Shown piece after piece: positions 1-64,000 of a stretch of 64,000 nucleotides of DNA. Source of the DNA: Octopus vulgaris. Taxonomy: Eukaryota. Under the pieces are notes generated by a model that saw only the letters and a list, made by a program, of their open reading frames with translations, ran no database searches and was not told the origin of the DNA. The stretch's first letter is position 1. Each line of letters begins with the position of its first letter. The translations under genes and the position numbers were made by a program. The stretch lies in NCBI GenBank assembly GCA_951406725.2, contig OX597829.1, positions 44,206,001 through 44,270,000 of the forward strand, read 5' to 3'.

Positions 1-213
1 TATCTGTATGTTTGTGTCATTATGTCAGTGTCTGTACTCCATTACTGCTTCACAACAGCTGTTGGTGTGTTTATGTTTCCGTAACTTAGCGGTTTAGCAA
101 AAGGGACCGATAGAATAAAGGGACCGATAGAATAAGGCTTCAGACATATAAGTCCTGGGGTTGATTTTTTTGACTAAAACTCTTCAAGGCGGTGCTGCAG
201 CATGGCCGCAGTC
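1..213 (+). mobile_element. SINE family C, 3' half (window edge)
   Basis: Matches the C tail seen at 33940-34097 (gttggtgtgtttatg...cttagcggtt...ccgatagaataa...ggcggtgctgcagcatggccgcagtc). Confidence 0.8.
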
Positions 214-747
214 TCTTTTATTCTGTTGTTCTTTTACATGTTCCAGTAATTTTGACTGCGGCAATGCTGGAGCACCGCCTTTAGTTGAACATATCGACAC
301 CAGGATTTATCCTATCGAGCTCTTTTGCCAACGAACTGCTGAGTTACGGGGACGTAAGCACACCAACATCGGTTGTCAAGCGATAGTGGGGAGAAACACA
401 CAGACACACTCTCTCTCTCTCACACACACACACACACATATATGTGTGGAGACGCAATGGCCCTGTGGTTAGGGCAGCGGACTCACGGTTGTAGGAACGC
501 GGTTTCGATTTTCAAACCGGGCTTTTTGAGTGTTTATTGACTGAAAACACCTAAAGCTCCACGAGGCTCCGGCAGGGGTTGGTGGCGATCCCTGATGTAC
601 TCTTACGCCACAACTTTCTCTCACTCTTTCTTCTGTTAGTCTGCTCGCTTAGCCAGCGGGGTGGCGTCATTTGAAGGCTAAAACAATGCAAAGCGCATTG
701 TGATCAGCAATGTGTAACAACATCTGATGGTCTGGTCGGTTACGGTG

Positions 748-790
<43 letters not shown>

Positions 791-875
791 CGACGGGCGT
801 CTTTCAGTTTCAGTCTACCAAATCCACTTACAAGGCTTTGGTCGGCCTAATGTGATAGTAGAAGACACTTGCCCA
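214..875 (-). mobile_element. SINE family C, interrupted by a SINE A copy in its internal microsatellite
   Basis: Reverse complement of the C tail (214-400) and C body (790-875, tttcagtttc...ctaccaaatccact...gaagacacttgccc); tail-to-tail with the copy at 1-213. Confidence 0.8.
448..750 (+). mobile_element. tRNA-derived SINE A, tail type A2
   Basis: Head ggagacgcaatggccctgtggttagggcagcggactc with A box and B-box-like gtttcgatt; tail gcttagccagcggggtggcgtcatttgaaggctaaaacaatg shared with 20540 and 59803. Confidence 0.85.
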
Positions 876-1720
876 ATGGACAAACAGAAAGAATTGTTGA
901 CATCTTCAAAACCAAAATTCTTAAATCAAAAATGGTGTAGGAACCATCATAGAAGTAATACAAAACACTCTTACTAGTTTATCGAGGAACACCAAATCCA
1001 GAAAATAAGCAGAAAAGAAGTCACCTGCACAAGACGTGTTTGAGAGAAGGATTAGAAGAACTCTAGAGCCCATTCTGAAGAATGATTGTAAGAAAACTTA
1101 TATCTAAACGGCCAGTACCAGAGATACATTAAACACTTCCATCCTAAACAACCAGTGTGGCTACGTGAATTTTAAAGATTTTGTGCTGTTGGATGCAATA
1201 GGTAAAAGGCAACGAGGAAAAGTCTTTATTAGATTAAAAATATTATCAAAACAAAACAAATAACGGCTTATACACCGGGAAATAAGGTAATTGTAGTGGC
1301 AGTGACAAGTTCGCTCGCTGGTTGCTACTTGATAGTGTAGAAGGGAGGGAAAGAGTAAGGAATGCACGGTGCTGACTGGAAAGGAAGAAAGGATAAAGGT
1401 GGCATCGTCTTCGTTCGACATACGAATAGAACAGAGTGGTGACATTTAGTAGAATATTCAAGTCAATAATCAAATCTGCATAATACACGAAGAGAGAGAG
1501 AGAGAGAGAGGGAAATAATTCGAAATCACAGGGAACGACAGAGATGCCCTTGAACATTCTGTTGGAAGAATTCAATCTATCATCGTCATCGAAACTTATT
1601 CAAAAAATGATTCTCCATAGAACCTAAGTTTTACACGAGTTCGTCAAAAGCCGCCTAGGATCATTTGAGAACTGCACAAGAAGTCTTATGACAGTGGAAC
1701 TTAAAAGAAAAAATGAAGAG
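876..1720 (+). pseudogene. Degenerate Ty3/Gypsy LTR-retrotransposon integrase C-terminal region
   Basis: With frameshifts it translates to NGQTERIVDIFK...YRGTPNP...SPAQDVFERRIR, matching the Gypsy integrase motif NGQAERFV..FK...YR.TP...SPAE..FGR.IR. Split by a Mutator-like fragment at 1221-1453. Confidence 0.7.
1221..1453 (-). mobile_element. Fragment of the long-TIR (Mutator-like) element
   Basis: Reverse complement of 5079-5312. Confidence 0.8.
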
Positions 1721-1884
1721 GTATTAAAAACCTAGTTATCTTTTTGAAGTGCCCGTGAACCAACTGGAATGGAGGCATTGTATTTTACCCCGTCCCCACA
1801 TGAACTACCCCACGTTTAACGTGATTGAAGTAATTCAGTTACAGTGTGATTGAACTAGACTACCTGCAATCAATGAAAAAAAAA

Positions 1885-2273
1885 GGAGCACTCCGTCGGT
1901 TACGAAGATGAGGGTCCCAGCTGATACGATCAACGGAACAGCTTGCTCGTGGAATTAACGTGCAAGTGGCTGAGCACTCCACAGACACGTGTGCCCTTAA
2001 CGTAGTTCTCGGGGATATTCAGCGTGACACAGAGTGTGACAAGGCCGGCCCTTTGAAACACAGGTACAACAGAAACAGGAAGAAAGAGTGAAAGAAAGTT
2101 GTGGTGAAAGAGTACAGCAGGGTTCATCACCATCCCCTGTCGGAGCCTCGTGGAGCTTTTTAGGTGTTTTCGCTCAATAAACACTAATAAACACAACGCC
2201 CGGTCTGGGAATCGAAACCGCGATCCTATGACCGCGAGTCCGCTGCCCTAACCACTGGGCCATTACGCCTCCA
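1885..2273 (-). mobile_element. tRNA-derived SINE A, tail type A1, full length, flanked by an 83-bp direct repeat
   Basis: Reverse complement of the A1 consensus (ends cgtaaccgacggagtgctcc); 1795-1877 is repeated at 2274-2356. Confidence 0.9.
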
Positions 2274-2487
2274 CCCACATGAACTAGCCCACGTTTAACG
2301 TGATTGAAGTAATTCAGTTTCAGTGTGATTGAACTAGACTACCTGCAATCAATGAACAGTCATATGAGAACTCATATAAAGTGAATATATAAAATGGTTT
2401 TGTGCCTTCCTCAGAGAGATCTGACTCTTTTCTGAGCCCTTCTTAGTGTTTGTTTTCTTTTTTACAAGTATTTTTCCAATGACAGGG

Positions 2488-2793
2488 TCTTCTTCTTCTT
2501 CTTCTTCTTCTTCTTCTTCTTCTTCTTCTTCTTCTTCTTCTTCTTCTTCTTCTTCTTCTTCTTCTTCTTCTTCTTCTTCTTCTTCTTCTTCTTCTTCTTT
2601 CTTCTTCTTCTTCTTCTTCTTCTTCTTCTTCTTCTTCTTCTTCTTCTTCTTCTTCTTCTTCTTCTTCTTCTTCTTCTTCTTCTTCTTCTTCTTCTTCTTC
2701 TTCTTCTTCTTCTTCTTCTTCTTCTTCTTCTTCTTCTTCTTCTTCTTCTTCTTCTTCTTCTTCTTCTTCTTCTTCTTCTTCTTCTTCTTCTTC
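2488..2793. repeat. (TTC)n microsatellite, ~300 bp
   Basis: Direct inspection; probably the (GAA)n tail of the minus-strand element at 2794-3249. Confidence 0.95.
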
Positions 2794-3249
2794 CAATCAG
2801 GACTCACTCCATTAGCCACAAAGAATAATCTCTAATTCGAGCCTACTCTAAGCTACTAAGAATGCGTGTGGAATCTTGAAGATCCACCCACCACACGCGA
2901 TAGACTGGCGGTTGCACGGGCGTGAAAGCTACGTTGTTATCCTCATTCCGTAAACGGTGGCTTTTAACGGGTGGAGAGCTGAACCATCCCGAGGTACCGT
3001 TGATTAGCAATCTAGACTAGGGTCTGAAAGTTTGCCACACCACAGTGGATTACACCATGGTTCCTCTGCTTTGTAGCAGAAGTAGGAAGAAAGAATGAGC
3101 GAAAGTTGTGGTAAAAAAGTAGAGTGGGGTTCACTCGTGGAGCTTTAGTGTTTTTGCTCAATAAACACTCACAATGTCCGGCTGGTAATCGTAATCGCGT
3201 TCTTACGACCGCGAGTCCGCTGTCCTAACCACTGGGCCATTGCGCCTCC
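2794..3249 (-). mobile_element. Older SINE A head with a third tail type (A3) ending in (GAA)n
   Basis: 3085-3249 is a diverged A head on the minus strand. 2794-3080 is unlike the A1 and A2 tails and runs directly into the (GAA)n array. Confidence 0.6.
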
Positions 3250-4095
3250 GCTACTGGGTCATGTTCTCACCCCTGCCTGTTAGAATTATTCTTTTATTGC
3301 TAAGCACAGACTAGTTGCTGAACGGAATTATTCGTTTCTCTAGTTATTTATTCAATTCTATCTATCTAGTATCTGCAATGTTACAAAACCAACCTCCCGA
3401 CTTCGTTCTGCGTTTAAGCGAGGACTGTTAATCAAAGAAACAAATTACGTAAAAGCATGTCTCGCAAAAAAAAAAAACACGACGTCTGCCTGCATCTGCG
3501 CCATTGAGAATTTGTGCATCAAATTTCACAGCCTCCCGAGACCCATTCTAAAGTGGGACTCGACAGCAGATGGCTCTCATGACCAGCAGAACATGAACTT
3601 CTTATGAAACCAAAAAATTCATATGTGCCTCTCTCTGGTAACGTGTTTCGTGGAGCACGACGTGTTGTTCAGACAATAGTGCGCCATTGAATTGATGTTA
3701 CCATCAGCCACCTCAACCCAACCTTACAGCGACAATTTGGCAAATTCCTCCCCGGGCCCCAATCAATTTAAACAAGCTCTCGCTTAAACAAGATGTCTGC
3801 GTTTTGTTTACGTGCTTGTAAATTTCTTTCATGATTATGTCAAAATAAAACAACAAAACAAAAACCCACAAATGTCTCATCTAAGACATTCAACGAAAAT
3901 TTACTTTAGGCCACAAAAAAAAGAGTCCCAAAGGAATATAGCCAACCAACAAATGCATAACACGAAATAGTAAAATAAGTGACTTCGTTCACACCATCGG
4001 GTATAAATGATGAGTTAAAAGAGTTGTAGTTCTCCTTTGAAGATATCGGCGGCGGGAAACACGAATTAGGAGATGAACAAATTTTAATAGTTAGT

Positions 4096-4270
4096 GTCAT
4101 CTCTACTAAATGTCACCACTCTGTTCTATTCGTATGTCAAACGAAGACGATGCTACCTTTATTCTTTCTTCCTTTCTAGTCAGCACCGTGCATTCCTTAC
4201 TCTTTCCCTCCCTTCTACACTATCAAGTAGCAACCAACGAGCGAACTTGTCACTGCCACTACAATTACCG
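4096..4270 (+). mobile_element. Fragment of the long-TIR (Mutator-like) element
   Basis: Near-identical to 5073-5248 (gtcatctctactaaatgtcaccactctg...ccactacaattaccg). Confidence 0.8.
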
Positions 4271-4587
4271 CAACCATAAAAAGTAAGTACTGAAGTCGAT
4301 ACATGCGGCTAAAAATTCTACAAAGTGGTGCCCCAGCATGGGCTTAATTTAATGACTGATACAACTAAAAAATAACAGATCTAAAAACTTGTGGTTGAAT
4401 AATACAATAAGCTCGCTTAATCTAATCTAAAACGGTGTAAACTAAAATAATAATGAGCCACTGCAACAATCAGCATATTACTTCAGCTTTCACCATTTTA
4501 CTTCAACTACCGCAAATGTCATCGCCAGGCCGTCGCCAAATCCCTACAATATCACTACGATACGCAGTTATATAGTTATAACCTTAA

Positions 4588-4723
4588 CCCTTTGAGTCCT
4601 GATCTCCTGAACCGTATTTGACCATATACCTGCCTTCCTGATGCACTCCACCGGTAGAGCGGTGCTGCAGTATAGAGAGAAATAAGCCATCCACCTGTAA
4701 ACAGGTGCTATGGGCTCAAAGGA
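4588..4723. mobile_element. piggyBac-like MITE (136 bp)
   Basis: TTAA at 4584-4587 and 4724-4727; imperfect TIRs ccctttgagtcc / gggctcaaagga. Confidence 0.7.
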
Positions 4724-4734
4724 TTAATGTACAT

Positions 4735-6433
4735 CAGTGGTTCTCAACCAGAGTTCATATAAAATTTTGTGGGGTCCCCACAATGAAATGAAAAATTGGA
4801 GATCCAAATCAGTATTGGGATCTGTTCAGTTTGGCTCACAGATTTTTTTATTAAAATTTTTTTAACTAAACAGTTTGAAACTTCGTATACTGGTGGAATG
4901 TTTCATACAGAACACGGTTTACTTTGAACATTGTTGACAAAATGTGGTATTTTAGAATTTATTTCGTGTTAAAGTCGTAGTATTTCGGCAATTTAAACCA
5001 ATCAACGACGTGTATTCAGTTGAAGAAAGCTACTGCTGTTTGAGAAAGTAATCGAAGAGGAACAACTTCCGGGTCATCTCTACTAAATGTCACCACTCTG
5101 GTCTATTCGTATGTCGAATGAAGACGATGCCACCTTTATCCTTTCTTCCTTTCTTGTCAGCACCGTGCGTTCCTTGCTTTTTCCCTCCTTTCTACACTAT
5201 CAACTAGCAACCAGCGAGCGAACTTGTCACTGCCACTACAATTACCGTATTTTCCGGTGTATAAGCTGCTATTTGTTTTATCTTGATAATATTTTTAATC
5301 TAATAAAGACTTGTATACAGACGAAATGTGTTTATTGTTGATTATAGTAAGATAAAATCATAACAGTAACAATACATCTCATAGTTGTAAAATAAGGTAT
5401 TTTCAAACTACATACACGTCAGCAACAAAAAAAAACCCCCAGCTGCGGACTCGTAACTCTATAGGTCTTTTAAACACCTGTGCGTCTTATGTGTGGATAA
5501 AACACCGATGTCGGTCGAACGAATAAATACATGTAAATAATATTTCTTCTTTCTTGGTGTTGATTCTTCGATGTTTACTGGTCACTCCGACGCGAGAAAC
5601 AAAAGAAAAAAAGAAGAAGAAAGCGTGTAAAATGCAACACAGGCAGCAAACAATAAATAAAATAGAACAGTGTTGACATTTAGTAGAGATGACCCAGAAG
5701 TTGTTCCTCTTCGATTGCTATCGCAAACAGCAGTAGCTTTCTTCAACTGAATACACGCCGTTGATTGGTTGAAGTTACCCAGATACGACAACTTTCACAC
5801 GAAATAACTTCTAGAATACCAAATGTTGTCAAAAATGTTCAAAGTAAACCATGTTCTGTATAAAATATTCCACCAGTATACGAAATTTCAAACTGTTTAG
5901 TTAAAAAAAATTTAATTAAAAAGTCTGTGAGTCAAACTGAACAGATCTCACTATTTTTTTAAGGACTCAATGAAAAAAAAATTTTGCTTTAGATATATGT
6001 ATTATTATGTATTGCATGAAACAGCTAAATTTCTTTCTCGAACGTTTTGCATAAGTTAACTTGTACAAGTTAATGTGTGGAAAACGAAATAGTAATTGTG
6101 GAAGAAGTTTCTTAAAAACTAGTTTTTAAATATCGAATGACTATGGGGGTCCACATGAGTAAAATAGTAATGAAAGGGGTCCATAGATTTAAAAAATGGT
6201 TGACAACCCCTGCTTTTGATGTATGTATTGTAAGAAACAGCCAGGTTCCTTTCTCTAACATTTTACATTGTTCAACCTTTACAACTTAATGTGTGAAAGG
6301 CAAAATAGGAATTTTGAAAGAAGTTTGTATAAAAATAGTTTTCAAACATTGAATGGCTGTGGGTGGAGTGCACCAGAATAAAATAGTAATCATAGATAAA
6401 AAAAACAAAAAAAAAATGGTTGGGAACCCCCTT
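4735..6433. mobile_element. Non-autonomous hAT (Charlie/Buster-type) element with a duplicated right end
   Basis: Left end cagtggttctcaacc; right ends ggttgacaacccctg (6212) and ggttgggaaccccctt (6433); 8-bp TSD atgtacat at 4727-4734 and 6434-6441 with central TA. Confidence 0.85.
4817..5949. mobile_element. Non-autonomous element with ~290-bp TIRs (Mutator-like), nested in the hAT element
   Basis: 4817-5108 (gggatctgttcagtttggctcacagattttt...) is the imperfect inverted repeat of 5661-5949 (...gtgagtcaaactgaacagatctc); no transposase ORF; TSD not clean. Confidence 0.8.
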
Positions 6434-6918
6434 ATGTACATCTATAGATGGCCCGATCGCTGCAATCGGCTCTACTCTACACACAGTAACAACTCTACTG
6501 AAAAGTAAACTAAGTAGGTGGAGCAGAAGAAAGATCAATACATTATTAGCGAAAGAAATGCGAACTCACAAACATCCGACTAAAAAGCCGACACCTTTTT
6601 CTTTTTGGCCATTACAAACTCCTCTGTAATTAAAATGAATAAATGAAAAACGCCAAGAAGACGTGTTTGTTTGTAAGAAAAGCGGTGTCTCTGTAATTAC
6701 ATGGACAAAGCGGATGCTGAAAAGGTTACTTTTTATCTTCTTCTTCTTCTTCTTCTTCTTCTTCTTTGAAAAAAGTTTGCAGGTAGAGAAGCTTTGAAAG
6801 AAGAGTAAGTCTGAGTTTGGATAGTAACAAATACAAACCACCCACGCACGCGCATATATATATATATATGCATATATAAATATACACACATACACACAAA
6901 TCTTTTCTCTCTCTCTCG

Positions 6919-7001
<83 letters not shown>

Positions 7002-7004
7002 TAT

Positions 7005-7039
<35 letters not shown>

Positions 7040-7052
7040 CATATATATATAT

Positions 7053-7110
<58 letters not shown>

Positions 7111-7321
7111 CATACTCAGACAGAAAGTATTTCAAATGATAGGTTACAATGGTAACACAGGTAAACAAAATTATACACATATGTATGTAGATATTTCTGC
7201 GTGTGTGCCTGATTGTCGGCATGTAATTATGTATGTATGTATGTATGCATGCATGTATGTATGTATGTATGTATGTATGTATGTATGTATGTATGTATAT
7301 ATGTATGTATGTATGTATGTG
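6919..7321. repeat. (TA)n and (TATG)n microsatellites
   Basis: Direct inspection. Confidence 0.9.
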
Positions 7322-8101
7322 TGAGTGCTGATGCGTGTGTGCATCTGTGTTACCTACCTATGCATGTGTGTGTGTGTGAATTATTTTACCTACATGTATA
7401 TATATATATATATGTGTGCCGTGTATGTATGTATATTTATATGCTAGACTGTACTAGACAAACAAAGACGCTCAGACGGACAGATAAGCAGACAGACATA
7501 CATACAGACAGACAGACAGGTTAGGCATTTATCCGCTTCTCCGTATTTCTTGCTAAGGTCGTCGGTAACTACACTGGTAATCCAAGACGGAAATCATTGT
7601 TGTACAAACGAGTAGGGTGCGTTAATATACACCCGCAGGAGCAGAAACATAATGTGAAAAAAAAAAGAGCAGAGGATAACCTATGGACTGCCAACTATTC
7701 ACTGCGAATTTTTTTCCACCACTAATTGCCGAAGACTTCGTGCTGTTGAACTTGAAATGTGGACGGCGGTCATATCTGTTGCTTCTAGGGATGTTTCGTC
7801 TAATTATACTGCGCCTCTTTTTGTGTTACGATTGAACAGACAGGCCAAGCCTCCTTCTGTATTCTCAGTTTGATCAAAGAGTTCTTGATGTGCAGTTTTG
7901 TCGAAATTGTGTTATTTCAGTGAGACTTCAGAATAGCTCTCCACAACGATCTCCACCAGCGCAGTTATTTCTTGGTTAAATTTCATTGGCAATCAATATA
8001 ATACCTTTTGCTTGAGTGTGTGGCCATTGCTAGATTCGAACTTTTGCAACCAAAATAAACGGTACAGATATATCGCCATATTCATAGATTCATCGCGATA
8101 C

Positions 8102-8232
<131 letters not shown>

Positions 8233-8255
8233 TATATATATATATATATATATAT

Positions 8256-8305
<50 letters not shown>

Positions 8306-8306
<1 letters not shown>

Positions 8307-9707
8307 TGTTTCTTTATTAGCCACACAGGGCTGCACACAGATAGAACAAATTACAAGGTAGAGCTTTTCTTTTGGGGGTAAAAAAAAGGTGGGTGTCGAT
8401 CAAAAGGGATCGTAAAAGGAAAGAAAGAGGACAAAAAAGGGAGGGGTTTAAAAAAAAGGGGGAGAGGAAAAAAAATTGATCAATAGGGATCGTTATCACA
8501 GAAATGTCAATATGAAGTGTAAAGGGGAGGACAGGTGAGGTTTACCCGAGGAAAGAAAAGCCTACGGAAAAGACCACGGTAACCTCGGTCAATGAAGTCA
8601 CATGTCATATTTCTTTTTTTTTTTTGCAAATAAGCAACTCTCTGTATTAAATTTTACGGTTCATAGAATCATAGTCAAGGTGGCTTCGTCATTCATACGT
8701 GCCATCCTTGCTACATTCACCCATCTTTTTAAAACATTCACTAGACAAAACTTGCCTCTCTACTCTCACTTTCCTCTTCAAGTGATACTTGAAGAAGTTG
8801 ATGAGAGATTGACCAGAGAAGAAAGTGTTTGTCTCTAATCCATTCAGGCGCGTCCACCAGATACATTCTTTCGCCATAGCCACATGTATGATAAAAATAG
8901 CTCTTCCTTCCCGTTTGAAGGAAGGAGGCGTGACGATATTAACGATAGACTCGGCTGATAAACCGACACGTCCCACACGTGACAGCAGTCGTTCGACATA
9001 AGCCCACAGGTCGGAAATTGCTGGACACTGCACGATTGCGTGCAGAGCGGTTTCGTCGTTCTGCTCGCATCTCGGGCAGGTCGTCCCCGTGTTTCTCGAG
9101 CCATGCCTATAGAGCTTATCCCGAACGGGTAGCGCTTCTCGGTAGCACTGCCAGGCCAGGGATCTCTGGAAGTTGTCCATAGGTCCCGGGCCGAAAGTCA
9201 TTTGAAACAGGCGGGTCAGGTATTCCTCGTCGACGCCCAGGTTTGCCCCGAGATCGTCGTCGTACCTCCCCTCCACTAATCCCCTATAGAATGCTTTGGT
9301 TGTGTTGAAGTCACTCAAGGTCGACCCGGGACGGCAGAGTTGCTTGAGAGCAACGCGACACTAGCGGTATCGCCCTTCCTCGGCCTCTTTTTGATCCACG
9401 ACTGTAGTTCGGTCATGGAGACGAGTTGCGGGAATGCGTGCCTCACAAACGGCGACCACACCTGTTCACCGTCGTCTACATAGAGCCGGAGATGTCGCAG
9501 TCTCAGCGCGTGTCTGCGCATCATCAACCACGGCATGCCCAGCCCTCCTTTTAACGGGTGTTGACAGCAAATGGATCGCCTGACCATCGGGACGCATCCT
9601 TTTCACAAGAAGCGGATGAGGATGCGTTCTAGTTTGATGATGGTAGGGTCGGGACAAGGTACGACGGTCAGGCGGTAGTAGATGATGGACGCGATGTACG
9701 CGTTTGC
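8306..9707 (-). mobile_element. 5'-truncated L1/Tx1-type LINE (ORF2 C-terminal part plus 3' UTR) embedded in (GATA)n
   Basis: Translations include ICCQHPLKGGLGMP and LAWQCYREALPVRDKL...CPRCEQNDETALHAIVQC (C-terminal CCHC zinc region typical of L1/Tx1 ORF2) and IWWTR. The 3' end is aataaagaaac followed by (TATC)n; (GATA)n lies at 8100-8305 and 9708-9848. Confidence 0.9.
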
Positions 9708-9742
<35 letters not shown>

Positions 9743-9774
9743 AAGACAGACAGCAGACACAGACAGACAGACAA

Positions 9775-9850
<76 letters not shown>

Positions 9851-10136
9851 GGCTCATGGCTTAGTGGTTACGGTATTCGGATCACGATCATAAGGTCGTG
9901 TGTTCGATTACCGGAGGTGCGTTGTGTCCTTAAGTAAGACTCTTCATTTCATCTTACGCCAGTCCACTCAGCTGGAAAAAATGAGTTCTTACTTGTAATT
10001 CAGAGTCACCCTTGACACACTCTGCTAAAGGTATGCTTGTCTGCGGTGTACTCAGCCACTTACATATTAATTTCATGGGCAGGTTCGGTTGATTGGATCA
10101 ACTGAAACCCTCGTCGTCGTAACCGACGGAGTACCA
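9851..10136 (+). mobile_element. tRNA-headed SINE with CORE-like centre (D type) and A1-type tail
   Basis: A box tggcttagtggtta, B box gttcgatt, gtgtccttaagtaagact...ccagtccactcagctgg, tail ccctcgtcgtcgtaaccgacggagtacc. Confidence 0.75.
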
Positions 10137-10382
10137 ATAGATATAGATAAGGAGGGATAGATAGATGGACAGACGGACGGACATAGATATGGATGGAGAG
10201 ATATATAAATATACATTCTTGCATACACACATATCTGTCTATATACCTATCAGCCTATCTATCTAATCCTTAATTTCAAATGCAAATTTCTAATCGCACC
10301 TTTTATATTGTGAGTGTATCTCACCTCCCTACCATCTCATCTCTAGTTGAGACCACATACACATACACACACGCATGTAAAT

Positions 10383-10392
10383 ATATACATGC

Positions 10393-10424
<32 letters not shown>

Positions 10425-10589
10425 ATGTGTGTGAGTGTGTATCCATTTATGTGTGTGCGTGTGAGTGTGTGTGAGAGTATGTGTGTGAGTGTATATATGT
10501 GTGTGTAAGTGTGTGTGAGTGTGTGTGAGTGTATATATACCCCATATATGCATATATATATACGTTTATATATACATATATATGTATTA

Positions 10590-10669
<80 letters not shown>

Positions 10670-10797
10670 CATTCATATATATGTATATATATATATATAC
10701 GTATGTATATATATGTATGCATATATATATATATGTTTATATATATATTTATATGCATATATATATATATATACATATAAATATATATATGTATATG

Positions 10798-10861
<64 letters not shown>

Positions 10862-10975
10862 CACACTTGTGTGCACTATCTGTCTTTGCTTGCTTGCTTG
10901 CTTGCTAGACTGTGTGTATGTGTGTGTGTTTGTTTGCTTGTGTGTGTGTGTGTGTATGCGTGCGTGCGTGCGTGC
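10383..10975. repeat. Compound (TA)n/(TG)n microsatellite
   Basis: Direct inspection. Confidence 0.9.
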
Positions 10976-11883
10976 GCTAGTGTTTGCATTCATAAAGTCA
11001 TACAAGTGCACGCACTACTTTCTACTTTACTGCCACAAAAGAATAAAAAAATAAACTATCCAATTACTTAAGATTACTTACAAAACATGTGCCAGCGATA
11101 AAAGAACTGAAATTAATCAACATATAACGTGCAACAGATAAACACATACACACAACTTTGTTTTGTCTTGTTGTTGTTACTGTTGTTGTTGTTGTTGTTG
11201 TTTTTTATTGTTTGTGTTTTATTATTTTTTTTTTGTTCTTTTTTTTTTCTTTTATATTATCTCCTTTTTAAATCTTCGGCTCTTTTTTTACGTATATAAC
11301 GTTCCTTTGTTCTCCTCTTCACGTCGTCTTACAAACCGTATTCACGAAGGTATCGTTGATATTACCAGCTATCGGATTAGCCGACTAATTTAATGTGTTA
11401 ACCCACAGCTCTTCGACAGCTTAAATGATGATATAATTACAATTTTATCATCTCTAATGGCAATGCCTGAATCAAGCTTTCTTGTATGAAAGAGCCAGAG
11501 GCTGTGAAACCTGTCATCTCTTTCTATTGTGTTTTTTTTTTCTTCGATCTGAGAAGTACATTCTTGATCTTTAATGATTTTTTTCCTATAAACCTTTCAA
11601 AACTACTTTTAGTAATAGATTCTCATTTGAATCAGTCTCGCAAACACTTGGTGTTTTAATAGATATCGTGGTGTTAGCGTTAGTTTACTCAATTCAAGAT
11701 TGTGTACGGTTGTGATGCCTTGTAATATATAAAACACTAGTTTTATAATCCGATTTCCTTCGAGTCTATTCGGGCCACATTTTAAAGATGAAGAATTTTT
11801 GCCCTAGAGGCCATACCTTTCAATTGAGCAAATTCAAAGTCGCCATGCAAACTCCCCAGCACTTTTAACATATGTGTGCATTT

Positions 11884-12000
11884 TGAGGTCGACTTTGCTT
11901 TTCATCCTTTCGGGTCGATAAATTAAGTACCAGTTGCGTACTGGAATCGATGGCCCCCTTCCCCCAAAATTTCGGGCCTTATGCCTAGAGTAGAAAAGAA
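11884..12000 (+). mobile_element. SINE B, 5'-truncated, tail type B2
   Basis: gaggtcgactttgcttttcatcctttcgggtcgataaattaagtaccag...ggccttatgcctagagtagaaaag. Confidence 0.8.
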
Positions 12001-12110
12001 CATAGGTGTGCAAATTTTCAGGTCGATCCGACCACATTTACTAACACTTTTGCCTGCACAACTGCTTGTGAGACAACGTCCACCCTTTTCACAAATGTAT
12101 AGTAGATATC

Positions 12111-12333
<223 letters not shown>

Positions 12334-12479
12334 CCATCTAGCAACTTATAGTTGCATATAATGTCCATTGAAATCTCATTTGATTTTCTGTTTCTGGCTC
12401 CATTCATATTAAGCCTGTGGTAGGAGGAACTTCTCATAGGCAGTTATTTGATCTGTCACTTTATCTATCTTTTTTCCTT

Positions 12480-12840
12480 AATAAGAAAAAGTCTCCAACA
12501 AGACCCGAAACTGTTTAGTGTAAGAGACGACAAAGAATTAGAAATGAAGACGTAAAGAATGTGTTTCTTTTAGACTTGAAAGAGTTCGGGTCATAAAAGC
12601 TGGTGAGGAGACAATCAGATGGAAAGAGAGTTCCAAAGTCTGGCAGTTGGAGGAGAAAAGTTACGACTGTAAATAGACGTTTTTATTCGTGGAAGCAAAA
12701 AACATCATTCGGATGAAGATGCTGTAAGTTTTGAGTCATGTCAGATGGTTTGTGGTGATCTGGAACTAAGAAAGTTCATTAGAACATCTCTTGTGGAAAT
12801 AGCGATAGGAACAATTTAAAACTGACGGCATCATGTCGAT
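12480..12840 (-). mobile_element. Old CR1-group LINE 3' end
   Basis: Minus strand encodes YRYFHKRCSNEL and FSPPTARLWNSL, resembling the LFYRY..G.CS.EL and SFFPRT..LWNSLP motifs at the end of CR1-group ORF2. Confidence 0.6.
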
Positions 12841-12952
12841 GTGCCATGATTTACAGAGGGACCAATCACGGGAGGGAACAAACGAATGAGAGACACACTT
12901 ATGCTAACGTATCCTACGTAATAAACACCTTTGTAAACATTCAGAGCACATG

Positions 12953-13025
<73 letters not shown>

Positions 13026-13305
13026 AGAAGGATATATCATCCGGGTACTGTGGAGGCTCTCAGTTCTATTCCAGGTTACGGCTAACCGCATCGTTTAGTA
13101 TTTAACGTCTATGACTACAAGGAGATGGCACCCATGATGTAAATTTCTCCAATGGATAGTTCTGTGTTCGCTCCAATAGATGGTAATATTATCTGGAGAG
13201 TGTATTTGCAATAATTATTACGATAGATAGTATGGAGACTTGTACATCCTCAAAATTTATTTCCTTTATTTTACAACGTCATACAGCATATTTTTATGGG
13301 ACGAC

Positions 13306-13376
<71 letters not shown>

Positions 13377-13377
13377 T

Positions 13378-13711
13378 GGGAGACCTCTTCGGTCATGAAT
13401 GGCCATGGGATTGCACCTAGAAAATTACCCTCCGAGGTACAAGTCCGGGCAAGATTGTTTATGAAAGACCAGCAGTCGCCCATGTATACCAGCCTCCCCT
13501 CTTCACACCACTGATGTTATCGAAGGGAAAGGCAATGGGGCCAATACAGCTTGGCACCATTGATGTCGCAACTCATTTCTACAGCTGAGTGAACTGGAGC
13601 AACGTGAAATAAAGTGTCTTGCTCAAGAACATAATACGCAGCCCGGTCCGGGAATCGAACTCACAATTTCACGATCGTAAGCTCGACGCTCTTACCACTG
13701 AGCCATGCGCC
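13378..13711 (-). mobile_element. tRNA-derived SINE D (CORE-like centre, own tail)
   Basis: Minus strand reads ggcgcatggctcagtggtaagagcgtcg...gagttcgattccc...ttcttgagcaagacactt...cactcagctgtagaaatgag. Confidence 0.8.
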
Positions 13712-14734
13712 TTAACGTGTGTGTATGTGTGTGTGTGTATAAACACATATATGTATATATGTATGTGACTCTGTATGTACGTATGTATGCGTGTATACAT
13801 ATATGGGTATATATATATATATACATGTGTACGTGTGTATGTAAGTGACACCCATTGTGATTCCATGGATGCTGCGAAAGTACTGACTGGTTTTAGTTTT
13901 GATGCGAGTCTATGAGTGGAGAGATAGTAGGTGTACTCGAGGCAAGATAATTGTTTCTGGAAAAATCCCAGGCACAACAGAATTGGTTAAGGTACTGGAC
14001 AACCGTCACTTTGATAATAAGAATGTTAGAATTTCGTTGAAGTTTACCTTAAAAGAACAGCAGAAAAAGGTTATTGCAGAACTCACTTTCGCAAAGAGAC
14101 TAGTTACATATAACTATAACTCTGTATATATATACATACATATGTAACTAACCAACTAACCTGGAACATTACAAATACAATCCGTAAGTCGAACAGTGAA
14201 AATATGCAAGAATTTTCTCAAGTTTAAGTTTAAAATGTGACATCGTTTTCGTTATCAACATTCCAACAATGGAGCTTTGTATCTTCGTTAGAAACCAGCA
14301 CTTTCTCCAGATGAAGAATTTAAATGATTAAAAACAGAAATTAAAAAAAAAAAACATACATAGCCCATAGCTGAGATTCTGACAGGTGTGGTTGATCCGG
14401 GTCAGAGTAGACTCATGAAGAGTAATGATCAAGAGGGAAGTCCACACTCCTCAAAATACTGGAACCACCGAACCGGAGCTCACTACCAGATACAGTTTCA
14501 ATAAATGAGCTACATATTACAAAAAAAAAAAGTATTTCATGCGAAACTAGTAACCTTTTCTACTCTAGGCACAAGGCCCGAAACTGCGAAGCTAATAACG
14601 TTGTCCACATTGTAATAATCAGCTCTCTGCTCCTAATGCTTGGCAGATTTGTAGCAAGAGAGAATTGAATGTTGTTGCTCCTTTACAGTGATGAAATTCG
14701 ATGGATTGGCAGTTATTGAAAACTTTCGAAAATA

Positions 14735-14946
14735 TTGGGTTGTTCGGAAAGTTCGTGCCGATTTATAGTAGCTTACCTTTCGACATATTTTAGAACATGT
14801 TTGAGTCCATAAAATAGGATTTGACTACATCTCCATTTAGAGCACAGTTATTCAGGTCTCTGCAGAATAGTCTTAATGGTAAATATTTCCGTTTATTGGC
14901 TATTTTCTTTCCTTTAAAAATCGGCACGAACTTTCCGGCAACCCAA
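14735..14946. mobile_element. mariner-derived MITE
   Basis: TA TSD; TIRs ttgggttgttcggaaagttcgtgccgattt / aaatcggcacgaactttccggcaacccaa; internal LFRSLQNSLNGKYF matches the mariner transposase segment following the DYHLF motif. Confidence 0.9.
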
Positions 14947-15019
14947 TATATCACGTGTAGCTACGGTCTTATTAATATGCAGAACTAAAATCATATATAA
15001 ATATAACATCCATAGATTA

Positions 15020-15705
<686 letters not shown>

Positions 15706-15758
15706 CCCATCAGTATAATGGTATATGTGCAATAATGTGTACTTATAATGTATATATA

Positions 15759-15946
15759 TTGGGTTGCTGCTTAATTATTGCGGCTTTTTCTTTTTTGCAA
15801 CAAATTTTATTCAATAAAAACAATAACAATATTTAACAAAAACATCTTTAAATGAAGGTCTGACCGTCTTCTAAGCAAATAGAAAGCTGTAATTGAAGTA
15901 GATGGTAAATATGCTCCGGAATAATCATTTAAAGATGTTTTTGTTA
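15759..15946. mobile_element. Truncated mariner-type palindromic MITE
   Basis: ta+ttgggttgctgcttaattattgcgg TIR; internal inverted arms taacaaaaacatctttaaatga / tcatttaaagatgtttttgtta flank DRLLSK*KAVIEVDGKYAPE*, resembling a mariner transposase C-terminus. Confidence 0.7.
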
Positions 15947-16200
15947 CATGCCTCAATTTTTGTCAAATAAATTAATTAAGAAACAGAATTAATTAATTTT
16001 ATAACAGTTTCTATTAAAAATTACGTTTAGTGTTTTTAAGATCTCCCAACAAACAACGGACGAATAAATTACTGGACAAGTACAGTTCTTAGAAACTCTT
16101 TTATTAATTCAGTGGCAAAAGTGTGGATCGGATTTCAAGTCCTACTAAGGATTATCTTAGGATTTTATACCTGTGATTTAAAGCAACATATTTGAATATA

Positions 16201-16490
16201 CAGGCGTGGGTGTGTGACAAAAATCTTGCTTCTCAGTCTCACTGTGTGGCACCTTGGTCAAATGTCTTCTGCTATAGCCTCTGGCCAACCAAGGCGTTGT
16301 GAATGTATTTGGTTGGCGGAAACTGAAAGAAGCCCGTCGTATATATATATATATATATATGTATGTAAAGGAGTACAAAGAATGGAACAAGAGCGCAAAA
16401 CTTCCAGACAGCTAGATAATACAAAAAGGGACAAGAAAAAACAATGTATTCCTTATTATATACATATAACGGCGTACGTACACTTTGGTT

Positions 16491-16532
<42 letters not shown>

Positions 16533-17340
16533 GTGTGTGTGTCTGTGTTTGTCCCCCACTCCGGTATGACAACCAGTGCTGGTGTGATACTTGTTCTATT
16601 AGCGTCTTTTGCTGAACCGCTAAATTACGGGGCGTAAAAACACCAGCACTGGTTGTCATACCGGAGTGGGGGACAAACACAGACAAAAATTCTTCAAAGC
16701 GATGCCCCAACATGGCCGCAGTCTAATGACTGAAAGAAATAAAAAAGTCCGTTCCCTTGTTTTTATGTTTTCGTTTCTCGTTGAGTTCTACGTCTATTTG
16801 TGGTGTCCTGTACTCACATATATATATATTTATATATGCATGTATATATACATGTAGATGTAGGTACGTACATATATGTATGTACGTATGCATGTATTTT
16901 ATTTATTACACTATTGTATGACTGAGCGCCCTCGCGTCGTTTCGTTTCGTTTCGTTTCTTTCCTTTCTCCCAGTATGCTTATATATATATATATATAAAT
17001 ATATATATATGTGAGTACAGGACACCACAAATAGACGTAGAACTCAACGAGAAACGAAAACATAAAAACAAGGGAACGGACTTTTTTTTAACAACGAAAA
17101 AACAGAACACAGGATAAACGCGCGTGTGTGTGTGTGTCTGTGTTTGTCCCCCACTCCGGTATGACAACCAGTGCTGGTGTTTTTACGCCCCGTAATTTAG
17201 CGGTTCAGCAAAAGACGCTAATAGAACAAGTATCAGGCTTTAAAAGAAAGAAAGAAAGTTTTGGGGTCGAAACATCCGACTAAAAATTCTTCAAGGCGAT
17301 GCCCCAGATTGGCCGCAGTATAATGACTGAAATAAATAAA
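16201..17340 (+). mobile_element. SINE C with internal insertions and a complex duplication/inversion
   Basis: Head 16201-16340, intact tail 17119-17340, rearranged tail copies 16527-16746. Confidence 0.8.
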
Positions 17341-17463
17341 AAAAAAAAAATTTTAAAACGGCTGTATGAGATAACACTTTCCAACAAATTTGGGACCCTA
17401 GCCAAAAGATGATGAAAAAACAAATACGAGGTGAAGGTAGAGTAGAAGTTTAATATATTTAGA

Positions 17464-18447
17464 GGCTTAGCGGGATTTCGTCTGTCTTTACCTTCTGAGT
17501 TCAAATTCCGCCGAGGTCGATTCTGCATTTCATCCTTTCGAGGTCGATAAATTAAATACCAGTTGCGTACTGCGGTCGACCTAATCAACTGGCCCCCTCC
17601 CCCCAAATTTCAGGCCTTGTGCCTAGAGTAGAAATGAATATTTGTATCTGAAGGCGGCGAGCTGTCAGAAACGTTAGCACGTCGGGCGGAATGCTTAGTG
17701 GTATTTCGTCTGCTGCTACGTTCTGAGTTCAAATTCCGCCGAGGTTGACTTTGCCTTTCATCCTTTCGGGGTCGATTAAATAAGTACCAGTTACGTACTA
17801 GGGTCGATGTAATCGACTTAATACCTATGTCTGTCCTTGTCTGTCCCCTCTATGTTTAGCCCCTTGTGGGTAAGTAGAAGTTTAATATATTTAGAGGCTT
17901 AGCGGGATTTCGTCTGTCTTTACCTTCTGAGTTCAAATTCCGCCGAGGTCGATTCTGCATTTCATCCTTTCGGGGTCGATAAATTAAGTACCAGCTACGC
18001 ACTGGGGTCGATGTAATCGACTTAATCCGTTTGACCGTCCTTGTTCGTCCCTTCTGTGTTTAGCCCCTTGTGGGTAGTAAAGAAATAGATATTTCGTCTG
18101 CCGCCGAAGTCGACTTTGCCTTTCATCCTCTTGTGGTCGATTAAGTAAGTATCAGTTACGCACTGGGGTCGATATAATCGACTTAATCCGTTTGTCTGTC
18201 CTTGTTTCTCCCCTCTGTGTGTAGCCCCTTGTGGGCAGTAAAGAAATAAGAAATGTTAGCACGCCGGGCGAAATGCTTAGCGGTGTTTCGTCTGTCTTTA
18301 TGTTCTGAGTTCAAATTTCGCCGAGGTCGACTTTGCCTTTCATCCTTTCGGGGTCGATAAATTGAGTACCAGTTGCGTACTGGGGTCGATCTAATCGACT
18401 GGCCCTCTCCCCCAAAATTTCGAGCCTTGGGCCTAGAGTAGAAAAGT
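17464..18447 (+). mobile_element. Tandem cluster of five SINE B units (tails B2, B1, B1, B1, B2)
   Basis: Repeated gaggtcgactttgcctttcatcctttcggggtcgataaattaagtaccag core, resembling the MetaSINE central domain; B box gagttcaaattcc. Confidence 0.9.
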
Positions 18448-18766
18448 ATGTATTTGCATGCGTGCTGTAATGATCTGAGTTTGTGCAAGTCTTATTTTGC
18501 CTTTTAACCAAGGAAGATCCAGGTCAGTAAAACACATTATTCCAAATTTGTTTCGTTTTGCTAGTATTGGTAAAAAAAAACTATTTTCTTTGTAGAAGCA
18601 AGAATACTTTGAGTTTTTCGTTTTCAAATTTCCGATTTCCAAATTAGAATATATAATTCTAAAGCGTTTTCCAAATTTAAGTGTATGGTTGCTGTATGGG
18701 CCCGTACAATGTTTTTCAGGGATACGAAATGAGCATCCGATACCTAACATACTTAAGTCAACAACA

Positions 18767-19220
18767 AATACTTACTTTAATGGCCCATGATACCACAAAT
18801 CTTGACATAAAATGACTTAACTGATCTTATAAAAGTTGTCCTATTAAGTTAGACATGGCCTTGGTCAATCTTTGGTCGAACCATATCTAAGTTATCGGCG
18901 AAAGTAAAGAAAACGCTCTCCCGGTGTTTAGGGTTAGGGTTAAGGTTTAGGGCTAGGGTTTGGGCTTAGTCTTCGTCTTTTGTTTTTTTCGTAAACTACT
19001 TACTTTAATGGGCCATAATACCACAAATCTTGACATAAAATGACTTAACTGATCTTATAAAAGTTGTCCTATTAAGTTAGACATGGCATTGGTCAATCTT
19101 TGGTCGAACCATATCTAAGTTACCGGTGAAAGTAAAGAAAACGCTCTCCCGGTGTTTAGGGTTAGGGTTAAGGTTTAGGGCTAGGGTTTGAGCTTAGTGT
19201 TAGGATTAGGGTTAGGGTTT
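18767..19220. repeat. ~230-bp tandem duplication ending in degenerate TTAGGG repeats
   Basis: 18767-18970 is repeated at 18997-19198; each copy ends in tttagggttagggttaaggtttagggctagggttt. Confidence 0.9.
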
Positions 19221-19999
19221 TTGTTACGCCGAAAACGGGTGGTGTACGTATTCGTTACCTCCGCTAAGGTATCTAACATTTTAAGCATAATTCGAACTAA
19301 ATACATTTAGCTATTGGCTTCAATAATTAAATTCATTTATTGAATTCAATTATTATTTTTTGCAGTTTTGGCATTTCGTCCATCTTTACGTTCAAATACC
19401 GCCAAGGTCGATCGACTTTGCCTTTCATTCTTTTGGCGTCGATCAAGAAACTATCAGTTGAACATCGATGCTATAGACTAGCTTTCTACCCCTAAATTGC
19501 TGGCCTTTTGCCAAAATTTGAAAACCATTACAATTTGTTGCTTTTTCTTTTGTGGTTAAATTCTTGAAAACTGTAGATTCTCGTTCTTTTCAAGGCCCAA
19601 TTCCTATCTATAACAATATAACGATATAAATTTTTCAATCGGAAACTTGGAGTCGTATTTTATAAAACCAAAAGAAAAAGCAAAGGAACCAAATTTGGCA
19701 CAAAACGCTAACTACCCACAGTCTGCTTACTTTATCTTATTATTGTTTTTTTTTTGGGAGGGGGGTGTATTTTAATCTAAATCCTGTTGGTTTCAAATTC
19801 CAAGGAAAAATCAATAAAAAATACAAGACACTGGAGTTATATTAAGTTTCCTTTCTGTTACCCTAAAAAATATCTTGTGACTTAGAAATCATTATTTTAA
19901 TTATTAACGGACATTTGGCACAGTGAAGGAAAAAAAAGGCTTTTCTTAACCCTATTACAACAGAGAACGAGGGAGAGGGGGGGAGTTGGGGGTGAGAGG

Positions 20000-20084
<85 letters not shown>

Positions 20085-20202
20085 TGAAAGGGACCGAGGT
20101 AGAGAAAGGGGTACGTTCTAAAGAACACTTTTAAGGGTATTTTAGTTTGCTACGATAACTGTGTGTGTGCGTGTATATATATATATATATATATATGTAT
20201 GC

Positions 20203-20254
<52 letters not shown>

Positions 20255-20539
20255 ATGTGTGTTTCTACAAACCTAGCCTTCTATAACCACCACTCAATTA
20301 TCTTGCTCATTTCACGCTGCTCCTCGAATGAAACAGTCTTAATTGATACTCTTAGCTAAATCGCAATTCTTTACTTCTCACGTATCTTATGTCGGTACCT
20401 TACCATCTTCGTAATTTTAAATTCTTCCTTTTCTTTCATTAATATCAGTCAATTTACATTAAAAAAAAAAACAGAGAGAAAGAGTAAATATTTCTAGAAA
20501 ACACGTTAAAGTATTTTCTTGAACCATATAGAAATATGT

Positions 20540-20829
20540 GGAGGCGCAGTGGCCCAGCGGTTAGGGCAGCGGACTCGCGGTCGGAGGATCGCGGTTTCGA
20601 TTCCCAGACCGGGCGTTGTGAGTGTTTATTGAGCGAAAACACCTGAAAAGCTCCACGAGGCTCCGGCAGAGGGTGGTGATCCCTGCTGTACTCTTTCACC
20701 ACTCTTTCCCCCACTCTTTCTTCTGTTGGCCTGCTCGCTTAGCCAGCGGGGTGGCGTCATTCGAAGGCTAAAACAATGCGAACGCATTGTGACCAGCGAT
20801 GTGTAACTACATCTGATGGACTGGTCGTA
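20540..20829 (+). mobile_element. SINE A, tail A2
   Basis: Same head and tail as 448-750. Confidence 0.9.
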
Positions 20830-21061
20830 AGGAGAAGGAGATATAGAAATATATGAATCGATCAAATTCTTGTAGTTTGTTGTTCATTTTTTTTCTTTTT
20901 TGACGAAGGAGTTGCTCCCTAATCACATGATCCCGGGTTCAGTCCTACAGGTAGTCAAATATCTTCTACTACAAAACCTGGGCCGACATAAAACCTGGTG
21001 AGTAGTTTTCTTTCACAGCGACTGTAAACAATTCCTCGTATATATATGTGTGTGTGTGTGT

Positions 21062-21315
21062 ATGTTTTTTTATCCTTTGGCCTCAGTTAATTGACTGAGG
21101 CCATGCTGGAGCACCGCCTTAAAGGGTTTTAGCCGAAAAAATCTATCTAAGGACTTATTCTTTTGTAAGCCTAGTACTTTTTCTATCGATCTCTTAAGCA
21201 GAACGGCTTATGTACGGGGATGTAAACACACCAGTAGTGGTTGACAAGCAATGGTGTGTGTATGGGGGTGGGGACAAACGCAGACACAATGAACCTGACA
21301 CACACACACATATAT

Positions 21316-21354
<39 letters not shown>

Positions 21355-21532
21355 GTATATACGATGGGCTTCTTTTAGTATCCTTCTACCAAATCAACTC
21401 ACAAGACTTTGATCGTCCCAACGTTGTAGTAGAAGACACTTATCCAAGAGATCACCTAGTGGGACTGAATCCGGAACCCGGAAACACGTGGTTGAGAATC
21501 AAGTACCTTACCATACAGACACGACTGCTCCT
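21062..21532 (-). mobile_element. SINE C (diverged)
   Basis: ggccatgctggagcaccgcc...gaagacacttatccaag; preceded by a decayed plus-strand C head at ~20905-21040. Confidence 0.75.
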
Positions 21533-21595
<63 letters not shown>

Positions 21596-21604
21596 AGATC
21601 GGTA

Positions 21605-21790
21605 GTCACTACACACATTTTTTCTCCCCTTGTTTCTCTTGTTGTTTTTTTTTTCTGTGTCCCTTTCTGTAGAAGAGCGTAGGCTCGAAACGTAAAATAC
21701 TTTTTCTGTTCCTGAGCGTTATACTAATACATCTGTTTGTTTTGTACACCACCTGTCTTCGTCTTTTGTTTTTTTCGTAAACTTTCCCTA
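21605..21790 (+). mobile_element. Short Penelope-type repeat with a variant hammerhead motif
   Basis: ttt-CTGTAGA-a-GAGC gtag GCTC-GAAA-CGTA-aaa at 21664-21697; related copies at 29085-29275 (-) and 45985-46170 (+); flanked by (TA)n. Confidence 0.6.
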
Positions 21791-22015
21791 TATATAAAAC
21801 CAAAACGCACATATGTATGTGTATGAGTGTGTTTGTTCTTCTCCACTGCTTGACAACCGCTCTTTTCACGTACCGGTACCCTAGCAGTCATTAGAGATCG
21901 ATAGAATAAGTAATATATTTTAAAAAGTCTCCTAAGGGTGGTATCCCAGCATGGCCGTAGTCCAATGTCTAAAGCAAATGAAAGACGAAAGATGTATTTT
22001 TCTCAGCCACTTACT

Positions 22016-22568
22016 GGCACTCCGTCGGTTACAACGACGAATATTCCAGTTGATCTGTTCGACGGAACAGCCAGCTGCTTATATTAACATGCAAATAACT
22101 GAGCACTCCACAGACACGTGTACCTATTTCTTTACTACCCACAAGGGGCTAAACACAGACAGGACAAACAAGGACAGACAAACGGATTAAGTCAATTACA
22201 TTGACCCCAGTGCGTAAATGGTACTTCATTTATCGACCCCGAAAGGATGAAAAGCAAAGTCGACCTCAGCGGAATTTGAACTCAGAACATAAAGACAGAT
22301 GAAATACCGCTAAGCATTTCGCCCGGCGTGCTAACATTTCTGCCAGCTCGCCGCCTAAACGTGTACCCTTAACGTATTTATCAGAGAGATTCAGCGTGAC
22401 ACAGAATGTAACAAGGCTGACCCACTGAAACGCAAGTCCAACTCATTTTTGACAGCTGAGTGGACTGGAGCAATTTGAAAGAAAATGTCTTTTCCAAGGA
22501 TACAACGAACTACCGGAAATTGAACTCCCGACCTTACTATTGTGAAACCTAACCACTAAGTCATGTGA
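22016..22568 (-). mobile_element. CORE-like (D-type) head with A1 tail, interrupted by SINE B
   Basis: A1 tail 22016-22124, remainder 22359-22568 with cagctgagtggactggagc; same architecture as 9851-10136. Confidence 0.75.
22125..22356 (-). mobile_element. SINE B1, full length
   Basis: TSD acgtgtacc at 22116-22124 and 22359-22367. Confidence 0.9.
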
Positions 22569-22691
22569 CGTTACGCAGTAACCTACACCTAAATTGGATG
22601 GGGATGTAAGTCAGTTGATCGAACCACTGAATATTGAACGTGGAAATCAATGAGAATGCATTTTCTCGCGTTACGTATATATATTTGTGCA

Positions 22692-23340
22692 GGAGGCGCA
22701 ATGGCCCAGTGGTTAGGGCAGCGGACTCGCGGTCATAGGATCGCGGTTTTGATTCCCAGACCGGGCGTTGTGAGTGTTTATTGAGCGAAAACACCTAAAG
22801 CTCCACGAGACTCCGGCAGGGGATGGTGGTGATCCCTGCTGTACTCTTCCTTTTCTTTCATTAATATCAGTCAATTTACATTAAAAGACAGAGAGAAAGA
22901 GTAAATATTTCTAGAAAACACGTTAAAGTATTTTTTTTGAACCATATAGAAATATGTGGAGGCGCAATGGCCCAGTGGTTAGGGCAGCGTACTCGCGGTC
23001 GGAGGATCGCGGTTTCGATTCTCAGACCGGGCGTTGTGAGTGTTTATTGAGCGAAAACACCTAAAGCTCCACGACGCTCCGGCAGGGGATGGTGGTGATC
23101 CCTGCTGTACTCTTTCACCACAACTTTCTCTCACTCTTACTTCCTGTTTCTGTTGTACCTGTATTTCAAAGGGCCGGCCTTGTCACTCTCTGTGTCACGC
23201 TGAATATCCCCGAGAACTACGTTAAGGGTACACGTGTCTGTGGAGTGCTCAGCCACTTACACGTTAATTTCACGAGCAGGCTGTTCCGTTGATTCGGATC
23301 AACCGGGACCCTCGTCGTCGTAACCGACGGAGTGCTTCCA
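22692..23340 (+). mobile_element. SINE A1 with an internal templated insertion (two heads)
   Basis: TSD atatatttgtgc at 22679-22690 and 23346-23357; 22845-22957 copies 20423-20539. Confidence 0.85.
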
Positions 23341-23740
23341 GAGAGATATATTTGTGCCTTTATTGGCTGCCTTCTCGATATCATCTTTCGTATCCTATTA
23401 TTTTTATATGATATACTATTAATTTATCCATAATATCACTTTAAGATTTTTCTCAGATATGTATTTGTATTAACTTATTCCAAATAGAGCATCCATAATA
23501 TCGAATGAGCACATTTAACAATGATGTGCGGAGAAAATATCAGTATTCTGGGTTTAAAAAACAACACTTTAGCTCATGACACTTCTCTGCTTACCCTTTA
23601 AAAATCGAAGCAGCTAATGCGCAGTAAAACTACGAAAGGGCGGCGCAGTAACATTACGAAAGGTTGTGGGTTACTTCAGAAGGTACGTAAGTACCAAATG
23701 AATAAAACTTGAAATAAAATTTTAGTAAAGATATAAATGT

Positions 23741-25785
23741 AGGAGCAGGCATGGCTGTGTTGTAAAAAGCTTACTTCCACGCATGCGTCGGGTTATTTGC
23801 TGTCTGGATTTTGTAAGAGTCGAACTTAGTTTTTTGTTTTGCTTAGAAGATGTACTCAGACTTTGACGGGTCTGAGTTGTCGTCGTCGTCGGAGGAGGAG
23901 GAGGAGCTGGTAAGGGCGGTCATAAAGATGGACGGAGTGTTGAAGACAAGGAGTTTTGCTGAAGCCACGGAGATGAAGCGAAGGGAGCTGTACTTGGCTG
24001 GTCTGAAGGAGAATGAGAAGATGGCTCAGAAGGTGGGTGGTGACATGAAGTTGTCGCACCCCAAAGGAATTATGGAGAGGATGGAGAAGAAAACGATCAC
24101 CTATAAGGTACACTCATTGAAAGGTAAAAAAGCAGAAGTGGAAAAGACGTTGAGGGAACGATCAAAGGAGATAATGTACATAACCAAAGGAAGAAGATAT
24201 GGGACAATGGTCGTCCAATTTAGGACAGTAAAGGAGGCGAGGAGGCTGGCGAGTGTGGCGGGGAAAACAGAGGAAGTAGTGCTTCTGCCCACATACCTTG
24301 GAAGAAAGACTTCGAAAGTGATGGTAGAAGCAATTCCACAGGATATAGAAGTGGCTTGGGTAGCGGCAGCTGTCCTTGTTGGAAGCGAGGAGAAGGTGGC
24401 TGCCACCAAGCCACAGAACCGCACGTCCGGTTTTACCTTCCTTTTAACAGACATTGGAGCACGGATCAAGCAGAGACCTAGGCTGGGAGACTGGCAATTG
24501 GAGTGCCGTCAGGCACTTCAGCTACTCTCTTGGGCGGGCAATGCCGGCAGCAGGTGTACCACCGTAGATTTTTATAGAGGATTAGTGGGCTTTATGTCCG
24601 TAGATGCCTTGCGAGAGACTCTGGGCTACGAGGAAAATCAGTTGATCAACCTGTTCAGGAGAACGTTCGGGCCGGTGTATCTGGATAATTACTAGAAATC
24701 CTTGGCTTAGAGGTGCTTCTGTGCGGCGTTACCTGATCGAGACAAACTGTCAAGGCCCGGAAGTGCCGTCTCGCCGACATGTCAGGACAGGGAAACCGTC
24801 TTGCACGCATTTGTGGAGTGTTCGAAATTGAAGGGACTTATAGTTTTCGCAGAACAACTGTTGTCACCGATGGGAAGAGTCCAGCTATCGGCTGAGTCTA
24901 CCATTGAGATTGTGCCGCCTCCCTCCTTTAATAGAGAAAGGAGGGCTTCGTTTTTTTCTGCGTAGTAGCCATATTGAAAGAAACAGTATGGAAGACGCGT
25001 GTAAGAGGGATAGTGAGATGTACCTTCGTCTCTGGCCAGTGGTTGGTAAACTTTTTCAGTTACCACTTCTTAAGTAAGATCAGGTTGGAGAAGTGGTGCC
25101 TGTCGCTGAGTACATTTGTAAAAAGATGGAAGCTTGTTGCAAGCAAGTTGAGAGTGACCGGAACCAGGTGAGTGGGGTCAGTGGTAGAAAGCAAAGGTTC
25201 TACCCAGATGGCTGGATTCCTTTCCTTCCGAGGCAAATTGTTGTTTTTGCAACAATATTTATGTAAATAATTTTATTAATTACATCTGTAATCATATCTT
25301 TCATACGAACATTGATTTTTTTACTAATAAGCAGCTTCTTCACTCTTTGTGTTTGTCTTTCCTTGTTCGTCCCATCTGTGTACTGCCTTTATGGCAAATT
25401 TCATGAAATAAAGAAGCTTGTTTCCCAACCACATGGTTCCGGGCTCAGTCCCACTGCGGGGCAACTTGGGCACAAGTATTTTCTACTATAGCCTCGGGCC
25501 GACCAAAGCCTTGTGAGCAGATTTGGTTGACGGAAACTGAAAGAAGCCCGTCTTATATACAAGAGTATGTGTGTGTTTTTGTTTGTTTGTTTGTTCCCCC
25601 ATCACCGCTTGATAACCGGTGCTGGTATGTTTAAGTCCACGTAAATTAGCGGTTCGGCTAATGGTATCGATAGAATAAGTACATGGCTTTTAAAATGGTC
25701 CTTGGATCGTTTTGTTCGACTGAAACCATTCAACCCGGTTCTCCCACATGACCGCAGTCAAATAACGGAAATAAGTCAAAAAATG
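23741..25785 (+). mobile_element. SINE C split by the deleted Tx1 LINE
   Basis: Head start aggagcaggcatggctgtgttgtaaaaagcttacttcc (23741-23778) resumes as aagcttgtttcccaaccacatggttccggg at ~25414. Confidence 0.75.
23779..25415 (+). mobile_element. Internally deleted L1/Tx1-type LINE: putative ORF1 N-terminus fused to the ORF2 C-terminus, plus 3' UTR
   Basis: The last ~85 aa of ORF 23850-24695 (IKQRPRLGDW...FYRGLV...LFRRTFGPVYLDNY) align with the Tx1 ORF2 at 8689-9587. The same frame continues past stops into ALPDRDKL...ETVLHAFVEC. The N-terminal ~190 aa is K/E-rich and assigned to ORF1 by position. Confidence 0.8.
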
Positions 25786-25817
25786 TGTGTGTGTTTGTGT
25801 TTGTGTGTGTGTGAGTG

Positions 25818-25849
<32 letters not shown>

Positions 25850-25865
25850 AGCGTGTGTGTGTGAG

Positions 25866-25907
<42 letters not shown>

Positions 25908-25948
25908 TGTGTGTGTGTGTGTCTTTGTGTGTGAGTGTGTGTGTGTGG

Positions 25949-26008
<60 letters not shown>

Positions 26009-26382
26009 GGCTGTGTGTTTGTGAGTCTGTGTGTATTTTCGGGATGAAAGCCCCAAATGATTACAAAGAATACAGAGAGTAGCATATCTTTCAATTTTCT
26101 TTCACTAAAAGATAACTCTTTTTTTAAACAGCATAATTGGTTAAAATGACCGGCACGTGTTTCTGTTGCATAAAAAATGCGCTGCTTCGTATACAACCCG
26201 CGTCTTCATTCTCGTTCTTTCCACTAACTCTTACGGTATTCGGCTGGATAATTCATCCTTATATACTCATCATGCACACTCACAAACACACACACACATC
26301 TGTATTGTATACATATATCGCTTATATAATTGTTTATAACCATACATATATATATTTACATATACATACATAAATATGTGTG

Positions 26383-26432
<50 letters not shown>

Positions 26433-26453
26433 AACATATATAATATATAGATT

Positions 26454-26487
<34 letters not shown>

Positions 26488-26929
26488 GAGAGAGAGAAAA
26501 AGAGAGAGAGAGAATATTTTGACACAAAGGTAAGTTGAGATTCACTGTTTTAGTGATATGATGTTTCCTATTGTCACGATAGCGGCTGAAATCATACATT
26601 GTTAGCCATATCTAAGTCTCACAGACACACACGCACACACACACACACACACAGACACACACACAGAAGAAAATAGAAAATAAAATTGTTGCAGACGGAC
26701 GGACTTCTATTTTCACGTTAAGAATTGTCAATATGATTAATGGAAACCGCGTGAGCAAGCCGACCATCGATAAAAGAAAAAGGTAAACAAAAAAATGGAA
26801 AACTTTCTGAGGGAATAAATATTCTTATTCATAGGAGATGAAACTGAAAGCTCCGTTTGCATATATATAAATCTATATCGGTATGAGGCAGTTGACTGAG
26901 AATGGAAATTTATATGAGTGTACCTATGT

Positions 26930-27186
26930 ATGCATGTAAAGATAGGAGAGTCCAGTTTGCTGGACATTGTTGTAGAGCTGAAAAAGAAGTAATTTTTACC
27001 ATTCTCCTCTGGAAGTCATCTACTCGCAATACCAGAGGACGCACACTCTCCTACCCTGATGTAATCTCCAGGGATACAGGCATCCAGCAACAGGATCTCC
27101 GTAATGCCATGATGGACCGTGAAGTCTGGCGTAGCATGGTAAATTCCATTGTCTCGACCACGGTCGAACAATGATGAAAATGATGA
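26930..27186 (+). mobile_element. RTE-group LINE 3' end
   Basis: RRVQFAGHCCRAEKEVIFTILLW...RGRTLSYPDVISRDTG...AMMDREVWR, then a (TGA)n tail. Confidence 0.85.
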
Positions 27187-27238
27187 ATGATGCATGTATG
27201 TATTATGTGTGTTTGTGTAGGAATATGCGTAACTTTAG

Positions 27239-27324
<86 letters not shown>

Positions 27325-28474
27325 ATGCATTTATGTATGACTAGTGGGGTCTCTGAATATTTCATGGCATTAATAGTAAAACTATTGGGCTATTTCTTAA
27401 AACTTTATCCAAAATACCTGAAAGCGTAGCCTGTGTTGTGTCTGTATGGAAAGACAGTCGCTCATCTGCTACTCATTGAAAAGTGAAAGAAATTGGAATA
27501 TTTAATGCACCTTATATATACACTTTATATACTTTATGTACAATTTTATAGACTTAATACACAGCAATCATTAAATAAATATTCACTCTTATTTTCCCCT
27601 TTTTCCCATAAACAACCAAAAGAAAAAATCCCGTACATATGATACAATCTTTAGTTTAATTGAATATATGTGCCATGTATATAAGCGTCAATATTTCACG
27701 GAATTGCATTTATGCGCATGCGTAAGTGATGGGTGATATATAAAAAGTTAGTTCAATTAATAAGAATACACTTTTCACTATCCAATCACCACAACCACCA
27801 CCACCATCACCCACCATTAACAGCCCCTCCATCATCTTCTCTCTTCCCTTTTCTCTCTCCCTCATGTCTCCACCTTCAATCTCTCTCTCCCCTCTCTCTC
27901 CTCTCTCTCTCTCTATCTTTGTTTAACCTCACCATCAGAACATCACCCCTCTGCTAAAATTGCATTTGTAACTCTGCTCTATATCATTACCTTCAACTAA
28001 CTTTTTTGATGACGTAACTAATATTACATTCCTTCTATCTCACGTCATGGACGCTTCTCTCTCCCCCTTTTTCTTTTTCCTTCTTTCAATCTCACTCTTC
28101 ACCTTCTTTTCCTCTCTCCTTTGTCTTTCTCCTCTTGTTCAATTTCAACTAATTACTTGAAAGCGTTTCAATTATATTCCCTCTACCTCACGTCATGGAC
28201 GGTTCTCTCTCCCTCTTTTTCTCTCTCTATTTTTCTTTCTCCCTCTTTTCTCTAATCACGTGAATGCGTTACCGACGGGCTAAGTATCGCAATGACAAGC
28301 AAAAAGGATTATAAGATTATGAGCATGCACAGTAGTAGGGTTTTGTTTTCTTTATAATTTATCTTGAATTTTTTTTTCCTCTGCAGGAGTCACTAAGTGT
28401 GGATAATGCAAACACAGCAACATCAATTGTCGAGCGGTGGTGGAAGGACAAATACAGACAGAAAGAAACACACA

Positions 28475-28523
<49 letters not shown>

Positions 28524-28772
28524 TTTTATACTTTTTATTCTTTTACTTGTTTCAGTCCTTTGACTGCGGCCATGATGGAGCACCACGTTAGAGGGTCTGT
28601 TTTTAGTCGAAGAAATTGACCCCAGAGATTATTCTCTGTTGGCTTAGCACTTATCCTATCCAACCCCATTTGTCAACCGGGTACGCAAACACACCAACGT
28701 CAGTTGTAAAACAATGGTGGGGGGACCAACACAGACAAATATACACACACAAATATATAATTACATACATAC

Positions 28773-28812
<40 letters not shown>

Positions 28813-28814
<2 letters not shown>

Positions 28815-28897
28815 CAATTGCAGCGTGGAAGGTGTTTATAAGCCATTTAAGAAACACACAAAAACCGTTAGATTCACTTCAACATTTAAATTCAATT
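28813..28897 (-). mobile_element. Family G repeat, truncated (lacks the hammerhead part)
   Basis: aacaattgcagcgtggaaggtgtttataagccatttaagaaacacac, as at 34497; next to (TA)n. Confidence 0.8.
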
Positions 28898-28947
28898 GTA
28901 TGTATATATTCATACAAATTCAAACATAATAGTATTCCCATGACTTT

Positions 28948-29032
<85 letters not shown>

Positions 29033-29084
29033 GTATATATATACATACAGAGAAACACACACACATATATAGTTCGAATTTATA

Positions 29085-29275
29085 GAATGCAAAAAACAAA
29101 GACGAATCATGTGTATTAGTTTATCGCTCAGGAAAAATGGAAAAGTGTTTGACGCTTCGAGCCTAAGCTCTTTGACAGAAAGGATTGAAAGGGGGGGGGG
29201 GTGGAGAGAGAAAGAACAAAATGGAGACAGATAAAAATGTGTAAGGATTAACGGTTCAACATGATGGAATGGCTG
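29085..29275 (-). mobile_element. Short Penelope-type repeat with a decayed variant hammerhead
   Basis: Minus strand ttt-CTGTCAA-a-GAGC ttag GCTC-GAAG-CGTC-aaa (29148-29181); same family as 21605. Confidence 0.55.
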
Positions 29276-29372
29276 TAAATATATATACACTTTCGTACAC
29301 GAAAATTGATGTGTGTGTGCGTGTGTGTGCTTTCATACACGAATATGTACTTTAAAAATATGCTCTAGTATT

Positions 29373-29608
29373 TATTTCTTTATTGCCCTATAGGGAGCTA
29401 AACATAGAGGGGACAAACAAGGACAGACAAGGGGATCAAGTCGATTACATCGACCCCAGTGCTTAACTGGTACTTGTTTAATCGACCCTGAAATTGATGA
29501 AAGGTAAAGTCGACCTCGGTGAAATTTGAACTCACAACGTAACGACAAGCGAAGTACCGCTAAGCATTTCACCCGGTGTACTAACGTTTCTGCCAGCTCA
29601 CCCCCGCC
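29373..29608 (-). mobile_element. SINE B1
   Basis: 14-bp TSD tatgctctagtatt at 29359-29372 and 29609-29622. Confidence 0.9.
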
Positions 29609-29789
29609 TATGCTCTAGTATTGGGAACGTACCACTTCAGTGTTTGGCGTTAAGAGCAGAGCACAACCACTATACAAAATAAGGAGACTGTAATACATAT
29701 CCTTCTCAACAAATCAACCAGATCGAACGGGTAGTTTCATGTAGAATTAAAAAATATCGACGAGTCATGTGTTGATATGAACTGACCAG

Positions 29790-30012
29790 CGGCGAGCTGG
29801 CAGAAACGTTAGCACGCCGGGCGAAATGCGTAGCCGTATTTCGTTTGCCGTTACGTTCTGAGTTCAAATTCCGCCGAGGTCGACTTTGCCTTTCATCCCT
29901 TCGGGTCGATAAATTGAGTACCAGTTACGCACTGGGGTCGATATAATCGACTTAATCCGTTTGTCTGTCCTTGTTTGTTCTCTCTGTGTTTAGCCCCTTT
30001 TGGGTAGTAAAG
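29790..30012 (+). mobile_element. SINE B1
   Basis: Full head ggcgagctggcagaaacgttagc; TSD gatatgaactgacc on both sides. Confidence 0.9.
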
Positions 30013-30359
30013 ATATAGATATGAACTGACCGTAGCGCATCTTGTTTGATTTATCATGGAAGCATCTTCGTGCTGGTACTGGAAACACAAACAGAAACCC
30101 CCTCAAGTCTAGATGATTTGAGTCAAATTAAACCAGTCTGTCTAGACGTGAGTCAGATATAGAAGACTAAAAAATGTTGTTGTGAATCGTTATTATTGTT
30201 CAACTTCCGGCAGCACAGATCAAGCAAAGTTCCTTTCAACCGCGATAATCCTGTGTATTTCTTACTAAGCCCATAGCTGCAGCTGTATGAGAACAATTTG
30301 TGTGTTTGGGAATTTGTGAATTTGCAGGTTTTCTTTTGTCTAACGGTTGTGGTTGTCTG

Positions 30360-30560
30360 GGCTGGCAGAAACGTTAGCACGCCGGGCGAAATGCGTAGCC
30401 GTATTTCGTCTGCCGTTACGTTCTGAGTTCAAATTCCGCCGAGGTTGACTTTGCCTTTCATCCTTTCGAGGTCGATAGATTAAGTATCAGTTACGCACTG
30501 GGACCGATGTAATCAACTTAATCCGTTTGTCTGTCCTTGTTTGTCCCTTCTGTATTTAGA
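30360..30560 (+). mobile_element. SINE B1
   Basis: Matches the B1 consensus; 3' end shortened. Confidence 0.85.
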
Positions 30561-30851
30561 AATATATACGTATGACAATGACATAAAGTAGCAGAATAAA
30601 ATCAATTTCTCAGAGAAATCACAAGCTAAAGATACAAAGGGTTTTACTTGTTTGGAATTCAAAAAAAGGTATAAGAGTCATAGAACCTTTTTCAAACATT
30701 CTTGCATGATAATGTCCTTAAATAAAAGCGGTTAGGAAATATTTGAGAGAGATTTTAGCAACTATTTGTAACACCTCTCACGACTACATACAGACATCCT
30801 CAATGGCGTGTCAGGTTCACTTGGATAGAAGTCTAAATAGATAATATAAGC

Positions 30852-30901
<50 letters not shown>

Positions 30902-30935
30902 ATGTATACAAACATACACGCACACACACACACAT

Positions 30936-31163
30936 GGCGAGCTGGCAGAAACGTTAGCACGCCGGGCGAAATGCGTAGCCGTATTTCGTCTGTCGTTACG
31001 TTATGGGTTCAAATTCCGCCGAGGTCGACTTTGCCTTTCATCCTTTCGAGGTCGATAAATTAAGTATCAGTTACGCACTGGGGTCGATGTAATCGACTTA
31101 ATCCGTTTGTCTGTCCTTGTTTATCCCCTCTGTGTTTAGCCCCTTGTGGGTAATAAAGAAATA
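30936..31163 (+). mobile_element. SINE B1
   Basis: Full-length match ending taataaagaaata. Confidence 0.9.
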
Positions 31164-31401
31164 TATATGTGTGTGTGTGTGTATGTACACACACACATAT
31201 ATATATATATTAGATATAAGTTTCATAAACTACAAAATGTAAATCTCCACACTACCACACCTGAAACATACCTGTTATAAACTTTTTATCTCGATGTGAA
31301 TGTACGTGAAGGTTATTTAGAATCCCCAAAGCTTATTTCTGCAAATGTGCTAAGCACTGATGCTGACCATAGTTTAATCTATAAGTGTAGGAGCGAAGTA
31401 C

Positions 31402-31603
31402 ATGCAGTAAAATTAGAAGGGGTCACTGGGGCCCTATTTAAGCGGCCCTTTAGAAATTAACCCCTCTTATGATACTCCCTCGGAGTTCATGGTATGGAAT
31501 TCATTGTCATTGCTCCTATTTGGTCGCCAATGCCATGTACTTAGTGCAAAATGCAGTAAAAAATAGGGGTTCAGTGGGGCCCCAAATTAAGCGACCCTTA
31601 AAA
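31402..31603. repeat. Imperfect ~55-bp direct repeat (period ~149 bp)
   Basis: atgcagtaaaa...ggggccc...taagcg.ccctt at 31402 and 31551; probably a DNA-transposon subterminal relic. Confidence 0.5.
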
Positions 31604-31687
31604 CGTAACGGACAGAGAAACATAACTCAAATTTATAATAGGATATATATATTTGTGTATAAAGTATAAGCATATATATATTTGAGT

Positions 31688-32154
31688 GGCGAGCTGGCAG
31701 AAACGTTAGCACGCCGGGTGAAATGCGTAGACGTATTTCGTCTGCCGTTACGTTCTGGGTTCAAATTCCGCCGAGGTCGACTTTGCCTTTCATCCTTCGG
31801 GGGTCGATAAATTAAGTACCAGTTACGCACTGGGGTCGATGTAATCGACTTAATCCGTTTGTCTGTCCTTGTTTGTCCTCTCTATGTTTAGCCCCTTGTG
31901 GGCAATAAAGAAATATATATATTTGAGTGGCGAGCTGGCAGAAACGTTAGCACGCCGGGTGAAATGCGTAGACGTATTTCGTCTGCCGTTACGTTCTGGG
32001 TTCAAATTCCGCCGAGGTCGACTTTGCCTTTCATCCTTTCGGGGGTCGATAAATTAAGTACCAGTTACGCACTGGGGTCGATGTAATCGACTTAATCCGT
32101 TTGTCTGTCCTTGTTTGTCCCCTCTGTGTTTAGCCCCTTGTGGGTAGTAAAGAA

Positions 32155-32156
<2 letters not shown>
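31688..32156 (+). mobile_element. Two tandem, nearly identical SINE B1 copies followed by (TATC)n
   Basis: Unit tatatatatttgagt+B1 repeated; both copies share the private variants gggtgaaatgcgtagacg and ctgggttc. Confidence 0.9.
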
Positions 32157-32214
<58 letters not shown>

Positions 32215-32970
32215 GTCTGTCTGTCTATGTATCTATCTACTTATTTATCTTTCGATATATCTACACATATACACACACTCACGTGCGTACACTCACGCGT
32301 ACGTGTGTATATAAATTCGTGCCTGTATGTGAAAAAATACGTAGATGCCCTGCACTATACCTCGTCTATCGTTAATTGACAAACATGACTCAAAAAGATA
32401 AGCCATAACAGAAGATTCCGTCGCTGCCAAGTCAGTCGCAAATGGCGTCTGTGGCAGAATGCTGTTTACAGTCGCTAGAGATGTTTCTGTTTAGTACAGC
32501 TATATTTAATTGTAGCCCAAACTTTGGCTACCGCGTGTTCGCTCCTCCACCAAAGCCACTCTTGACAGAAATCCGAGAATGTTAAGTGGAACAGATTGGC
32601 TTATATACTTGCTTATATCAAGTCTGTGCAAAATTCCTGCTGTTCCGATAAACACTGCTTAAATCCACCTTTCTCTGTCAGACTGTGTGGTTGGCTGGGA
32701 TTTTGGGATTTTTTTTAATTATTTTTCTTTTAGTTCACATTGTTTTTCTTTTTTTTTTTTTTGCTGGTGTTTAGTTAGAATGTAGAGCCTGTTTAAATTG
32801 TCTCACGCTCAGATTTGAACACACGTCTAAACATAACTCCTTCTAAATGACAGTTCCGCTCATTTGTGAGTCATACATACGTCTACAAATGGAATAACAC
32901 TTGCTATATATTTATTTATTCGTTCACTTATTTATTTTATTCATATTTTTCTCTTATTTTGTTGCTTTAC

Positions 32971-33013
<43 letters not shown>

Positions 33014-33133
33014 TGGCTATTTTTATGTTTCAGATGTAATTTTCAACAATTCGAAAATGGTGTCGAACGTATAATGACACATACTTACAAGTAGACGTAC
33101 TTAAACATGCGCGCGCACTCAGACAGACAGACA

Positions 33134-33174
<41 letters not shown>

Positions 33175-33175
33175 A

Positions 33176-33232
<57 letters not shown>

Positions 33233-33520
33233 CCCCAAACACATATCCATATATATGGACATACAAAGGAACAAGTAATCACACGTACACACATACATAC
33301 ACAAACACACACACACTTATACACATACACGCACACATATACACGCACAAATACATTCATACACTCACACATACACACGTAGAAAAAAATATCTAATACA
33401 CTGGTATGTTGAAACAAACAAGCTCTCACCCCGAATCGTACACACAGTCGTACAAGTGCAATTAAACAGTCACACAATCAAATGCAGAGACAGCTATATA
33501 TAAAAAATACACACAAGAAA

Positions 33521-33881
33521 TGGAGTGGCTGTGTGGTAAGTAGCTTGCTAACCAACCACATGGTTCCGGGTTCAGTCCCACTGCGTGGCATCTTGGGCAA
33601 GTGTCTTCTGCTATAGCCCCGGGCCGACCAATGCCTTGTGAGTGAATTTGGTAGACGGAAACTGAAAGAAGCCCGTCGTATATATATGTATATATATATA
33701 TTTGTATAGGCGCAGGAGTGGCTGTGTGGTAAGTAGCTTGCTAACCAACCACATGGTTCCGGGTTCAGTCCCACTGCGTGGCATCTTGGGCAAGTGTCTT
33801 CTGCTATAGCCCCGGGCCGACCAATGCCTTGTGAGTGGACTTGGTAGACGGAAACTGAAAGAAGCCCGTCGTATATATATG

Positions 33882-33912
<31 letters not shown>

Positions 33913-34097
33913 TTGTGTGTCTCTGTTTGTGTGTCTCTGCTTGACAACCGATGCTGGTGTTTTTACGTCCCCGTCACTTAGCGGTTCGGCAAAAAGAGAC
34001 CGATAGAATAAGTACTGGGCTTACAAAAGAATAAGTCTTGCGGGGGTCGATTTCCTCGACTAAAAGGCGGTGCTCCAGCATGGCCGCAGTCAAATGA
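33521..34097 (+). mobile_element. Young SINE C with duplicated head
   Basis: Head at 33521-33680 is repeated at 33709-33872, then (TA)n(TG)n and the tail ending aaacaagtaaaagag. Confidence 0.9.
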
Positions 34098-34229
34098 CTG
34101 AAACAAGTAAAAGAGAATCTGAATTTCTTCGCTGGTCTCGCAGAAATATATTGTCTTGTAAATCTTTTTCTTATATTTCTTCCCTATGCATTCTTATTAC
34201 TCCGTTACTGGTTATGCTTTTCCCGTCTA

Positions 34230-34458
34230 CTCTTTTACTTGTTTCAGTCATTTGACTGCGGCCATGCTGGAGCACCGCCTTTAATCGAGCAACTCGACCC
34301 CGGCGGGACTTATTCTTTTTTTTTTTTTTTTTTGTAAGCCCAGTACTTATTCTATCGGGTCTCTTTTGCCGAACCGCTAAGTAACGGAGACATAAACACA
34401 CCAGCATCGGTTGTCAAGCAATGCTAGGGGGACAAACACAGACACACAAACACACACA

Positions 34459-34498
<40 letters not shown>

Positions 34499-34806
34499 AC
34501 AATTGCAGCGTGGGAGGTGTTTATAAGCCATTTAAGAAACACACAAAAGCCGTTCGATTCACTCCAACATTTAAGTTTAATTTGTCAAAATATTTTCGTC
34601 GCTAAAATCCGCGACCTGTTCACTGACAAAGTCCGTGCTGCATCATATATACATATATACGGTGGGCTTCTTTCAGTTTCTGTCTACCAAATCCACTCAC
34701 AAGGCTTTGGTCGGCCCGAGGTTATAGTAGAAGACACTTGCCCAAGGTGCCACGAAACCATGTGGTTGGTTAGCAAGCTACTTACCACACAGCCACTCCT
34801 GCGCCT
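34230..34806 (-). mobile_element. SINE C containing a family G insertion
   Basis: Reverse complement of C; G element at 34497-34643 lies inside the (TA)n. Confidence 0.9.
34581..34630 (-). ncRNA. Minimal type I hammerhead ribozyme variant (G3:C8 core) in a family G element (34497-34643)
   Basis: Minus strand TTTGTCA-GTGAACA-G-GTCGC ggatttta GCGAC-GAA-AATATT-T-TGACAAA: 7-bp helix I, 5-bp helix II, palindromic helix III. Confidence 0.75.
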
Positions 34807-34902
34807 GATCAAAACGAAACAATTTCTTTGGATGTAGTGCTGAATAAGGAACAAGATTTCCTGGAAAATGCATATAGGCGCAGGAGTGGTTGAGTAATAA
34901 GA

Positions 34903-35320
34903 AGGCGGCGAGCTGGCAGAAACGCTAGCACGCCGGGCGAAATGCTTAGCGGTATTTCGTCTGCCGCTACGATCTGAGTTCAAATTCCACCGAGGTCGTG
35001 CCGGGTTACTTGTGGGCAGTAAAGAAATAAGTATTTATCTATTTGTAGATAAAGGCGGCGAGCTGGTAGAAACGTTATCCCGCTGGGCTAAATGCTCAGC
35101 GGTATTTCGTTTGCCGCGACGATCTGAGTTCAAATTTCACCGAGGTTGACTTTGCCTTTCATCCTTTCGGCGTCGATTAGATAAGTACCAGTTACGCACT
35201 GGGTTTGATGTAATCGACTTAATCCGTTTGTCCTGTCTGTATTTAGTCCCTTGTGTGTAGTAAAGAAATAGGTATTTCGGAAGGCGGTGAGCTGGCAGAA
35301 TCGTTAGCACGCCGGGCAAA
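34903..35320 (+). mobile_element. Cluster of SINE B units (deleted, full, head only)
   Basis: Three aaggcggcgagctgg heads at 34902, 35052 and 35281. Confidence 0.85.
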
Positions 35321-35330
35321 ATGTATATGT

Positions 35331-35411
<81 letters not shown>

Positions 35412-35649
35412 AACACACGCATATAGTAATAGTAATTTAATTTGGAATTTTCTGCTAAAAGAAAAATCTCGTCTAGAAACACATAAACACACAGACACGC
35501 ATTTTAATAGTCCATAGCTATCGAGAGAGACGAACCTTCCCTGGATAACGAAGGTGTTGTAAGAGTTTTGTTACAGCAACACTGGCTGTTAGATAGAATA
35601 AGTGTTGAACCAGTGTCATTTACCTTTTATGGTAAATGACAAATTCTAT

Positions 35650-36196
35650 CTTTGAATCATTTTAATTATTTTATCCTGGTGAACCTCCACAGCCATTCGA
35701 TGTTTAAAAACTAGTTTTATAGAAACTTCTTTCAAAATTCCTATTTTGTCTTTCTCACACATTAACTTGTGTAGGTTGAATTATGTAAAATGCTAGAGAA
35801 AGAAACCCGGCTGTTTCTTGCAATACATATCAATACATAGATCTAAAGTAGAGGTTCTCAACTGTTTTTTTTTTTTATCTATGGACCCCTTTGATTATTA
35901 TTTTATTCCAGTGGACCCCCATAACTATTCGATGTTAAAAAATTAGTTTTATAGAAACTTCTTTCAAAATTCCTATTTTGATATTCACATATTAACTTGT
36001 ATAGGTTGAACTATGTATAATGTTAGGGAAAGAAACCAAGCCGTTTCTTGCAATACATAATATCTAAAGCAAAATTTTTTCAGAGGCCCTTAAAACACTA
36101 TTGTGGATTCTCAATTAACTATTTTCTTGAGTAGACCCCCAACCCCAAAGTTTAGATAGAACCCCAGAAGCCACATGGACCCCGTTTGAGAAGCGG
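35650..36196. mobile_element. Second copy of the hAT non-autonomous element, opposite orientation, without the Mutator-like insert
   Basis: Reverse complement of 4735-4816 plus 5950-6433, with the same internal duplicated end (tagaggttctcaac at 35849). Confidence 0.8.
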
Positions 36197-36263
36197 TCAT
36201 AGAGTGTTATTTGAGGGAGATTTTACAGTCTTCTCTTTTTGATGTTTGGTCACCTGTCGGAAT

Positions 36264-36627
36264 GGATGGAAGCACTCCGTCGGTTACGACGACGAGGGTT
36301 CCGGTTGATCCGATCAACGGAACTGCCTGCTCGTGAAATTAACGTGTAAGTGGCTGAGCACTCCACAGACAGGTGTACCCTTAACGTAGTTCTAAGGGAT
36401 ATTCAGCGTGACACAGAGAGTGACAAGGCTGGCCCTTTGAAATACAGGTACAACAGAAACAGGAAGTAAGAGTGAGAGAAAGTTGTGGTGAAAGAGTACT
36501 GCCGGAGCCTCGTGGAGCTTTAGGTGTTTTCGCTCAATAAACACTCACAACGCCCGGTCTGGGAATCGAAACCGCGATCCTACGACCGCGAGTCCGCTGC
36601 CCTAACCACTGGGCCATTACGCCTCCA
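36264..36627 (-). mobile_element. SINE A1
   Basis: TSD tcacctgtcggaat on both sides. Confidence 0.9.
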
Positions 36628-36861
36628 CTCACCTGTCGGAATATCCTTGCCGTTACTGCAGAAATTGGATTTAATGGTCATCCACAACAGAAATAGAACA
36701 GATCCGAGCATAATGTCGGGCATATAGGCAGTCGGCGTGAAACGAAAAACCTGTTATCAACCCATTCATGCAAATTTTCCAACCCCCCCACCCTATAGGT
36801 GACGATAATAAAGCTTTCTTGCGTCGACGCAAGATCAGAAGATGTAGTGATGAGTGAAACC

Positions 36862-37093
36862 TATTTCTTTATTGCCCACAAGGGGCTAAACACAGAGGGG
36901 ACAAGCAAGGATATACAAACGGATCAAGTCGATTACATCGACCCCAGTGTGCAACTGGTACTTAATTTATCGACCCCGAAAGGATGAAAGGCAAAGTCGA
37001 CCTCGGCGGAATTTGAACTCAGAACGTAACGACAGACGAAATACGGCTACTCATTTCGCCCGGCATGCTAACGTTTCTGCCAGCTCGCCGCCT
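36862..37093 (-). mobile_element. SINE B1
   Basis: TSD gtgatgagtgaaacc, with ~20 extra nt at the element 5' end. Confidence 0.9.
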
Positions 37094-37401
37094 TAGTTGC
37101 TTCTACGATATTGTGATGAGTGAAACCGCGAATTATATAGATTCCGGTATTTTCACTGGTGCAAGTTTTATTATTTTTAGTTGTTTTTTTTTTTTTACTA
37201 TTCTTGGAAGGACGAAAAGAAGCGACGACCTCGACAGGATTTGAACTCAGAACTATAACAGGGGAGAATTAGTAAATACCACTTGACATTTCATCACTGT
37301 TTACGTGATTCTACTCGCACGACGTCCTAATCTTATGTGTAGTGATAATAATGATAAGATGCTAAATTTCACCAACAACATAAAGGAAGTTTTTAATCGA
37401 A

Positions 37402-37402
<1 letters not shown>

Positions 37403-37449
<47 letters not shown>

Positions 37450-37456
37450 CACCACC

Positions 37457-37514
<58 letters not shown>

Positions 37515-37533
37515 ATAATAATACTGCTGCTGC

Positions 37534-37565
<32 letters not shown>

Positions 37566-37654
37566 GCCGCTGCTGCTGCTCTGCTGCTGCTGCTACTGCT
37601 GCTACTACTACTACTACTACTACTGCTGCTGCTGCGCTACTAGCTGCTGCTGCA

Positions 37655-37705
<51 letters not shown>

Positions 37706-37725
37706 ACTGCTACTACTACTAGCTG

Positions 37726-37782
<57 letters not shown>

Positions 37783-38144
37783 CTGCTGCTACTGCTGCTG
37801 CTGCTGCTACTACTACTACTACTACTACTACTTCCACCACCATCACAGTGCTGCTACTGGTACTGCTACTATCTTACTGCTACTACACTTACCATCCATT
37901 ACTTCTACTACTGCAACAACTGGCACTACTACTACTACTACTACTTCCACCACCATCACACCCACCACCACTACTACTACTATTATTACTATTATTATTA
38001 CTGCCACTACTTCTGCTGCTGCTACTACTACTACTACTACTACTACTATTACTGCTACTCTTACTACTACTACTACTACTACTACTGCTACTGCTACTAC
38101 TACTACTACTACTACAACTACTACTGCTGCTGCTACTACTACTA

Positions 38145-38211
<67 letters not shown>

Positions 38212-38296
38212 TATTACTACTACTACTGCTGCTACTGCTACTACTACTGCTACTACTACTACTACTACTACTACTGCTACTACTACTACTACTACT
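37403..38296. repeat. Compound (CTA/CTG/CCA)n trinucleotide array
   Basis: Direct inspection. Confidence 0.95.
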
Positions 38297-38960
38297 CAAA
38301 TAAAAATTTTTTTTTTAAATGTCTCCACAAGAACCTTGAATTAAAATAATCTCCAGTCCAGTTATTTGCTGGCTGTCACTTATACTTTAAGCGTCTTATC
38401 GTTAGGAGGAAAAAATTGGTACTACCAAAAACCCAGCGTCTTTTATTACTGCGGTTGACACCTCTAGGTCAAGGATCGATAAATAGATAAACATTTCAGA
38501 TAGTGTCAAAGTTGTTCGGAATGGTAAATGCTAAATTGATAAAACATGTCAATTATGATTTCTTCATGCGGCAACCACTGACATGAATAGTTAGTTCTTC
38601 CATCTACAAGGGTTTTATATATATATTTTTAAAACTTTTTTTCTTGTTCCGTTTTCTTTTTTTAATTTTTTTTTTTTTTTTTGGTTTCTTTGTCTCTTAA
38701 ATACTCTTTAAATTAATTAATGACTTTTAAATTTACGTGCGATGATTCTGCAACAAAAAAATAAAATAAAATAAAAGTAAAAAAAAGAAAAGAAAAAGGA
38801 AACGTCATCAGAATCAGTGCACATACACCCTTATGTAAGAAGAAATACGTGCGCACCCCATTCACGCTTTCACGTGCGCGCAGACGCGCAGGCGCGCGCA
38901 CATACGTACACGCATTCACTTATATGTAGACGTGTTCAAGTACACATGTATCCAAAGATA

Positions 38961-39341
38961 GGAGCACTCCGTCGGTTACGACGATGAGGGTCCCAGCTGA
39001 TACGATCAACGGAACAGCTTGCTCGTGAAATTAACGTGCAAGTGGCTGAGCATTCCACAGATACGTGTACCCTTAACGTAGCTCTCAGGGAGATTCAGCG
39101 TGGCAGAGAGTGTGACAAGGCTGGCCCTTTGGAATACAGGTACAACAGAAACAGGAAGAAAGAGTGAGAGAAAGTCGTGGTGAAAGAGTACAGCAGGGAT
39201 CACCACCATCCCCTGCCGGAGCCTCGTGGAGCTTTAGGTGTTTTCGCTCAATAAACACTCACAATGCCCGGTCTGGGAATCGAAACCGCGATCCTACGAC
39301 CGCGAGTCCGCTGCCCTAACCACTGGGCCATTGCGCCTCCA
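38961..39341 (-). mobile_element. SINE A1
   Basis: TSD atccaaagata on both sides. Confidence 0.9.
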
Positions 39342-40290
39342 CATCCAAAGATACTTACTCGTGGAAACACAGAGAGAGGAGAGCTAGTGCTTGTATGCAT
39401 TGTGTGTGTACGTGTGTATGTGTATGGAAGAGAGAGAGAGAGAGAGAGAGCGAGAGCGCGAGAAATAAATTGAGTTAGCGAGGAAGAGAGGGGGAGAGAA
39501 AGAAAGAGAGAGTGTGAGTGAGAAAGAGGAAGCGAGCAAGCGAGAGGGAGCAAGAGAGAGGAAGAGAGTGAGAAGGAGCGAAAGAGATAGATGGAGAGAG
39601 AGAAAGAGAGAAAGAGAGAGAGAGAGGAGACAAAAACAAACAGAGAGGGAGTGATGGATCCCCCGTCGCTTTCGACGATGAGTGTTTCAGTTATCCGATC
39701 ATGTGAATTGCTTATAGAGTATCATATAAGTACCTGAGTATATTCTACGAGCAAGTGTATCCCTTAGCATAAAGTCGTAGTATGTAATATGCCAGGTCTC
39801 TGATGCAATTTATCTGATGAGATTCTATGCATTCTCCTATCTACCCAGTTTTGTTCATTAATCCTCAACCGTAACAGTTTGGCAGAATCAGCGGGACACA
39901 AAATTGAGCAATGCCGGTCTTTTGAATACCACCAGGTACAGGATATCAGACCGGCCTCTGAAACAGTTTTCGCCTAAACGATTTGTCATACAATGTTTGC
40001 ATCGACCTGATGCTTCGCGAAGTGGAATCGAAACTGAAGATGTCATAACGGACGCAATATTTTTGGCTATTCCACTATCTCTGAGGCCTTAACACAACCC
40101 AGAAATGCAACATAGTCTCTCAAATAGTCGGTATCCTTTACGCCAGTAATCCAACATCCAAATCGATGTAGTGGCATTACAATGTAGCCGACTAAGGGAT
40201 AAAATATCCGCATTTACTATCGGTTTCTTCTCTAGGCTATGTTTTCTTTTTTCTTCTCTCTTTTGTTTATTTTCTGGATGCTTTTGTATT

Positions 40291-40407
40291 CAGTCTGATG
40301 AAGCTCCATGTTCTGGTTCGAATATCCTATGGAGATGAAAAATATTAATTTCGCAATTCTTCCGTAGGCACTGACTGACGTCGGAAGCAGAAACGGCCGT
40401 AAGAATT
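40291..40407 (+). ncRNA. Decayed hammerhead-like motif with an expanded loop II in a Penelope-type fragment
   Basis: CTGATGA-a-GCTCC ...~75 nt... GGAAGC-a-GAA-ACGGCCGT-A; palindromic helix III; helix I poorly paired. Confidence 0.45.
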
Positions 40408-40539
40408 GTTATGTCATGTTTATTTATTAAATAATAAGCTTTAGATGTAGTCCAATTCCTTTGCTTGTTGATCTATGGTTTTCTCTATTTTCTGATTATT
40501 TAAATTTTTACATCTATATATATATATGCAGCACGAAGC

Positions 40540-40590
40540 TTTGTCAGTGAACAGGTCGCGGTCTCAAAGCGACGAAAATATTTTGACAAA
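40540..40590 (+). ncRNA. Minimal type I hammerhead ribozyme variant (G3:C8 core) in a family G element (40526-40670)
   Basis: TTTGTCA-GTGAACA-G-GTCGC ggtctcaaa GCGAC-GAA-AATATT-T-TGACAAA; stems identical to the 34581 copy, loop II differs. Confidence 0.75.
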
Positions 40591-40668
40591 TTAAATTTAA
40601 ATGTTGAAGTGAATCTAACGGCTTTTGTGTGTTTCTTAAATGCCTTAAAACACCTTCCACGCTGCAAT

Positions 40669-40742
<74 letters not shown>

Positions 40743-40767
40743 GTGTGTCTGCGCGCATGTGTGTGTG

Positions 40768-40816
<49 letters not shown>

Positions 40817-40829
40817 ATATGTATATATG

Positions 40830-41180
40830 TTAGTTAGTTAGTTAATTTTTTGGCTCAAAAGCAAAAAGCAAGGCCATGTAGGGGGACATGGAGTTAAGTA
40901 CAGGGTGGTGTTCATGTAAAGAGTTCAGGCCACTTGAGGTCAAGGGAGACTTTGAACAAAGCGGTCGTCGGCATCTTCACCATCTCGTCTGGCAGCTTGC
41001 TCCACGGATCCGCAACCTGGACGAAGAAAGCTCCTCTCCTTCGATTGAGATGAAATCGTCACAGGTAGAGCTTTTCGGAATGACCCCGCAACCGACGCTC
41101 TGGAGCAGGAGTGAAGAACAGCTCTTTCGAGAGGTTACAATTTCCGCTTATGATGTTGTGAGCAAGAATGAGATCACAAA
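40830..41180 (-). mobile_element. CR1-type LINE 3' end with (TAAC)n tail
   Basis: RLRGHSEKL...RRGAFFVQVADPWSKLPDEMVKMPTTALFKVSLD, a CR1 ORF2 C-terminus. Confidence 0.85.
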
Positions 41181-41242
41181 TGCGGCGGCGTTTTTCTAGA
41201 GAATAAAGGTGTATATATATATGTGTTTGTGTGTATGTATAA

Positions 41243-41282
<40 letters not shown>

Positions 41283-41999
41283 ATGTATATATGTATATAT
41301 GTATGTAGAGATTGTTAAGCGTATGTGTGTATACTTTAAGGTTATACGTATATTTGTGAGTATGTGTGTCTATATGATTGCGTGTACTTGTATATATGTA
41401 TAAGGTTATATGTCTATATATGTGACGTTGTATCCATTCACCGTTAGACAGTGGTGAGAGGGACAAACGCACACACACACACACACACATATATATGTGT
41501 GTGTGTGTCTATATAAATGTATATGCGTGTATATATATATATATATATACAACCTTCAAGAAGGTAACAGTCATGTATACAACTTGAACTGACAAATACC
41601 ATTACATAAACATACGTTCACGTGTACATACACATGTACACACACACAGACACACTCTCCTAAATACTCACATACAGTCGTAAGTACATAAGTACATACA
41701 TACATGCGTATAGGCATGCACACATGCATGCGCACATACATGTACACACATACATACACACGCACATACATACATACACACATACATACATACATACGCA
41801 CATACATACATACATACACACATACATACATACATACATACACACACATACATACATACATACATACACTACACACATACATGCAAACATGCATACATGT
41901 ACACACATACATACATACATACATACATACATACATACACTCACACATACATAGGTACATACGTACATATATATCATGAACTAACTGTTACTTTCTCAG

Positions 42000-42120
42000 A
42001 TGCAGCACGAAGTTTTGACAAATTAAATTTTGACAAATTAAATTTAAATGTTGAAGTGAATCTAACGGTTTTTTGTGTGTTCTTAAATGGCTTGTAAACA
42101 TCTTCCACACTGCAATTGTT
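42000..42120 (+). mobile_element. Family G element with the hammerhead deleted
   Basis: atgcagcacgaagt joins directly to tttgacaaattaaa; the rest matches 40584-40670. Confidence 0.8.
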
Positions 42121-42128
42121 TATATATT

Positions 42129-42215
<87 letters not shown>

Positions 42216-42361
42216 TTAAGTATGTATTTATGTATGTATGTATGTATGTATGTATGTATGTATGTATGTATATATATATATATATGTATATATGTATATA
42301 CATACACCATAAACCAGAACACGCAAGCGTTAATATATATATAAATATATATATATATATA

Positions 42362-42871
42362 TGGTGGCTGCCCCCTCGTTATCGAGTATAGTCATTGCAC
42401 GAAGCTTAATCAATGTTGTTATCATGCAATGCCTGTGCAGGAAAATTTTTTTCAAAGTGAGGAAAGGCTGTGCACTGAGTCAATCCCACTCACTAAGCAA
42501 CAGCAGCCATAATTCGAAAAGAAGAACGAGTCAACATCATCGGTAACCACTGAGCCGCAGGTTTTATGTATGAGTTATTCCAGTTACCTGAGTTACCTTC
42601 TCCTAGAAGGATGCCCTAACAAAGGATAGGAGTCCTTCACACCCAATGGTTTAACCGCGCGATCGAGTATTCAGTCCGATTATTTCTATGTCCCCGCGCA
42701 TGATACAGCCTTAAGCCATTTATTGGATGGCCGTTGACTCTCAAGAGTTCCTCCGCCCTTTGACGGGTTTTGTTTTTCATCCCGCAGGGTGTCCAATAAA
42801 CACCCTCCCCACCAAGACCCCACCAAGCAAGCTTGGTGGGGTTGCCGGTTTAGTCGCCGACGACTCGACCA
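42362..42871 (-). mobile_element. Non-coding ~510-bp element between (TA)n tracts, probably a non-autonomous RTE derivative
   Basis: Motifs ccttctcctagaaggatgccc and ggttgccggtttagtcgccg resemble RTE 5' UTRs (recalled similarity, unverified); strong hairpin ccccaccaagc-aa-gcttggtgggg. Confidence 0.45.
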
Positions 42872-42926
42872 TACATATATATATATATATATATATATAC
42901 ACACGCATATATATATACATACACAT

Positions 42927-42979
<53 letters not shown>

Positions 42980-43004
42980 TATACACACACATACATATAT
43001 TCTC

Positions 43005-43228
43005 TTTACTCTTTTACTCTTTTACTTGTTTGTCATTTGACTGCGGCCATGCTGGAGCACCGCCTTTAATCCAGCAACTCGACCCCGGGACTTATTGTTT
43101 TGTAAGCCCGGTACTTATTCTGTCGGTCTCTTTTGCCGAACCGCTAAGTAACGGGAACATAAACACACCAGCATCGGTTGTCAAGCAATGCTAGGGGGAC
43201 AAACACAGATACACAAACACACACACGC

Positions 43229-43277
<49 letters not shown>

Positions 43278-43460
43278 TAGGACGAGCTTCTTTCAGTTTC
43301 CGTCAACCAAATCCACTCACAAGGCATTGGTCGGCCCGAGGTTATAGCAGAAGACACTTGCCCAAGGTGCCACGCAGTGGGACTGAACCCGGAACCATGT
43401 GGTTGATAAGCAAGCCACTTACCGCACAGCCACTCCTGCTCCTATATAGCCACTCCTGCG
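43005..43460 (-). mobile_element. SINE C, full length
   Basis: Reverse complement of the C consensus with internal (TA)n(CA)n. Confidence 0.9.
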
Positions 43461-43461
43461 C

Positions 43462-43507
<46 letters not shown>

Positions 43508-44387
43508 ATATGCATATTTATATATTTACGTATTTATGCAGGAGCTGTTATCCAACAGGAAATATCATCCAATACAGCGAGTCCACTCAATCGATTTGCA
43601 CCTTGGATTGCAGGCGAAATTGATACCCGCTATTTGATTGGACGACTCTGTTGTTTGGTTCACGTCTGCTGGTGTCATGTCATCTATAACATACAGCTGT
43701 AGATAACATGACAGAAATCATACAGTAAGTTTTACACAATTACAACATTGAGAAATTGTGCAGTGAAGCAAGTTTCTTTAATCATATTAAATAAAATTTC
43801 TGTAGCAACCCATAGTGTCTTTAGGGGACAAATGTGTTAGATCAAAAAGATTTCATCTTCAAACAAAACATTAATGAGAAATTATCGGTGAAACAAATTT
43901 CACGCTATATTCGACGTCGAAAAAATGTCTAGAGGAAATGCCCATGGATGCCCTCTGCATCAACACTTAATAGTAAAAGTGAATGCTAGAATTTTTGATG
44001 TAAGTAACTAAGAAATATTAATGAAAGTTACTCCTATTAAAAAATTAGTTAATATGTTAGATGACTAAATATGGTGAAAAGAAACAAGGAGAGACAAAAT
44101 TTTTTATCGAAATTAATATAATCTAATTAAGCTTCACTTTTATTAGGAAAGAATGATTCCTCAAAAGGAACAATAGAAAAAAAAATGTTTTTGGTAAACG
44201 CTTTAAGCTAATCGATTGCCGTATGAAAACGTAATAGTACGGTTATATCAAGTGCTTGATGGCCGCAATAACAACAACAAAAAACAACAAGAAAAAAAAA
44301 ACATACAATCTCTTTGGTCATATCAGAAGCATTAACCTTTTGTAACATGCTGACAACTCCAGCAGACAAGATTTTTGGAACCTGAAC

Positions 44388-44950
<563 letters not shown>

Positions 44951-45459
44951 AGTAGAACAGAAATGTTGTCAGGAAGCTAAGATGGACAACAATTTAAAAA
45001 GCAAAACAAAAAAAAAAAAGATGACTCCAACATATGTTCCTTATTATTAAAACAAATAAATTCAAACGTTTGATAAGTGAGGCGTAATTAAAATATTGAA
45101 GATGATAAAAAAAAATCCCCAAAATGAAAAAAACAAAAAAACAAAATAAACATGCTAAAAAAAAAAAAAGAAATCATCCTTCGTTGTAAAAAGACGAAGA
45201 AAAGGGGAAAAAAATATAAAGAAGAAGAAGCATGGAGAAGCAGGGAGAAGAGCGCAAAAAGAAAGGGAGACAAGAAAACAAAGCAGAGATTTATCAAAGT
45301 GAAGTTTGGTCTTGCTTTCATTTTGAACATGCATACATGAAAACATTAGATTTCATTCAAATGTATACGGATTCGTGGACACAGAAATTTATGCTATGTT
45401 AGTAAATTTACTCTCTCTCCCTCTATCTTTCTACCTCTCCCTTTTCCTCCTTCTATCTA

Positions 45460-45496
<37 letters not shown>

Positions 45497-45658
45497 TACA
45501 CACATACACACACATACGGATAGTACATACTCACGCGTACGTATGAAGCGATTTAAAACAAATTTACTCCTTTGTTGCTCTTTGTTTTTGTTTTTTGTGA
45601 TATTGTTGTTGTTATAATCATCATCATTGTCGTCAGCGTCGTCATCATCATTATCGTT

Positions 45659-45692
<34 letters not shown>

Positions 45693-45915
45693 CCTTTTCT
45701 TCACCTGCTTGCATATGTACATGTTTTAGGCGATGGCGATTGCACTATAATTCACGCGTTATATATATATATATGCACACACATTCTCTCACTTAAACCA
45801 CGCATGCAATTATATTAAATGAGTGTGAAAGTACAAATATCGACAGGCGCACGCACGTATACACGCATCCACAAACATGGATATAGACAGATGCATATAC
45901 ACATACATACATGCA

Positions 45916-45980
<65 letters not shown>

Positions 45981-45984
45981 TTCA

Positions 45985-46170
45985 ATCTATCTATTCTAAC
46001 TATCAATCTCTTTCTCTTGTTGGCGATTTTCTTTCTCCGTCTTCCTTTCTTTGGACATTTTCTATATTCCTGATGAAGAGCTCTGCTCGAAACATGAAAT
46101 CCTCTTTCTTTCCTTTCCTTTCCTGAGCGTCCAATAACACTCAACTTATTCCATATCCTCGTGTTGCAGA
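45985..46170 (+). mobile_element. Penelope-type repeat with a canonical-core but decayed hammerhead
   Basis: CTGATGA-a-GAGC tct GCTC-GAAA-CAT-g at 46070-46096; shares ttcctgagcgt downstream with the 21605 copy. Confidence 0.6.
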
Positions 46171-46454
46171 ATTTTAAAATATTTCCTTAAAGAATTAGAT
46201 TCGTTTATTCGCAATTTATTGACAGAAATTAATGTATCGACAAATGACTGATAGAATAAAATGTATTTCATCCTCCTCCTCCTCCTCCCCCTCATCCTCC
46301 TACTCCTCTTCCTATTCTGCCTTATCATAATCGTCATCATCATCATCATCCTCATCATTATCGTCGTCGTCATCATTATCATCATCATAGTCATCATCAT
46401 CACCAACACCACCACCACCACCACCACCACCACCACCACCATCATCATCACCAT

Positions 46455-46612
46455 CATTTAACGTCCGTTTTCCATGCTGGCATGAGTTGGTTTTAAAGGA
46501 GCTGGTAAACCAGAATAAAGACAATGCCAAGCTCTATTCACTTCGCATAGGTGCCCTTCCTAACGCCGACCATTTTGCAGATTGCAGTAGGGGCTTTTTT
46601 TCGTGGTACCAG
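46455..46612 (-). mobile_element. Retroposon 3' fragment with (GAT)n tail
   Basis: catttaacgtccgttttccatgctggcatg directly abuts an (ATC)n array; single copy in the window. Confidence 0.4.
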
Positions 46613-46708
46613 TAAAAAAATTAACCGCTGACTGAAGCTTTGTTTGTTAATTTGTGTATTTTGGGTGTGGTTGGTTTCTTGGTTGGTACGTTGGTTGATA
46701 GATTGATT

Positions 46709-47175
46709 GGGCTCCTACACTCACGAGGCCCCTAATATTTATTTATTGACAGCAAGCCCCAGCATACATAGATCAGAAATAGGCCCCTACACTCAAGAGA
46801 TCCCTGGGCAGATCACTGCATTGGGCCCTATAGCATTTATTTATTGACAGCAAGCCCCAGCATACATAGATCAGAACTGGGCCCTTTCACTCATGAAATT
46901 CCTTTGTAACCCACTGCTCTGGGCCCTTTAATATTTATAGGCCCTTACACTCTTGAGGTCCCTTGGCAACCTACTGCACTGGGCCCTTTAATATTTATTT
47001 ATTGACAGCATGCCACAGCAAACATAGATCGGAGCTAGCTCCTTACACTCATGAGGGCCCTTGGCAACCCACTGCACTGGGGCCTTTAATATTTATTTAT
47101 TGACAGCAAGCCCCAGTATATATCGATCAATATTGGGACCCTACACTCATGAGGTCCCTGGACAACCCACTGCAC
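46709..47175. repeat. Minisatellite, ~97-bp unit, about 5 degenerate copies
   Basis: Recurring ggcccctacactc...cactgcactgggccc...atttattgacagcaagccccagcatacatagatc at 46709, 46782, 46879, 46940, 47037 and 47136. Confidence 0.85.
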
Positions 47176-47517
47176 ATGTATCAGAATTTGTCTTCTAAAC
47201 ATATCTGGCTCCTGGGCTACGGCCTAGCGTGCCCATGCCTTTAGGCAGAGGGTGGGAATGCCTACTGGAACTATTAAAATATGGAAGCAATCTTCATCGA
47301 TATCGATTCAAACAGTCTTGTAGAGATATTGCTTGCAAAGATGATTATTACAAAACACCAGCTTGACTCCTCGGTATTTATTTCTTTTAATTTCACCCCA
47401 ATCCCGCTTCTTTTGCCATTCATTTCGTATCCGTTTCTCTTTGAGGGACAAAGTTTTCCCTTTATTGCCGTTTCCGTATTTCTTCTTTTTCCTGCTTCCC
47501 TTTCCCCGTAACTTTCG

Positions 47518-47566
<49 letters not shown>

Positions 47567-47676
47567 ACACACACATACACGCAAAAACACACTACACACA
47601 CACACACATAAACACAAACACACACACACGCAAAACACACTCTACACACACACACACACACGCGCGCACACACACC

Positions 47677-47709
<33 letters not shown>

Positions 47710-47788
47710 TAAACACACACACACACACACATACACACTACACACGCACACACACACACGCAAAACACACTCTACACACACACACACA

Positions 47789-47820
<32 letters not shown>

Positions 47821-47999
47821 TGCTACCACTCAGAAAATGACACGCCCAAACAATTACTCAAAATTTATTTCACTCTTCAAGTCATTTGATCAGTCACATT
47901 TTTTTCACTTCCTTGAAATCATCTCACCCTTTTAATCCTTTCTATGTCCCCTCTCTATTTCTCCTCTCTTTTTCTGTCTGTCTATCTATCTGTGTGTCC

Positions 48000-48047
<48 letters not shown>

Positions 48048-48139
48048 CTCTCCTTCTCCCGCGCTCATACGTACCCACACATGTATGTACGTACGTATCG
48101 ATGTAAGTACTAAAACCGGTACAAGTGTACCGATACTCA

Positions 48140-48613
48140 TGTATTTATGTACTCATGCATGTGCGTATGTATGTATGTATTGATCAGACCGTGTATGTAC
48201 GTATGTATGTATGTATGCATGTATGTATGTATGTATGTATGTATGTATGTATGTATGTATGTATGTATGTATGTATGTATTATGTATGCATACGTGCATA
48301 GATTTATGTATGTATGTATGTATTTGTGAATGGATGGATATGTATATATGCATGCATGAATGTATGTATGAATGAAAGTATGCTTGTATGCATGTATGTA
48401 TGAATGTATGCCTGAATGTATATATGTATGCATGTATATATCTATGGATGGATGGATGTATACATGTATGTATGTATGTATGTATGTATGCATGTATGCA
48501 TGTATGCATGCGTGTATACATGCATGTATGTATGTAAGTACGTATGTATGTATGCACGAATGTATGTATGCATATATGAATGTATGCGTGTTTGTATGAT
48601 GTATGTATGTATG

Positions 48614-48646
<33 letters not shown>

Positions 48647-49375
48647 GTGTGTGTATGTATGCATGCATGTATGGATGTATGTATTATGTATGTATGTATG
48701 TATGTACGTATGTATGTATACGTGCAGATTTGTAAGTTTTTGTTTTATGTATGTATTCTTATGCATATACTTTCATATCAAGACATGCTATGTATGTATG
48801 TATGTATGTATGTATGTATGTATGTATGTATGTATGTATGTATGTATGTATGTATGTATGTATGTATGTATGTATGTACGAATGAATGCAGGTACGTATG
48901 TATGTATGTATGTATGTATGTATGTATGCATGTATGTATGTATGTATGTATGTATGTATGTATGCATGTATGCATGTATGTATGTATGTATGTATGTACG
49001 AATGTATGTATGTATGCATGTATGTATGTATGTATGTATGTATGTATGTATGCATGTATGTATGTATGTATGTATGTATGTATGTATGTATGTATGCATG
49101 TATGTATGTATGTATGTATGTATATACGTATGTATGTATGTATGTATGTATGTATGTATGTATATACGTATGTATGTATGTATGTATGTGTGTATGTATG
49201 TATGCATGTATGTATGTATGTATTATATGCATGTATGTATGTATGCATGTATGCATGTATGCATGTATGTATGTATATACGTATGTATGTATATACGTAT
49301 GTATGTATATACGTATGTATGTATGTATGTATGTATGTATATACGTATGTATGTATGTATGTATGTATTTATGTG
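48140..49375. repeat. (TATG)n array with an embedded ~68-bp non-repetitive core
   Basis: Core at 48722-48789 recurs at 63934-64000. Confidence 0.9.
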
Positions 49376-49769
49376 TGTTTAAATGTCTACATGATTTATA
49401 CTTTTGTTTGTATGATTTCCTTGTATGATTTTTATGACGTCCAATGCATCTGTACTAGAAATGTGTCTGTTGTGAGCGCAAGACTGGGCGAAGTTTATTC
49501 TTGTGGGTGAGTAAGAGTTGGCCATGCATCAAGTCTTTCCTCATCACGTCAGTAATTTTCTTTTAAGGATACAGCAACGGATGATAGCCGACGCATCCCA
49601 TGGTACGAGAATCGTCGCAAGCGAACTCCGAACGTGAGGTGCTGGAACAAATGCCGAATGGCATTTTGTCAAACGCTTTAACAATTACGCCAGTACTCCA
49701 CCGACCTTTAAGTGTATGTGTGTGTGCGTGTTTGTGTGTGTGTGCATGTGTGTGAAAGAGAGAGAGTGA

Positions 49770-49812
<43 letters not shown>

Positions 49813-50461
49813 TGTCTGTGAGAGAGATAGTGCATGTGTGTGTGTGTGCGAGAGAGAGAGAGAGAGAGAGATAGATCGAGTGTGTGTATGTGTGTATGCA
49901 TGTGTGTGGGTATATATGTGAAAGAGAGAGAGAGTGTGTGTATGTGTGTACGTGTCTCTGTGCCTGAAAGAGAGGGAGAGCGAGAGAGAGAGATAGAGTA
50001 TGTGTGTGTCAGAGAGAGAAAGAGAGAGAGAGAGTGGGAGAGCGAGAGTGTATGTGTGTGTCAGAGAGAGAAAGATAGAAAGAGAAAGTGTGTGTGTGCG
50101 TGTGTGTATGCATGCTTGTGTGTGTATGTGTGTGCGTGTGTGTATATGTATAAGTTTCTATCTGTATACGTATATATGATTCTCTGTGTATGTTGGAAAA
50201 TATCCGATACTAATGAAAATTGGGAAGCTCAGCTAGAATTCGAGGGGTGCCGAGTTCGATTCCCATTGGGGAACTTGCTGGCTACTTTTTCCTGCCTTTC
50301 AAACGGTATTTACCCGATTATCCACTAAGCAGTCTTCACAGACTTCCTACATTTGAGCCATTCCTTTATTTTCTGCAGAATGCCGACACACACGACGATT
50401 ATAAGTTTTTTTCCTAAACAAAGTTTACAAGACTTCGGTTTCCCAGTCTCATCTCAAGAAA

Positions 50462-50606
50462 CAGACGAGATGGTGAAGATGCCGACGACCGCTTTGTTCA
50501 AAGCCTCCCTTGACCTCAAGTGGCCTGAACTCTTTACATGAACACCACCCTGTACTTAACTCCATGTCCCCCCAAATTAACTAACTAACTAACTAACTAA
50601 CTAACT
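50462..50606 (+). mobile_element. CR1-type LINE extreme 3' end
   Basis: Same family as 40830-41180 (DEMVKMPTTALFKASLDLKWPEL), with (TAAC)n tail. Confidence 0.85.
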
Positions 50607-50927
50607 CAGTTTCCGTATATTGTTTCCAAAATTTACGGAACAGGTAAGGCTGTCAAAAAATCTGAACTTCCAAGAAAATTCCATTTAATTATAAAGGATC
50701 ATTGATAAAAAAAAAAAATGTGTGGTGGGGAAACAGCATATAATAATACATTTATTGTACCTGGAAATGCTCAATGCAAACTTGTTTCGTCTCGTTATAG
50801 AGGTTGATATGAAAAATCGCCAAGACGTAATTTTAGTCAGTATTCAAAAAATGTGCGTGGAGTGTGTGTGTGTGTGTGTGTGTGGTGGGTGGGTGAGCGC
50901 GTGAGAGTGAGTGTGTATGTGTGTATG

Positions 50928-50966
<39 letters not shown>

Positions 50967-64000: not shown

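What the first reader, a model, noticed from the sequence alone, without database searches (positions are those of the whole stretch)
40526..40670. Family G: ~145-bp (TA)n-inserted element with a G3:C8 compensatory hammerhead core
Seen: TTTGTCA-GTGAACA-G-GTCGC-loop-GCGAC-GAA-AATATT-T-TGACAAA. This is hammerhead topology with CUGANGA replaced by GUGAACA, so C3 and G8 are both swapped. The second copy (34581-34630, minus) has identical stems and core but a different loop II (ggatttta vs ggtctcaaa). Known: C3 and G8 form a Watson-Crick tertiary pair in the active fold, and the double swap rescues activity lost by either single mutation. Inference: a natural, selected ribozyme variant with a self-complementary AAUAUU helix III for dimerisation and a UUU cleavage triplet. 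Standard CUGANGA searches would miss it. Four family members occur in this window (28813, 34497, 40526, 42000), all touching (TA)n.
Basis: partly seen in the sequence, partly recalled or inferred. Interest (0 to 1): 0.85.

Follow-up and report, generated by a model that had tools for sequence, protein, structure and literature searches.

The report
Swapped-core hammerhead in a Penelope-like retrotransposon
This is the front end of a very common jumping gene, and it carries a small hammerhead-shaped RNA in which two paired core bases have traded places, while its sister families use two other matching pairs at the same spot, so the fold is likely kept by selection and likely still cuts its own RNA slowly.

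Summary
The motif is real: type I hammerhead layout, G3 at 40547, C8 at 40552, predicted cut after U17 (40583). It is not a separate 145-bp element but the 5' UTR and first codons of an RT + GIY-YIG Penelope-like element (Neptune/Nematis type). The exact G3:C8 core matches 5,534 places. Sister families in the same genome carry C3:G8 (3,374 matches) and U3:A8 (5,203) at the same position; nine metagenome relatives carry C:G (5) or U:A (4). All 12 aligned rows keep a Watson-Crick 3:8 pair through at least five two-sided changes, which supports selection on the fold. Against a strict need: cleavage is untested, only 1 of 98 sampled copies starts near the cut site, dead copies decay evenly over core and loop, and 196 copies carry a pair-breaking G3:G8. 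Only two of the window's four copies hold the core. Natural U3:A8 and engineered G3:C8 are published; I found no natural G3:C8 family, but the most relevant survey (Lunse et al.) was not available. Verdict: new variant of a known kind.

The parts
40526..40670 (+). Subfamily A copy: pLTR/5' UTR of a Penelope-like element from about the inferred transcription start to the first of two 3' end points in the ORF start
40540..40590 (+). Type I minimal hammerhead: stem I 40540-46/40584-90, core 40547-53, extra G 40554, stem II 40555-59/40569-73, loop II 40560-68, GAA 40574-76, palindromic helix III 40577-82, U17 40583
   Evidence: sequence; fold; layout; covariation
40547..40552 (+). G3 (40547) and C8 (40552): reversed core pair
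40640..40670 (+). First ten codons of the element's ORF (early stop in this dead copy); intact in the tandem copy L077
40671..40738 (+). (TA)n at the 3' junction, the likely insertion target
   Evidence: 64 of 98 sampled copies have TA runs at the 3' junction
34498..34644 (-). Subfamily B copy (99.3% identical to the pLTR of the tandem element L077), intact G3:C8 hammerhead, G3 at 34623, other loop II
28813..28897 (-). 5'-truncated copy that begins just 3' of the cut site; no hammerhead core
41426..42121 (+). Longer copy: low-complexity 3' UTR of the parent element, then pLTR with the core deleted; TATA-like run near 41968-41974 and TCAG at 41996-41999 (inferred start site, or a splice acceptor)

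Best explanation
The stretch is a short, dead copy of the front end of a Penelope-like retrotransposon (RT, zinc-finger linker, GIY-YIG endonuclease), and it holds a minimal type I hammerhead with a naturally reversed G3:C8 pair that likely still supports slow self-cleavage after U17. Shown: the motif lies about 60 bases after the common 5' end and about 55 bases before the ORF's ATG, and recurs about 4.3 kb downstream in tandem pLTR-ORF-pLTR elements. Inferred: transcription starts at the AG just before 40526; the element's protein starts reverse transcription at two internal sites in the first 10 and 30 codons (the known PLE 'tail'), which gives 145- and 205-base copies inserted at TA-rich sites, often with an inverted partner. 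Inferred: helix III cannot close in one molecule, so two hammerheads (tandem transcript, or two RNAs, probably helped by the ORF protein as in the Anolis PLE) pair through AAUAUU and cut; this would uncap or split read-through RNA rather than make the template for insertion. Selection in source elements has kept a Watson-Crick pair at 3:8 whatever its identity (G:C here, C:G and U:A in the sisters).
For: Parent: RT and EN ORF upstream of the motif (Pfam GIY-YIG E 1e-4), open frames up to 1,025 aa, tandem copy L077 with the motif at both ends, CX3CxxC linker. PLE hallmarks: two 3' end points (36 and 62 of 98), inverted 5' partner in 58 of 98. Covariation: family C (54% aa identity to B) has C3:G8, family D (53-54%) has U3:A8; 98 of the first 100 listed C matches are C3:G8; 5,203 exact U3:A8 matches. 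Nine metagenome lineages: five C:G, four U:A. Pair 3:8 formed in 12 of 12 aligned rows; whole structure 90% paired, covariation score 0.78 against 0.21 in shuffles and at most 0.17 when slid. At least 5 changes on the RT/EN tree, always at both positions. Subfamilies A and B (81-87% aa identity) differ at 0 of 42 core and stem positions but about 5 of 9 in loop II. Engineered C3G/G8C partly restores cleavage of a PLE hammerhead (PMC11167929).
Against: No cleavage assay and no raw RNA reads. Only 1 of 98 sampled copies starts within 3 bases of the cut site and 85 span it uncut. 196 copies carry G3:G8, more than all three substitutions at G3 together (166) and about twelve times the mirror G3-to-C change (10 of the first 100 of those 166), with distinct flanks, on several subfamily backgrounds and in RT/EN-bearing copies on C16: an intact pair is not required in cis for short-term spread. 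A-versus-B conservation of the core is not significantly above the linker after it (0 of 42 against 3 of 43, p 0.24). The double-hammerhead fold (-27.0 kcal/mol) is predicted less stable than two monomers (2 x -14.5) or the best dimer (-32.0). PLE minimal hammerheads cleave poorly in vitro (PMC4209133). Sister motifs were found with my own descriptor and by eye, and 6 of 18 metagenome loci with an ORF end showed no usable motif.
Confidence: 0.72

Rival explanations
1. The fold is kept for a non-catalytic job (protein binding, RNA dimer formation or translation control in the 5' UTR) and the G3:C8 version hardly cleaves.
For: No 5' ends at the cut site; G3:G8 copies spread; ribozyme-dead mutants insert normally in vitro in the Anolis PLE (PMC11167929); family C has C9 in place of A9.
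Against: The 3:8 pair belongs to the active fold and is kept through five two-sided changes, with U4, G5, A6, A13 and A14 invariant in 12 of 12 rows; N17 is never G in the 13 motifs laid out.
Confidence: 0.17
2. G3:C8 is a neutral accident in one source element whose ribozyme had already died; the pairing is coincidence.
For: G3:C8 arose once on the tree; a mismatched G3:G8 state is mobile.
Against: All other core positions, both stems and the palindrome are intact in two subfamilies whose proteins differ by 13-19%; a common stem I variant turns a U-A pair into U-G and keeps pairing (10 of 54 A copies; some are duplicates of one insertion); sisters show the same rule with other letters.
Confidence: 0.06
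3. A self-standing non-autonomous element (SINE or retrozyme) of about 145 bases that replicates as its own RNA.
For: 36 of 98 copies share one 5' end and copy number far exceeds that of the ORF.
Against: Its 3' ends fall inside the parent ORF at two points that match those of families C and D; no head-to-tail arrays of the unit were seen in the fetched loci; its ends do not lie at the cut site.
Confidence: 0.03
4. The shared 5' end is a 3' splice site, not a transcription start: copies come from spliced or intron-released RNA, as the Drosophila Penelope intron ends next to helix I.
For: Branch-point-like ACTAAC and a pyrimidine run precede the AG; PMC4209133 describes an intron ending at helix I.
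Against: No shared upstream exon in 28 truncated copies; the AG itself is often copied, and 13 of 28 have G where the template has C one base further 5', as a copied cap would give (about 5 of the 13 are explained by the inverted partner, judged by eye).
Confidence: 0.2

Closest known systems
Minimal type I hammerheads in pLTRs of metazoan Penelope-like elements (Cervera and De la Pena 2014, PMC4209133)
   Same: Position in the pLTR, one extra base between 9 and 10.1, G10.1-C11.1, palindromic weak helix III, frequent U17, thousands of single truncated copies.
   Different: Core is G3:C8; the 56 representatives of their Fig. S3 have C3 (53) or U3 (3), none G3. Helix I is longer (7 bp).
Natural U3:A8 core variants (Perreault 2011, PMC3088659; Schistosoma Cercyon PLE, PMC4209133)
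   Same: Compensatory change at the 3:8 pair; family D and four metagenome relatives here are of this type.
   Different: U3:A8 needs two transitions and keeps pyrimidine 3/purine 8; G3:C8 needs two transversions and reverses the pair.
Engineered C3G/G8C double mutant of the Anolis Poseidon PLE hammerhead (Frangieh 2024, PMC11167929)
   Same: Same swap in a PLE hammerhead; same two internal RT start sites, tail and AT-rich targets; no RNA or DNA ends at the cut site.
   Different: Here the swap is the wild type of a successful family; the element is of the zinc-finger-linker type; activity untested.
Neptune/Nematis clade EN+ PLEs (Craig 2021, PMC8557442)
   Same: RT, CX2-5CxxC linker, C-terminal GIY-YIG with CCHH-like residues, pLTR tandems, inverted 5' partner, tail, (TA)n bias.
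   Different: Long low-complexity 3' UTR; Neptune versus Nematis not separated here (Neptune is my guess from recalled motifs).
Non-LTR retrozymes (PMC7229834, search listing only; bioRxiv 10.64898/2026.07.22.740005)
   Same: Non-coding, PLE-related, type I hammerhead.
   Different: No tandem arrays of the unit seen; ends are not at the cut site.

Membership tests
Hammerhead ribozyme (type I, minimal PLE type) | Three-helix junction in type I order around the core | tested here: met
   Stems I and II fold and covary across families; helix III only as palindrome
Hammerhead ribozyme (type I, minimal PLE type) | Literal CUGANGA core sequence | tested here: not met
   GUGAACA; no Rfam hammerhead hit
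Hammerhead ribozyme (type I, minimal PLE type) | Watson-Crick pair between positions 3 and 8 | tested here: met
   G:C, C:G, U:A in 12 of 12 rows; at least 5 paired changes
Hammerhead ribozyme (type I, minimal PLE type) | U4 G5 A6, A9, G12 A13 A14, A15.1-U16.1, G10.1-C11.1, N17 not G | tested here: met
   All present in both intact window copies
Hammerhead ribozyme (type I, minimal PLE type) | Palindromic helix III allowing a double hammerhead | tested here: inconclusive
   Palindrome present and covarying, but the dimer fold is not the predicted minimum
Hammerhead ribozyme (type I, minimal PLE type) | Self-cleavage 3' of N17 | not testable with these tools
   No assay; genomic 5' ends do not mark the site; only contigs available
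EN+ Penelope-like element | Single ORF with RT then C-terminal GIY-YIG endonuclease | tested here: met
   (RVT_1 only weakly, E 0.049)
EN+ Penelope-like element | pLTR tandem, inverted 5'-truncated partner, optional 3' tail in the ORF start | tested here: met
   L077, L083; 58 of 98 inverted; 62 of 98 with tail
Neptune/Nematis clades | CX2-5CxxC linker between RT and EN | tested here: met
   Seen in families B, C, D; definition from PMC8557442
Neptune clade proper | RT phylogeny with reference Neptune and Nematis elements | not tested
   No named reference elements were in hand; the tree holds only unnamed relatives
Non-LTR retrozyme | Tandem non-coding units each with a hammerhead, ends at cut sites | tested here: not met
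   Ends map to the inferred start site and to the ORF start; no arrays seen in fetched loci

The most novel reading that the evidence does not exclude
The first natural hammerhead family with a reversed G3:C8 core, active and amplified to thousands of copies, in a clade where three sister families in one genome use three different Watson-Crick pairs at 3:8; the mobile G3:G8 copies show how the inactive intermediate can be crossed, and a fixed U17 (avoiding a G3-C17 mispair) may have allowed the swap.
Probability: 0.45. Interest if true: 0.65.

Novelty: new variant of a known kind. Interest (0 to 1): 0.52.

Why it matters
It is a natural version of the classic rescue experiment on the hammerhead's C3:G8 tertiary pair, with three Watson-Crick states in neighbouring families of one genome. 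It gives comparative evidence that PLE minimal hammerheads are under selection for the active fold although their role in transposition is unknown, supplies young elements with long open frames and matched scaffolds for testing that role, and shows that ribozyme searches should ask for a 3:8 pair rather than CUGANGA. It does not add a new ribozyme class or a new kind of element.

Tried and rejected
Rfam on the window and on the stretch: no hammerhead family listed (one search showed only the best 150 of 453 matches, all microsatellite noise). Terminal-inverted-repeat (MITE) reading of the weak 5'/3' complementarity: rejected, the ends follow PLE rules. C2 pair 3.4 kb apart (L061): a local duplication, not a pLTR-ORF-pLTR. 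Copy-level conservation test: uninformative. 5' ends as a record of cleavage: none (one search counted overlapping loci twice and was redone). Sequencing runs: no RNA holder on record; four runs laid were contigs, so no start, end, strand or splice evidence; they show the family under four organism labels and the G3:C8 core in loose-end consensuses of three runs, 45 difference rows not shown. Search for further sister families with a distant protein returned only long-ORF hits at places or scores matching families B and C (not fetched). Careful tree did not finish; quick tree used; L065 dropped for short coverage, and seven rows without a known core were not counted. Earlier scan findings: nothing. 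Papers not held: Lunse et al. RNA Biol 14:1499, Przybilski and Hammann RNA 13:1625, Martick and Scott 2006.

Full report
Observation. The sequence at 40540-40590 has every hammerhead element in type I order, with G at position 3 (40547) and C at position 8 (40552), an extra G before stem II, the palindrome AAUAUU and U17 at 40583. The copy at 34581-34630 (minus) differs only in loop II. Stems I and II are in the predicted fold. My descriptor scored both copies 19; 15 Markov shuffles of the window gave none at 18 or more. Rfam gave no hammerhead hit on the stretch. Of the four window copies, 28813 starts just past the cut site and 42000 lacks the core.

What the element is. The window lies in a 2.8-Gb genome; the best named protein relative is from Octopus vulgaris and looks like family C below, so the host is probably an octopus. 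A pattern with the eight core bases left open matches 6,792 places (control 2); the exact G3:C8 core 5,534. Copies that run further upstream pass through a low-complexity UTR into a GIY-YIG endonuclease and an RT. Subfamily B (loop as at 34497) has open frames up to 1,025 aa and a tandem copy, L077, with the hammerhead at both ends 4.3 kb apart; subfamily A (loop as at 40526) is more decayed. The protein has a CX3CxxC linker before the endonuclease, which PMC8557442 gives for Neptune and Nematis clades. Downstream of the hammerhead the ORF starts (40640 in the window), and its first residues resemble those of the sister families.

Anatomy of copies. I took the 100 listed hits of an anchor 3' of the cut site (5,864 in all), fetched their loci and kept 98 distinct copies. 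Their 3' ends fall at two points in the ORF start (36 and 62), as described for the Anolis PLE (PMC11167929); 58 have an inverted 5' partner; 67 touch (TA)n. 36 begin within -5..+1 of 40526-equivalent, 6 run upstream, 12 that begin at +24 are one insertion carried in a larger duplicated unit (six checked), and 1 begins within 3 bases of the cut site. A TATA-like run lies 24-30 bases before the shared start, and 13 of 28 truncated copies have a G where the template has C just before the AG; after setting aside about five explained by inversion (by eye) and the nine with C, 8 of 14 remain (p 0.005 against 22%). I read this as a capped transcription start (inferred); a splice acceptor is the rival. 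Either way most copies were made from uncut RNA.

Is the swap selected? Among dead copies the core is no better kept than its surroundings (A copies, non-CpG mismatch: core 15 of 577, stems 31 of 845, loop II 19 of 395, linker 105 of 2,580), as neutral decay predicts. The informative comparison is between source lineages. A and B differ at 0 of 42 core and stem positions, about 5 of 9 in loop II (p 5e-5) and 3 of 43 in the linker (p 0.24) (differences counted by eye). An RT search of the genome (40 loci fetched) gave two sister families at 53-54% identity: C with C3:G8 and D with U3:A8 at the same place before the ORF. These are family-wide states. Of 40 metagenome loci, 18 with the ORF end were examined: 12 loci in nine lineages held a motif (five C:G, four U:A; one, L207, has G12 changed), six held none usable. 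In the 12-row alignment (eight of the nine lineages plus A, B, C, D; L201 left out) pair 3:8 is C:G 6, U:A 4, G:C 2, never unpaired; 10 of 11 pairs change on both sides; no shuffle of 500 reached the covariation score, and slid structures fall to 0.17 or less. On a quick RT/EN tree A+B is sister to C+D (support 99) and the pair changes at least five times, both positions together. Caveat: motifs were found with my descriptor and by eye.

Results against. 196 copies carry G3:G8, against 166 for all changes at G3, of whose first 100 only 10 are C3 and none C3:G8. 76 of the first 100 listed lie on C1-C15 and 24 in 0.6-6.7 Mb of C16. The dispersed ones I could view among 53 fetched have their own flanks and occur on A, intermediate and B backgrounds, slightly more diverged (5.6% against 3.8%); C16 copies include RT/EN-bearing ones (part's output was cut). 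So a pair-breaking form recurs or has been copied; whether it is a relic of the C:G to G:C path or a later loss is open (on the tree G:G rows sit inside A, weakly resolved). The double-hammerhead fold is not the predicted minimum. No cleavage or raw-read evidence could be had.

Mechanism. Shown: position, anatomy, covariation. From the literature: the 3:8 pair belongs to the active fold, G8C costs about 10^5-fold and C3G partly restores it (PMC8495972); the double mutant partly restores a PLE hammerhead that cuts only with its protein and is not needed for insertion in vitro (PMC11167929); PLE minimal hammerheads cut weakly as dimers (PMC4209133). Inferred: slow, dimer- or protein-assisted cleavage that uncaps or splits tandem RNA. 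PMC3884650 notes, without data, that G3-C8 works better with G17 than with C17; G3:C8 copies here have U17 in all sampled copies covering it, whereas family C has both C17 and U17, a hint from one lineage only.

Novelty. Natural U3:A8 is published (PMC3088659, PMC4209133); G3:C8 I found only as an engineered mutant. Searches. None of 56 representatives in Fig. S3 of PMC4209133 has G3. Lunse et al., the large survey of PLE hammerhead variants, was not held and may already list it. What I saw: PMC4209133 parts 1-2 of 4 and supplement file 2 in part (file 1 not searchable); PMC11167929 parts 1-2 of 4; PMC3088659 section 8 and passages; bioRxiv 10.64898/2026.07.22.740005 parts 1-2 of 5 and passages, supplements not seen; PMC8557442, PMC6765202, PMC3884650, PMC10085705, PMC8495972 passages; PMC7229834 listing only.

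Verdict. A real, probably selected natural G3:C8 hammerhead in the pLTR of an abundant Penelope-like element; a new variant of a known kind, interest 0.52.

Noticed in passing
window about 54136-54184, minus strand: A canonical minimal hammerhead (CUGAUGA, extra A, 6-bp stem II, ACGU palindrome, U17) of a different repeat, probably another PLE remnant.
   Followed up: no
G000 C16, about 0.6-11 Mb (L062-L068): Local burst of subfamily A copies with long upstream UTR, many with G3:G8; 108 genome-wide matches to the upstream 35-mer are strongly enriched on C16.
   Followed up: partly
L121, L149, L150, L158, L167, L185: One inverted pair of this element is a passenger in a larger unit duplicated many times on C1 with identical flanks (12 of 98 sampled hits start at the same point).
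   Followed up: partly
L083-L086, L300-L311: Family C is young (many 1,310-aa open frames); its hammerhead has C9 in place of A9, a bulged stem I, and both C17 and U17 versions.
   Followed up: partly
L199:4966-5016; L198:2490-2541: Further core variants in metagenome relatives: U15.1-A16.1 in L199, and U3:A8 with C9 in L198.
   Followed up: no
window 40527-40532 with 40660-40665: The 5' end of the unit can pair with the bases just before the first 3' end point, closing the 145-base RNA into a panhandle; it might set the RT start or favour inverted partners.
   Followed up: no
L072:1735-1785 and minus strand near L072:5860: Two further U3:A8-like hammerhead layouts with an ACCGGT palindrome in an unrelated repeat.
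   Followed up: no
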